A DNA stretch of 64,000 bases from assembly GCA_009859145.1 (NCBI GenBank), contig VRVR01000002.1, positions 256,724-320,723 of the forward strand. Direction: 5' to 3'. The first letter of the stretch is position 1; every line of letters starts with the position of its first letter. Position numbers and translations under genes: made by a program. Shown here one piece after another: positions 1-64,000 of this stretch. The notes under the pieces were generated by a model. That model was not told the origin of the DNA. It saw only the letters and a list, made by a program, of their open reading frames with translations, and searched no databases. This stretch comes from Andalucia godoyi And28. Its lineage: Eukaryota; Protista; Jakobida.

Positions 1-408
1 CGACGCAGCTTCGCCTCAAGACCGAACTTGAAGCCCGTTGCCATGTCGGTTTGGCACTCTCTCGCCGAGATGCCGCAACGCGGGCAGTATCCCCCTCTGT
101 ACCCGACTCCCTGCAGCCGCGGATGGTCGTCCCAATGCTCCTCCGCAAAGGCGGTGAGTGCAGGGACGGACTCGCAAGAAGTAGCAGTGATGCGGCCATC
201 CGGAAACGTAAATGCATTCAGCAAGAACGAATCCTTGAAATCGGGAAAGGGCAGGTCATTCTCCAACACAAAGGCGAGGTAGTGGTTTAGCAGGAGTGCG
301 CCGCGCCACGTGATGAACGACAAATCGCTCACCCAACTCAGGAGGGCAATCGTGCAGATCGGGATGGCGCAGCCGCTCTCGGAGCGCAGCTTTCACCACC
401 TGCACCAT
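1..408 (-). pseudogene. 5' fragment of a frameshifted Fanzor1-like gene (copy 1)
   Basis: ATG at 408 (MVQVVKAALRERLRHPDLHD). Carries the same extra T (gatTgcc) frameshift as the copy at 24311-24312. Confidence 0.8.
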
Positions 409-734
409 CGGGTTCCGAAAACGTGCAAGTATGAAACCGACGGAACAGACAAACCGACAACGTGTGGCGAAGTGTGAGGAGGATGTGGTGCCAAATAAAA
501 ACGGTGAAACATCAAAATACGAACGCAGCAGTGTTTTATGCAATATTTTATTTGACACAACGAAGTCCAAGGTGAAACGGGAGAAAGGGAATGGGTTCAA
601 CAAACAAAATCCAAGCGACGAGAGACAGCGGATAACAGGCAAAAGGGAAAAGGAAACGAGAGAAACGGAAACGGGAAAAAGAAGGACGGTTTGAGGATTT
701 GCTGGAATTTCTGAATTGAATTTTACAGAAGCGC
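1..734 (-). mobile_element. Partial second copy (left end and 5' part) of the Fanzor-carrying non-autonomous element, truncated by the window start
   Basis: Reverse complement of 23926-24659 (coordinates sum to 24660 at both ends). Base-by-base comparison shows 92-697 identical. There are 5 mismatches in 698-727 and clustered compensating indels/substitutions within 1-91. Confidence 0.95.
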
Positions 735-839
735 CCTTACTCTTCTTGTTTCTCTTCTGTTTCCGTTTCCGTGTTTTTTACTGGAACAAGAACAGTCATT
801 GGAAAAATTTAAAAGTGAGCGCTTCATATACAGAGAAGG

Positions 840-2450
840 ATGGCGGAGGAACTGTCAAAAGATGCAGCGAGTCTTGTGGAATCCTACATTTCATCATTCA
901 AGTCTGGGCATTCTCCTTCGAAAAAAGCTGATGAACTGATGAATGCGCTTGTGTCCGAGCTTCGATCATCCACTTTGATGTTCACAACATCAAATAAGGG
1001 ATCTTCCACGCCGAGGAAAGGGAGCACGGGGTACAATTCTCCACGAAATAGCCAGAAAACAAAAATCACAGAACCGCGAGTCTCCGTAACGTCATCGACC
1101 ACAAATGACTTTCCTGTGCATTTTGCCGAGGGAGAATTGTTCGTGAACGATCTTTCTGGAACGACGAAATCAGAAATAGTCCCTGAAATCCAAAGTCTTG
1201 CTGCGTCCTCGCTGATGTTTCCCGGGGTTCTTTCCGCAGTTGCACTGTCGTCATCATCCAGCATGAGCAATCGAGCAACAACGACGGCTGCAAGCAACAT
1301 TCCAGATGTTCCTTTTGAAAGTTCGCGATTGTCGCAAACTCGATCCCGAGCAGGAACTGCCAAGCAAATGTCGTGGACGGCTTCGAACTACCACGTCACA
1401 CCTCCGGTGTCTCCTTCCTTGGTAAAGGAAGCGCGGAAAATGGAAGAGTACAATCCATTGGAGGAGGGAATTGAAGAAGAGACGGTCAAGCCGTCCATCA
1501 TGGATTCGCCGGATAAACAAACTGGAAAGCCAATTGATCCGATGGAAAGGAATCTGTTGGGAGAAATTGAGCTGTTCCGAAGGTCTCTCAAGATGCAGGC
1601 TGCCCAAAATCCGTTTCATAACGCGGCAACTGTCGATGCGCAGGTGTCGTTTGTGAAGGCTTTAGAAGGAGGAAAGGTGCATGGCCGTGTAGACCCTGAA
1701 GTTCGTGCATCCCTGGACTACACACTGGATCAGTCCATGAGAATGGCCAGAGCGGCCTCTGGATACAGGCACTCGCAGCACGAGTCGCTAGCATTAGTGG
1801 AGAAGACGAGACCCACACGTTCTGCCACTGCAGCGAAGCGAGCAACTTCCACCTCCACCTCCACCTCTCCAGATCCTGCTCCATCTCCACCGGTGAAATC
1901 ATCTTCAGAATCGTTTAGTATTGATTTGCTAAAACGTCTCGGGAGCAAAGAGTCGATTTCGCAGGACGACAGAAAAGCGCTGCGTGACGAGTTCATGAAG
2001 AGCATGAACCAGATGCGGAGATCTGCACCATCAAGACCATCAGATGGTGCAGCACAAGCTCTTCACTCGGCTCCTGTTCGGCCCCCAGAACCGATTGTTC
2101 CGCTGTCTCAAACGATGCGGAGATTGCATGAAATAGATAACCCATCGACCATGGGGCCGCAGAGCGACGAAGCAGCAGAGCTGAGTCCAGAAGACCAAAA
2201 GAAGATCCTGTTGCTGCGATCTTACGAATCCCTGCTGGATGCCCTCAGGAAAGAGGAAGAGCGAATGAAGTACATCAAGAGGTTGGAAGAACAGGAAATC
2301 GAAAGGCCGCCGATCGACACTTGGTATACAATGAAGAGCACTCGCTTTGGATACGAGCTGTCCAAGCTGAACAAGCACGATCGCAGAGTCGGCGTCAAGC
2401 CTGCGTCCCCACCAGAAGCAGCGAAGCCAAAGAGACCCAAAGCGAAGTAA
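840..2450 (+). CDS. Hypothetical 536-aa Ser/Pro-rich protein with a C-terminal coiled coil and a PPIDTWYTMKS motif
   Basis: Long ATG-initiated ORF with protein-like low-complexity composition. No family recognised. Confidence 0.8.
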   Translation: MAEELSKDAASLVESYISSFKSGHSPSKKADELMNALVSELRSSTLMFTTSNKGSSTPRKGSTGYNSPRNSQKTKITEPRVSVTSSTTNDFPVHFAEGELFVNDLSGTTKSEIVPEIQSLAASSLMFPGVLSAVALSSSSSMSNRATTTAASNIPDVPFESSRLSQTRSRAGTAKQMSWTASNYHVTPPVSPSLVKEARKMEEYNPLEEGIEEETVKPSIMDSPDKQTGKPIDPMERNLLGEIELFRRSLKMQAAQNPFHNAATVDAQVSFVKALEGGKVHGRVDPEVRASLDYTLDQSMRMARAASGYRHSQHESLALVEKTRPTRSATAAKRATSTSTSTSPDPAPSPPVKSSSESFSIDLLKRLGSKESISQDDRKALRDEFMKSMNQMRRSAPSRPSDGAAQALHSAPVRPPEPIVPLSQTMRRLHEIDNPSTMGPQSDEAAELSPEDQKKILLLRSYESLLDALRKEEERMKYIKRLEEQEIERPPIDTWYTMKSTRFGYELSKLNKHDRRVGVKPASPPEAAKPKRPKAK

Positions 2451-2544
2451 GGTTATTCAGCGGTCTCTGCTGTTCCCGGTGTCGGTTGTGAGACCAAACA
2501 GACGATTTGTGTACATAAACAGAGGCGATAGAAGGTAAAGCAGT

Positions 2545-3033
2545 TCATGGAGGGTTCAGAATTCTGCTTAGGTTCTCGAGGTTGAGCTCCAGCCCAGTGC
2601 AGCAACATACTGTGGAAAACCACAAGAACATTGCATGTGTGCCGGCCAGCTCCTGAGTGAATTTCAGCAGAGCCGGTGTTTGGCAAGGATGGACATAAAA
2701 CCATGGCCGACAGTCGTCGGGATGAATGCCTTCGGACACCATCAGATCGCTGGCGTTCGTAGCAGTGCCAAATCCGAGTTCAAAGTACTGTTGCAATCGC
2801 AAACGATTTCCATCAACATCGTAAAATCGAAAATACAAAACTGGACATTCGAATATCATAGAGTACGTAACATCCGCCTCTGCCGTCCAATTTCCGTCGT
2901 CCAGTTCATACGCAATGCGCAGCGTCGAATTTTCCACGTTGCATGACAGAAGCGATCGTTTTGAAGCGCCACGAATTATAGTCTGTAATTTCTGCAACCC
3001 GGATTGATATTCTGCAAGCTTCATAATCGTCAC
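2545..3033 (-). CDS. ATG10: Autophagy E2-like conjugating enzyme Atg10
   Basis: YSMIFECPVLYFRF, IHP..RPWFYVHPCQT (catalytic HPC) and C-terminal WFSTV..GL match the Atg10/Atg3 catalytic-domain pattern. The short length fits Atg10. Confidence 0.85.
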   Translation of the reverse strand: MTIMKLAEYQSGLQKLQTIIRGASKRSLLSCNVENSTLRIAYELDDGNWTAEADVTYSMIFECPVLYFRFYDVDGNRLRLQQYFELGFGTATNASDLMVSEGIHPDDCRPWFYVHPCQTPALLKFTQELAGTHAMFLWFSTVCCCTGLELNLENLSRILNPP

Positions 3034-3035
3034 TA

Positions 3036-3081
3036 AGAGAGAGAGACTGAGACTGAGACTGAGACTGAAACAGAGATTGCA

Positions 3082-3116
<35 letters not shown>
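3036..3116. repeat. Compound microsatellite: (GA)n, (GAGACT)n, (GT)n, immediately upstream of ATG10
   Basis: Read directly from the sequence. Confidence 0.95.
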
Positions 3117-3118
<2 letters not shown>

Positions 3119-3711
3119 CAACAACGTCTGGAATTGAGGGCTTTGGATTGTTGGCAGATGGCAATTGGCGTTTGGGTATGAGAAAATTCAAAAGCGCAAT
3201 CGGAGTTTTTTTCTGTGCGGGAAATTGCCTTAAAGAGCGCTTAAAAGACCAAAAGGGGAGGAATTCAGTTTCCCAAAAATCAAATCGAGATGCTCCACGA
3301 TACGTCTGAAAATTGGCGTCCACATCGAAGAAGGAACGTCAAAGACGGTCTTCTGCAAACGACCGAAGTTCTATCTCGAATTCTCGATCTGGCAACCATA
3401 AGCCTAAGGCGGGCCCTGTACGCGCCCAATGACAGCAGCTCCGAGGAGCTGTTGCACGGCGAACTCGACGTTCTTGTGGTGTATGAAGTCAGTTGAATGA
3501 GGACGAGCATTCAACAAGATTCATCTGTGTGGATGCTTATAGTCCATGATGGCTCTTTGTGCGGCGTGATCTCAAAGTTCTTTTTTTCACTTCAAACAAC
3601 AACAGAAAGAGACAGGAAAGGAAAAGAAAAGAATATAAACACTGCAAGAAGAGTAATTTGAGCACGTACCTCCAAGAGTCGTTTTCAGCAAAGTTTACCA
3701 TCGAAACAGAA

Positions 3712-6700
3712 ATGATGCGCCTTTCTGCGCTTCGTCGCATTGGAAATACGGAGCTTGCGGATGCGCCGATTCTCCGTTTCAGCGCCGATTTGGAGGACGA
3801 CACATCCAATTCGACACGATCTTCTGCTTCTCATTTTATCTTATGCTTGGATAAGTCTGGCTCGATGCAGGCTGAAGTATCGCAAGTGAACTCTGCGATT
3901 TCGTATATTCGAACTCGTTTGGACGAACTTGGGAAAGTGGATGCAGGAGATCTTCCGACGATTGTCACGTTTGACAGCACTGCCAAAGTCGATCCTGGAG
4001 CCTGGACCGTGCCTATCACGGCTTCAGGAGGAACTGACTTCGGCCAGGTCTTCGACACAATCTCTCGTGTTGTAACCGACATCAGTCAGAGGAACCAGTT
4101 CATCACGGAGTTTGTCATCCTGTTCATGACAGACGGTCAGCATCAGGGATGCTCGGACAAGGATCTGCAGACCAAGGCAAAACGCTTGCAGATTTTCATG
4201 CAGCAGTTGAAGAAGGTTCGAGGAATTTCCACGCGCATTGATGCCCTTGCTTTCGGAAAGTCGGCCGACATCAAGGCGCTCAAGGTGTACACTGGATATG
4301 GCTCGGAACCTGGAATCCTCCAATTTGCGGATCGTGCCACGGCGTCGACCGCTGATCAACCGCACATCGATGCCGCGCTCGAAGACAAGCTATCGATGCT
4401 TTTCGAAGCCTTTTCTCTTTCCAGGAATGCTTGGATCGAGAGCTTTTCGCTGATGCGTGGCAACCGACTTATTCTGGAGGAGGACGTGGGAGACGTGGTT
4501 TCAGCAACTTTTGACGAGCAGGAGCGTTTGTGGGTTTTGAAGGGCGAGATTGCTGCAGGAGGGGCTCGAAGGATGCTTCTTGGGTTTTTGGATGGAGCGA
4601 ATCAGCTTGGTGACGGAGACTTGCTTACCTGCACAATTCGCACGTCACTTGGCTCCTCCGGTGCGGTGACTTCCCATGCACAGTCGGGGGCCGTCGAGCA
4701 CGCTGTTGTTTTGCCAGTCGTTCTTCTTCACTTGGAAAAGGATGGTCTACAATCGGATCGCGTTCTTGAGGATGCACTCTGGTACTTGGACGAATACCCT
4801 TGTTTTTCAACCGAGTCCGTCTTGTACGCACAAAAGCTACTGGACCAGATTCCTGTTCTTGGATGCAACATGGTGAATGGAAAGCGCGTAGCGGTACGCA
4901 ACGTGGATCGTCGTAGGTCGTTGCTGGAAATTCGTCGAAGCATCCAAGAGAAGCTGAATGACGTCCATCGAGATTTGGCATCGATCGCCAAAGAAATCGA
5001 CCGCTCAGCTGCGTCTTTCCGACAGCGAGATCTGGAAGCAGCCGCGCAACACAAACTTCATCGATTCTCAAAAGGCCGTCGTGAACGCTTGCATAACAAG
5101 CGTGTCGCCCGCAATGCATCACAGATCCAGGAAATCGAGCAGCGCGTTTTGGAGTTACCGTTGATGGATCCGCGAACCTTGGTGTTTCCGGACCATCCTG
5201 AGCTTGACGATCTTTGCTGCGCGGTGTCGCTTTCTACGTTCCGCGAGGTTCTGACATCCACCGACCCACACGACCGACTGAATGTATTTGGCTTTGGATT
5301 GAACATCACTGTTCCCGAGCACGCCATTGAATCTGGACAGATTGTAGTCAATGCAGTATCTCCGACAATCTTGTCTTTCCAGACGTTCATGCAGGCCTTG
5401 ACGTACAAGATCAAGATCGACGGCGTTGTTGCAGGCCATGGCGGCTTCATCTCGGCCGACTCAGCAGAGTCGTTGGTTCCGAATCCGACTTCCGAGGTTG
5501 GTTTTCGCGGTGGTGGTGTGCATGTTAATGCGTGGCTTCCATTATACGTCAACGACACACATTTGGCGAGGGTCTTGGGACTTCTTCCTCTCATCCTTGG
5601 ACAGTTCTTCACCCTTGATCAGTATGGGTATGATCGAAACCAAGTCTCTTCTTTGCTCTCCGTGCTGGGTGTTTTGAAGCTTATTCAAAATTCCGAGAAG
5701 GCCGCATTTTTTGCATCGGAGCTGCAAAAGATTTGCACGAAATTGCTGCCCAGGATCCGAGAACTGCACGAGCAGGACATTAACCGCGCTTCACTGGGCC
5801 TGGGAACATTTTTTGACGATCCTCTGGCTCGTTTGCCCCAGTGGACATCGCAGATGGCATGGATCGTTGGATTTGTGCAGTGCGCGAAGATTGACATGCG
5901 TGGCGACTCTTCGTTTGGATTTCGGATTGTGGAAGAAATCGCCCGCCGATGGGTGCGCGAGAAGTTTCGAATGAATCCACATCAGACGACGGATGTGATT
6001 CGAAAGCTCTTGTATCCATCCGTCACCCTCAAGGACCTTGACGCTCTCAACAAGGAAACTGAGGCCCTCGAGGTGTCGTCGATGCACGAGTCGCAGTCCC
6101 AAGTGCTTCACTCCCAGTCGTCGGAAGCCGAAATGTGGCAGCTGCTGTTTCACAACAAATGGTTTACGGAGGAATCCATGCCAGAGGAACCCTTCATCGG
6201 CACTCCTCCGAGAGCATCCTCGTTGCCGGATCCCCGGACTGTAGGAGCATCGCCTTCTGTCATGAAGACGGTGGACTATTGGACGGATGTGTTCAAGGAC
6301 TACCTGTGCAAGGTTCCTCTGTATGCCAAGATGGTCCGGTTCATCGAAGATGCATCCGAAGGTGGATTCTGCTTGGACGACATTCCATACGAACTCTGGC
6401 GTGCAATGTGGGTTCAGGCGTTTCGCTTCCACGACTCTCATAATGCCACGCGTGCATCATATTTCGACACTTGGGACTCTCCTGAAAACGCGCTTATCCG
6501 TGCGCACAAATACTTTTCCGATCAAGAAGACGCCAACTGGAGTAAGACAGTTGCTACGTTCCAGAATCGAGCCATCGCAATGCGCATCGCCCTGTCCCAA
6601 ACACTGGAGGAGTTTCTGGTGCGGTTTTGGAACAGTCAGAATACGAGCAACCCCAGCAGAGGCGGCCCCGTGTTTGATGAACTCCGTGACATTTTGCTGA

Positions 6701-7095
6701 ACTCGTCTGTTGATGTCCCAATTCGATACGACAAGGTTGCCGTCGTTGTCACCGGGCGTATTGCCGACCCGCTCCGCGCGGACGCGTACGGTTTGCCAGT
6801 CCTGGCCTCTGGGTTCTCTTGGATCATGAACGAGACTCTGCGGATTGCCATCCGAGCGGTTCTTACAGCAGAAGAGCAGGATGCTCTGCGAACCCAAGTG
6901 AGACACTTTGCCAGCGAATACGAATCGTCTTGTCACAGATACCGTGAAAGCGGAATCCTGACACGCCACTTGTCCTCGAATGCACATCCCCATCGACACG
7001 ACCGTACGCAGTCTGAAGTCGTTTCTCTTGCTCGTCTCTATGTCGACCAGCACGGTACCAATCCATTGAAATACCGCCATCTTCTTGCTCCGTAG
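3712..7095 (+). CDS. Large von Willebrand factor A (VWA) domain protein
   Basis: MIDAS elements FILCLDKSGSM (DxSxS), ASGGTDF and ILFMTDGQ. First in-frame ATG is 3712; the ORF track starts at a GTG. Confidence 0.85.
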   Translation: MMRLSALRRIGNTELADAPILRFSADLEDDTSNSTRSSASHFILCLDKSGSMQAEVSQVNSAISYIRTRLDELGKVDAGDLPTIVTFDSTAKVDPGAWTVPITASGGTDFGQVFDTISRVVTDISQRNQFITEFVILFMTDGQHQGCSDKDLQTKAKRLQIFMQQLKKVRGISTRIDALAFGKSADIKALKVYTGYGSEPGILQFADRATASTADQPHIDAALEDKLSMLFEAFSLSRNAWIESFSLMRGNRLILEEDVGDVVSATFDEQERLWVLKGEIAAGGARRMLLGFLDGANQLGDGDLLTCTIRTSLGSSGAVTSHAQSGAVEHAVVLPVVLLHLEKDGLQSDRVLEDALWYLDEYPCFSTESVLYAQKLLDQIPVLGCNMVNGKRVAVRNVDRRRSLLEIRRSIQEKLNDVHRDLASIAKEIDRSAASFRQRDLEAAAQHKLHRFSKGRRERLHNKRVARNASQIQEIEQRVLELPLMDPRTLVFPDHPELDDLCCAVSLSTFREVLTSTDPHDRLNVFGFGLNITVPEHAIESGQIVVNAVSPTILSFQTFMQALTYKIKIDGVVAGHGGFISADSAESLVPNPTSEVGFRGGGVHVNAWLPLYVNDTHLARVLGLLPLILGQFFTLDQYGYDRNQVSSLLSVLGVLKLIQNSEKAAFFASELQKICTKLLPRIRELHEQDINRASLGLGTFFDDPLARLPQWTSQMAWIVGFVQCAKIDMRGDSSFGFRIVEEIARRWVREKFRMNPHQTTDVIRKLLYPSVTLKDLDALNKETEALEVSSMHESQSQVLHSQSSEAEMWQLLFHNKWFTEESMPEEPFIGTPPRASSLPDPRTVGASPSVMKTVDYWTDVFKDYLCKVPLYAKMVRFIEDASEGGFCLDDIPYELWRAMWVQAFRFHDSHNATRASYFDTWDSPENALIRAHKYFSDQEDANWSKTVATFQNRAIAMRIALSQTLEEFLVRFWNSQNTSNPSRGGPVFDELRDILLNSSVDVPIRYDKVAVVVTGRIADPLRADAYGLPVLASGFSWIMNETLRIAIRAVLTAEEQDALRTQVRHFASEYESSCHRYRESGILTRHLSSNAHPHRHDRTQSEVVSLARLYVDQHGTNPLKYRHLLAP

Positions 7096-7345
7096 GTCGC
7101 TCAGTTGTGAAAATCGCCATCTAATCTGTACGACGAGTGCAATACTTTCTTTTCGTGTTTTTCTTTTTTTGTTGTTGTTTTTTTGTGATTTGAAAACAAG
7201 AATGGTTTCCATTGTAACTAAGAATTAATAAACCATAATCGGCTTATTAATTATGCATTTCTTTGCGACGGCGAATGCCGCGGATTTTGCTCCGATGCAT
7301 GCAAAGCCCAGGGACGAAGAAAAAGGGAGACCCCCCATGGACATA

Positions 7346-7384
7346 TGTGTGTGTGCCTATGTGTGCGTGTGTGTGTGTGTGTGT
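7346..7384. repeat. Interrupted (TG)n microsatellite
   Basis: Read directly from the sequence. Confidence 0.9.
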
Positions 7385-8739
7385 AGCGTTTCGAAACCCG
7401 GTCGGGCAACGCAACGATCAGCGTAGCTCCGGGAAGAGACACCACCCGGCAAGCCATTTTCGCGACACCGAAGGAGCTGCCGTTGTCGTGCGATCTTCCC
7501 GCAATCTCCAGCCGGTGAGAGCGTTGTATAGTGGCTTTGCAACTTGTCTGAATATTCATGGAAAAATTACCCATCGGGTTGTGCTGGATGCTTGGACTTC
7601 AACCCCGTTTGCCAGAGTGGCGGGCAGAAATCGTTGTTGATTCGTGACAGTTGCGAAAGTTCTGCTCCCAAGATTTCAGCAACGGCGTTTGCAAAGGATC
7701 CGCATCACAAACGGCTGCTTGTTTGTCGCTTCGTGAAAATGTACGTGATCTGCTCCGACGGCTGTCACAACTTCTGGAAGCAACCCGACGCATTCCATGT
7801 TCCTTCTGTCCATTCCCCTCTTCTACCTGTTGAATTCAGTTGCCTTTACCGAAAGTAGCGACAATGTCGTAGCGCACGCCGAAAGCTTGCATTCCGATGG
7901 CTGCTGACATCGCGATTCTGCCCATGCATCAGGCAAACCGACATTGCGGGGGTGGGCAAGAAAACCAGCTCCGACTACAAAAAGAAAACCACGCCTGGTT
8001 GCATCTGCACGCGAATACCCCACAGAACCCATTGCACGCAGTCGCAGTCGTCGTCTTGGCGGACCGTGGACGAAACGAAAAGTGAAACACTGCCGCAAAA
8101 GAAAGTGCACCTGTGCAGGCAATAGCACAAGGAAGAATGGCGGCTGCGTTGTGGAAGACCGACAGCTTCCGAGTTCCCCGACCCCTTGGAAAAATCGGTA
8201 TGCGGATGCCGCCCGCCACCTCCCCTTTTATTATAATTTTTTTTTCCCCAAAGTGATGGACAACAGCTCCTTCATTCCCAGGCTGTCGGATAGTAGAAGC
8301 ACGCAGCGGCGGGGCAACCGCCCCGGATTTGCCCGTCTCCTGCTGCGGCTACACCGAAGACAGGTGTCATGCGGCAGAGCTTCGCTTTCGGCACATTTTT
8401 GTCGAATGTTCTGCTAACACATCACATCGGTTCGCAGGAATGCCTGGGCAGAAGCAACATGTTCCTCGTGCAACCATCATGCCCGCGGAGGTGCCTCTTG
8501 CGACGGATCCTAAGCAATTTTGTTTTTGCCCACCACACACAGGAAAGCTGCCACCCTCTCTGTTTTTGGCCGCCAAAACCTGACAGTCTTTCTTTCTTTT
8601 TGGCTCCAAAAAAAAGAGGTCTACCTTTTCTCTTTTCTCTCTTCTCGTTCTTTCCTTTCCTTTCCTTTCCTTCCAAGTTGGCAATTATTCCTGCAACCAC
8701 CCGCTAAAACCTTTCTGGCTTCCCAAAGCGGAGACATCT

Positions 8740-9543
8740 ATGAGCATCCATCACAGTGGTATGCCTATTGTTTGGAAGTTCGACTGTGCAACTACAACTA
8801 CAACTACTACTACTACTGCTGCTGCTGCTGCAACTACAAGTACATTGGACTCTCCTGCCGCTCACTTCACAATGTCTCGCTCGGGACTTTCTCCTGCCAA
8901 ACGATCATCGTTCAGCTACAAAGGAGACGACGCCACAACAAACCGCTCCAGCAGCAACATCCGGCAGCTGCTGGAGAGCATCGATCCTGGTGACATGCAG
9001 GACGATGCAAATGTTTCCGACGCATCTGAACCCCCATTATCAGCTGGCGCTGCAGACGATAGCTCGTCGGCTATTTCCTTCTCGCAGAACAAGTACAGCA
9101 CTAGCTCCAAAACCGCACGCGTGCACCACCCGTGGACTTCTGAAGAAGAGATTATGTTCCAACGGGCAGTGCAGGAATTTGGGTGGGGTAACTGGAAGAA
9201 AGTATCCGACGTCATCGGGTCCAAAACGGCTCTTCAGGTGAAGAATCATTCTCGATCCTACTCGAAGTTTCTCATGAAACAAGGAGTGGATCTGCCACGA
9301 CGATCCGGGTCCGACGTTGCATTCGGTTCTCGCTCTGCCCGAGGATCGCTTTCCATGTCCATGGAAGAGATTGATTTTGAGCCCCGTCGAAAGTCGGAAG
9401 GTTCCGTTGCGAACTCCATCTGCATCGTACCACGAAGCAGTCAAAATGCTGAGATGGGCAGTGGGTGTGTGCTCCTGCCACTTAATTTGAAGCTGGATGT
9501 CAATGCTGTCTGGAAAATGCTTCATAACTCGCAAACCCAGTAA
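8740..9543 (+). CDS. Single Myb/SANT-domain protein (SHAQKY-class-like)
   Basis: PWTSEEEIMFQRAVQEFGWGNWKKVSDVIGSKTALQVKNHSRSY is a Myb helix-turn-helix. N-terminal poly-Thr/poly-Ala. Confidence 0.9.
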   Translation: MSIHHSGMPIVWKFDCATTTTTTTTTAAAAATTSTLDSPAAHFTMSRSGLSPAKRSSFSYKGDDATTNRSSSNIRQLLESIDPGDMQDDANVSDASEPPLSAGAADDSSSAISFSQNKYSTSSKTARVHHPWTSEEEIMFQRAVQEFGWGNWKKVSDVIGSKTALQVKNHSRSYSKFLMKQGVDLPRRSGSDVAFGSRSARGSLSMSMEEIDFEPRRKSEGSVANSICIVPRSSQNAEMGSGCVLLPLNLKLDVNAVWKMLHNSQTQ

Positions 9544-9554
9544 CGGCAGTCGCA

Positions 9555-9577
9555 GAGACAGAGCGAGAGAGAGACAG

Positions 9578-9613
<36 letters not shown>
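9555..9613. repeat. (GA)n-rich microsatellite just downstream of the Myb stop codon
   Basis: Read directly from the sequence. Confidence 0.9.
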
Positions 9614-9617
<4 letters not shown>

Positions 9618-10236
9618 TTTGTTGGAAAATCAGCGTCTGAATTTTGAATTGGAGGGTGGGAAGAGAATGTTTTTATTTTTGTGGTTGTCATGATGATCAA
9701 GAGAAAGGATGTTTACAAGTCTGGAATTATGTGACTGTGGTGTATACGAATATTGGTGATGTGCAATTTTCATATCGTGGATGTATGTTTGTCGTTGTCT
9801 GGTTGTGGTCATATTCATGGGTATGGTCGACATGATTGTCGTTGGTTGTGTGAATGTGGTTGTGTGAATGTGAATGCGATTGTGCAGGTCGCTGCAGAAA
9901 AGCGTGTATTTAGGACTTTTTTTAATGCGATGTTCGTTAATGAATTCAACTCTTACATTTCATCCGATTCTCGTTCCTTTTTTCCTCTTCCTCTGTTTTT
10001 TTTAATTTTTTTTTTTGCGAGCTGCTCGCGAACGCATGCAGAGCCGCAAAACTTCCCAGGAGGGAGCGAAAAAGGAGTTACGTCAACGGACGTAGTCGAA
10101 GACCGCACATTCTGTTCCTGTCCAAAACGGCCGCAAGTCGGACTGTTTGAGAGCAGTGCGCTGCGCGCGTTCTTCCGTGTATTCATCGTCGTGACTTAAC
10201 GGACCCTCCCAGCGGTGAATCGAAGAGGCACCAAAT

Positions 10237-11808
10237 ATGTCCGACCAAATCACGATTCTGGACGCTCTGCGGTCGATCCTCGATCGATTCAGCAGTGTTT
10301 CGAACTCTCGTCGAGCGCTGTCTGCGCTCACCAGTCTTTCGGATCATGCGTTTTCACAGTCCTCAGACTCGGCTCGACATCAGATGGAAATGCATCCAAA
10401 TGACACACAGTACCAATTGCCGAATTTGTTTCCGGAGCTGTTTGTTCTTGCGGCACACGCGGCTCTGCAGCCTTCGTCCGTCGACGAGGCTGAACTCATG
10501 TTGAATGTTATATTTCGCACAATGCTTTCAAGTTCATCTGCAGATCACCTGCAACCGAAAATCGAGACAGTGTGCCTGCGATCGATTGGTTGCCTTGTTG
10601 CCGGCCGACTTATCTCTATGCTGGACTGCACATCAAACCCAACTCTTGCTGCCCGTCAGATCGCGATTGTCGTCAAGAATCTTTCAAAAGCAGTTCGGAG
10701 ATTTGCGGCGTTCGACCGATGCACGTCGCTTTCTGCACTAATCGCACTTGCTTTTCTAGTCCAATCATCATCATTGACCTTGCGAGATGGTGCAGTTCTG
10801 CAGTCTCAGACAACTGCCAGTGTGGACCCCCGCAAGATATGGATGTGCAGTTTGAAAGCCGAGACTGTGAAATGTTTGCCTCCGCACCTGTCTGCTGATA
10901 CCGTTTCGCTCTGTGCATCGGCCATTCTGGTTCCGGCACACGTCGTTGCTGCGGATGCAATCCGCCAGCGAACCACAGAAAAACAACAGCGCACTGAGGA
11001 TTCCATCTGCGATTCCGCCACATTGACTTTCCCGGTTGCTGCGATGGACATTCCAGCAGCGCGCGTCATGGCCGTGTCCGTGTTGACCGGGGTGTTGGGT
11101 TCGACGAGTAGTTCCTCTCCGGATTTTTCGCAGATTTGCGAAACTGCTGTTGCCGTCTTCTCCCATTTGATGCTCCCTTTGCAGTATTGCACAGAGGAGG
11201 TGCGTCAGAGTGGTGACTGCCCCGTGGATGAACCGGTGGCGCGGCTGGTGCTGTGCGGATTGCTAGGACTGAGTCCTGAAGGATTGCAACTCGAGGGCCT
11301 TATGTCCGGAACCAAGACAGCTATTCGCACAAGTCCGTTGGCTTGGATTGTATCTGCTGCCGATCCGGGACTTCATGAAAATTTGGCGATGTCGCTTGTA
11401 GCGGTTCTTTCGAATATTAGCGTCTTCCGGTTTCGTCTGGGTGTTTTGCATGACCCGCAGTTTCTTCCTACTGTCCGAGCTTGTGCGCTGGTGTTGCTAC
11501 AAAATCTCCATTCACACTATGCTGTCCCAGGAATGGACCGCGCAACAGCCCTCTTGGAGATTCAAAGGTGTCTTGTCGAATATGCATCGCTGCAGGCGGA
11601 ATCGGAAGCCTCACCGTCCACATCCGAGGCTGTGGATCAGGTTGTTCGAGACAGAATCGTTTTGTCATACAAATCCCTTGGTGTAAGCGTGGTTGCCTCG
11701 GCTGCGTCTGCTCCACCACATGCAGCAACAACAACAACAGCAGCAGCAGCAGCATCCTTTCTCGGAATGTCGTCCTATGAAGAGTTTGAAACTCTAATTA
11801 CCATTTAA
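10237..11808 (+). CDS. Hypothetical 523-aa, probably all-helical (Leu/Ala-rich) protein
   Basis: Long ATG-initiated ORF flanked by AT-rich spacers. No family recognised. Confidence 0.75.
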   Translation: MSDQITILDALRSILDRFSSVSNSRRALSALTSLSDHAFSQSSDSARHQMEMHPNDTQYQLPNLFPELFVLAAHAALQPSSVDEAELMLNVIFRTMLSSSSADHLQPKIETVCLRSIGCLVAGRLISMLDCTSNPTLAARQIAIVVKNLSKAVRRFAAFDRCTSLSALIALAFLVQSSSLTLRDGAVLQSQTTASVDPRKIWMCSLKAETVKCLPPHLSADTVSLCASAILVPAHVVAADAIRQRTTEKQQRTEDSICDSATLTFPVAAMDIPAARVMAVSVLTGVLGSTSSSSPDFSQICETAVAVFSHLMLPLQYCTEEVRQSGDCPVDEPVARLVLCGLLGLSPEGLQLEGLMSGTKTAIRTSPLAWIVSAADPGLHENLAMSLVAVLSNISVFRFRLGVLHDPQFLPTVRACALVLLQNLHSHYAVPGMDRATALLEIQRCLVEYASLQAESEASPSTSEAVDQVVRDRIVLSYKSLGVSVVASAASAPPHAATTTTAAAAASFLGMSSYEEFETLITI

Positions 11809-13397
11809 TTCGGCCTTTTTTTTTTTTTGGATGTTTGTTCAAAAATCATTTTGTTTTTCGGGACGGGTTCAATGGACGGAATCCGATGGAATGCATTTTG
11901 TATTATTAATTTAAAAAAAACTGCTTTCCCTCCAGCTTCTCACGCTTGGAAAACCCAAGATATGATGCTCGCGCGCGCGCGTGGAGGATGCACGCCTGCT
12001 TCGACGTGTGGCTTGACCAGCATCGCATCAATGTTGATTCGTAGTGAGGACGAGCGGCGATGATGCATCTTTGTACAAATGTCCAGCTTGCACCTCCTCT
12101 GACTGGCCATTGTCCTACCAACGACCGATCGGTGTCGTCCAGTTTGTGCAAATTGACACGTCGTACCACGAGAGAGGATTTCGTTCTGCTGGTATGTCCC
12201 CTGACGCCTAAGCAGAACTGAAAAAATGCAAAGGTCGCATGGCCGTACAAATCCCGGATGTGCATCCAGATCCAGTCGGATGCAAGCACCTTCGGGCGAT
12301 CAGCTGTCCTGTGAACCGCAGAGCTGATTCGACCACTCGGATTTGCCGTGCCTTCTCGATCGGCGGGTGTCAGCACTCTGCAGGGTTGTGGCACTGTGTC
12401 CTGAACGAGAGAACCCGTTTTACAAGATGCGACAAATTCACGCAGTCTGGCAGCCTCCCTCCCCCGTCCCGCACCCGCTGCGCAGAAATGAGTACTTTGA
12501 AAAAGAGAAAGAGAAAGAAGCTGCGGCACGGATGTCGTGACCCCGGGGAAAATGCCAGCTCCCCGTTGGGCGGCGGGCCCCTGCCAATCCATGCCTTCCC
12601 CGCCTGTACTCAAGATGGAGGAATCCGTGATGCAATTTTCCACCTGCAGGACAGCTGCTTGCTGAACGAACGGGGGTGTCTTCTGCGCAAAACATGGTCA
12701 TCGACTCGCTTGCTGGTTTTTTTTTTGTTTTTTTTTGTGGTGTGTGTGTGTGTGTTTTCCTCTCCGCTCGTTCTTCATCTGGTCCGCTTCGTACTTTGCG
12801 GAGTTGATTAGACATTCAAGCATGCCCAATATGAATCGTTGTTGTTCTTTGATGGGGGGGGGGGGGGGAGCTCGGGTAGAGTTGCGTACTTTTGCAAGAT
12901 CATCCCAAATAAGCTGCACACTCGGTAAGGCAGGCCGCTTCGACAAGCGAGGTGATGCAGTGGGCCAGAAGATGACCTACAGTAAGAGCAGAAAAGGATG
13001 AGGCGAGTTAATGTAGAAGCAGACGCCTTATTTCGTACGTTTTTCTGCTGCTCGGGTGTTTGCGTCGTTCCGGATGGCGTTGGTCCGCAGTAGGGATCCT
13101 TGCTAGCACCATTTTGAGGATTGCAGTCACAATAATTGGGTTTGATTATACAAACTTCCAGACGCCCTAGATCTGCTGGTTCCGACCGCAGCGAAGGTGA
13201 CATTTTCAGGGCTGCCGGTCTCGGAGAAGACTGTCTGCCCTTTTGAAATCGCTTTTCAGAATAGTCAACTCACGATTTGTGGTTGAAGTCGTTCTTTTAT
13301 CTCCTTTCTCCTCTGTCTTCTTTGTTTTGTTTAATTTCTGTTGTCCCGAAGAAAGAAAGAAGAAGGGGGAAAAAAAAGAACTCTGGTGCTTAGACAA

Positions 13398-15641
13398 ATG
13401 CAATCAGCTTTCCCATCGACTCTGCATGAGCAGTATCGGGCTCTTCTCGATCTGTCCAATCAGCGTCCCTACTCTCAGAATGGGCCCGTACCTCCGCCGT
13501 TCATGAGCACCGACGTTTTGCAGTATGTTGCAAGAAGCCAGCGTCTGCCCTTTGTGCTTGTTTGGAAGATCTTTACTCTCTACAATGACAGAATGCTGGA
13601 CCATTGGACTCATCTGCTCGCGGATCGATTTCCCGATCTCGGCGTGGAAGATCTCCATGTCCTCGGTACACTCGAGTGTCCTTCGATTCCCCTCGAGGAT
13701 CCGAGCACCGTTGTCCCGTTCCATGTTGCTGCGCTGCTGCTTGAGACAATGGCAACTGTTCCGGATGCATGGACTTCTCGAGACGCAGTGGTATCGGGCT
13801 GGGGTGCTCGCCGCATGTATGAACTGTCCGTTAAGCACGGGCTCATGGGCCATGCTTTCGGATACAATCCAGCATCGTTTCCGCATCCGCAAGGATATGC
13901 GCAACAATCCCTTGCTGGATCCGCCCTTCGTCGATCGAATTTCCCGGGTCCATTTTCTGCGCCAGGCGGGCCCCAGTCGATGTCTGTTGTGCAAAACGGC
14001 CATGTTTCGTCGCCACCGACAGGATCCACAAACGTGGAATCGCCGAATGTGGACGAACCTGCGCAGCACCCTGGAAGCAATGGGCCACCTACCCTCATGG
14101 CAAATGGATCGTCCAATGGAATTTCCACGTTTCCTGGCCGACCAGTGACGCGGAGACCGATTCCAGAGCCTGCTCCTCGGTATCCTGGTGGACACGGTGG
14201 ACTGGCGGTAGGAACACCAACACCCTTGGGGCGTGAGCCTCTGCCGCATTCGTATCACTCATTTCCAGGAGTTTCCTCGTTTCCGCCATTTGGAAGTAGC
14301 TACGCTGCCGAGGGCACTCCTCGCCATGATCCGTACTATCCAGTACATCTCTCTGCAGGTCAGCATCGGCAGCCTGGCGCAGGACCCGCATATGCGCAAC
14401 CTCCTCCTCCGGGTTACTATGATGCTCATGGTATGCAGCCGTACAGCAACATGCCATCGTCCCTTCCAGCATCGGGGGCCGTCGGTATGGCGCGACATTC
14501 GCCACCGCCCTATGAAGATGCTCCAGCGGGGAAACCAGATGTGATGCAGCATGATTCAAAGACGACTCCAGACCCAAAGTCGCATACTGCGGAAGCAGTA
14601 GAATTGCTGTCGCGCAACGGATGGAGTTTCAAAGGAGAAACGGATGCCGGAGTGCATGGAAAGCCCGCGAAGAAAGCCAGGCTCGGATCTGGCGCAGTTG
14701 CTGGTCCATCCAAACAACCGCACATTCGTAATGGAAAGCCACAGTTGACTGCGTCTGATGATATGTCATCCACTCTGACTCTCGAAACTGTCGCTGCTGT
14801 TGCTGTCGCTTCTCTTTCTGACGTACCGGAAGATGCTTCTGCAGGCATCGGCAATGGAGCCAAGAGATCTGCGTTCAATAGGGCAGTGGGGAAAACGAAG
14901 CTGTTGGAAAACTCTGTCTCTGCCTCTGTCTCCAAAGACGGAGTTCCGAGTCCGAACACACTTGAGATTCTTTCGTCCGCTGCGGCATCTACATCCAGCA
15001 TGATGGCAGTGTCACGCATGAACTCTCCGCAGTCCGTTGCTGACCCAATTGCGAGTTCTCGCAAGGACCTGTCGCCTGCGTTGTCTGCTTCTGGTGGCAG
15101 TGGTGGAGAGGGATCAAGTTCGAACGCTGGACTTTCCATTCCGGTCCGGTCTCCTGGAATTCCCATGAAACCCCCCGCGGACGGATCAGGATCACTTGCG
15201 CAGTCTGCAAAATCTGCAGGTGCTCGCATGATGGATGAATTCGCCAAAGTATGGAAGCTCTGGATGGATGCTGATCGAAAGCAACCCCCATCGTCGTCTG
15301 CCCGGCGTATATCAAGATCTCTCGGCATGTCCTATGAGCATGTTTATACGATGCTGACCTTGCTGGACCACGTCGAGATCCGTCAGTCTCTGACCACGAT
15401 TCTGGATGGCTGTGCATACTATGAAGTTCGAAGTGATTGGGAAACCGAACTGCAGCCATTTCTTCCACAACGAGGTTGGTCAGACAAGGATCGCGAACGA
15501 AATTCATCGCTCTTGAACAAGTGCTTGTCGGATCTTGCCGACGAAATCAAGGTCACAGCGTCCGTAACGATTTCTCACATCCGTCAGCGTCTGAAAGAAA
15601 CTCTTGCTCTAAGAGACGCAAAGGAAAGTCCTAAAAAATAA
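13398..15641 (+). CDS. Hypothetical protein with a Pro/Gly/Ser/Tyr-rich disordered centre and helical N- and C-terminal domains (possible HTH)
   Basis: Long ORF; first ATG at 13398. The C-terminal SARRISRSLGMSYEHVYTML segment resembles a helix-turn-helix (inference). Confidence 0.75.
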   Translation: MQSAFPSTLHEQYRALLDLSNQRPYSQNGPVPPPFMSTDVLQYVARSQRLPFVLVWKIFTLYNDRMLDHWTHLLADRFPDLGVEDLHVLGTLECPSIPLEDPSTVVPFHVAALLLETMATVPDAWTSRDAVVSGWGARRMYELSVKHGLMGHAFGYNPASFPHPQGYAQQSLAGSALRRSNFPGPFSAPGGPQSMSVVQNGHVSSPPTGSTNVESPNVDEPAQHPGSNGPPTLMANGSSNGISTFPGRPVTRRPIPEPAPRYPGGHGGLAVGTPTPLGREPLPHSYHSFPGVSSFPPFGSSYAAEGTPRHDPYYPVHLSAGQHRQPGAGPAYAQPPPPGYYDAHGMQPYSNMPSSLPASGAVGMARHSPPPYEDAPAGKPDVMQHDSKTTPDPKSHTAEAVELLSRNGWSFKGETDAGVHGKPAKKARLGSGAVAGPSKQPHIRNGKPQLTASDDMSSTLTLETVAAVAVASLSDVPEDASAGIGNGAKRSAFNRAVGKTKLLENSVSASVSKDGVPSPNTLEILSSAAASTSSMMAVSRMNSPQSVADPIASSRKDLSPALSASGGSGGEGSSSNAGLSIPVRSPGIPMKPPADGSGSLAQSAKSAGARMMDEFAKVWKLWMDADRKQPPSSSARRISRSLGMSYEHVYTMLTLLDHVEIRQSLTTILDGCAYYEVRSDWETELQPFLPQRGWSDKDRERNSSLLNKCLSDLADEIKVTASVTISHIRQRLKETLALRDAKESPKK

Positions 15642-16325
15642 TCCACAAATTTTTCTTCGTTGGGATGTCTTCGCCATGTTTTCAAATGATCTTCTTCTCC
15701 TTCCTCCCTTTCTTCGTCTATCTTGTTGTTATTACTTGTTATTTTTTATTAATTTTTTTGTTTTGTTTTGTTTTGTTTCGTTGTTCCTTTAATTATTTCT
15801 CCAAGATATTTTTTTTAATTACTAATCTGCGTCAGTGCTTGTTCTCGCAACGATGATCCCCAATCGAACTCGCTCCACCCTGAGGCGATGTTGCCTACAC
15901 CACTCTCTCGTTTAAGGCTTTCGGGTTTCTCGCTCAACCAGCATTGCGCGGGATTTCGACAGATGTGAACTCTATGTTGTCTTACTCTCTTTGTCGCGCC
16001 TTGTACCTGTAAATGCCGCAACGCAAAATGATAAGAAAATGTGTATGTCTGCGGGCACGAGCTCCAGAGGAATCGCTGGAGGTGCGGAAAGGCTTTGCAC
16101 TCGATGCTCAACGCTCGTACCCACTCCATAGGGTTCCGCAACCTTCTCCTCCTCTTTCTCTGAGACCAATTGGCTACTTGGCTTTGATCTGGAGTGCGAG
16201 TCCCAGCGTCTCTCATTCTTAAGATCGCGTTGACAATTTCTTTTTTCTATTTGTGAAAGGTTCAGAAATTTGACTGGAAAAGAAAAGGAGATATTGAGCG
16301 ATCAGATCGAGTCAACTCACTCCTC

Positions 16326-18416
16326 ATGGACGAAGCTGCGCCAGAATTCCCTCTGCGATCCATTCCTGGTGAGCAACTGACAACGTTTTTCCCTCATGTG
16401 TATCTTCTTTCGTTGTCCCGTATTGCAGTGGAGGGAATTGTGTTTGTTACCAATTACCGCCTCGTGTGGAGTGCTCCAAAAGATCTACGCCAGAAGTTCC
16501 AAGATGTTGAAGTTCCGTTAATGACTATATTCCGCGTTGAGAAAGTCGGCGGCAAAAACTCGAAGACGGTTCAGCAGTACTTGATTGAAATTCATTGCAA
16601 GGATTTTCGTATTTTGCGATTTGGGTTTGAGCCTGAGCGTGCAGAGCGCAGACAAACTGCTGAGTTTCTCAGATCTCTTTGCTTTACTGGGTCCATTGAA
16701 AACACATTCGCTTTTGCAAACCAGGAGGCACACGATCTTGACTGGAACGGCTGGGATGTGTTCAACATTGAGCAAGAGTTTGTACGACAAGGTGTTTTGC
16801 GGGCGCCAATGTCGGCGGCAGCGTCATCAGGTTCTGATGTACCGTCCATTGCCCAATCGAGCGGCTCGAATCGCCACAGTTCTGCTCACTCCCATGAGAA
16901 TACAAGCAATTTGGATGCGAACCATCCTTTCTCGCAGTGGAGGCTGTGTCGTGTGAATGAACGGTATGGATTCTCAGATACGTACCCGTCGCTGTTCGTT
17001 GTTCCGTGTTCCGTTTCCGATGAACAATTGCAAGATGTGGGCTCCTTTCGCTCAAAGGCACGAATCCCAGTTCTTTCGTGGGTCAGTCCAAGAACGGGGG
17101 CTGCAATCACAAGGTCAAGTCAGCCGATGACCGGAATTTTGCGTGCATCTTCTACTGCAGACCAGCAACTTTTGGATGCTATTCGGAAAGCATCGTTGCC
17201 TTTTTCGCAGACTGCAGATTCAAGCACAGGAGATGGGGGGCCAAAGCTTCTCATTGTTGATCTGCGACCGAGAGCAAACGCTGTTGCAAACCAGGCGAAG
17301 GGGGCGGGCTTTGAGACTGCATCTCAGTATCCTTGGTGCGAGCTGCGGTTCATGAATATTGAAAATATTCATGTGATGCGAGACTCATTTCGACGATTGA
17401 TGGAACTCTGTCTTTCATCCGGAGGGGTCGATCCGAAATGGTGTTCGTTGCTGGAGAGCACCGGTTGGGCAGAACATGTTCGAGGGATTATGTCGACTGC
17501 ACGGTGCATTGCAGAAGCCGTGGAGGGTCTTCAGGCGGAATCAGACGTCCCAATACCAGTTTTGGCGCATTGCTCGGACGGCTGGGATCGCACATCGCAG
17601 ACGGTTGCGCTTGCGATGCTTATGCTGGACCCGCACTATCGCACCATGCAAGGGTTCGCGCAGGTTGTGGAGAAGGAGTGGGCCTCTACGGGACACAAGT
17701 TTACGACCCGACTTGGTCATGGAAACAAGAATTGGTTCCATGATCAGGGATGTCCGGTGTTTTTGCAGTTTTTAGACAGTGTTTATCAGTTGCTGACCCA
17801 GTTTCCTACTGCCTTTGAATTTACAGATTCTTTTTTGACGGCAATCGCGGACCATCTGTATTCCTGCAGATTCGGAACTTTTCTTTGCGATTCGGAGCGG
17901 GAAAGGAAGGCGCACAGTGTTCCAGAGCATACCGTGTCTCTCTGGACCGTGTTGCTGGCAAAGAAACATCGAGGAAAATTCTTGAATCCTTTCTATATTG
18001 GAATTGGAATTGGGTCGGAAAGCGCCGCTGCCTCGTCGCCGTTGTCTGCTGATTTCATCTTGCTTCCTGATTGCTCGCCTGTTCGATGGGTTTTCTGGGA
18101 TCGATACTATCTGCGTTTTTGCCGGCGTTTGCTGCATGGTGAAACCTACCAAGGAGGCGGGTTTGATGCATATGAACGCATCTTGCAAAGAGGAATTTCA
18201 TGGATGGAGCATGCAACGCTCGCTGACGAATCTGGTTTGGCAATGATTCAAACGTTCCAGAGAGAGATCGGAGATCTGCACAAAACTATTCGAGAATTAC
18301 GAAATGCCAACGAAGAGTTGAGCGCAAGACTGGCGGCGAATACTGTCTCCTCTGCGACATCTTCTGCTGCGCCGCCTTCGACCTTCCTTACCGAGGATGC
18401 TGTGGGTGATGAGTAG
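16326..18416 (+). CDS. Myotubularin-family phosphoinositide 3-phosphatase (MTM1/MTMR1/2-like), active-site motif intact
   Basis: N-terminal PH-GRAM-like segment (GIVFVTNYRLVW), FRSKARIPVLSW, catalytic HCSDGWDRT and a C-terminal coiled coil. Confidence 0.95.
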   Translation: MDEAAPEFPLRSIPGEQLTTFFPHVYLLSLSRIAVEGIVFVTNYRLVWSAPKDLRQKFQDVEVPLMTIFRVEKVGGKNSKTVQQYLIEIHCKDFRILRFGFEPERAERRQTAEFLRSLCFTGSIENTFAFANQEAHDLDWNGWDVFNIEQEFVRQGVLRAPMSAAASSGSDVPSIAQSSGSNRHSSAHSHENTSNLDANHPFSQWRLCRVNERYGFSDTYPSLFVVPCSVSDEQLQDVGSFRSKARIPVLSWVSPRTGAAITRSSQPMTGILRASSTADQQLLDAIRKASLPFSQTADSSTGDGGPKLLIVDLRPRANAVANQAKGAGFETASQYPWCELRFMNIENIHVMRDSFRRLMELCLSSGGVDPKWCSLLESTGWAEHVRGIMSTARCIAEAVEGLQAESDVPIPVLAHCSDGWDRTSQTVALAMLMLDPHYRTMQGFAQVVEKEWASTGHKFTTRLGHGNKNWFHDQGCPVFLQFLDSVYQLLTQFPTAFEFTDSFLTAIADHLYSCRFGTFLCDSERERKAHSVPEHTVSLWTVLLAKKHRGKFLNPFYIGIGIGSESAAASSPLSADFILLPDCSPVRWVFWDRYYLRFCRRLLHGETYQGGGFDAYERILQRGISWMEHATLADESGLAMIQTFQREIGDLHKTIRELRNANEELSARLAANTVSSATSSAAPPSTFLTEDAVGDE

Positions 18417-18733
18417 TCCGGCTCGAAAATCGCACTCATACATTGGTATTCCGCTATTCAGGTTCCGATGTGTAATACGTGTTCCCAGCGCAGAGGCATT
18501 GTCGACGTTCTTCAGTCACTCGTGATCACAGTGTCTCGCTCCCAATACTTAAGGTACTGTTCTTGTTAGTGATTTTTGCGAGGAGGGGGGTTGAACCCAG
18601 AACACTAGACTGTTCTGTGGTACGGTGCGGTAACACATGCATGAGTTGGCTGGCTTTTGCGAAGGTTCAGAAGAAAGGAAAAGAGAAAAAGGAGGAGAGA
18701 GATTTTACAGATTTAAAGTTGCACACCACTTTT

Positions 18734-21241
18734 CTACTGAAGGCTACAACATGAATTCTTGGGCCGGGTTGCAATTCCAGTACTTGTACCAGTGGACGAG
18801 AGGCTCGTGGGAGCAGTAGAGAAGGTAGAGGATCGGCGTGTCGCAGAACCAGGCGGTACCACAGCATCGTCATCAACGATATCCACGGTTTCCGAGTTTG
18901 CTCTTTTCGACATTTTGCTGGAGCACGTGCAGTGCAGCTCGGAGAGCGCTGTGCGAATGTTCACTGCCACCTTTTCCAGCGAGCGCTTCTCTACGCCCTG
19001 CAACGCCGTCAGACTCCCTTCAAAAATTCGAAAAACACTCTGCTGGAATTCCGCAGAGTTCAAATCCGAATCGTACGTCGAAGTCATGAGCCTCTCCACA
19101 AGTCTCCGCTTCTCGACTGTCTTCTTCACAAAAAGCGGTAAAAGATGTAAAAGGTGGTCGGGCTGGCAATGCAAGACATCAAATGAAGCGCAGTGTCCTA
19201 CGAACACATCGCACGAGTCATCTGCATCCGGTCGCGGAAATACAAACGTGCTGGACGATCCGACAGAATATAAATTTGAACTCAACAAACGAGAATACAG
19301 ATTGCAGCGATGAACATGATCTGCGGGTGTTGTAGGAGATAGCACGGACAGCAGATGCATTTGAAGAGTAGCTTCATCAAAGAGAACAGAAACAAAGCAC
19401 TCATGCGACGAAATCCTGTCGGCATTCTCCGAGAACTCGCAACGAACCAGGAACAAACCGGAGGACGCTCGGTCCGCAGATCGACGAACATCGCACAGTT
19501 TTTCCATCGCAAGAGAATCGCATGCTCGTTTCACCATAGTCAATGCGGACGTGCGTGCTTCGGCAAGGATCTGTTGCAAATCATGCACAATGGCTGATCG
19601 TGAAACTCCCATCGACCGACGACGGTATGCTTCGGAATCACGATCCTGGCTCTGGTCTTTAACTGGTAGGACTTGACTTTCAGAGTAGCGTCGGGTCGAT
19701 GGACGGGCATGTGATATTGTTTCTGACTTGCGCCGCTGTGCAGACTCCTTTGAAGGTGTTGGTTTGGATGGTGTTATGCTTGCACTAAAAGAAGCGTTCC
19801 TGCTGGTCGCAAACGTAGAAGAAGAACTAGCAGCAGAGGAAGAGACAGAGGAAGGCGTGGAAACAGTACTGCCAGTGTCCGTACTAGGACTTAAATATTT
19901 GGAAATGTGCTTTCGTGTAAAGGACGAGACGGACGCAAGTGACCGCGCTGGAGCAAACCAGTCGTGCTTAGACGAAAAATGCCGGCTTAGGTACTCGCAT
20001 TGAAGAATCATGTGGGATCGAAACCGCAGCGATCCACTGAACGACGGTTGACACAGAGTTGCTGCATCCATGACATACGCATTTGCCACGCCGTTGGCAA
20101 TGACGTAAGCATGGTAGCGCTTGACCCGCTCAGCTAGAGGCAAGACGACTTCTCCGCTGAGAGAGTCGTAGTACCCCATGTTGTTCGCGTATGTATTCGT
20201 GGTTGAAAACATGAGTTCCAGTCGGCTGCAAAACGCCGTCAGGTACCTCTGTGTCAATCGAAGAAGACGAGAAAACTCAAACGTCGATGACGGGTGGGAA
20301 ATGTGCTGCATCCCGTAAAACACGACAGTGTTTTCCTTCAAATCGAAGCCGGAAATGATGTCCGACAAGAAATTCTCGGCCAGCATGGCAGTAAAGAGAT
20401 CGAGCTTTCGTCGCACGTTCTGCGAGTCGATCGACAGTGCAGGGACAAAAAACAACATGGTCCGCGCATAGCTGACCAAGGCAATGTGGATGTGGATGTC
20501 ATCCGATATCCACGGTCGAATGCGAAAGCGATCCGTTGCAGAATAGTTCACATCAAACTCCAATTTGCAGCCCATGATCCGATTGACTTCTCGCAGGGCA
20601 TGGGGCGCCAGCGAAAGTGAGTGTAGCGTACCCCACGCCTCTCGTTGGGGATTTGCGGCCGTCAATGCGGTCCACACATTCTCAGGAATAGGAAACAGCA
20701 GCAGTGCCGAGCGGCACGAAGGACATGCAGGAGTGTGATGGCTGAGTTCCAAGTAGTCAGCAAGGCACGATGCACAAAAAGAATGGCCGCATATCGTCCA
20801 CAGGGCGTTAGTAGGAGTATCCAGACAGAACACACACACTTCCGTATCGATGTCGGCTGCCTCCGTGCTGGATGACTCTGGCCCATGCCCAAGCCCCGGG
20901 GCACGCATGCTAAGACCGTCCAAAAACCCTTCCACATGATTAGATCTTGATCCACCATCTTCATCCTCCTTGCGATCCTGGGGATCGCTCCCCATTATTT
21001 CGTGTGTTTCTGAAACTGTCAACACCGAATACTGTCGATTTCGGAGCGACTGGTTGGAAAATGCACGCACAAGTGAATGCGAATGCCGCGAGAATGAAGC
21101 CGGGAGCAAAGACGAAGTACGTGCTAGCGCTGGCATTTCTTGATTCAGAGCTGGCTCTGCTTCTCGATGACTCCTGTCAAGGCTCGCGCTCGACATGCTT
21201 CGTTGCCACACCAGCGGCGGGGCCTCCACGCTCGAGGACAT
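18734..21241 (-). CDS. C3HC4 RING finger protein with two further globular domains
   Basis: CVFCLD...TICGHSFCASCL...CPSCR. Likely ATG at 21241; the upstream part of the tracked ORF is pyrimidine-rich and UTR-like. Confidence 0.85.
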   Translation of the reverse strand: MSSSVEAPPLVWQRSMSSASLDRSHREAEPALNQEMPALARTSSLLPASFSRHSHSLVRAFSNQSLRNRQYSVLTVSETHEIMGSDPQDRKEDEDGGSRSNHVEGFLDGLSMRAPGLGHGPESSSTEAADIDTEVCVFCLDTPTNALWTICGHSFCASCLADYLELSHHTPACPSCRSALLLFPIPENVWTALTAANPQREAWGTLHSLSLAPHALREVNRIMGCKLEFDVNYSATDRFRIRPWISDDIHIHIALVSYARTMLFFVPALSIDSQNVRRKLDLFTAMLAENFLSDIISGFDLKENTVVFYGMQHISHPSSTFEFSRLLRLTQRYLTAFCSRLELMFSTTNTYANNMGYYDSLSGEVVLPLAERVKRYHAYVIANGVANAYVMDAATLCQPSFSGSLRFRSHMILQCEYLSRHFSSKHDWFAPARSLASVSSFTRKHISKYLSPSTDTGSTVSTPSSVSSSAASSSSTFATSRNASFSASITPSKPTPSKESAQRRKSETISHARPSTRRYSESQVLPVKDQSQDRDSEAYRRRSMGVSRSAIVHDLQQILAEARTSALTMVKRACDSLAMEKLCDVRRSADRASSGLFLVRCEFSENADRISSHECFVSVLFDEATLQMHLLSVLSPTTPADHVHRCNLYSRLLSSNLYSVGSSSTFVFPRPDADDSCDVFVGHCASFDVLHCQPDHLLHLLPLFVKKTVEKRRLVERLMTSTYDSDLNSAEFQQSVFRIFEGSLTALQGVEKRSLEKVAVNIRTALSELHCTCSSKMSKRANSETVDIVDDDAVVPPGSATRRSSTFSTAPTSLSSTGTSTGIATRPKNSCCSLQ

Positions 21242-22023
21242 TGAACTTGGCGTACGGAATGGAATCGAACCAAAAGGAACGAAAAGCAGTGTATGGGAAT
21301 TACTATAATTATTTCTCGTACTGACGTCGCTGCAGCGATGGATGAATGTTGAGGTTTTCCTTGGATAGATCCAAGCACACTGCCGAAGAAATGGCACCGG
21401 GAGGGGGTCGGTCGAGAACAGAACAGAACAGAAAATAGAACGTAGAAAACGGGAAAGGGCGTACTCTGAAAAGTAAACAACGACGAAACAACAAAACAGT
21501 CTTGTCGCTCGATCCAGCTGGATCTCTGGTAACAGCAAGACGTCCGTGCGTGCTCATACGAGCTTTAAGAGGGTGCACGACGACACAGCGTCGACAAACG
21601 AGCAAAAAAGATGGGGCTTCTACTGCAAAAGTTCGTCCAACTGCTCGGCGGCATCGGCAATCGCACTCGAGCTGTCTGGATCTGGATCGGATCGTTTCCT
21701 TTTGAAGTCGCACCAACGAGCAGATGATATTACACGGAGATTTTTGTGTTTTACAAGTGCGAAGCAGACAGTCGCGAGTCTGCTGGAAACGTCAATCCGT
21801 GTCGCTGCGACACTGCGCGGACCTAGAGCAGAACACATCACGGATGGCCCAATTGCGATGGCCGATGATCCGCAGCTTCTGCATGTCACTGGTTGATGAC
21901 ATGCATACAGCTTTTTGCCATGCTGCACGCTGCAACGCGTGCGAGATAAGCGCTTCTCAGAAACATTGATGAAGAATGCCATAAAAGCCAAAAATAGTTT
22001 TCCCCTCCCTTCTCCCCTTTTAT

Positions 22024-23714
22024 TTACGAGGTACTACTGCCTGCTGGTCGCTTGCGCTTGCTGGGCGGGGGATCCAAAGCCTGCTCGGATGCGATGGAGC
22101 CATCGTTCAAGTCGTTCAGGCTCGTCTGAGCGATACGCATGCTCCTCCGAACATCCGGGTCCGACACAGCGACTTCTGCTGGTAATGCGGTGCCGCCCGT
22201 TGTGAGACGTTCCTCCAAGGACGGCTTGTCTGCGGCAAACGTTTCCTTCTCAGGCGATTCCGGATGGGACTTCTTTTGGGATTTGGGCTTCGATTTCGCA
22301 GTCGTGGAGGCAGACTCTGCGGCTGGCAGCAGCGACTGCTTCTTGGCTGCTTTGAGGTTGGCCGATCGCTTAGCACCGCGCTTGACAGTGGATCCCGCTG
22401 GAAGCAACGGGCCTGCGTTGCCGAAGAACCAGACCATACGCGCATTGCTGTCTTTGCACGAGTTTGCCTCCTTCTTCCCATAGACCTTGAGCCACTGGTC
22501 AAACTGCACTTCGGAGCTCTCCTCCGTTCCGTATGCTACCGAGAATCAACAATAGTGAGAATCCCCGATGAATAAGAGTGAGAAGAACAGCAATGAGAAG
22601 AGAACGAGAACGTACCAAATTCGAGAGCGATTGCTTCTTCTGCAATTGTCTTGCACAGTCGAATAATGTCGCGAGGATCTGAACCGTCATCCACAATTGG
22701 CAGCTTCTCCAGTACGGTCCGAGCGCGGTCGAAAGGTCGAACGTCTGCGCGGTGCATGATCTCGGCACGAAGATAATTGCCAATACCTGCATGGAATGTC
22801 AATTTCGTAAGCGTGAAACAGTTCGAGGGAAAACCGCAGTGCGGAGAAAGAATGGTGTGAAAAACATACCATTGAAATATTCCTGATCAAGAAGCACCTC
22901 GCAAATTGGGTGATTAAAGGCAGCCTTTGCCATATTGGTAAGCACGTTCTCTCGAAACTCCGCGTACTCTGTAATCGGATCAGGGCCCCGCAACTCGCCC
23001 CAAGAAGATGCAGACTGGACGACTTGCCACGTACCGAACCGCCGTTGATCCACGTGTCTGACAATGTTTTCACCATTAGCACTTGCAAAAGAGAAGCGAA
23101 GCGGTGCAGAATTCATCTCCAGCAAACACCGTCAAAGAAATAAAGTGGTGTAAGAACGTACGAAATCACCGTCCCATCATCTGCAAAGATGCTAAAATGG
23201 GCATGCTTGGGAAGCTCCGAAGCCTGGTTAAAGACACTGAAGTTACCCGTCTGTGTGTATTCGACATCACTGCTATTAGTGCACCACTGCATTCTACAAA
23301 CTATAATATATATAATAATAATAGTAAACATCGTTTCACAAACCACGAAAAATACGTACCATTCCCATCCGAAACAGAACAAACATTGAATGCGGCTCTG
23401 CTGCCGAATCAACTGCAGAGAGCGTCAAAATCATCTCCTGAGCTCATCATCAGTCATTAGTCAACCTCTGCATTCAAGCACATGATCATCGATTGAAAAC
23501 GCTACACAGGACACGAAAGAAAGAAAGAAAGAGAGAAGAGACAAACCTTCCCCCGGGTTTGAGAGGTCAGATGGAATCCTTTTTTCCAAGAAGATGGAAT
23601 TTCAACAGCTTCGCATTTGTGAATCTGCGACTTTGCAATCTTCACGAACGTTTTCATCATCGCAGTGGCATTGATGATGCGCGAAAACACATGAATATCG
23701 GAAAGCTCTGGCAT
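22024..23714 (-). CDS. NEIL1: NEIL1-like DNA glycosylase/AP lyase (Fpg/Nei family), 6 exons, ~401 aa
   Basis: Exons 23714-23547, 23437-23360, 23250-23162, 23057-22870, 22786-22616 and 22535-22024 are joined by GT-AG introns with consistent phases (1206 nt in total). Motifs: MPEL (catalytic Pro-Glu), RGKE, FRMGMTG, VDQRRFG, LLDQEYFNGIGNYLRAE (H2TH) and the zincless-finger DSNARMVWFFGNAGP. Confidence 0.92.
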
Positions 23715-23940
23715 CCTCGCACGTTTTATAGTTTTTTTTTAAAATGACGGGACAGTCCAACCGCATAACGATGGGAAGAAAAGAAGAGGAAGAAAACAGT
23801 TAGCCACTCCCTCTTCCAAGTCTCCAACATCATTATCATTTCATTTTTCCTTTGCCAAAAACGGAGAAGGAACTCAACAGAAGATGCTCATTCTTGCATG
23901 CATTCTTGTGCATTCTGGTGGGCCCGCGCTTCCATAAAAT

Positions 23941-23958
23941 TCAATTCAGAAATTCCAG
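23941..23958. repeat. 5' arm of the asymmetric inverted repeat (TCAATTCAGAAATTCCAG)
   Basis: 15/18 match to the reverse complement of 25353-25370 (TCAATGCAGGGATTCCAG); 20/26 when extended to 23933 and 25378. Confidence 0.7.
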
Positions 23959-24251
23959 CTGCTCCTCAAACCGTCCTTCTTTTTCCCGTTTCCGTTTCTC
24001 TCGTTTCCTTTTCCCTTTTGCCTGTTATCCGCTGTCTCTCGTCGCTTGGATTTTGTTTGTTGAACCCATTCCCTTTCTCCCGTTTCACCTTGGACTTCGT
24101 TGTGTCAAATAAAATATTGCATAAAACACTGCTGCGTTCGTATTTTGATGTTTCACCGTTTTTATTTGGCACCACATCCTCCTCACACTTCGCCACACGT
24201 TGTCGGTTTGTCTGTTCCGTCGGTTTCATACTTGCACGTTTTCGGAACCCG

Positions 24252-25306
24252 ATGGTGCAGGTGGTGAAAGCTGCGCTCCGAGAGCGGCTGCGCCATCCCG
24301 ATCTGCACGATTGCCCTCCTGAGTTGGGTGAGCGATTTGTCGTTCATCACGTGGCGCGGCGCACTCCTGCTAAACCACTACCTCGCCTTTGTGTTGGAGA
24401 ATGACCTGCCCTTTCCCGATTTCAAGGATTCGTTCTTGCTGAATGCATTTACGTTTCCGGATGGCCGCATCACTGCTACTTCTTGCGAGTCCGTCCCTGC
24501 ACTCACCGCCTTTGCGGAGGAGCATTGGGACGACCATCCGCGGCTGCAGGGAGTCGGGTACAGAGGGGAGTACTGCCACGCGTTGCGGCATCTCGCGAGA
24601 GAGTGCCAAACCAACATGGCGAACGGCTTCAAGTTCGGTCTTGAGGCGAAGCTGCGTCGCCATGTCTTCGCATCCATTCCCGCAGACGGCCAAGACGGAC
24701 GGCGTGTTGGTGTCCTTCGGCCCCGAGTACGAGACCATGTGCAGACCGCGTGCGGCTGACGACGAGATGGTCCCCAGAGAGCCCCACCCCAGGAGAAGGC
24801 GCGCGGCAGCGGGGCGCGACGATCAGCAGCAGCAGCCGCGTCAGGTGCCGGCGGGCATGACGCTTGTCGGGATCGACCCAGGGCGCGCAAACATCTTGAC
24901 CGCGTTCGACGGGACTGCCGTGCGCAGCGAGATGCGCAACCAGTGGTATCATGCCACCGGTGCAAATGCGGAGCGCAGGTGGATGGGGCAACGCAGCGGT
25001 CGTGTTTGCGAGATTCTGGATGAGTTGTCGGCGCTGCCGCGGACCAATCAAGAGGCCGACTGGTTTCCGCATCTTCACTTCTACAGGGCGCATGTCAATG
25101 CCCTTTGGAGTCATTTCACGAACCACCAGGGGTTGAGACACTGCGCCACAGTGAACTGCCCATCTGACCGCCGGTGCGTGGGCCGCGATGCCAACGCCGC
25201 GATGAACATTCGTCAGTGCTGGCTCAGCCGACCGCGGTTCTTGTGTCGGAATCCACGCAGTATTCCTAGTGCTAGCGAGCTGGAGTCTCGCGTAGGGCAC
25301 TCATGA
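24252..25306 (+). pseudogene. Fanzor1-like (TnpB-family RuvC) nuclease pseudogene: two frame changes and two internal deletions
   Basis: Removing one T at 24311-12 gives MVQVVKAALRERLRHPDLHDALLSWVSDLSFITWRGALLLNHYLAFVLENDLPFPD. After a second frame change (~24670) come KTDGVLVSF, RuvC-I GIDPGRANI (24869), QWYHATG, then GLRHCATVNC..GRDANAAMNI (RuvC-III, 25184) and RPRFLCR. The RuvC-II Glu region and the first CxxC pair are absent. Confidence 0.88.
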
Positions 25307-25400
25307 AGATTGAAAATGTCTGGTTCTGCCAGGCATTTCACGCCTCTCGTTCCTGGAATCCCTGCATTGATTTAAATGGGTGTGCTCTAAAATACCCGAC
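25275..25400 (+). ncRNA. Candidate Fanzor omegaRNA scaffold at the element right end
   Basis: Hairpins 25275-25291, 25311-25340 and 25377-25398, plus a long-range pairing 25293-25300 with 25382-25389. The position (overlapping the ORF end and running to the right end) is where TnpB/Fanzor omegaRNAs are encoded. The 5' boundary is uncertain. Confidence 0.6.
25353..25370. repeat. 3' subterminal arm of the asymmetric inverted repeat
   Basis: CTGGAATCCCTGCATTGA; lies 6 nt upstream of the terminal hairpin. Confidence 0.7.
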
Positions 25401-25411
25401 TTTTTCTTTTA

Positions 25412-28400
25412 CTAGGACATGATATCGAGGCCGACATATCGAGAAAACGCAACGTTCAGCAGATTGTTGAATTCATCGTCAGACATCTTGCGAGGGCGAA
25501 CCGCAGCCTGCTTCTTCCCAGAGCCCTGTTTGGCGAACTGCTCCATCATGGACCGCGGTATGTCGTCATAGCGAACACACGACAGGGGCTGGCCATAGGT
25601 GCCTTTAAGATGTCCGTCTTCGATTCTCACAAACAGCGAGGCGCAGTTCATAAATTTAAACTTTTGCGACGACAGGTTTTCCGCAACGACGTCGTCAAAA
25701 GACTTGGAATCGTCTTTCAGCTGATCAATAAGACCGTCGGGGACGCGGCCCAGAAAGACGGGAACTTTCAAAGTTCCGCAACGCACGTGATTTCCGTCAT
25801 CCGCCAAGATTGGGCACAGCGCAAACCCGAGAGACTGGATCGGAGGAGGGTCAAGATACCGAACTGTTGAAAAGACTTCGAGGACAACACACAAGTTTCG
25901 GTGCCGAGGGATGTTCTTGAATTCCTGCAATCCGTCCAACCATTCTGGGCACCGAGCGTCGGACTCATAGTCGTTTTTCATTGTCAACTTCACGCCATGG
26001 GACAATCGCATCGGGGAATAGAAATGCCCGGGAGGACATACAGAATATACAACCTTCACAACAGCCTCCTTTTGCGGCATATTCATCCCAGCGTCCACAG
26101 AGACGGAGAATCCATATGCAGGATCGTAACTCGCAATGTAGCTGTAATCAAGAGCCTTCTCATTGCTTGAAGCACGGTTCCGAAACACGTCTGAAATGAG
26201 CTTGTCCAGCTTTTCATCTGATGTTGGAGGCGAACGAAGCACGCTCGACGCAACGTCTCGAACAAGCGCATCTGGCACAGACGAACGCTGCTTCATTATA
26301 GCCTTTTCAGTATCAGAGAGGACACAGAGAGATTGGCCGTAGATCTTTGGAGAATACCGAGTTGCCGGAATCCACACCCCAGTTTCTTGCCACTTGTCAC
26401 GTTTCACATCCGTCAAGCCAAGAATCTTCTTTCCATTGCGAGGTGCTTTCAGCACGCGAAGCAGAACTGTCGCACAACATACTTTGGGGACGTCATCCAG
26501 CGCGGATGCGGTCACTTTGGCAGAATTCAGCAACGAGTGTTGATGCAGACACACTTCAAACCCTCCCTCGTTGAGCCGAACGTCAGTGAAAACTGCAGAA
26601 ATTGGCTGTTTTTCGGTCCCATTGTCGATGAACAAATTCAACAAGGAGTGGCCAACGATGCAACGCTCGACATCGTACTTATCAATTGCCTCAAGTTGCA
26701 CGTGGATGGTGCATGTAGAGTCCAACCCTTTCAAATCGCGAATCTCCAGTTTCGTACCAAATGTTGGGGAAATGGCCGAGCCTCCAACCGCGCAGCATCC
26801 CGATGCAGACTTGCCAACGCTCTTTCCAGCAACGTTGAAGGTCCCAATAGTAACCTTGGAAATCGTCACATTAAGAGGAAGGTTGCGAGCTCCGTCGATG
26901 TAAACATCAATTCCGTCGTCCCTGGACCACTGTCTTGTGGACGCAGGCTTTTCAACGTCCGCCACGTCTGCCGCTTCGTCAGTCTCCGACACAGCATCAA
27001 TAATCGGCACTTCAACGAGATATTCAGAAGCACCAATGGGAGTCCGCTTCAGAGCAACCTCGAGCTTTGCATTTGACAAGCCTACTTTAACAGGAGGATC
27101 ACGCAGAATATCTACCATATCTGCGCCAGTTGGACCAGACCCTGGAACTCTCATGGGACGGCCGTTGAGCTCGAGAACAACGACTCCATCGACGAACTTC
27201 TCCAGATCAACAAAACTGTATGCAATGAAGACGTCCTTGTTGCACAAAACCTGGAAAACCAAGACTGTCGCGGGTCCGATCGGGACATCCAAAAGCCCCC
27301 CGGTACTTCCTAGAGCCAGGAAATCAACAGAGGATATCGATGTCGCGTCGGTGTCCGCAATAAAATACTTGTTGGTTCCAGAAGCCGCTTCGTCGCGAAC
27401 AAGCGGCTTTCCTGCAGTGTACACAATCCCACGAACTCGCACTACAGAAGCCCCACTGAGATCCATCCCGCGAAGTGCGAGGGACTTGAAATAAACTGAA
27501 GAACGCAGAGTGGCAGCGGGGTCAGGGAGAGCGGGAGCGGGCGCAGATCCTGGTTCGGAATCCAGAGTATCGACGCTTTCTTCTTCCAGCTTCTTCTTCT
27601 CGGGAGTCTGAGGGACAACAGGCGGAGCGGCAGCGGGCGGAACCGATGGAACAGACTCCTTCTTTGATGGCTCTACCTCATTCTTCTTCGACTCTTTCTC
27701 TTCCGGTTCTTCCCTCTTTGTAGACTTTGCGTCTGGCAGACTACGCACAGGTTCTGCAGAATACGCGGCCGGAAAGCGGTACTCCCCAAGTGAAATGTCC
27801 GGATTCACTCCAATCTTAGCCTGTTCATCCACTTGAGAAGCAACCGCAATTCGGACAAAGAAGCATAAATTCGGTATCCGTTTTCCCTGGCTATTCAACG
27901 TTGCCGCATCAATTGCAGAATTGACGGGCTGATAGAACACAGGAAGCTTCAGGCGGCCGGTGACCAACGTCCCGTCGCGTTCAAATGGTTCAACAATTGT
28001 CCAGCCGATAGGCTGAGTTTTTGCAGGCGAGTCCGGCGACGCGGCAGGAGCAAGCACAGATTGCAATTCAAACATAAACTTGAAATCTGCAGCGGCAGGA
28101 ACTTTCGCAAATCTTCGGACCGTTGCAAAAATGCAACGCAAGTGACTTACACCATCGGACTCGGCGTCGAAAGTGGGCAGTGCTCGAACCTTTGCCCTTT
28201 GTACGCTTCCATTGAACGCTGCGTAGGCGACCGATACTTGTGTATTGTTCGGAGGCAATCCAGTGCAGTAATCGAAAAACAAACCAAAGCCTTGCTCCGG
28301 AACGTATTGGGAAGTTCTCGAAGACTGCGATGTATCTGAAAGGCCCTCTTGGGCTAGCTGCTTCTTCAACTTTGCCTCCATCACTGCGCGCTTTTGCTCT

Positions 28401-30767
28401 TCCATCCATCGCTCATGCTCCTCTCGTTTGGCAGACTCGCGCTTTTCGCGTTCCATTTCGTCTTTGAGTTTTTGCAACTTTGATTCTTTTGCTAGCTTTT
28501 CCATCTCGAAATCAATGCGAGCTAATTCCTTGACGTGCTCTTCTCGAAGCTCGTCTAAATGATTTGACTTTTGGTCGTTTCTCCTGGGAGTAGCAGCAGC
28601 AACAGGTGAAGGGGACCGGGATCTTTGAGAATTGCTATCATGGTACTCCTCTCCAGCACCAGGATTTTCCCGCTGGTTCCCATGTTTACTCGGATCCCTG
28701 GGACGGCCGGACGGCCGCTCAAGACCGTATGGAGTGCGACCATGTCGGCCATGAATTGGGTCGCGACTTCCAGGCCTCCTCGATTTAAGATCTGAAAGAC
28801 GCTGCACGTGGTCCCGCAGCTTTTCATTCTCAGCATCCTGCTTCTTCAGCAACTCCTGTGTCTCTTGAATTTGCTTCTCAAGAGCCTCGAGCATTGGATC
28901 TTTGAATTGGTTCGCATTCGGGGACCTCGCTGGAGGTTGTCCATAATGTGGGCGAGCAGAAAGTGGGGCACTGGCTGCTGGAGGCGGCATACTCGAGGCA
29001 GAAGACACGGCGCTGCCGAACAGCAGCTTTTCGACCTCTTGAATTTCGTTCAGAATCGCGGGGTCGCTGCCGCCGGACTGCCTATACAAATTTCGCAGTG
29101 AGTCAAGCTCTGCGTGCAGTTGCCTCACATCCGGATTCGCATCAAACTGTGGCGCCGACCGCGGCCTCGGAACGCTTCGATCATGCGGAGCAACAACATC
29201 CAAACTACTCAAAGACTCTGCACAGTGCTCAGCTTTTCGCTGTTTGTGTTCTGCCAAAAATAAATCCAATGCTTCAAGATCCTTTTCATCGGATGAAGGC
29301 CGCGCATCTGCTGCTGCTGCTGCATGACTTGCGTCTGCGCCATAGCGCTCATTCTTCAGTTCACCCAAACGTTTCTCAGATTGGGCGCTTCTTTGCTTCA
29401 AATCCTCGACAAACCTGTCAAGCTCATCAGCAGCATTTGGGGTCTTTAGCTTACTTCGATCTGCGCTGGGTTGGATGGCAATCATGCGTTGTTGAATCTT
29501 TTCTCGTTCCTGCTGCAGAGCTTGGTTCTCAAACTTGTGCCTCGTTTCCTGGATTGCTTGTTGGCGAACCAACTCCTCGCGGTCCCCTCGAACCTGGGCG
29601 CCATGCGACATGAAACTCTGCAGCTTTTCCTGCGCTTCCGTCCTCTCCTTTTCTCTGTTCAGGATGCGCTGCTCTAATCCATCGATCTCTGCCTGAATAT
29701 CGTTCTCTCTTCTGAAAAGTCGTTCTCGCTCTCGTTGCAGTTTCTTCAGTTCCTCTTTTTTCTCACTCTCCAACACGGCCAACTTCTCTCGGTCCAGCTT
29801 GTCCACGGCTTTCCGAGTCCTTTCCATCTCTAATCGAACCACCATATCCTGCTCTTTGCGACTCTCAAGTTCGTCCAGAAGCACCGCCAACTTCTTTTCT
29901 TTCTCGCGCTGCATCAACACAAGTTCCTGCTGCTGTTCTCTAATGCTCTTCTGCTTGTCCGCTTCTTGGACTTTAAGATCCTTTTCAAAAATCCGCATCA
30001 ACCTTTTCATTTCCTCCTCGTCCTTCTTCATTCGACTGCGAAAGTCGGAAATCGACACTTGCGAAGTTGACGCAGAGCCATCCAACACCGCTCGGACATC
30101 TTCCACCGATGCATTTTCACTCCTTGAAAGACGATCCCACAAAAAGAATCGCGTGCCGAATCGGCAAATAATATCAATATTGATGGACGTATGAATGGAA
30201 AATACGCATGCAAAACAAAAAACAAAACAAGAAGAACGAAAGAAAGAAACCCCATAGAAACTCGGGGGTACGGAGAGAGGAGGACGTACAATGAGTGTGA
30301 AGGCAGCGGTCTGCATGCACTGGAAGCCAGTTCTTGTCTGAGCCTTGCGGGATCCGAATACACCGAGTCCACACAAAACTATCGAGCGCAAGCAGAAAAG
30401 CAAGCAGAAAAGAACAATAAGTAAGATAAGCACATGAAAACGATATCTTCTCCGGTGATTGGAAATCATTAGTGCAGAGCACGGCATACCTTCTTCTTGT
30501 GGTTCGCCAATTGTTCCGTCGTTTGAAACGATATTTTACATTCTCTAACAAATGAATACGCAGCGGCCAGAAGAGGAAAAGGCAGAATTAAAATAAAGAA
30601 CAGTAAGTAACAGTTCCCCTCTCTTTTTTTCATTTTCATTTTCATTTTCTTCTTGGTTTGTTGCATGAAATGAATGAATCATTTCTGGAAGCAGCGAAAG
30701 AAGCAAGAAGGGATATATAAAAAAGTACATACTCGCAGTAGTATTGAGCGGAGAACGCAGACGACAT
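25412..30767 (-). CDS. CCDC17-like ciliary-type protein (N-terminal Zn-finger-like motif, coiled coils, C2-like domains), 4 exons, ~1629 aa
   Basis: Exons 30767-30733, 30544-30490, 30378-30290 and 30122-25412 splice in phase to give MSSAFSAQYYCEECKISFQTTEQLANHKKKFC... Later segments GFGLFFDYCTGLP and DGIDVYIDGARNLPLNVTISKV are as I recall from CCDC17-like proteins. Confidence 0.7.
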
Positions 30768-31234
30768 TTTCCTTGCTCAGTGTCTTTTAGATACTGCTGG
30801 TTGACGCTTGTTAGTCGGTTTCGTTGGATGATGTTTATAATGACAATGATGATGATGATGCAGAAGGGCACTGAGCTGAGAGGGAAACGAGAAAATGAAA
30901 AAAAAAAGTCTGAATCACGTACTCGGGTGGCGGCGACATCAAACGGAGGAATCGGAGGTTGCGGGAATCGCACGTTAGGCAATTGAAGTTGGTTCGAATC
31001 CTCAACCAAAGAGCAACAGCAAAACACAACTTATATGACACTCGAGGGAAAATGCCCCATTTCATTTCCCACTATTTTATCCGAGTCTTTCCTTCACCTA
31101 AAGCCGTTCTTCATCATTTCATTTTCATTCTTCGTTCTTCGTTGTACTGTATAGTTCTTGAACCATCACTATATATTACTTTGTGGTTTCTTTATTTCTT
31201 TTTAACAAGTCGTGAAACTGCACTGCTCCCCATC

Positions 31235-32063
31235 ATGGAAGGTATGTCCTCTTTCTTTCTCTTTATGTGCGTGTGTGTTTGTGTTGTTTTATCTCCCCCA
31301 TTTGAGTTTCGGGATTTGTGTGTCATTTGCTTATCATTTTATTATTTATTTTATTTATTTATTTATTTGTTTGTTTGTTTGTTTTACTTTCTTGAACATT
31401 TGCTGGTGTTCTCGGAATGAATGAATGAATAAATGGATGAATGAATAAATGGATGGATGGATGGAAACGACGACAGAACAACTTTTCCGACTAAAGTTTG
31501 CGACAAAGCAGTTTGAGCGCAGCGCGAAAAAGGCTGAAAAGGCAGCGAAGGACGAGCGGTTGAAAGTGAAGAAGGCGATGGAGAAGGGGAATATGGAGGG
31601 TGCGCGGATTTATGCACAGAATGCGATTCGAAAGCAAAACGAGTATATCAATCATTTGCGACTGGCAGCGCGGTTGGATGCTGTGTCGTCGAGGCTTGAT
31701 ACTGCTTGCAAGATGAACCAGGTGACGAAGACCATGGGGGGAATTGTGGGGTCGCTTGACAAGGCGCTGAACCAGATGGATGTGATGCAGATCACGAATG
31801 TAATGGATAAGTTTGAGACGCAATTTGAGGATCTCGACGTGCGCTCGTCCTATGTCGAAAATGCTATGAGCAGCTCTACTGCGCTCAGCACCCCGGAAAC
31901 AGACGTTGAGGCGCTTATGGCCGAAGTCGCAGATGAACACGGCCTCCAAATCTCAGAACAAATGTCATCTGTCAGCGCAAAGAACCAAAAAGAACTCGCC
32001 CTGGACAAAGAAGGCGACGATCTCTCCGCCCGTCTTGCAAAGCTCCAAAAGGGAAAGTCATAA
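31235..32063 (+). CDS. CHMP1: ESCRT-III subunit CHMP1/Did2/Vps46, 7-nt first exon, ~197 aa
   Basis: ATGGAAG (31235-31241), intron GTATGT...CAG (31242-31476), then AACAACTT gives MEEQLFRLKFATKQFER. Also GNMEGARIYAQNAIRK, LAARLDAV and C-terminal DDLSARLAKL (MIM-like). Confidence 0.9.
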
Positions 32064-32537
32064 ACATCATCCGCTGGTTCTTGCTCTCGTCCCCAATCCC
32101 CTTGTATTATTTTTTTTCCCCCCCTTCCGTGGAAGTTGTGGTTGTCTTGCCTCGTGTTCCCCTCCTGGCCCCCGGCCCCACAGCACAGCACACCGCACCA
32201 TCTTTTTGTAAAGCTCTGATTTTTTTAATCCTTATTTTTTAATTACAATAAATTATTGTGAATGCCTGCTGTAGCCTGTACACGCCTTCGAAAGTGCGGA
32301 AAAAAGGCAGACAGAGTCCGCAAAATGGACAGAAATGTGCAAAAATGCGGGAAGGCTTTCCTTTTTGTGTTCTCCGCTTCTTTTCAAAACTTGCAAAGTT
32401 TCCAAAAGAAACTGTCCAAACGTGTTTTTGTTCTGCGGTTTTCATTTGTTTTCATTTCCCCCCAATTTTTCATTCCTTCTGAGAGGACGTGATTGGAGTT
32501 GCTGGGTCTTTTTGTACTTGTTTTTTTCCAGGTTGCG

Positions 32538-33050
32538 ATGCGTGGAGCTATCTTTGTATCTGCTGCGCTCATTATTGCGCTTGTTGCACTTTGCGAGGCG
32601 TATCCGTTGTACAAGCAGTGCGATTCGCGGTGGGGAAGTCACCGTTTGGGCACCAGCACGACGAACACGATCTGTTCTGCAGGGTGTGCAATGAGCTCTG
32701 TAGCCATGGCGCTTTCTGGAAAGGGCCACACCACCGATCCGGGTCAGCTGAACGACTGGCTTGTCGCGCACTCGGGGTATGCGTCGGGAGACCTTATTGT
32801 CTGGGGAGCAGTTTCGGGTCTCGGACTTACTTTCCATCAGAGATACTCGGGCCAGGGATCGCTGTCCGTCTCGGAGCTCCAGTCGCTGCTTGCAAAAGGA
32901 TTCCCGGTTGTCATCAACGTCCGCGGAGGCTCGCACTGGGTGCTTGCTACCTCAGTGTCCCGCTCGACGGTCAATGTCAACGATCCGGGATTCAGCGTCA
33001 GTTCCTATCAGTACTCCGACATTGTGAACTTTATCGTATACAACCCATGA
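32538..33050 (+). CDS. Secreted papain-fold peptidase of the C39-like family
   Basis: Signal peptide MRGAIFVSAALIIALVALCEA, then YKQCDSRWG, GCAMSSVAMAL (catalytic Cys), GSHWVL (His) and VNDPG (Asp). Confidence 0.8.
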   Translation: MRGAIFVSAALIIALVALCEAYPLYKQCDSRWGSHRLGTSTTNTICSAGCAMSSVAMALSGKGHTTDPGQLNDWLVAHSGYASGDLIVWGAVSGLGLTFHQRYSGQGSLSVSELQSLLAKGFPVVINVRGGSHWVLATSVSRSTVNVNDPGFSVSSYQYSDIVNFIVYNP

Positions 33051-33199
33051 AACACGGGACGGGTTTAAAGTATTTTTTAAAAAAAATTAAAAAACACACG
33101 CACATGGAGTTGCTTTGGGAGTTGGTATTCTTTTACTCTTCGTTCTTGATGTGTGATCTTGGGACGTCAACTTGGACGGGATGGAGGAGAGCTGCATCA

Positions 33200-34414
33200 T
33201 TACTGTCTATACTTCTTCTGAATATTCTTTGCAATCGTCTCCAAGTTGATGTTCGACGTCCCCTCGTAGATCTGACCAATCACCGAGTCGCGGTAGAACT
33301 TCTCCGCGTCAAACTCCTTCGTGAAGCCGACGCCGCCGAGCCACTCGATGGCTCGACGGGACACATGCGATGCAACCTGTGCTGCATTCCACTTTGCCAT
33401 TGCCGCCTCCTGGACGAATGGGCGCCCGGTTTCGTGCAACCGTGCAGCCTCATAGACCATCAACCGCGCTCCATGAATCATCGTCGCAGCCTCTGCATAC
33501 TGCAGCTGCATTCCCTGGAAGTCTGCAATGTACTTTCCAAACTGCTTACGCTCGTGCAGGTACGGCATTGCATAGTCAAACGCACCCTGTGCAAGTCCAA
33601 GCATCTGTGCACCAATTCCGATACGGCCAATGTTCAGAGTCCCAATTGCAACCTTGTATCCCTCACCAACCTTTCCGAGCACGGCGTCCTTGGGAAGTTT
33701 CATACCTTCGAAAATCACCTCGCAGGTGGACGATGCACGGATGCCCAGCTTGTCCTCGGACTTTCCCACGCGCAAGCCCGGAGTATCGCGTCCGGCCAGA
33801 AACGCCGTGATCCCCTTGTATCCCGCGGCCGGATTCACGGTGGCAAAAATAAGAAACAGCCCCGCTTCTTTCGAATTGGTGATCCACATTTTGCTTCCGT
33901 TCAGCTCCCAGTGGTCGCCCTTGTCCACTGCGGTGGTCTTGAGCGCAAATGCATCAGAACCAGACGAAGCTTCCGACAGACAAAACGAACCCAAGGTTCC
34001 CGTGGCAAGCTTGGGAAGCCACTCTTGTTTCTGCTTGTCCGTTCCAAATGTCTTCACAATCGGATTCACAAGCGTATTCTGGACATCCACAACAACTGCA
34101 ACGGCCGGATCAATCTTTGCAAGTTCTTCGACAACAACCATTGTCGAAGTGAGGTTCAGTCCAGCGCCACCAAGCTCGGCCGGGGTCTCAATTCCCATGT
34201 ATCCTTGGTCAAAAAGTTCCTTCAAAAGACTTTCATCAAGCTTCTGGTCTCGGTCCATCTGCTTCACTTTCGGTCCAACTCGCTCCAGAGCAAACCGCGA
34301 AACAGACTCGCGAAGAGCTTCATTCTCTTCCGAAAACACAACCAGCGGCTGGAACGGAGAAGTCGCTGTTGAAAAAAACTGACGAGAGCCAAGTCGCACA
34401 AATCGGCTCAACAT
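33200..34414 (-). CDS. ACADSB: Mitochondrial short/branched-chain acyl-CoA dehydrogenase
   Basis: Presequence MLSRFVRLGSRQFFS; motifs FCLSEASSGSDA, NGSKMWITN, EDKLGIRASSTC and QIYEGTSNI. Confidence 0.9.
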   Translation of the reverse strand: MLSRFVRLGSRQFFSTATSPFQPLVVFSEENEALRESVSRFALERVGPKVKQMDRDQKLDESLLKELFDQGYMGIETPAELGGAGLNLTSTMVVVEELAKIDPAVAVVVDVQNTLVNPIVKTFGTDKQKQEWLPKLATGTLGSFCLSEASSGSDAFALKTTAVDKGDHWELNGSKMWITNSKEAGLFLIFATVNPAAGYKGITAFLAGRDTPGLRVGKSEDKLGIRASSTCEVIFEGMKLPKDAVLGKVGEGYKVAIGTLNIGRIGIGAQMLGLAQGAFDYAMPYLHERKQFGKYIADFQGMQLQYAEAATMIHGARLMVYEAARLHETGRPFVQEAAMAKWNAAQVASHVSRRAIEWLGGVGFTKEFDAEKFYRDSVIGQIYEGTSNINLETIAKNIQKKYRQ

Positions 34415-34593
34415 CTTGCTGGTATTTATTTGTCTTTTTCTTTCTGGATTTTTCCAAGATTTCCACTTTTCTATGTCAAGGATCAGACGAAATTCGACAA
34501 CGAAAAAGATACACTATTCATATGTGTAAAATAAATAAAAAGAAAAAGGAGAAAAGGGGGTTTTCAAAAGAAGAAGAAAAACGGAAGAAAACA

Positions 34594-34834
34594 CCGCTAC
34601 CACTTTATTGCGATATGATGAAGCAGTCTAAAAAGCGCACGTAAACAAGCACACTGCCACGCGTTTGTTATCTTAGCAACTCCGTCACACGATGCCCGAT
34701 TCGTTTCGCCCCATTTTGATCATGAAATCCCTATATAAACACGCCGCCGCGTTGCATTACGCATGTTGTTGGGTTGCAACATTGATTATGGGTGATCAGC
34801 GATGATTATCTGTGGTTAGTGTACAATGTAGGCG
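34594..34834. repeat. Unclassified dispersed non-coding repeat, copy A
   Basis: Three collinear blocks match 62657-63038 on the same strand; block 1 is 66/70 identical. Confidence 0.9.
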
Positions 34835-35316
34835 AAGAAAACGATGCAAGTTCAACTTTCCATTCACTTACAACAGACGGTCCGGTTTTTTGACGTCAAT
34901 TCGTCATGCATCAATGTCTGCAGAATGACAAGTGAGTTGAAAGGGCTGTCTTCGGCGAACAAGCAAGCTAAGCTCCCAGAGGTCAGGTCAGGTCGCGCGT
35001 ACGTCACCGCAGAAATGCTCTTCCAAGATACGTGGACTCTGTGACTGCATGGTTCGCCCTGTCACTTCCGTGGAAACAGGACCTTCACATGTTCATGGTG
35101 TGCATGTCGGAATGAAGTATTGATCGTGTCTGGAACGGTGGTGTGCGTGACACCTATCTTACGAACGCCGAAGTGCATGGGCTGGGGCCTATCTCCCTTC
35201 CCGGTACTGCAGCAACATTGATGATGCATTGTCAGCGACGGCTATGTACGCATGATCAGTGCACAACCCAGGCGGTGATGCGTAGTGCGCATGGGACGAC
35301 TTTGCAACGTATAAGA

Positions 35317-38300
35317 CTACAGCCACGAGTTGTGCTGGCAGAGAGAAGAAAGCAGGATTTTGCAACCGAATTTGTCGAGCTCATCGTTGTGGAGAGAGCA
35401 AGACGGAGAACAAACACACGAGCGGCATCCACGATCACATGCGCATTCGGCGACTGCCGCGTAGGCAAGCTTGAACAAATCCGGAATGCGGCGAAACATG
35501 ATTTCAGACACCCCGGATCCACCGGGAGTCGTCTCAAAAATGCAAATTCTTGGACGAAGAGGAACAAACGTGGATGCATCACAGCCCTGCCCCGCAACGT
35601 CCTTGAAGTCGCCGCCGGATACGAACGGGGAAAACTGAAGAAGCGCGTGTTCCAATGCGTGAACGATGCAGAACGCGGGTCCGATGTTGAGGTCACGATC
35701 TCTTCCATCTCGAAGAGAAGGGAAAAGAGAGCCATTCAGCTCAATGCACAGGCCTATGGTATCGTAATTCACGTCCGGAAGCTCAACTTTCACCTTGTCC
35801 AGAACCCGGTCTGTTTTCAAGCAACGCTTTCGATAGTAATCCACAAAGCGCCGTACATGCATTTCGACCATCTGCACGGAAAAATCCCCAAATTCCTGGC
35901 GCTGCATCAGTCTTGTGATCTTGCAGTGAGTGTGGTCAACAGCTTCGGTGTGGTACGAAGGCGCCTCCACTGGGTTAATGGTAATGCGATGCTTAGCAGC
36001 ATCGAACACTGCTACGGTAAAGTATTGCCCTCGAGTCAGGTACACTGCCCCGGGATGCAAGCGGCAAATCGCATCAAATGTGTCGACCGATTCAATGACT
36101 TCGGATGACCGGGCATCAAACACCTGGAACCGAACGCTGTCGATGTTTCGCAAGCTAACTATGGGCAGAATCCTGATATCAGGAATAAAAGGTGCAACGC
36201 TCACAAAATCAGCATCACACGGGCGATCAGAGCTTAAAAGACACTCAAGATTCGCATACGGTGCATGCTGCTTCAAAATATACTTGTTCGTTGCAGTAAT
36301 GGGGGTCTGCTCCTTTCGCAAGGCTGATTCGAGATTCAGGATGGTTTCCGGATGCCGTACAATATGCTGGTTCATCGGATCTTGGAATGGAATGAAGAAC
36401 GACAGTGACATGGCATTCACAGATCCATCATCATTCATTCGGCGACCAGACCGTCCAGCCTGCTGCCAGAAGCTGGCAACGGAACCTGGGAACCCCAGGA
36501 CCATCGTGGCTTGTGCCTCGCCAATATCGATCCCCAATTCTAGCGCATTTGTCGCACAAACACCCCAGAGGTCTCCGTCGGACAAACGCTTTTCTACAGA
36601 GCGCCGCATTTCCGCAGTGTATCCAGCACGATACACCTCTACGCGGGAGCACAGGTTCGAACAACCGTCGTTTGTTAGACGGTCCCGACACAGTCGCAGC
36701 GACAACTCTGCAAGTCTTCGGCTGCCGAAAAACGCAATGGTGTTGATGTGATGACGCACGAGGTGAGACAGCAAAAACGAGACTTCAGCCAGTGGACCAA
36801 AAAGGACCTCTTCCGCTTCAACTTGCATCATTCCATCCGTGAGCGGCACAAGAGCGCCCTGTACAGTGTCCCGTGCATTCGGCGACGGATTCGGCGATGG
36901 CTGCGGAGCTGTATTGAGATTCCAAAATACAAACGTCTTAGCCAAACGAGGAGAGCCATCTGAAAGCACGGCAGAAAACGGAACTCCGCAGAGAGTCGCT
37001 GCATGTTGAACAGGTGACGCAATTGTGGCGGAGCAAATGATAATCTGAGGGGAGTTGCCATACACAACAGTACACAGTCGCAGCAGACGGCGCAGAACAA
37101 GGGCAATATGGCACCCAAACGCCCCTCGGTAGTAGTGGGCCTCGTCAACAACGATGAAACGAAGATTCCGCAGCACAACTTGCCAGACTGCGTGATGCCG
37201 GAGGATGTCGTAGTGAATCATATCAGGGTTCGTGAGGAAAATATTGGTTGATTGCCGAAGAGCGGATCGAGCACTGAATGCGGTGTCGGAGTCAAATGTG
37301 CATGCCCTGACCCCTCTTCTCTCTGAATCGATGCCTTCTGCAGATGGGCCCAATGTCGATTCACAGCGGCCCAGCCTCTCCAAAAAGTCAGCCAGCCATT
37401 TCATTTGATCTTGCGCCAGTGCACGAGTTGGAAAGATGTAAAACGCGCGAGTCGAGGACGACTCGAGAATAGCCGAAATCACGGATGCGTGGAACACCAA
37501 AGACTTTCCCGAAGCCGTGCTGGTTGAAATGACCACATTCTTTCCAGACTTCACAAGCTTGAGACCCTCTTCTTGGTGTGTGTACAGCCTTCCGATTCCC
37601 ATTTGCGGTAGCACTGTCGCAAGAAGAGGATTCATAAGGTCCGCTAGTGCAGCAGAGCCGTACTGAGCAGCATGCGCGGGAAGAACATGTTCGTGCACAA
37701 TTTGTCCATGGTACAATGGCAGTTTCTTGATGTATTCCAGAAACGAACCCACTTTGACTGGTCGATGTTCCAACAGGAACCCTCCGTCAGAGGGAATGCT
37801 CAGCGAGGATGACCCATTCGTTGTAGCAGAAGTCCTTGGTGGAAGGGATGCCGCGGTGGATGATGGTGCTGAGTGTGATGCAGAAGAAGCAGAACCAGAT
37901 GAAGCCCGGAGGCTTGCTTCCAACAATTCGATGCGATCGCGCAGCGGAAAGACAGACGACGGAATCTGTGGAAGCTGGTCCATTTTCAAAAAGAACTCAA
38001 AGCCCGGATGCCATTTTCTTTCTTTTTGCAAGTGTCGCGCAATCGGTTCGTCCACAGCGGCCTTGATCGACTTGAGAAACTCTGCATACACAGTGTTGGC
38101 AATGTGCAGAAGGCACAGATTTCTGAATTTTGCAGGTCGAGTTTCGTAAAGCAGTCCTCCTAAAACGCGCTTCTTTGCCTTTTTTGATGTGTTGAATGCG
38201 TCTACGACTTCCGAGTCCTGGCAAAACTCCACCAGAACCACTGTTTCTCCGGCAACCGAGCTCAAAGAACCAGTTTCCTGGAAACGGAGGCATCCCGGCC

Positions 38301-38751
38301 ACACGGAATGCAGCTGGCCCGCGACCACTGAGTCAAAAACAAGATTGTCCGTCGTCGATGACATTACCATTTTCCGAATAGTTTCAAACGAATTCATGTT
38401 TTTCACGCGCAAACAAAACAAACACGAATGATACACAGTCGTGAAAACTTTGCACAGCCTGTCCACCGATTCTGGCAGGATCAGCGCCGGTATCCGATCC
38501 AGTCGGACTCCATGCTGCTGCTCTACTTTCTCGTCGCCTCTTTTCGTGGGTTTTGCGGCTACCTTTAAAACCACTTTTTTCCGTTTTGGTGCCGAAGCTG
38601 TGCACTTTTCATCCTCTGCATCTTCCTCCACATCATCTTCATCAACGTCATCATCGTCGTCGTCGTTGTTTGATAACCGCCTTCTATTGTGTTTTCTGTT
38701 CATTACCCCGTCATTGTGTAGTTCGTCTAATCCTTCCTCTGCATTCCTCAT
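35317..38751 (-). CDS. Hrq1/MrfA-family RecQ4-like DEAH helicase with a C-terminal DUF1998 Zn domain
   Basis: LYTHQEEG, STSTASGKSL, LTNPDM, VVDEAHYY, ATNALELGIDIG, WQQAGRSGRR and C-terminal PGGSG..CACDRGCRSC. Likely ATG at 38751. Confidence 0.92.
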   Translation of the reverse strand: MRNAEEGLDELHNDGVMNRKHNRRRLSNNDDDDDDVDEDDVEEDAEDEKCTASAPKRKKVVLKVAAKPTKRGDEKVEQQHGVRLDRIPALILPESVDRLCKVFTTVYHSCLFCLRVKNMNSFETIRKMVMSSTTDNLVFDSVVAGQLHSVWPGCLRFQETGSLSSVAGETVVLVEFCQDSEVVDAFNTSKKAKKRVLGGLLYETRPAKFRNLCLLHIANTVYAEFLKSIKAAVDEPIARHLQKERKWHPGFEFFLKMDQLPQIPSSVFPLRDRIELLEASLRASSGSASSASHSAPSSTAASLPPRTSATTNGSSSLSIPSDGGFLLEHRPVKVGSFLEYIKKLPLYHGQIVHEHVLPAHAAQYGSAALADLMNPLLATVLPQMGIGRLYTHQEEGLKLVKSGKNVVISTSTASGKSLVFHASVISAILESSSTRAFYIFPTRALAQDQMKWLADFLERLGRCESTLGPSAEGIDSERRGVRACTFDSDTAFSARSALRQSTNIFLTNPDMIHYDILRHHAVWQVVLRNLRFIVVDEAHYYRGAFGCHIALVLRRLLRLCTVVYGNSPQIIICSATIASPVQHAATLCGVPFSAVLSDGSPRLAKTFVFWNLNTAPQPSPNPSPNARDTVQGALVPLTDGMMQVEAEEVLFGPLAEVSFLLSHLVRHHINTIAFFGSRRLAELSLRLCRDRLTNDGCSNLCSRVEVYRAGYTAEMRRSVEKRLSDGDLWGVCATNALELGIDIGEAQATMVLGFPGSVASFWQQAGRSGRRMNDDGSVNAMSLSFFIPFQDPMNQHIVRHPETILNLESALRKEQTPITATNKYILKQHAPYANLECLLSSDRPCDADFVSVAPFIPDIRILPIVSLRNIDSVRFQVFDARSSEVIESVDTFDAICRLHPGAVYLTRGQYFTVAVFDAAKHRITINPVEAPSYHTEAVDHTHCKITRLMQRQEFGDFSVQMVEMHVRRFVDYYRKRCLKTDRVLDKVKVELPDVNYDTIGLCIELNGSLFPSLRDGRDRDLNIGPAFCIVHALEHALLQFSPFVSGGDFKDVAGQGCDASTFVPLRPRICIFETTPGGSGVSEIMFRRIPDLFKLAYAAVAECACDRGCRSCVCSPSCSLHNDELDKFGCKILLSSLCQHNSWL

Positions 38752-39103
38752 GTTGTTGGTTCTTTCTGCTGATCTGAAAAGATGGAGGGAAAACTGGCAA
38801 AAGCTTTGCGGAGGGAATCGGGGCCGCAAAGGACACACACAAGTGTCGGTGTCACAAAACCCCCGACAACAAAGCTCACAGTCTACACTCGTCGACAGCA
38901 TTCGTTCCCGCCAGGAAAATCACTGCATCCGACCTATTTATTATTGGCTCAATTCCGATTCTCCATCCACGACAACAACATTTACAACGACAGTGACAAC
39001 GACAGTGACAACGACTAGCATAATAATAAGAAGAAGAACAAGAAGAGCAAGAACAAGAAGAAAAACGAAGCGTCAATCGTGCTTCGAGGAAGAGGGATAA
39101 AAC

Positions 39104-39445
39104 ATGTCATCGGAAGCTGCATTTGAGAAAGAAAGAGATGGTATATTGAGTGAAATCTCAATTGTATGTGTTTTCCATCAGTTGTGTTTTGATTTTTCGT
39201 TTGCTCGCTTATTTTTGTTTTGTTTGTTTGTTTTTGGGTTCTCGCCGTATCTGTCATTTTCTCATGTTTTCGCACCCATCCCCTCTCCTTCTTCCCCAAT
39301 GCTGCAGACACTGAATGATGTTGTCAATAATTTGGATACGCTGAATCGCAACATGGAGACTGTTCTTCAGGTCGGCAAATCAATTCAGGACATCAGTTCT
39401 GCGTGGTCCACATTCTACTTCAAAGTCGCCACAAAGCCTACTTAA
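39104..39445 (+). CDS. DAD1: DASH/Dam1 kinetochore complex subunit Dad1, 2 exons, 65 aa
   Basis: The intron 39164-39307 (GTATGT...CAG) is in frame in the ORF track. Spliced product FEKERDGILSEISITLNDVVNNLDTLNRNMETVLQVGKSIQDISSAWSTFY follows the Dad1 pattern F..R..IL.EI..T.N....L..LN...E....VG.....S..W..Y. Confidence 0.85.
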   Translation: MSSEAAFEKERDGILSEISIVCVFHQLCFDFSFARLFLFCLFVFGFSPYLSFSHVFAPIPSPSSPMLQTLNDVVNNLDTLNRNMETVLQVGKSIQDISSAWSTFYFKVATKPT

Positions 39446-39652
39446 ATACAAGCAAATGCTACTGTATTTTCGGTCCGGCTCCATTTTCTTTATTCACTTC
39501 ATTGGACCGCTCTTAATGTCTCCGTTCTTTAAAGAGGATTTGGTACGATAGTAAAATAAATTTTAAAAACAAATTTGATAAAGCAAAAGAATTGTTCGTC
39601 GAACGGCCTTCTGCTGTTTATTTGTCTGTTTTGTTTTTTATTATTCAACCTG

Positions 39653-40834
39653 TTATTGAAAAGCAAGTGCTCTATGCAGATCAGCTTGTGCGCTCCGAAA
39701 ATGCAGGCCGATTTCATTCATGAAGCCCGTAACAGACACCAGAGTCGCATCGAGTTGCTTGAAATCCTTTTCAGCCTTTTTGCCAAACTCGACGACGTTT
39801 CCTGTCGCAATCTTCTCGAGTTTCGCATAAACTGCTTTCTCGCGTTTTGCAGATGCTTCTTCAGGCCCCAGAACAGCCTTGGGCTTGCCTTTCACCTTCA
39901 TCAGTGCGTTTTTCGACGATTGGACAAACGATGAAAACCGAGATTTCGACTTCTTTCCTTCTTGCTGTTGTTGCTGCGGCTGCTGTTGCTGCGTGGATTG
40001 CTGCTGCTGTGGTGGTTGCTGTTGTTTGGTTTGTCGTCTCTCGTCACCATCATTGTCCGGTTGGAGGACACCGTCGTCATTTGCTTCAGCGTCCTCCGCA
40101 TCCACTTCCTGGTCATCCGCCATCGAAGAATCGCCATCATTAGAAACACTATTGTGGTGGTTGCTACTGCTGTTCTGACCATTGTTGCTGATGCTGAAGT
40201 TGCTTTCGAAATCCATCATGGGATGGTCAAGACGTTGTCGCTCCAGTTGTCTTTGCTGTGCTCCGATCTCGGGATCATCTCCGACCATCGCTCCCTTCGT
40301 GGAGTGCACAGCATGATGACAGCTTTCACGACTTTGGAGATTTATCTCTTCTTTTGCTCCACCTTCTCCACCTGCTACTACTGCTCCATCTTGCTGCTCT
40401 TGCCCGTCACCGTCCTCTTTTGCTCTCGCTCTCGCTCTTGCCTTTTCGTGGACATCATTGTCGTCGTCTTCCTCGTCGTCTTCCCCGGAAATCGTCATCC
40501 CGCCAATAGGTGCAAAGGTACCTGAACTTCGACTGTTCAGCAAAGGATTGGAATTCATATGTGTGATGATTGGGATCGACGCAGCAGATCTGCTCGGTTC
40601 AGAGTTTTGCGCCACGGCAAGCTGTTCACTATTCTCATCAGCTTCTTGTTTTTCCTCTTGTTGTTGTTCTTCTTCTTCAACTTCTCCAGAGCTTGAAACT
40701 CCGCCGACAGATGAAGCATTGGACGCATGAGAAACACTCGAATTAGAAGTCGCTGCTATGGATAAAGGCAGCGGCACGTCATCCTCTTCTTCTTCGGAGT
40801 CCTCTCCTGTAACTGCAATGCCTCGATGGTTCAT
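39653..40834 (-). CDS. Acidic low-complexity protein with a C-terminal coiled coil (weakly BLOC-1/BORC subunit-like)
   Basis: ATG-initiated 393-aa ORF with poly-E/D/Q tracts. The family suggestion is only a weak impression from the last ~70 aa. Confidence 0.6.
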   Translation of the reverse strand: MNHRGIAVTGEDSEEEEDDVPLPLSIAATSNSSVSHASNASSVGGVSSSGEVEEEEQQQEEKQEADENSEQLAVAQNSEPSRSAASIPIITHMNSNPLLNSRSSGTFAPIGGMTISGEDDEEDDDNDVHEKARARARAKEDGDGQEQQDGAVVAGGEGGAKEEINLQSRESCHHAVHSTKGAMVGDDPEIGAQQRQLERQRLDHPMMDFESNFSISNNGQNSSSNHHNSVSNDGDSSMADDQEVDAEDAEANDDGVLQPDNDGDERRQTKQQQPPQQQQSTQQQQPQQQQQEGKKSKSRFSSFVQSSKNALMKVKGKPKAVLGPEEASAKREKAVYAKLEKIATGNVVEFGKKAEKDFKQLDATLVSVTGFMNEIGLHFRSAQADLHRALAFQ

Positions 40835-41786
40835 ACAGTTATTCTCTGTCGCTTCGAAGCTCTTTTCCCAAGAACGAAGGAATCAGCAGCAGCAGCAGCA
40901 GCAGAAGAAGAAGAAGAAGAAGAAGAAGTAGAAGTAGAGGAGGAGGAGGAGGAAGAGGAAAAACACTGTCAAAGAGAGACAGTCATGCAAAGACGACGCA
41001 AACACGTTTGACGCCTCGACTGCAAGCTGACAGAAATCCTGCTGATTGTGCGACTACTGTCGTTGGTGCATTGAGCTGCGTTTCCGCTTCTTTCGTCATG
41101 CCATCATGGCAACGGGCAGTCCTCGCGAGCTGCAGTCATACTCATGAGGCTCATATGTGCTGGCCAATCCATGCATCCGTGTTGAGAAATTTTACTGCTA
41201 AAAGATAGATCTTGTGGAAACGTCAAACGAAGTAACTTTGTCCTTGAGCGAGTCGTCCTTTCCTTGCACAAATTCAAACCCCCCGGGGAAGTCAACACCG
41301 GCACGGGAAACGGTCGTGGAGGCTGAAAACGAAAAGGAGATGTTTTTGAAAAATGAATCTGCTTGGCTACAAGGGGAGAGGGAAGGAGGGCAGGGAATGA
41401 AGATGCGCTATGTTGCAACATGCCAAACACGGTCCGTCGTTCTCGTGCTTCTTATTCGGGCATTGCCAAGTGCTGCAAGGCGGCAAATGCACTCCAGGAG
41501 AAAATGCCGGGCATGTCCCAGAATGTCCTCGGGGTTTGTCACGAGACGTGGCTATACAGAACTGAGCAAAAACAAAAGGAGGGAAAGCCAGACGCTGCTT
41601 TTGTATGTTGCTGTTTGCTCGTATCGTCTGGGAATGGCTATGTTGGGTTCCGGGAACTCCAAGAGCTTTCGGGTTTTTTCTGTTCGAACCCAAGACCCCT
41701 TCTTTTTTTTTTTCTGTTCCTGCAATTCCCACGACTGTTCGGTGCTCAATGGTAATGAACAATATACCGTCGTTTTCTTGGAAACA

Positions 41787-44700
41787 ATGAATCCTCCCGT
41801 CGGCCTGCTATTGTTTTGTTTATTTGTTTTCATCCTCATTTCTCCGTCGTTTGCATCGTCGTCTCTCTACGTATCGCAATTTGGTTCAGACCACTTGGGG
41901 AATGGATCATCTGCACTGCCGTACCAATCTCTTTTGCGGGCCTCGCAGCAATGCTCTGCACAAAATCAGCCGAGTGAACACTGTTCGATCGTCTTGCTAT
42001 CCAGCATCTCGTTGTCGTCGACGGTTCGGATGTCGGATTTCTTTCACCAGTCAATCGAGCTGCAGGGTTCTGGGTTTTCAATGCACTGCCAGCCGGGAGT
42101 GAACCTCACATTCGCAAATAACGGAAATGTGACATTGAACGGCATTTCATTGGCTGGAAATTCCCCTTGCGTGGTCATTATCAATTCGAGTGTTGTGCTG
42201 TCCAACGGTGTTGTTGACATGGATGTTGCCTCTGCTGCAGTAACGGTTCAGAACGGTTCTGTTATTCGAATTACAGAGTTTACGTTTTTGTCGCAGAGCG
42301 TTTCGGCTCTGAGTAGCACTGTAACGTCGCAAAGCGCATTGCATTTGTGGGCAGACTCGACGTCCGCGCTGTTTCTTTCGCTCGTGAACATCACAGGCTG
42401 GAGCTCTCCTCCAAGCTTTGTGTTCCAACTGGGCATCGCACCGCCTTCGATCAGCAGCACTGGCAATGCGTCTCTTGATCATGTAATCTGCTCGTCCTTC
42501 AATTCGATGTCAAGCGTGTCAACAGCTGTGTTCGGTGCATGCATTCAGATCACAGCGACAGCATCGTCGGCGGCAACTATGCTTCGCATCACGAATTCTC
42601 TCTTCTCAAACCATTCTTTACCGAATGGAGGTCCCATCCGAATCATGAGCAAATCCTCGCGTGTTTATTTGGACGATGTCATGTTTGCGCAGAACTATGC
42701 CTCTGGAGTGGGAGGCGGGCTCTACATGGACAGCGTAGATGCTGTTGTTGCTACGAACATCTTTGCGAATGGGTGTGAAGGTTTTGGGGCCATTATGTAC
42801 TTATCAGATCCTTTTTCTTATTCCCCCGCGACGATTGTGATCCGAAACTTCACAGCATCTAGCTCTGTCCTGCCCAGCACGGTTCTGGTATATGTGATGG
42901 CATCGTTCTCAATTTCGGATTTCAGGCTCTCAACATTGGGATTGCTAGATAGCCCTCTCGGAGGATGCTTTCAGGTTATCGACGGAGTCAATGCTGCATT
43001 GGATTTCGTTACATTTTCGTCCGGCAGCATTGTGAATTCCTTCATTAGCAGCTGTTTTGGCGTGATTTTGACCGAGCCGGGTGTCATTCGGAGCGCAGAG
43101 GTGTCCTTTTGGAACATCTATGTTTCTTGCATCATCAAGCCAGGTCAAGCCGGCACTCTTATTCCGACTTCTGTCCTGTCTCTGTTTTCTGCATCGTCTA
43201 CAACCTTCCGCGTTGCACAAGTGACTTTCTACAGGGTATCATATTCTCCGCAAGCGGCCTCCTTCCCCGCTCCGATAGGCGTGCTACTGTACGTTATGCC
43301 CAGCATTTTCGCATCTCTGCAAAGCGGGCAGATCACCACGATCTTCGACAGCTGTGTCGTGGAAAGTACTGCCTCGTATTCAGTTTTCAACACACCGTTG
43401 CTTCAGTTTTCAGAACTGTTGATCATCAACAATTCCTTATTTCTAAGCAACTTCGGGGAAGGATGCATCCTCCAGTCGGGACAGCGGTCTGTATTGCATG
43501 TTTACAACTCCACCTTTGCGGAGAACACAGTTGGCAGCTATTCTGGTTCTGTGATATGCTATTCCTCGGATGCTGCAGGTGTTGGTGGGTCCTCTCTCGT
43601 CCCTGTGATGGCTCTATTTTCCATGTGCGTATTCGCGAATAACAGTGGACCCTCCAGTCAAGGGGTTGCACTGTCTATCCGTGATAGTTCGGCGGTGACG
43701 GCTGCTCGTGTCATCATGGACGGCCTCACATTTACAAACAACTTTTGTGCTTCTTCTGTACAGGATTTGACGTCTCCGTTATGTTTTGGGTCCGCTGTGT
43801 TCATTGGATCTGGCTATAAAGTGGATGTTTCTGCATCCATATTTTCCGGAAATGGAGGGGTTTCCGCCCTCAATGGGTACGGCGGCGCCATGTATATCGC
43901 GCATTCAGGTGTCTTCATAACTGAAACGTCGTTTCTGAACAACTTTGCTGCTTTCTCGTTCTTTGATGCTCAAGGTGGCGCTATATATGCTGATTTTGAT
44001 TCTGATGTTCAAATCGGAGCATCTGTTTCCTTCATTGGCAATTATGCGAGTGTGCAGTTTCTGAACGGAGACGGCGGGGCTATCTACACACGAGGTATGT
44101 TGTCCATGTATGCGAGTCAGATATTGTTTATGCAGAATCGAGCCTACAACGGAGGTGCAATACTTTGCGCTTCCACGTGCTCCATGAAAATATATGGTGT
44201 ATCTTTTCTGGAAAACTGTGCGACTCTTCGCGGCGGCACAATTCTCGTGGCAGCAGGTGACGTGGCGGCGTTCGTGGAAATGTCGACATGTGTTTTCAAT
44301 AACTCAGGCGGCTGTTCTCCACATACGCTGATTCAGGGTGGCGCAGTTTTCAGTCTGCGTAACGGCTTCATGATTACCGAATCCACATTCTTTGGGTCAC
44401 GGAATGTACATGCGGGCGGTGTGTTGTACTCTTCCGCGCCGTTTGTCCTCGAGAACTGTGTCATGGCGAATAACTCGGCTGTGGCTGCGGGTGGTTGTGT
44501 GTTTTTTGATGTTGCGACGTGCATGGGAGGAATCCTGTCGCAATGTGGCATTGTTTCACGGCAGACTACATCCTCGATTTTCATGGATGCGGCGTCGGTG
44601 AACAGCGCTGTTGGAAATACTGTTTCACAAGGTGGCGGTGCCGTATTGTTCTTGAGCGGTATGTCCGAAGCTATCAATTCCACTTTTATGAACATTTATG

Positions 44701-46982
44701 TGTTACCGATCTCGTCTCTACTGATCAGCACTGTACGTCAATTGGTTCAGCGAGGAAATCTCGCGTTGTATGGACCTGGAGTAGCTTCATCCTCAACGTA
44801 CGCCGAGCTCTCGCCTTTAGGGTCGCCGTCGGTCAATGTATCGGAACCATTTAGCGCGGTTGTCTACCCTGGGCAGCAGTTTTCGCTGCGAGTTCAGTTG
44901 TTTGATTATTATTTGCAGCGCGTGTATGGGCACGGGGATGATGATCTGACGCTGTATATCTTCGCTTTGCCGACAGCGGATTCCAGTCCCGCCCCTTCCA
45001 ATGCGATCGTTGGGCAATTGTTTTCGACGTTGAGAAACGCAGAAGGTGCATTTTTGGGCCTATCGATGAGCCAGATGAATTCCACTGTGGATGCATTTTT
45101 TTTGACGGTCGGAAGTTCACCGATATACGAAGACACCTCAATGGTTGTTTCACGGGAACCTTTCTTGGTGAGTCTTGCTTCCTGTCCTCCGGGGTTTAGC
45201 TTTGTTCAAACCCAGTGCCAACCGTGTCCAACAGGACAGTATTCGCTGGTGGACGATGCTTTTGTTTGCCATTCTTGCGATCAGTTTGAAAAAGCCAGTC
45301 AAGGAAGCTGCGTGCTTTCCGGCGCCGCAGTCATTTCATTCCCCGGTTATTACTTGTATCCGGCGTCCAATGGCATCATCTCGGCTGCGGTGTGCCCATT
45401 AACCGAGACTTGCAATGGGGTCAGCTCCTATGCGAATTTCAGTGCGGATGGCGACACCGTGTCTTACCTTGGCTCCAATCAGGAAGACATCTCACTCGTT
45501 GGTTCCTTTTTGAGACCTGGAGAAACTCGCAACCAGTGTCGTAAGGGCCACACGGGGTTCCTCTGTGGCAGCTGTTTACCGGATTGGTCATACTGGGGTT
45601 CCTTGTGCGTGGATTGTTCTAATCCTGCGCATTGGGTTGTCGCCGTATTCATTTTCTGTGGATTGGTCTATGTCCTGTTTGTGCACTATATTTCGCAGGC
45701 TTCTGGTGCGTCGTTCAAAATTGTCATGTCGTATTTGCAGCTTGCCGCGATCCTTTCCCGAGACGATCACCAGCTTTCGTTTGTGTCCATTTCATTTTTC
45801 CGTTTCGAAACTGGCGGATCTTGCCCGTTCTACAGATCTATTTCGCAAGTGTTTTGGGTAAACACTTCGATTCCTTTTGTGCTCTATTTCCTGCTCGGAT
45901 TCCTGGCTGTGGGCTTGCTTCTGACACGACAGTATTCGTCAGTCGTTGAGCACATTGGATCGCCTCGAATAGCGCGCCTCTTTCGAATTCGCTCTTTCCT
46001 TCGAACTTCGTGTCTGCTTGCTTTGACATTCTATGGTGCATTCACTTCAAACTCGTTGAACTTCCTTGATTGTCAGACTTTCCCGGATATCAACAAGACC
46101 GTTCTGTTTGCGTACCCTGGATTGAGTTGTTTGGATGCCGAGTACACGAGCCATGTCTTGCCAGCTGCGCTGTCGATTATGATACTGATGGGAATAGGCT
46201 TGCCCGTTTCCGTCTTTCTAGTTTTGCTTTTCTATAAGCGCAGTGGAAGGCTCCAAGTCGAAGAAGTTGGCGATCCGTCTCGCAATCCGTTGTATGCAAC
46301 GGTTTCTCGTTCTACGTACGTCCTGGGTCCGTTCTTTGAATCGTACGAGCCTTCCTTCTGGTATTACGAGTCGATTCATCTGATACGCCGCCTGGCATTT
46401 TCGGGGTTGCCAGTGATCTTCTTTGCGGTGAGCCCGGACGTGCTGCTGGTAGATAGCTTATCGTATTCCTTTTTGTCTGTGTTTTTCCTGATATTGCACC
46501 TGGTTCTCCGGCCGTTTCGACACGAAGTCGACAACCATTTGGAAGAAGCTTCTCTGTTTTCCCTTGTTCTTCTTGCGTTCATTCATGGGTTGGATGCCGC
46601 TGTAATATATGGAAATTCGAGCTCCGTGAATGATTCAAACCGTCCGTATCGACTCGTATTCGTTGTGGTGTTTTTCTTTTCCATTTCATATCTCGTCCTC
46701 GTTGCGTTTGTCCACAAACTTCAGTTGCTAGTTCTTGGAAATACAACCGCAAAACCGACATCTTTCCTCGGTCGCTGGCTTTGGAACTTTCGATCATTTT
46801 TCTCATTCAATCGCGAACACGCAAAGAAAAATTCAGTGGAACTGCTACCGCTGGAAATGTCGTCTTTAAATTCAGAGGAAGGAGCTTCGGCATCCGGAAC
46901 AGGGTATTCCTTCAGTGTTCATGGCGTTAGTGAAGGGCAGCTATCGACGCCTCTTCTCGGAAACGAAGAGGCTCAAGGTTGA
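41787..46982 (+). CDS. Large cell-surface multipass membrane protein: signal peptide, Pmp-like GGA(I/V)/FxxN beta-helix repeats, Cys-rich region, C-terminal multi-TM domain
   Basis: Signal peptide MNPPVGLLLFCLFVFILISPSFA; repeats GGGLY, GGAMY, GGAIY, GGAIL, GGAVF; CPPGF..CQPCPTGQYS; CRKGHTGFLCGSC; several hydrophobic helices with FWYYE..RR and RPF motifs. Confidence 0.85.
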   Translation: MNPPVGLLLFCLFVFILISPSFASSSLYVSQFGSDHLGNGSSALPYQSLLRASQQCSAQNQPSEHCSIVLLSSISLSSTVRMSDFFHQSIELQGSGFSMHCQPGVNLTFANNGNVTLNGISLAGNSPCVVIINSSVVLSNGVVDMDVASAAVTVQNGSVIRITEFTFLSQSVSALSSTVTSQSALHLWADSTSALFLSLVNITGWSSPPSFVFQLGIAPPSISSTGNASLDHVICSSFNSMSSVSTAVFGACIQITATASSAATMLRITNSLFSNHSLPNGGPIRIMSKSSRVYLDDVMFAQNYASGVGGGLYMDSVDAVVATNIFANGCEGFGAIMYLSDPFSYSPATIVIRNFTASSSVLPSTVLVYVMASFSISDFRLSTLGLLDSPLGGCFQVIDGVNAALDFVTFSSGSIVNSFISSCFGVILTEPGVIRSAEVSFWNIYVSCIIKPGQAGTLIPTSVLSLFSASSTTFRVAQVTFYRVSYSPQAASFPAPIGVLLYVMPSIFASLQSGQITTIFDSCVVESTASYSVFNTPLLQFSELLIINNSLFLSNFGEGCILQSGQRSVLHVYNSTFAENTVGSYSGSVICYSSDAAGVGGSSLVPVMALFSMCVFANNSGPSSQGVALSIRDSSAVTAARVIMDGLTFTNNFCASSVQDLTSPLCFGSAVFIGSGYKVDVSASIFSGNGGVSALNGYGGAMYIAHSGVFITETSFLNNFAAFSFFDAQGGAIYADFDSDVQIGASVSFIGNYASVQFLNGDGGAIYTRGMLSMYASQILFMQNRAYNGGAILCASTCSMKIYGVSFLENCATLRGGTILVAAGDVAAFVEMSTCVFNNSGGCSPHTLIQGGAVFSLRNGFMITESTFFGSRNVHAGGVLYSSAPFVLENCVMANNSAVAAGGCVFFDVATCMGGILSQCGIVSRQTTSSIFMDAASVNSAVGNTVSQGGGAVLFLSGMSEAINSTFMNIYVLPISSLLISTVRQLVQRGNLALYGPGVASSSTYAELSPLGSPSVNVSEPFSAVVYPGQQFSLRVQLFDYYLQRVYGHGDDDLTLYIFALPTADSSPAPSNAIVGQLFSTLRNAEGAFLGLSMSQMNSTVDAFFLTVGSSPIYEDTSMVVSREPFLVSLASCPPGFSFVQTQCQPCPTGQYSLVDDAFVCHSCDQFEKASQGSCVLSGAAVISFPGYYLYPASNGIISAAVCPLTETCNGVSSYANFSADGDTVSYLGSNQEDISLVGSFLRPGETRNQCRKGHTGFLCGSCLPDWSYWGSLCVDCSNPAHWVVAVFIFCGLVYVLFVHYISQASGASFKIVMSYLQLAAILSRDDHQLSFVSISFFRFETGGSCPFYRSISQVFWVNTSIPFVLYFLLGFLAVGLLLTRQYSSVVEHIGSPRIARLFRIRSFLRTSCLLALTFYGAFTSNSLNFLDCQTFPDINKTVLFAYPGLSCLDAEYTSHVLPAALSIMILMGIGLPVSVFLVLLFYKRSGRLQVEEVGDPSRNPLYATVSRSTYVLGPFFESYEPSFWYYESIHLIRRLAFSGLPVIFFAVSPDVLLVDSLSYSFLSVFFLILHLVLRPFRHEVDNHLEEASLFSLVLLAFIHGLDAAVIYGNSSSVNDSNRPYRLVFVVVFFFSISYLVLVAFVHKLQLLVLGNTTAKPTSFLGRWLWNFRSFFSFNREHAKKNSVELLPLEMSSLNSEEGASASGTGYSFSVHGVSEGQLSTPLLGNEEAQG

Positions 46983-47293
46983 ATCAATATTTTTACTTTT
47001 TACTTTTTACTTTTTAATTTAATAGTGATAATATTAATATTGATAATAAACGACACGAAGTGTGACACTGCTCTGATGGGGTTGATGCTAGGGATTGCCA
47101 AGGATCCTTGTTGCATATGTTGGCATCATCGTCAAAACCGACAGGAACGATGTGTGTGGCAGCAGAAGACGATCATTCGTTGAATGTCGCGAGTTGCGAA
47201 CGGCCAAAAACACACTGAGAAATCCCAATATTGAATCATTGAGTGCTTTTAAAACGACATTCAACAAACGGTGTGCTCTGTGTTCAGCACGAA

Positions 47294-49081
47294 ATGAATC
47301 CCGACGGTGAACCGGGCTCCGATTCACGTCTAATCGAGGGCGATCCGGAAGATGACCAGGACTTGGTCATTTTCGACGCGGCTAGTCCGTCTTCTTCTTC
47401 TGCAAACAGTGCAAAACCAGTGCTTCCTTCGCATGAATCTGTTGCGTCTTCTGCATTTGACTTCGTTGAATCTGAAGAAACTGTGGTCATTAGTGCTTCA
47501 TCGGACAGCGTCGATGCCGTTTCGGAAGCCATTACAGATGCCAACTACAATTGTACCAAGCAGGAACCTGCCCTCTCCAATGATCAGCTTTATCGCGACG
47601 ATTTGCGACAAGGTGTTCAGCCGCATGCACAACAGCAATTTCAAGGGAAAGAAGAAGAAGATGAGGATGATGAAAAAGAAAAAAAAGAAGAAAAAGAAGA
47701 AGAACAGAATTCTCCGAGTTTACAATGTGGAAAGGACGACAGCGAAAAGGCGCACAAAAGGAGGAGCGACGGGACGCTGCCTCCACTCATCTACACGGAC
47801 GAACCGGAAATGGATGATCAAGGAATGGAATCAACAAACGCAGGACGTCCATCGGCGAGCACGCCAAAGTCAGAGGACTCGTCTGCATCTGATTTTTCGT
47901 CGTCGCTGGAGAATTTTTCGGAACTGGAAGTCGCTCGATCGCGACGAACCGAGAGCCAGTCGATGATTGATAGCTTGTCTGCATCCGCGACGTTTGCACT
48001 CGCGTCTGCGCGGCGGTCGCAACAAATTGCGGAACTGCAGGAACAGATGAAGTCTGTCTATCAGCCTTTGGAAGCATTGGAGAACGAATGGATGAATGTC
48101 TTGAATGCAAAACTGGAAAGCGATTCCAACGAAGACATCGACAGTAGCATCAGGGTGTTTGTGGGGACTTGGAACATGCACGGCGAAGAACCGCCATGGT
48201 CTCTTTCACCCTTTGTTGTTCCTGGGGAGCACGATATTTACGCAATTGGGACTCAGGAGTGCGAACGCTCTATCGAGAAGTCGTTCACGAATGAAAGCAA
48301 GGAAGTTTGGGAGCGGAAACTATTGGACACCTTTGGAAACGGATATGTCCCCATCGGATTTTATACGCTCATGGCGATCCATATTGGTGTCTTTATCCGC
48401 GCTGACCTCTTGAAGCACGTAGCAATGATAGAAAAGGGCCATATTGCAACAGGGCTCATGAACGGCCGAATTGGAAACAAAGGTGGTGTTGGAATATCGT
48501 TCCGCCTCGGCCAAACTCGGTTTCTTTTTGTCGCATCCCACTTTGCAGCTCATCAAACCCGTATTGACGATCGAAATCAAGATTTTCAACGAATAGCAGA
48601 GTTCTTTCGAGTGTATGAACAAGGCGCACACGACCGAGTGTTCTGGTGTGGCGATTTGAATTACCGCATCAATGGAAACCGAAGGGCGGTTGACTCGCTC
48701 ATCTCGAAACAATACCTTGAAGTTCTCGTCGCGAATGATCAGCTGCGGACTGAAAGGTTGAAAAGAAGCGTCTTTCAGCACTTTTCAGAAGGAATGATCT
48801 TGTTCAGACCGACTTACAAGTTCGACACAAGCGTCCAACACATTGATCGGTACGATTCGTCGAAGAAACAGCGTGTCCCTGCGTGGACAGATCGGGTCCT
48901 GTGGAAAACATCTCCGTTCATTCGATTGGAAAAGTACGCATCGTGCGAAACCATGCGAAACTCCGATCACCGACCCGTGTTTGCAGTGTTCCATGTCGAC
49001 TGCGTGTTGAACCAAGAAGCAAACAAAAACAGTCACAAGCCCCTTCCGAATTCCAAGAGCAAAACGTGCTCGGTAATGTGA
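47294..49081 (+). CDS. INPP5E: Inositol polyphosphate 5-phosphatase, INPP5E-like, ending in CaaX (CSVM)
   Basis: VGTWNM, IYAIGTQE, NKGGVGISF, FWCGDLNYRI, PAWTDRVLW and SDHRPV. A disordered N-terminus plus a C-terminal CaaX box is the INPP5E architecture. Confidence 0.8.
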   Translation: MNPDGEPGSDSRLIEGDPEDDQDLVIFDAASPSSSSANSAKPVLPSHESVASSAFDFVESEETVVISASSDSVDAVSEAITDANYNCTKQEPALSNDQLYRDDLRQGVQPHAQQQFQGKEEEDEDDEKEKKEEKEEEQNSPSLQCGKDDSEKAHKRRSDGTLPPLIYTDEPEMDDQGMESTNAGRPSASTPKSEDSSASDFSSSLENFSELEVARSRRTESQSMIDSLSASATFALASARRSQQIAELQEQMKSVYQPLEALENEWMNVLNAKLESDSNEDIDSSIRVFVGTWNMHGEEPPWSLSPFVVPGEHDIYAIGTQECERSIEKSFTNESKEVWERKLLDTFGNGYVPIGFYTLMAIHIGVFIRADLLKHVAMIEKGHIATGLMNGRIGNKGGVGISFRLGQTRFLFVASHFAAHQTRIDDRNQDFQRIAEFFRVYEQGAHDRVFWCGDLNYRINGNRRAVDSLISKQYLEVLVANDQLRTERLKRSVFQHFSEGMILFRPTYKFDTSVQHIDRYDSSKKQRVPAWTDRVLWKTSPFIRLEKYASCETMRNSDHRPVFAVFHVDCVLNQEANKNSHKPLPNSKSKTCSVM

Positions 49082-49229
49082 AGGACTTCGTGGAATGCAG
49101 CAGCGACAAAGCTATGTAATTTTCAAGATCACGTGACATTGTAGTATATGAAGAGAAATCACAGTAGAGTGCTTTCCCTGCCCATCCTGCGAAAAAACAA
49201 TCTTGCTCGATCCAATGTGTCGTCGCCTG

Positions 49230-49886
49230 TCAGGAAAACTTGCCACCTTTGCTTTGAAACTCTTGGAGAAATGTCATGAACGTCTTTGCGTTCGACTTGT
49301 TTGCGTTCGGTTTCGAGATGAACCTTGCAAGTTTCGGTGCCGTGGATTTCTTAGCCCCACTTGTGGGTGCGAGTGCGAGTGCTGCCTGCGAGCCTTCCGA
49401 GGTCGTACCGCCAGACGCATCTTCGCTGACCAGCGTGGCAGAGCGCGATGTGTGCACCTCACGTGAAGAGACGTTCGCGTCGCTGACCGTGCCTCGCTGC
49501 GAATCACGGAGGGCTCGCATCTTTTCAGGGTGCTCGAGCATTTGTGATTTGAAATTCTCAATGGCTTTGCGGTACACACGGTTGTATGGCTTGAGACGTT
49601 CAACCTCGGCTTGCACCCAATCGCGCAGCTCCGCATCCATACGTTCGTCAGTTGAAAATTCATACGAAGGCATAAATCCATTGCGGACGGTACTTGTGAT
49701 GGGCACAGAAACCAACAGTGCAGCTTCTAAGGCCTTTCTGCGTCGAAAATCCAGCAAAACGGAGTGTATTCGTTGCATCTTCAGTCGAAATGCAGCTTCC
49801 TGAACGGTGCTGCGAAGTTCTTTCTCGCACACTTCGACAGCAAGGCATCGCAATCGATTCGTAACTATAATCGATCTCGAATCCAT
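49230..49886 (-). CDS. Hypothetical helical protein (~218 aa)
   Basis: ORF with charged helical composition. Likely ATG at 49886 (MDSRSII); an upstream exon cannot be excluded. Confidence 0.65.
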   Translation of the reverse strand: MDSRSIIVTNRLRCLAVEVCEKELRSTVQEAAFRLKMQRIHSVLLDFRRRKALEAALLVSVPITSTVRNGFMPSYEFSTDERMDAELRDWVQAEVERLKPYNRVYRKAIENFKSQMLEHPEKMRALRDSQRGTVSDANVSSREVHTSRSATLVSEDASGGTTSEGSQAALALAPTSGAKKSTAPKLARFISKPNANKSNAKTFMTFLQEFQSKGGKFS

Positions 49887-50252
49887 CCATGCACTCGCAG
49901 ACACTTGGAATGGTAAAAAGAGTATTTTTGAATTCAAGAAATCCTCAGCCAGGGTCTTGCTCTCTCTCTCTCTCTCTCTCTTTGTGTGGGTATTCTGCGC
50001 ACTCTGCAGCACTATCTGAGGCCTGATCTAGCTCTTTCGTATAACAGATTGTCGAGCGAGAAGAAAACGGCAATCAGAGCTTCAGAGAACGCTTGGGAAA
50101 ACTAGAAATGGCCTCAACTGGTATGAGCATACGGGGTTTTTCTTCGTCCTTCATTGATTTCAGCCATTCAGCCATTCAGCCATTCGTTGCTTCGTTCCTT
50201 CGTTCTTTCGTTTGGGGGAACGAGGGTGCAGTGCTTTTTTTCCCCGAGTGTG

Positions 50253-50876
50253 ATGTCGCAGCATGCAACAACGTATGAAATCCTCGTTGACAATGAGTTT
50301 GTTGCAAATGTAACGGTTCGGCCACGAATGCGGATCCGTCCTGGACACAGCATCGAACTCGTTGTCGACCATCGATCGTCTCAGTGGAAATGCCTGCGAA
50401 TTGCGATTTCTCTTCGGGGCATAGAGCGCTCTTACGCTCAAGGTGATAATCCTTCCAGCCCCAACGTCTTCCATCCCGGATCCGATGAACTCCTATCAAA
50501 AGCAATTCTTCATTGTGAATTCGCGGTGTTTTCCACGACCAATTTGCTGATTCCGGACCGAGAAAAGGACATGTTTTACCAGCTTTCGTTTGTGTTTACG
50601 CTAGAGAAGAAGGTTAGAGTCTTGGGGTGGCTTTGGGACTCTGAAAAGCTGGAGTCTCGGCAGCTGAAATGGGTCTTGGATCTGAATCGTGACAACGGCT
50701 TGCGCGGCATGGCCAGTGCAGAGGGTCTGCCTGCTGGCTTCCAAGGCTCACCAGACGGCGACGGTGCTTTTCAGAACAATGAGACGCGAGACCAAGTGTT
50801 TCCCGTCGGCGATTCCGATATCCACTCTGAACTGTCTTCTCGATGTTCGTCACCTGTTATTCTTAATCCAGGCTGA
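50253..50876 (+). CDS. Hypothetical beta-sandwich protein, weakly RGP1/arrestin-like
   Basis: ATG at 50253. The segment PGHSIELVVDHRSSQWKCLRIAISLRGIE recalls the RGP1 C-terminal half (weak). Confidence 0.5.
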   Translation: MSQHATTYEILVDNEFVANVTVRPRMRIRPGHSIELVVDHRSSQWKCLRIAISLRGIERSYAQGDNPSSPNVFHPGSDELLSKAILHCEFAVFSTTNLLIPDREKDMFYQLSFVFTLEKKVRVLGWLWDSEKLESRQLKWVLDLNRDNGLRGMASAEGLPAGFQGSPDGDGAFQNNETRDQVFPVGDSDIHSELSSRCSSPVILNPG

Positions 50877-51016
50877 AAAAATACAAATTCAAGTTGTATG
50901 CAACTGAATCTCGGTTTTTTGCATCGTGAAAATCTGCAAGATTTGATATGGATGCATGTTGTTTGTTTGTTTGTTTTTTTTTTGAATCCCACTCGAGGAA
51001 GAAGAAGAAACGCAAA

Positions 51017-51862
51017 ATGTCCAATACTGCAAAAGGAACGATTCGCGTAGGCTGCTCCGGATGGTCGTATCGACACTGGGTGGGTCCCGGGCTCTTGTAC
51101 CCGAATGCCCGGAGCGCGGAGTGGTTTCGGCACTATTCTCACCGTTATGATACTGTTGAATTAAACAACACATTTTATCGGCTTCCACCCGTTACACAGT
51201 TTAAGAAGTGGCAAGCAGATGCTCCCCCCGGCTTCATCTTTTCTTTGAAATATTCGAGATATGGAACCCATATGAAGCGTTTGAGAGATCCGCAGGCGCA
51301 TGTTTCCGTATTTCTCGAGCGCATCGCTCCTCTGTACAGTGTCGGTCCGATTCTGGTGCAGTTACCTCCAAAATTTGCATGTGATCTGGAACGATTGCGT
51401 GGTTTCGTCGACGCATGCTTGCAGCTGGACGCCGGGAACCACGACTGGGTTATCGAGTTTCGGGATCCATCGTGGTACAACTCCAAGGTGTTTTCACTGC
51501 TTCAAGAGAAAAATGTTGGCGTGTGCATCCACGACGCTCTTGGGCATCTGAGCATGGACTTTTCTCTGTGCACGAGCCGCACGGTGTACGTTCGCTTCCA
51601 CGGCATCCTGCAACCCAGAGGACGGTACACTGCTCCATATCTGCAGGAGTGCGCGCAAAAAGTGTGCGAGATGGCTCAACACGGAAAGAACGTGTGGGTG
51701 TATTTCAACAATGACACTGGCGGCTGGGCCCTGCATAACTCGGCAGATTTCATCCGTGATGTGAACGCCCACGGAGGCTGTGTGCCGTTGAATAGTAACA
51801 CGTCGTTGTCATGCATACGGAAGTATACAGAAACAGACACGGTCAATACCGGCCGACACTAG
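51017..51862 (+). CDS. DUF72 (YecE-like) TIM-barrel protein, bacterial-type
   Basis: IRVGCSGWSYRHW, VELNNTFYRLP, LVQLPPKF, IEFRDPSW, YVRFHG and VYFNND are the DUF72 motifs. Intronless. Confidence 0.92.
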   Translation: MSNTAKGTIRVGCSGWSYRHWVGPGLLYPNARSAEWFRHYSHRYDTVELNNTFYRLPPVTQFKKWQADAPPGFIFSLKYSRYGTHMKRLRDPQAHVSVFLERIAPLYSVGPILVQLPPKFACDLERLRGFVDACLQLDAGNHDWVIEFRDPSWYNSKVFSLLQEKNVGVCIHDALGHLSMDFSLCTSRTVYVRFHGILQPRGRYTAPYLQECAQKVCEMAQHGKNVWVYFNNDTGGWALHNSADFIRDVNAHGGCVPLNSNTSLSCIRKYTETDTVNTGRH

Positions 51863-52620
51863 CACGTTGCTGTGACACAGGCTCCGCATTTTCGACACTC
51901 TTTAACGCAGCATCCGTGGCCATCTATTCTATCATTCGTTCAGCGCACTGCCAAGAGGCGAACTTCCAAGACACGATCTCCAATCCCCAGCACGCAGGGC
52001 AGCCAACCCCAAACAGAAGCCTCAGGGACCGTCTCTTGCAGAACTCGTGGTTTTCTGCTACGATGCACCAGGCGCAGTCGCAGTCGCAAAACCCCACCGT
52101 CTTTCTACCACCTCTTCCTCTCGTCTCTCCAGTTGCATCAATCGCTGCAACTGCGGACACGAAAGCGCCTGCTGCTAGGGCCGTCAGAATCCAAATGCAC
52201 CCTTCTCACGAACAACGTGCCACGCCGAGAAAGTGGCTCACAGATTGATCGAGATTGGGAGCGGAGCGCGGAACATGTATCTGAAGAACGCCGTGAGGTG
52301 TGTTGGGGGCCTATCCCCTTCCCGGCAACGGGGTGCAAGTTTGAATATGCATGTCTATTCGTTGACAAGCATGTTCAGTGTATAATGTAGGCGCAACCAT
52401 GCCCACCCCACTCTGCAACTTGGCTCCAACTGCTGTAAAGACGGCCGCCGCACAGCCCAGCTTCGAGGAGGAAACCTGAAAGGTGATTGTTTTATTATCA
52501 TTTTACTATTAATATTTTATTGTATTTTTGAATTTGTTATTGTAAATAGTGGGAAAATTGTCGTTTGGGAAATCATCGAATTTTGAGAAATTCCTTCGGA
52601 CAGGAGGGGGGAAAAGAATA

Positions 52621-53550
52621 ATGGAGTTTGTAACGCATGCTACGCCTTCGCAGCTCGTGGCGGTTGCGAGTGTGACTCCTCTTGCGTTGTATCTTGGATG
52701 GCGGATTTTGCTAAAGCCTCGCAAGGCCACTCCACAAGAGTTCTTTCGTGGAAAGCGCGTTGTGATCACTGGTGCTTCGACTGGAATTGGAGAGAGTCTT
52801 GCCATCAAGCTTTCACAGTATGGCTGCAAACTGGTTCTCGCTGCGCGATCTGCATCGCAGCTTGAGACCGTTGCTGCCGAGTGCCGAAAGAACGGTTCTG
52901 ATGCTCTGGCGGTCCCGACAGACATTACAGACCCAGCACAATGCAAAAACCTTGTGGATGCTGCTGTTCGTGCATTCCAGGGAATTGATGTTCTGATCCT
53001 CAACGCCGGTGTCTCGATGTCTGCGCTGTTTGAAAAGGTAACCGACCTGACGATTTTTGGGAAGATGATGAAGCTCAACTACGAGGCGAACGTGTACCTT
53101 ACGCACTATGCATTGCCGTACATTAAGCAATCAAAGGGGACCATTGCGCCTGTTTCGTCGCTTGCCGGCATCATGTTTCCTCCCTTCCGCTCTGGATATG
53201 TTGCATCCAAGCATGCGGTCGAAGGATTCTATGGAGTGCTGCGTAATGAGCTTGCGCGTTCGGATCCGCAAGTTAAGGTATGTGTCCTTTCTCCGGGGTT
53301 TGTAGATACAAACATTCGCAACCATGCATTTGGTGGAGACGGATCAAAGCCCACGACCGAGTATTCAAGCAAGGGGATGATGTCGGTCGACGAGTGCGTA
53401 CACATTATGGAAACTGCCATTGCGCAGGGAAAGCGACAGGAGCTGTTTGAAACCAAGGCCAAGATCGGTGTCCTGCTCAAGTACTGGGCACCCAACTTTT
53501 TCGACAAGATGACTCGTAACTCTGTGTTCAAAAAGGTTATTTCCGAATAA
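52621..53550 (+). CDS. Short-chain dehydrogenase/reductase (DHRS7-like) with an N-terminal membrane anchor
   Basis: VVITGASTGIG, DVLILNAG, VSSLAG and YVASKHA (YxxxK). Confidence 0.92.
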   Translation: MEFVTHATPSQLVAVASVTPLALYLGWRILLKPRKATPQEFFRGKRVVITGASTGIGESLAIKLSQYGCKLVLAARSASQLETVAAECRKNGSDALAVPTDITDPAQCKNLVDAAVRAFQGIDVLILNAGVSMSALFEKVTDLTIFGKMMKLNYEANVYLTHYALPYIKQSKGTIAPVSSLAGIMFPPFRSGYVASKHAVEGFYGVLRNELARSDPQVKVCVLSPGFVDTNIRNHAFGGDGSKPTTEYSSKGMMSVDECVHIMETAIAQGKRQELFETKAKIGVLLKYWAPNFFDKMTRNSVFKKVISE

Positions 53551-53713
53551 ACAATGGGTGCGTGTATATATGGAGAGTCTGCAAGAAGAAAGGGGGTGGG
53601 GGGGAAAGCAGGATTTTAAAGAAGGAAAAAAACCAGTAAAGGACATCAGCATACGCTGCGCATTGTTTTTAACTGATGTGATCACAGAGCTTGCGGGCCG
53701 CAACGGTCCTCTC

Positions 53714-54250
53714 TTAGTTGATCTTTGCCTGTGAAAAATCCATCTCAGGATGGGAAGCCATGAACTTTTTGAGCATATCTTGCTTCTGTTCGTCCTCGAC
53801 GGACGGAAGCCCCGCGGCCTTTCTTCGCTGGTTCTCCATCATCTTGAGCACAGTCTTTTGCGTTTCGCCGTCCAAATCCTGGATCTTGGAATTTTCAGGC
53901 TCGACTTTCGAAACATCAATCTCGGGTCCACCAACAATCAACCGCGGCCACCACTCCATATCCTTCACCTTTTGCAGCGTCACCTGAACGGACTTGCGGT
54001 CAACAAGTGACCAAAACGAGTCGTCCGAATGCACCGTCTTGTGAAGCTGGCCTTCAAGAATTGGTGTCGACCCCTTGAGTCCGACTTTGATGCGCGATGC
54101 CGTAATCACTACATCCAACGCCTTCGCAACCGTACCTTCAGGAACATCAACGTGCAATGTCACGTCTTGCAACGTCTGCGTCCAGCGATAGCCCTCGCAC
54201 ACATCTCCGTTCTCGACTGGAACACGCTTTTCTGCACTGCTGGTGGACAT
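53714..54250 (-). CDS. NUDC: NudC-family CS-domain co-chaperone (short form)
   Basis: GYRWTQTLQDV, PENSKIQDLDGETQKTVLKMM, KKFMASHPEMDFSQAK. Confidence 0.9.
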   Translation of the reverse strand: MSTSSAEKRVPVENGDVCEGYRWTQTLQDVTLHVDVPEGTVAKALDVVITASRIKVGLKGSTPILEGQLHKTVHSDDSFWSLVDRKSVQVTLQKVKDMEWWPRLIVGGPEIDVSKVEPENSKIQDLDGETQKTVLKMMENQRRKAAGLPSVEDEQKQDMLKKFMASHPEMDFSQAKIN

Positions 54251-54561
54251 CCCTCGGCTTGTGCTTTTGTCTACTCAGCTTTCCTTCTTGCAAAAAAGAA
54301 CACGATTAGTAACCACTCACGGACTGCAGGCACAATGTTTGGTGACACGTCAGAACGTGCGTACTGAACTCCAGTGACGAGGAACGTTCTGCTGTCGAAT
54401 CTCGTCGATCTGGATTATCTCGAGACTTCGACTTTCCTTTTGGAAAAATGGACAAAAAAAAGGAGGGAAACAGCACGACGACTGCGCAGGAAGCATGCAT
54501 TAAGGGAAGAGCTGAAGGGAGCTGGAGTTGGATAATTGCTTGATCGATCGGAACGCACGAG

Positions 54562-55396
54562 ATGGGATTGCAGTATTGGGGATCGCTTGGATACACGCTT
54601 GCAGAGATTCCGTTTCTTACAAAGTTTGATGTGCTTGATGAAGGAGTAATTCATCGGCGAGTCAGTCCGTTGCAGGTATGCGCTGCTAGTCCTCCAGACC
54701 CCATAGATGCGCTTTACGTGTTCATGCAGTACTTACGTTTCGTTTCATTTCCGGGTTCTATTTTGGGGGAGGGGCTGTGCAGGTTGACATTTATGGGCAC
54801 ATGAACAACATGTGGTGGTTCCACGCTCTGGAGTGTGCTCGATGGAGCTGGGTGTATAGATGCGTATGGAAATTATTTTCTTCTGTTCTTCTTTTTTTCT
54901 TTTTCTTTTTTTTTCTTTCTTCTTCTTCTGCTTTTTTGCATTCAAGTGGCCAAAGAGCGGCATGATTCTGATGGGTTTGGTCTTGCACAAAGCTTAGGGC
55001 CTCGCGAAACATCTGAACGAGATGAAGCTGGGGGCAGTGGTTGCTGGTATTTCGTTTCGGTTTCAAAAAGAGCTGAAGCCGCTGCAGGCATACTCTGTCA
55101 CATGCAAACTGATTTCGTTTGACAAGGACTGGTGGTACCTTCAGCAGACCGTCCGTTCAGGCGACAAGATATGCGGTTCTGGAATTGTGCGTTTTGCAGT
55201 CGTTGGAAAGAATGGCCGCGTCCCTTTGGATGTGTTCTTGAAGAAACTTGGATACGCGGATGAGAGACTTGAGCGGGTCCGACAGGAGTGCAGTCCGCTG
55301 ACCATCGATGTCGTCCGTTCTTTCGCCGCCCATGACGCCGATCTTCGGCCAACGCCCTTGTTGCCAAAAGGAGGAAAAACGCAAAGCAAACTGTGA
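54562..55396 (+). CDS. Hotdog-fold thioesterase (THEM6/4HBT-like), 3 exons, ~197 aa
   Basis: Exons 54562-54675, 54783-54863 and 54998-55396 (introns GTATGC...CAG and GTATGG...TAG, both phase 0). Motifs VDIYGHMNN, ECARW and ISFRFQKELKPLQ. Confidence 0.8.
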
Positions 55397-55753
55397 AACT
55401 ATTGTACGAAGTACACGATCCTCGAGAAAAAGTTGCAAAAAGCGTGGAATAGATAGAAAAATAGTATGTACTATGCTTTTCCCTGGAAGGAAAATCACCA
55501 TGAACACATCAAAAACACACAAAACACACAAACAAATAAAAACAAAAGTCTGCACATGTCTCTTCGGAAAACGAAAAACTGCCAACGAAGTTTTTTTTTT
55601 TTAAAAGAGAGAGAGAGAGCAACAGCAGTAGCAATGTGCGTGTCCAACGATTCAATAGGCACCAACCGAAAAAGTCACTCACGGCTACGCTTCTTCCAGT
55701 AATAAGTCGCCGTTCACGCAAGTCGTTGTGTCGCCAGAAGAAGGGCCGGTCCG

Positions 55754-58700
55754 TCAAGTTCTCGCAGATCCGCCGGCAGATGGTGGTCTACCGACATCAA
55801 TATTCTGTCGGGGCTGGCCAGGAGAAGACACGGATGCTCGAGCGTTTGCAGAAGCAGGCCGGGCCCCAGGAGTTGTGGGCGGCGCTCGCGAGTTCTCTCT
55901 TGCCGACAATGGGAACAATGCATTGCCACGTTCCTGCGAGAATGCAAAGCCCATATGGGCACCACGAGCCTTGTTATGGAGATAAGTCGTGCCATGAACC
56001 GCGTGAACTGCCGCTCGGAAACGATTGCGAGCAGCCATCTGTCCATCCAATCCCTTGGTCTCTGGGCCTCCAGCTGCCTGAGACGCAGCAGAATCGCGAA
56101 CCACGACTCCATCTTGCATCTTGACAATAGACTCGTCGGCCTTGATCGTTCCGGCAAGATACAGCCGTCGAAGAATATATGCGATGTCTGGCATGGCAGA
56201 CCAGTGCAAGCTGAGATACTTCAGGACAAATGATGGAATCATACAAACAACGCAAGTCAGCAGGACAGTCAACCAGAACACCGCTGTGCCCGCGATTTCA
56301 AAGATCAAATGGAACTGTTGAACAGCATTCAACGATTCCAGGAATGAGACGGGGAATGCATTATACATGAGGTCAAATGCCCACCAAGACAAGATTGTCA
56401 GAACAATAATCAGGCTGTTCCACCGCGTAATAAAACTGCTGGTCATCAACAATCGAAGATTCACCGTCATGCAGAGAATTGTGTAGACAATTGTGCCAAT
56501 GCCCCAGATGAAACCGGTGTCCAAACCATTGGCCTGTGTGGATGCTCCGTTATTGGCAAGGCCGTAGATTGCAGCAGGGATAAAGAAGATGCAAGCAGAA
56601 TGGTAGAACCCTTCCAACAACCAAATGAAGAAGTTCTTGAACGAAAACGCATCTCCACGCTGCGAGGTATAGTAAAGTTCAGGATTCGCCATGGAAATGC
56701 TTGCCGGAACATCCTGGTCAAGAACGGCGAGGAACATAATCGGAAGGGAAGTGAAAATGACGTTGTAGAACGTGATGTGCCAAGAATCCAGCAACGTATT
56801 CGCACTGAACAATGAAAAGCATTGGAACCAAAACTGAACCAACGCAAACGCCATGTTCTTGTAAAAGGAATAGCAGACAAGCTTGGCAATACGAACGAAA
56901 TTCCACCGGCCGTGAACGACAAGAAGGCGTTGCAAAAATCGAAACTGCGCAATGGCATAGTCCGACGACATGACTGCCTGCATGCCCTCTTGACCGGAAA
57001 TGCCGACACCGACATGCGCGGCCTGGATCATTGGAACATCATTCGCTCCGTCTCCAATGGCTAACGTCACAGTGCCCTTGACATTGTCCTTCACGAGTTG
57101 AACGACCAGCGACTTCTGCAGCGGCGACACACGGCAGCAGATAACCGATTTGCAATAAGCGGAAACTTTGAGGAATAAATCCCGGGCCACTTTCACGTCG
57201 GGATCCAATTCCTTGTTTGCAGCGGCATCAACACGCTTGGCACTAGAAGAAGTTCCAATGGTGAACGCCAGAGAATGTCCGTCAATGACAAGACCTCGCT
57301 CCCTCGCACCTTGTCCGCTCTCAATTGTTGCCAAATAGCGTTGAAGGCATGCTGTGACAGCCGCAACAGACGGCTCGTTCACAATCAACACGTCCATTTC
57401 AGTGTTCAGCAATGCACACGCAAATCCGATATTGATCGCAGTCTCCTGCTTGTCACCGGTCAACACCCAGATTTTGATTCCAGCACGTGCAAGATTTGCA
57501 ATGCAATCCGGAACTCCGGCTTGCAGCTTGTCCTCAATGGCCGTAGACCCCAGAAGATGCAAGTTCCTTTCAATCTTTTCACCACACGCATTGATTTTGT
57601 CTTCACGGCCATCCAAGGACACGGAAGCACGATAGTACTCCTCCGCCCACAACGTGTAAGCGGACTCTTCAATTTCGGTAACCGCAAGACACAACGTACG
57701 GAGACCCTCATCTGCAAACTGTTCCAAGTCGCGCTGACTTTCCGTTCGGAAGGCGGACTGTGAATGCAGGCGCTCATAAATTACAGTATCAGCGCCTTTG
57801 CAATAAAGACGAATCTTCCCATCAGGACATCGGCAGAGGACTGACATGCGCTTTCGAGTCGAGTCGAACTCCAAAACTTGCAAGATCTTAAACTCGAGGT
57901 CCATGAAGCCCTCACGCGTTCGCATGGACGGGTTATCGAAATAGTAGTCCCGAGGGTTGACCCGAACGAAGACGGAGTGCGGCGTTCTGGTGTGGAAATA
58001 GAATCCGAGGTTCTTTGCAGCGGCCACTAAAGCAGCTTCGTCCGGCGACGCAGCTTGGTAGATCATCTTCTCGGGAGTCTTCGGGTCCCCCTCGGGAATG
58101 ACAGTGTGGCAAACAGCAAGAAGAGTTAGAAACTCGCGGAAAACACCGGCATTCGGCTGCGTGCACCATGCCCCGGAAGTAACTCGAGGATCATAAAAAT
58201 TGAACCCTTTCTCAAAGCGCATGCCTGGAGGACGCTTATCCTCAGGAAGAGGTTTTCCAAGCCTGCGGGCAGCGGCCCGGCCAACTTCGGTTGATCCGGT
58301 ACCAAATGCTGTCCCAGCAATAGAACACTTCAAAAACTCCATAACGTTGCACGTGAGAGTGCCTGTCTTGTCTGAAAAGATGTAATCGATCTGACCCAGC
58401 TCCTCTCCGAGATTCGACGTTCTCGCACGAGCGGGAGTATCGCTGTCCTCATGATACATTGCAGAATCAAGGTTGATCAAGAGCGCATGAAAAACTTTGA
58501 CCAGCTCCAAAGACACGTACAGTGAGATGGGAATCATGATGTTGTACAAAACCAAGAAAGAAAGGACCGAGAATGCAGCTCCGCCCGCAACGGACATACC
58601 ACCCGTCAAGTAGAACATCTTGGGAACAACGAAATCTGCAAACATTCCATTTGCAAAGGCGCACATGATACAGAAGAACGTAAGTATGCCAAAAAGAATG

Positions 58701-59596
58701 AAGATCATCCTGTTCATTTTCCTCTCTACTTGGGAGCGTTTTGACGGGGGGTCGTTGGAGTTCTGCATCAGCTTCGTATCATGTCCAGTAAAAATGGCTA
58801 GACCACAAATCCAGTCCGTATTTCGAAGAGTGCAGCCTCGAAGAAGGATATTTCGAACAGAAACAGAAAACGGCTGGTCAAAACCTTCAATCACAATCTT
58901 TCCATCAAACGTATATAACGAATTGTTCGGTTTTTCACAGATCACAGAAGAGCGAAGCTGTGCGAATTCGGCAGGCGTCCGCAGTTTGCACGTAGCATCC
59001 AACGCATCCTTGACTTTCAAATTTGTCTCGCCGTCTAGATTCATAGTCTCGATGTAGCAGATGTGAGACACATCTGACGATGCGAAGAACATGATGTCAG
59101 CAGGAAACTGCTGACCTTTTCTTACCATGACTATGTCTCCAACGGCGAGGTCCTTCCATTCAATCGTTTCCAGCTCAGACCCGCGAAGCACCTGAACAGA
59201 TCGCGCATTCACTTGAGCATCCATCTGTGCTCGACGGTAATCCTCAACCGCTTCCTTGACCGCAGTGACGGAGAGCACAAAAATCAGCGGCAAAACGGAC
59301 GACCACCATGAAATAGGAGAAACACCAGGAATAAACTGGAGGATGGCAATCACCAAGAAGTACAAGTTCGCAGCACGAGAAAACTGTTCGAACAAGTTCT
59401 TCGGCAAAAACGTGAGAAGCGTGTACTTCGTTGTCCGAATTTCATTTCCAGCAAATTTCTGCGAAGTGTTGTATTCCATGTCATTTGCCTTCAGCTGACG
59501 GAAATTCGCAAGATCTTCAGCATGGGGAGCGGCGGGGACGGCTTGTGAATTCTTGTTCAGATTCTGCATCTCCACATCCTTCTTTTTCTGCGACAT
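55754..59596 (-). CDS. P4-type ATPase phospholipid flippase (Drs2/ATP8-like)
   Basis: NLDGETNLK, IFSDKTGTLT (phosphorylated Asp), SPDEAALV, GDKQETAINIG and GDGANDVPMIQ. Confidence 0.97.
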   Translation of the reverse strand: MSQKKKDVEMQNLNKNSQAVPAAPHAEDLANFRQLKANDMEYNTSQKFAGNEIRTTKYTLLTFLPKNLFEQFSRAANLYFLVIAILQFIPGVSPISWWSSVLPLIFVLSVTAVKEAVEDYRRAQMDAQVNARSVQVLRGSELETIEWKDLAVGDIVMVRKGQQFPADIMFFASSDVSHICYIETMNLDGETNLKVKDALDATCKLRTPAEFAQLRSSVICEKPNNSLYTFDGKIVIEGFDQPFSVSVRNILLRGCTLRNTDWICGLAIFTGHDTKLMQNSNDPPSKRSQVERKMNRMIFILFGILTFFCIMCAFANGMFADFVVPKMFYLTGGMSVAGGAAFSVLSFLVLYNIMIPISLYVSLELVKVFHALLINLDSAMYHEDSDTPARARTSNLGEELGQIDYIFSDKTGTLTCNVMEFLKCSIAGTAFGTGSTEVGRAAARRLGKPLPEDKRPPGMRFEKGFNFYDPRVTSGAWCTQPNAGVFREFLTLLAVCHTVIPEGDPKTPEKMIYQAASPDEAALVAAAKNLGFYFHTRTPHSVFVRVNPRDYYFDNPSMRTREGFMDLEFKILQVLEFDSTRKRMSVLCRCPDGKIRLYCKGADTVIYERLHSQSAFRTESQRDLEQFADEGLRTLCLAVTEIEESAYTLWAEEYYRASVSLDGREDKINACGEKIERNLHLLGSTAIEDKLQAGVPDCIANLARAGIKIWVLTGDKQETAINIGFACALLNTEMDVLIVNEPSVAAVTACLQRYLATIESGQGARERGLVIDGHSLAFTIGTSSSAKRVDAAANKELDPDVKVARDLFLKVSAYCKSVICCRVSPLQKSLVVQLVKDNVKGTVTLAIGDGANDVPMIQAAHVGVGISGQEGMQAVMSSDYAIAQFRFLQRLLVVHGRWNFVRIAKLVCYSFYKNMAFALVQFWFQCFSLFSANTLLDSWHITFYNVIFTSLPIMFLAVLDQDVPASISMANPELYYTSQRGDAFSFKNFFIWLLEGFYHSACIFFIPAAIYGLANNGASTQANGLDTGFIWGIGTIVYTILCMTVNLRLLMTSSFITRWNSLIIVLTILSWWAFDLMYNAFPVSFLESLNAVQQFHLIFEIAGTAVFWLTVLLTCVVCMIPSFVLKYLSLHWSAMPDIAYILRRLYLAGTIKADESIVKMQDGVVVRDSAASQAAGGPETKGLDGQMAARNRFRAAVHAVHGTTYLHNKARGAHMGFAFSQERGNALFPLSARENSRAPPTTPGARPASANARASVSSPGQPRQNIDVGRPPSAGGSART

Positions 59597-60886
59597 TCCG
59601 CCTCGGAAGAGAATTCTTTATTCCTCGACGGAGTTGGAGAAGACAAAAAAAAAGACAAAACCAGGATGCCAACGAGAAAAAAACAGCAGAGAGACGCGGT
59701 TTCACAATGAACTTTATATATCACTCACGCTCACACGCACTCACTTACGCACAATCAAAATTTGCAGAAAACGGGAACCCCAAACTCCAACGAAAGCACC
59801 CCTCCTTTTTGAGAAGGACGGGCAAAAAGCCTGCGGCAGGCAAAGCAACTGACATGACCAAAAGAAAAATCCGTGATTCGGGAGAATCGGAGATTTGGCA
59901 GGACTGACAAGTCTCTCAAGTCACAAAACCAAATGAGTGTCAGTGCTTGTCAGTGTGTTTGTGCGTGTGCTTTGCCTGTGACAACATGAATCATGACTGA
60001 TCATCATCCGCGAAGCTGTCACCGAAGACAGATCCAAGCTACATGTTGTTTTCTTTTTTATTTCGGGGCCGAGCACCCACTCTTCAATGCAGATTGCTTT
60101 ACATTAAAGGGTCATCGCAACCAACACATTCCCCAATCGATTCAACATTCAATAAATGAACGTTGGAGGAAACAGAATGTGTGGTCGGCGGCGCTGCACA
60201 TCGCATGCGCAATTCTCACGTGCGCATCGTGTTGCTGATTTTCAATGCGGTGTGACACATCGCGTCTGACGACGTGTTTGTCTTTGCTTCTTCTTGTTCT
60301 TTCACTTGAAAGCGCATTCCGAGCGCAATCGATCACATCTTCGCGATTTGACGACCATCCGCTTGCTCTCGACCTCCGACGAGAGGGGAATCAGCTGGTT
60401 TCTTGGTTCTCGGTGTCTTCGGGTTGAGTTTGTCGGGAAGATCCCTCCCTCTCTGGAGCCATGAGATGTTTTGTCTTTGATGAAAGGTGCTGCTTGAGGG
60501 TTCGATAGAAGAAAAGCAAACAGCAGGTAATAGAAAGGGGAAAAAGGGGGAAAAGGATGAAGAAAATTCTAGAGTTGACTACGGTAAGAACATCGCGTCC
60601 CCCACCTCCAAACCACAACCAGACCAGATAAAACAAACTCTCGGATTTGATGTTCATACCACAAAAAAAAAACGGTCAGTCGTTTCAAGATCATCCGGCA
60701 AATGACAACTCTGACAAATTTGGTATTCATTTTTTTATATTAAATGGTACTCCGTTTTTGTTTTTTTTTGGTTTTTTTTGCTGGTTTTTTGTTTTGTTTT
60801 GGTGGAACAAAAGGAACCGGCCTGTCTGCACGAACATTTTCGACACTGCAGACCAGTTGACAATTGTGGATCCAACCAAAGCAGCC

Positions 60887-62614
60887 ATGGATAATCTGAA
60901 AGATCTGGTCATTAAGACTCTTGAATCGAAGGGAGTCCTTGGGAGGCTCAAGGCGGAGCTGCGATCCAGCGTGTATAACGCCATCCAGGCAGAAGCCGAC
61001 ACCGAAAACATCAAGATTGCGCCATCGGAGCGCGCACATGCTCTCCACAGCGATGCAGACGCTTTATTTGCAGCTCAAATGATTTCCGAGTTCCTGGAGT
61101 TTTTCGGGCTTCAGTTTTCCAAGAGCGTATTCCTTCCAGAGGTTTCGATCAAAACGGAAAATACTCTCTCGGCAGATGACTGTCGAAAGCAGCTCGGTCT
61201 CGATCTGGCTTCTCCCAGCACACAAACCGAGCCTGTCCTGCTGTCGCTCATGCATGCATACAGAAATCTTAAACAGTATCGGTATGCTGCGAACGAGGAT
61301 GAAGAATTTCAAATGTCGGACGATGAGGAGGGAAAGGGGAAGTCGAAGAGCAGCTCGGCAATCAGCACTGGTATTTCTGCCGCTCCTTCGGCTGCTGCGG
61401 TTCTTGCTGCAGCTGGAGTCACTTCCTCATCCGAAAACAAGACAAAGCCCTCTGTGGTCGGCCGCAGAGGTCATCACCAACGGTCTATCTCCGATGCAGA
61501 CGTGGTGCTAGATGATGTCCAGGTCGAGGACGATACACCGGCTGGCAAGCCGAATGTCGTTTCTGGCAATATCTCTTCGTCTTCCTCTACATCCCCATCT
61601 TCTTCGGCCCCAAAGCCCCACCACACGGTTTCGTTTGCGGTACCTTCGACCCGTTCTTCTACGTACGCAGTCAATGTGGACGACGACGGTGATGATGATG
61701 ATGATGATGCCGAAACTGATGAAGAAGACGAAGTTGACGAGGTGCTGTCTTCGCCGTCTCCTGCAGTGCAGAATAGCGGTAACAACAACAACAATAACAA
61801 CAACAACAACCATCTTGCCAGTGGTGTCAGCAACTCGAACAACGGCACAAACACAAACAACAATGCTGCTGTTGGTGGATCTTCACTGCTGTCTGGCGGT
61901 CTTTCCCACTTGCCTCCTTCCGGCAGTTCAAGCAGACCTGCTTCTTCTTCTTCTTCTTCTTCTTCTTCTTCCGGTACCGTATCTGAATTGCCTCCCATTC
62001 GCGCAGGACTTAGTAAGTTGCCGCCATTGGGTGCTACCTTGCCGCCGCTGTCTGGTGCATCGTCAACTCTTGCTCCAGTCGGCACCTCTGGCCCTGCATC
62101 CTTTACTTCCTCGTCCTCCGTTTCCTCGACTCATGGCACGTCGACAGACGATGATGAACACGGCCTGTCGGATACAGTGCGAAGACAGCCCCCTGTCTCG
62201 AGGGCTACAGAGCCTGTAGTGGTGCCGGAGACCTTGAATGCGTCTTCTAAATCAGCAGATGACGATGCACACAGATTGGCGGAAATTGACCGGAAACTCC
62301 TCCGTCTTGGAGCCTCTACTGGTGACAACGAGTACTCGGACAATGAGTTTGAGGATATCTCCGAAGAAATCCCCTCAGATGCAGAAGTTGTTGATGACGA
62401 TGATGTTCCGGTAATTCGTCAGTCTCGGAGAACGAACGGGAGCGAGGAGAGCGTTGATCAGTCTCGAAGTGTGTTGGGATCTTTCACCGATCGGTCCGTT
62501 GATGGCTCTGAATTGCAGCATCTTGACCATCTTGAGGATGTAGAGCGCAGCGCCAGCGTCGAATCGGAGTCTTACAGAAAAGAGGATCCGGAAGATGACG
62601 ATGATTATTTCTAA
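60887..62614 (+). CDS. CEP43: FOP/CEP43-like centrosomal protein (N-terminal LisH-like FOP dimerisation domain, long disordered tail)
   Basis: LKDLVIKTLESKGVLGRLKAELRSSVY...ISEFLEFFGLQFSKSVFLPE. CEP20/FOR20 has the same domain but is much shorter. Confidence 0.8.
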   Translation: MDNLKDLVIKTLESKGVLGRLKAELRSSVYNAIQAEADTENIKIAPSERAHALHSDADALFAAQMISEFLEFFGLQFSKSVFLPEVSIKTENTLSADDCRKQLGLDLASPSTQTEPVLLSLMHAYRNLKQYRYAANEDEEFQMSDDEEGKGKSKSSSAISTGISAAPSAAAVLAAAGVTSSSENKTKPSVVGRRGHHQRSISDADVVLDDVQVEDDTPAGKPNVVSGNISSSSSTSPSSSAPKPHHTVSFAVPSTRSSTYAVNVDDDGDDDDDDAETDEEDEVDEVLSSPSPAVQNSGNNNNNNNNNNHLASGVSNSNNGTNTNNNAAVGGSSLLSGGLSHLPPSGSSSRPASSSSSSSSSSGTVSELPPIRAGLSKLPPLGATLPPLSGASSTLAPVGTSGPASFTSSSSVSSTHGTSTDDDEHGLSDTVRRQPPVSRATEPVVVPETLNASSKSADDDAHRLAEIDRKLLRLGASTGDNEYSDNEFEDISEEIPSDAEVVDDDDVPVIRQSRRTNGSEESVDQSRSVLGSFTDRSVDGSELQHLDHLEDVERSASVESESYRKEDPEDDDDYF

Positions 62615-62656
62615 CAGAGGCGAGTCTTCCATTGCGAATATGTCTCTCGTTTACTG

Positions 62657-63038
62657 CCGTTGCCACTTTATTGCGATATGATGAAGCAATCTAAAAAGCA
62701 CACGTAAACAAGCACACTGCCACGCGCCCACGCGCGTGCGTTGGTTTTCTTCACAGCTCCGTCCACACGATGCCCGATTCGTTTCGCCCCATTTTGACCA
62801 TGAAATCCCTATACATATGCCGCCGCGTTGCATTCTCGCACAGCGACGTTCATTCCATTTCTTTATTTTTATTCTTATTGTCCATGCAACGTAACATCTA
62901 TCTTAAGAACGTCTCTCATGCCGAGGGGCGTGTTGCGGCCCACCCTCTTCCCAATCATGCTATGCATGTTGTTGGGTCGCAGCATTGATTATGGGTGATC
63001 AGCGATGATTCTCCCGTGGTTAGTGTTCAGTGTAGGCG
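62657..63038. repeat. Unclassified dispersed non-coding repeat, copy B (extra ~127 nt at 62835-62961)
   Basis: Collinear with 34594-34834. Confidence 0.9.
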
Positions 63039-63306
63039 TTCTGCAGCGCAAGTGACTGCTTGTTGAGTCACTCCCTCTTCACTCTCCACTATTTACTCAA
63101 AATCCTTATGAATGAAGACAAAAAGGCAACTCCAATGGGCAGTCCATTCTTTTCGCACTGTTTTACTTTTCATAACTTTTTCTTTCACTTCTCTTCTTTT
63201 TTCCAGATGAATGAAATTGATGGTTCATAAAATGAATTCTATTGGAGGAAGGGGAGGATTCGAAAGTGTGAACACGAGAAGAACAACAGGAGGAGGAAGA
63301 GGACTG

Positions 63307-63999
63307 TTAAAATCCTCCTCGCATAAACTCCCTCCGAATCGCTTCCACAGCATCAACATCCGCTTCGTGCTGGGCCTCCAGCTTCTCCAAATCCGACATA
63401 AAATCCAAATTGTTGCCGTTCCTGGAATACGCTGACGGTTCCTCATATTCACGTCTCTTTGCCTTGGGCTTTGGAACATTCCTTGCAAACTCAAGAGCTC
63501 GTTCTCGTGCATTCTTCTCATGCTGCGGTGGCTCAGGTGCTCTCCTCTTGGCCTCGGCTGGAGATGGCGCAGACGCAACATTGTACGCGTGTACTCCTCT
63601 CGCATACTCTCGCATTCGCTGTACTTGTTCTTGTTTCTTCTGCAGCTCTTCATTCTGCAAATCTGGCCCAAGGCTACCGAGCTTGATTGGAACGTTGATG
63701 TTCCGGAACGACTCTGCCGTATAGGGCTTGTACATCACGTTGCGTGGAGGCTTCCTTGAAAATGCAAGACGCTCTTCCTCGCTCAAATTTTCTACATCTC
63801 GCTCTTTTGGAGACTCTGTCTCTGACTGCTGACGTCTTGTGGACACAGATCTTGCAGAGCCGGCGTCTGCAGATCTTCCTCGAGGCGGTACAGAAGAATG
63901 GCGTCTGGAAGACTGCTCGGTCTGCGGCTTGCCATTCGAACTGCTGGGAGTCGCCCTCTGGGTTGCATATTGCGTCGCATACGAAGATACTATCTGATC
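63307..63999 (-). CDS. JHY: JHY-like ciliary protein, C-terminal part (5' end lies beyond the window)
   Basis: YKPYTAESF..IKLGSLGPDL..MREYARGV..RERALEFARNVPKPK..LEAQHE..V..IR. The frame is open up to the window edge. Confidence 0.75.
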   Translation of the reverse strand, partial: DQIVSSYATQYATQRATPSSSNGKPQTEQSSRRHSSVPPRGRSADAGSARSVSTRRQQSETESPKERDVENLSEEERLAFSRKPPRNVMYKPYTAESFRNINVPIKLGSLGPDLQNEELQKKQEQVQRMREYARGVHAYNVASAPSPAEAKRRAPEPPQHEKNARERALEFARNVPKPKAKRREYEEPSAYSRNGNNLDFMSDLEKLEAQHEADVDAVEAIRREFMRGGF

Positions 64000-64000
64000 G

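Follow-up and report, generated by a model that had tools for sequence, protein, structure and literature searches.

A Fanzor1-derived pseudogene within a repeated nuclear unit of Andalucia godoyi, a jakobid

The sequence at positions 24252-25306 of the 64-kb stretch of DNA analysed here (the window) is best explained as a Fanzor1-derived pseudogene that lies inside a ~1.45-kb repeated unit of the Andalucia godoyi nuclear genome. We assign this reading a probability of about 0.9. Three pieces in three reading frames join into a product of 352 residues, which by descent is a Fanzor1 and by function is a relic, with neither a complete catalytic triad nor a complete zinc finger. Fanzor1 is a eukaryotic counterpart of TnpB, an RNA-guided endonuclease. 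As the paralogues of this sequence are A. godoyi gene models, the window belongs to the nuclear genome of this protist. Long, uninterrupted, intron-poor host genes flank the remnant, which fits the description of the A. godoyi genome as compact (~20 Mb) and intron-poor (PMC7050145). The ancestral gene probably encoded ~580-600 residues, an estimate that adds the two gaps described below to the 352 surviving residues. In the order usual for Fanzor1, it would have comprised an N-terminal WED/REC region, a RuvC domain with a rearranged D...E...D site and a CxxC...CxxC zinc finger. Three lesions have disabled the present copy: one extra base at 24311-12 (+1 frameshift), the out-of-frame loss of most of REC, and an in-frame deletion that took the catalytic Glu together with one half of the zinc finger. 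The defective element nevertheless multiplied further, presumably moved in trans by a transposase.

Reading frames, motifs and lesions

The original prediction, made from the letters of the DNA, had joined three ORF fragments into one protein and had recognised in it TDGV, RuvC-I (GIDPG) and RuvC-III (RDANAAMNI) motifs, as well as a GC-rich coding part (47/60 GC at 24781-24840). The fragments can indeed be joined, each of the motifs is found in the sequence (Table 1) and the GC count is exact. The first piece matches positions 2-20 of the family profile and residues 38-57 of the closest full-length relative (P0005), and the gene model ANDGO_07022 opens with identical residues. Over the region of the second piece, residues 60-175 of P0005 align at 38% identity (tblastn). 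The third piece runs from the TDGV motif through an R/Q-rich linker, RuvC-I and a helical insert to the site of a deletion. Beyond that site come the second zinc-finger half, RuvC-III and a stop codon.

Table 1. Features of the Fanzor1 remnant, its lesions and the surrounding repeated unit (window positions, or residues of the joined product where indicated; a slash within a residue string marks a deletion junction).
Feature	Position	Strand	Remarks
Left end and left inverted repeat	23926-23958	+	core 23932-23958, CCATAAAATTCAATTCAGAAATTCCAG; homology to second copy begins at 23926
Non-coding T-rich 5' leader	23959-24251	+	~45% GC; 100% identical between the window copies
Fanzor1 remnant, piece 1	24252-24311	+	frame 3; N-terminal 20 residues with the start codon, MVQVVKAALRERLRHPDLHD
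One extra T (+1 frameshift)	24311-24312	+	exact base placeable no finer than ~24298-24316
Fanzor1 remnant, piece 2	24313-24675	+	frame 1; N-terminal helical region (WED/REC), ALLSWVSDLSFITWRGALLLNHYL...KLRRHVFAS
Junction of deletion 1	24665-24680	+	frame 1 to frame 2; profile match jumps from 127 to 271
Fanzor1 remnant, piece 3	24671-25306	+	frame 2; HPFPQTAKTDGV...GIDPGR...ALWSHFTNHQGLRHC...GRDANAAMNI...stop
Piece 3, further strings in order	24671-25306	+	HPFPQTAKTDGV...LVGIDPGRANIL...ALWSHFTNHQGLRHCATVNC...GRDANAAMNIRQCW...stop
TDGV motif	24695-24706	+	read in piece 3
RuvC-I catalytic Asp codon (GIDPGR)	24875-24877	+	equivalent of SpuFz1 D383
Junction of deletion 2	25129/25130	+	in frame; 1-nt microhomology; ALWSHFTNHQ/GLRHC
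Second half of zinc finger (C-ATVN-C), surviving	25142-25159	+	aligns to profile GLrwCsstkC
RuvC-III catalytic Asp codon (GRDANAAMNI)	25187-25189	+	equivalent of SpuFz1 D606
Stop codon of Fanzor1 remnant	25304-25306	+	end of piece 3
3' spacer with 11-bp hairpin (25314-25338)	25307-25352	+	kept in L002 up to ~25341
Right inverted repeat, probable right end	25353-25385	+	core 25353-25379, CTGGAATCCCTGCATTGATTTAAATGG
Second copy (left end and first ~136 codons)	1-734	-	ends at window edge
Block 1 of joined product	residues 5-138		profile positions 2-127
Block 2 of joined product	residues 142-293		profile positions 271-406
Block 3 of joined product	residues 295-338		profile positions 506-548

Catalytic columns were assigned from an alignment of the family profile to the SpuFz1 structure (PDB 8GKH, chain offset 394), combined with the catalytic residues D383, E541 and D606 reported for SpuFz1 (PMC10432273). 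In this alignment, the three residues fall in the family columns iDPGR, vDEfrT and sRDkNAA, respectively. Both Asp codons are kept in the remnant and the Glu is absent, so that the D/E/D triad is incomplete. The CxxC...CxxC zinc finger is incomplete as well, as the second pair alone remains. Its cysteines correspond to C980 and C985 of SpuFz1 in the numbering of the MBP-fusion chain of 8GKH, or to ~C586 and C591 in native numbering after subtraction of the 394 offset.

The first lesion is a single extra base. Deleting one T at 24311-12, the repair that had been proposed, yields ...HPDLHDALLSWVSDLSF..., which exactly matches the single-frame reading of ANDGO_07022 (P0026), where the same string is found (...HPDLHDALLSWVSDL...; MVQVVKAALRERLRHPDLHDALLSWVSDL...). 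The support for this single-base change is its presence in two copies: the second copy in the window matches 23926-24659 at 98.4% identity and has the +1 frameshift too, along with -1/+1 indels of its own near the window edge. Introns in A. godoyi are 55-756 bp long and have GT...AG ends (PMC7050145). An intron as the cause of the frame change is ruled out, as the alignments to P0005 and to the family profile run across 24311 without a gap. Introns at the deletion junctions are likewise ruled out, since both junctions miss sequence and contain none in excess.

The second lesion, deletion 1, removed ~143 profile positions that correspond to P0005 residues ~176-303, the core of the REC domain. 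A second frame change had been predicted at ~24670; its position stands, but it is not a separate lesion, being the out-of-frame junction of this deletion. The same junction is read in ANDGO_05534, which starts with MSSHSFPQTAKTDGV, and in ANDGO_07022 (RRHVFASIASIPADG). The third lesion, deletion 2, removed ~99 profile positions, and the abrupt jump from ALWSHF to GLRHC that had been noticed earlier lies exactly at its junction. Lost with it were IAYG(A/D), the first CxxC, the canonical RuvC-II position and the alternative RuvC-II Glu (vDEfrT, equivalent to SpuFz1 E541). In Fanzors, the canonical RuvC-II residue is replaced with Gly or Pro and an alternative Glu is used (PMC10530073). The paralogous locus L002 retains 319 bp at the site of deletion 2, reading ...RFIIAYGDTSFGPTG...IDEYCTTKKCC... 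and including FIIAYGD. The two gaps in the profile match (127 to 271 and 406 to 506) confirm the proposal that internal deletions had removed RuvC-II and part of the REC/WED region. In the copy at 24252-25306, the frame is broken twice, by the extra T and by deletion 1, and deletion 2 took the catalytic Glu as well as one half of the zinc finger. As judged from its sequence, this copy therefore cannot be an active nuclease, and the earlier description of it as nuclease-dead holds.

It could be argued that errors of sequencing or assembly produced the frame changes, and that the protein encoded at the locus is intact or nearly so. The frameshift involves just one base of a TT dinucleotide, and the second copy lies at the window edge, where it has several small indels; both observations would suit this view. 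However, gaps of ~143 and ~99 profile positions are not base-calling errors, and both window copies carry the frameshift. In addition, two other gene models show junction 1, junction 2 keeps the reading frame, and the agreement between genome and RNA-seq is excellent according to the genome paper (PMC7050145). We consider errors a very improbable source of the frame changes.

Of the 21 invariant columns of the family, 16 are kept in the remnant, and the other five (Y532, G533, E545, P549 and E569) all lie inside deletion 2. Deletion, and not point mutation, was thus the way in which this copy decayed. The retention of 16 of 21 columns, together with the calling of 214- and 287-residue ORFs as genes, might also be expected of a shortened product that was domesticated as a nuclease-free protein (e.g., an RNA- or DNA-binding factor) and is under selection. 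Yet each locus has a different set of deletions and frameshifts, with no conserved common shortened architecture, and the N-terminal third of the remnant is out of frame with the remainder. This makes domestication hardly credible, and we regard the sequence as a pseudogene.

Assignment to the Fanzor1 family

The joined product scored 129.8 bits, in three blocks (Table 1), against an independent 14-member profile of Fanzor1 homologues that included neither P0005 nor any A. godoyi sequence, and 0 of 2000 shuffles gave a match. With this profile, the third piece gave 97.7 bits, in one block at positions 273-406 and another at 506-548. The first two pieces alone scored 36.1 bits over positions 2-127 (E=1.5e-7 at Z=1e6), in line with the N-terminal Fanzor1-like segment that had been claimed for them. 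The Fanzor1 ancestry put forward in the original prediction, for which a profile search of the repaired protein had been suggested as a check, is thus borne out by a significant profile match, as well as by a profile match to SpuFz1 and a structure search with a model of P0005, both described below.

The 214-aa ORF of the window was used as a phmmer query against 1.84 billion proteins. The best full-length relative was P0005 (687 aa, E=7e-24, 43% identity, two blocks), and further homologues (P0008-P0022) had lengths of 350-655 aa and E-values from 1.8e-10 to 8.6e-4. Matches to P0006 and P0007 covered only the low-complexity, R/Q-rich linker and were disregarded. Among ten homologues scanned, eight matched PF07282 (Cas12f1-like_TNB, formerly OrfB_Zn_ribbon) at E<=0.01, with six above the gathering score. 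Pfam gave no match for the individual pieces, the joined product or P0005. The NCBIfam guided_TnpB profile matched the window product weakly and below its cut-off (E=0.0046), at the RDANAAMNI end. A phmmer search of the PDB sequences with the joined product gave no match, and the Fanzor structures were reached by profiles only. The window is thus linked to the family by HMMER searches and structure, with no curated threshold passed.

A profile of 15 family proteins, this time with P0005 included, matched SpuFz1 (8GKH) along profile positions 28-551, with an E-value of 3e-22. A profile restricted to the A. godoyi copies and P0005 matched GtFz1 (9CER) at E=0.003 in the TDGVS...DPG block. We also used an AlphaFold model of P0005 (pLDDT 67, pTM 0.63) as a Foldseek query, and the top seven matches were all Fanzor1 structures (SpuFz, GtFz and PpFz), with E-values of 4e-11 to 2e-8 and 683-803 aligned columns. 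The target-normalised TM-score was 0.43-0.51 in six of these and 0.34 for 9cf1. Matches to Fanzor2, Cas12f and TnpB structures ranked after those to Fanzor1 and covered the core only (~250-260 columns). Judged from the model of P0005, its closest full-length relative, the family therefore has a Fanzor1-type architecture, with a large N-terminal REC/WED extension, rather than that of Fanzor2 or TnpB.

The repeated unit, its copies and its origin

The remnant lies in a repeated unit of ~1.45 kb (about 23926-25385) that contains a single ORF and no transposase. The unit begins with a 326-nt leader (23926-24251, 44.8% GC) that has no ORF with homologues. A 27-nt inverted repeat is found towards its ends, in which 23932-23958 pairs with 25353-25379 at 21 of 27 positions; the left arm lies six bases inside the homology boundary. 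When the first 60 nt of the unit were compared with the 105-nt downstream spacer, an equally good match was obtained in 2 of 5000 shuffles and in none of 1157 genomic 105-nt windows. The right repeat starts 47 nt downstream of the stop codon and lies 33 nt ahead of the stop of a convergent host gene (25412-30487, minus strand). We infer that the boundaries of the element lie at the inverted repeats. A scan of 30 x 35 end combinations gave no target-site duplication consistent with the repeat termini, and L002 stops matching the window at ~25341, 12 nt short of the proposed right repeat. Either L002 is cut at both ends, or the right repeat is not the true end. A tRNA scan gave none, and a tandem-repeat scan gave nothing relevant at the locus.

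The region that separates the stop codon from the right repeat (25307-25352) may be the remnant of an omega/fRNA scaffold, for which its position, in agreement with the layout of SpuFz1 (PMC10432273), makes it a candidate. The hairpin at 25314-25338 is kept in L002 with two pair-preserving substitutions (U-A to U-G and U-G to U-A), as seen in the two sequences compared. Folding of the 3' region did not differ significantly from that of shuffles (z -0.6 to -1.5), and Rfam gave no match in it.

Six loci of the family were seen: the two in the window and the gene models ANDGO_05534 (P0002), ANDGO_02339 (P0003), ANDGO_04702 (P0004, KAF0852141.1, on scaffold VRVR01000063) and ANDGO_07022. Every one of the six is broken, and none is an intact copy. 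ANDGO_05534 and ANDGO_02339 have two other internal deletions in common (RSGRV/KKQQ and RDQ/VALFF), ANDGO_07022 shows another deletion as well as a 9-bp duplication, and L002 is 5' truncated and frameshifted, with a degenerate first CxxC (CCAG). Within the 64-kb window, no ORF-less ghost copies were found. As the junction of deletion 1 is also present in ANDGO_05534 and ANDGO_07022, this deletion predates the spread of the element to at least three loci. This means that an already-defective element kept multiplying, presumably by mobilisation in trans.

Short subtelomeric scaffolds with transposon- or viral-like sequences were left out of the A. godoyi assembly (PMC7050145) and could thus hold an intact copy. 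There is an outside chance that an intact Fanzor1 in these scaffolds uses the decayed copies as 'ghost'-type guide-RNA donors and substrates. If so, A. godoyi would be a jakobid with a live RNA-guided Fanzor1 system that was recently acquired by horizontal transfer (GC3 73% vs 52%), and the spread of the deletion-1 derivative would show that Fanzor elements can be mobilised wholly in trans.

The coding remnant has a GC content of 61.5%, compared to 49.8% for the whole window, and its GC3 is 73-74%, where the genes next to it have ~52%. A high GC content within an AT-richer locus is also seen for the L002 fragment. As the GC3 of the remnant is far above that of its neighbours, these values point to a fairly recent foreign origin, and the element may have arrived by horizontal transfer.

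Fanzors are common in giant and other large DNA viruses. The copy might thus derive from an integrated fragment of such a virus rather than from a cellular transposon family, as the GC and GC3 of the remnant, far from those of the host, would allow. The distant homologue P0016, which lies on a 481-kb giant-virus-like contig and adjoins an intein-containing Rpb2 gene, points in the same direction, as do the transposon- or viral-like subtelomeric scaffolds described in the genome paper (PMC7050145). However, the unit is just ~1.45 kb long, occupies gaps that separate ordinary host genes at several loci and has inverted repeats of its own, and no viral genes flank it in the window or in L002. P0005, the closest full-length relative, is encoded on a 4.7-kb Logan contig, where its neighbours look cellular, one of them having a SPRY domain, and are not A. 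godoyi proteins. Viral origin is therefore improbable, and we favour descent from a cellular Fanzor1 element. Around the P0005 gene (L001), no convincing inverted repeats were found, and L001 showed no non-coding similarity to the 3' region of the window.

Significance and comparison with known systems

Six family loci, together with the Fanzor1 profile and structure matches, bear out the expectation of a Fanzor lineage in this protist. Protists, fungi, arthropods, plants and giant viruses were known to carry Fanzor1, with partial copies being common (PMC10432273, PMC10530073). Within Discoba, Fanzors occur in Naegleria (PMC10432273), whose Fanzor2 is the one Fanzor described there. No mention of Andalucia or of jakobids was found in the Fanzor literature searched. 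The remnant extends the host range of Fanzor1 to Jakobida; it represents a new host lineage for an already described family and is otherwise an ordinary pseudogene. The family provides a small natural record of decay via large internal deletions rather than point mutations. The multiplication of a copy without a working nuclease bears on the question of what moves Fanzor elements. The analysis also corrects a database label, as KAF0852141.1, annotated as 'putative mitochondrial protein', is a Fanzor1 remnant. Neither a new mechanism nor a usable nuclease comes from the A. godoyi remnant, and the intact 687-aa P0005 is the only candidate for functional work.

One point of reference in our comparison is SpuFz1 of Spizellomyces punctatus (8GKH; PMC10432273), which resembles the A. 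godoyi family in domain order and in its homologous D/E/D columns and, according to the AlphaFold model, would have the same fold as P0005, at a sequence identity of only ~15%. Compared with SpuFz1, the core of REC is missing from the A. godoyi copy, as are the catalytic Glu and one zinc-finger half. S. punctatus has 19 full-length genes, whereas every copy seen in A. godoyi is defective. The A. godoyi unit resembles Spu-1 in its single ORF, the lack of a transposase and its putative terminal inverted repeats of ~27 nt. Downstream of its stop codon it also has ~73 nt up to where the right repeat ends, in which a scaffold for the guide RNA would lie. In contrast to Spu-1, the omega RNA of the A. 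godoyi copy is a candidate only, with no conserved CA/TAM defined; a shared GCGCTTC in the 5' flank would be a TAM candidate.

GtFz1 of Guillardia theta (9CER) and PpFz of Parasitella parasitica (9CF0) are protist and fungal Fanzor1 proteins with the same fold as the P0005 model. They are intact and active, unlike the A. godoyi remnant, and the GtFz1 locus was reported to be without inverted repeats (PMC10432273). Fanzor2 and IS607-type TnpB (ApmFz2 9B0L and the NlovFz2 of Naegleria), as well as ISDra2 TnpB (8H1J), have the RuvC core and the zinc finger (TNB) in common with the family. However, their similarity to the P0005 model covers only these core columns, with query-normalised TM-scores of 0.18-0.20, and they lack the large N-terminal REC extension that is common to P0005, the window remnant and Fanzor1. 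In their spread, the A. godoyi copies resemble non-autonomous DNA-transposon derivatives (MITE-like elements and the 'ghost' Spu-1 loci), which likewise spread after inactivation and keep their ends while the interior decays. Unlike these derivatives, the A. godoyi copies still hold most of the ORF.

Composition and copies of the Fanzor1 element

The Fanzor1 remnants of A. godoyi are compositionally foreign. In the window, the remnant (24252-25306) has a GC content of 61.5% and a GC3 of 73-74%, against ~51% and 52% for neighbouring host genes, and the paralogous fragment on scaffold VRVR01000063 (L002, 10005-10775) has 59% GC in a locus of 44% GC. This foreign composition of both remnants suggests recent horizontal acquisition.

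A second copy of the element lies at the extreme start of the window. It shares the +1 frameshift of the main locus and carries private -1/+1 indels at ~40-75. A host gene (840-2450) is divergent from this copy, its start ~105 bp from the copy's left end.

Coordinates of the Fanzor1-related features
Feature	Location	Details
P0005, 687 aa	L001 2173-4236	Logan SRR12487036, short contig
KAF0852141.1 / ANDGO_04702, frameshifted Fanzor1 fragment	L002 10001-10516	VRVR01000063
Second element copy	window 1-734, minus strand	98.4% identity with 23926-24659
Fanzor1 homologue, 608 aa	L003 6001-7827	ENA ERZ25039481 contig_36938, 481 kb
Low-complexity Arg/Gln-rich linker PRRRRAAAGRDDQQQQPRQ	window 24770-24840	between TDGV and RuvC-I

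Relatives of the window remnant

The closest intact relative is P0005, which keeps 21/21 invariant family columns; no convincing inverted repeats flank its gene on the L001 contig. A divergent neighbour gene lies 12 bp from its start, and the first ~37 residues of P0005, with pLDDT <40 in the predicted structure, are probably over-predicted. KAF0852141.1 still encodes IAYGD and IDEY, and its NCBI label, 'putative mitochondrial protein', looks like a mis-annotation. The 608-aa homologue adjoins two genes, one of type GIY-YIG/zf-CCHC and the other an RNA polymerase gene, Rpb2, that contains an intein, on a contig that looks like a giant virus.

The Arg/Gln-rich linker

The linker drew the spurious multi-stretch matches P0006 and P0007, and word-indexed homologue searches were probably likewise impaired by it. 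Nuclear localisation signals have been reported for Fanzors, and this linker might be such a signal.
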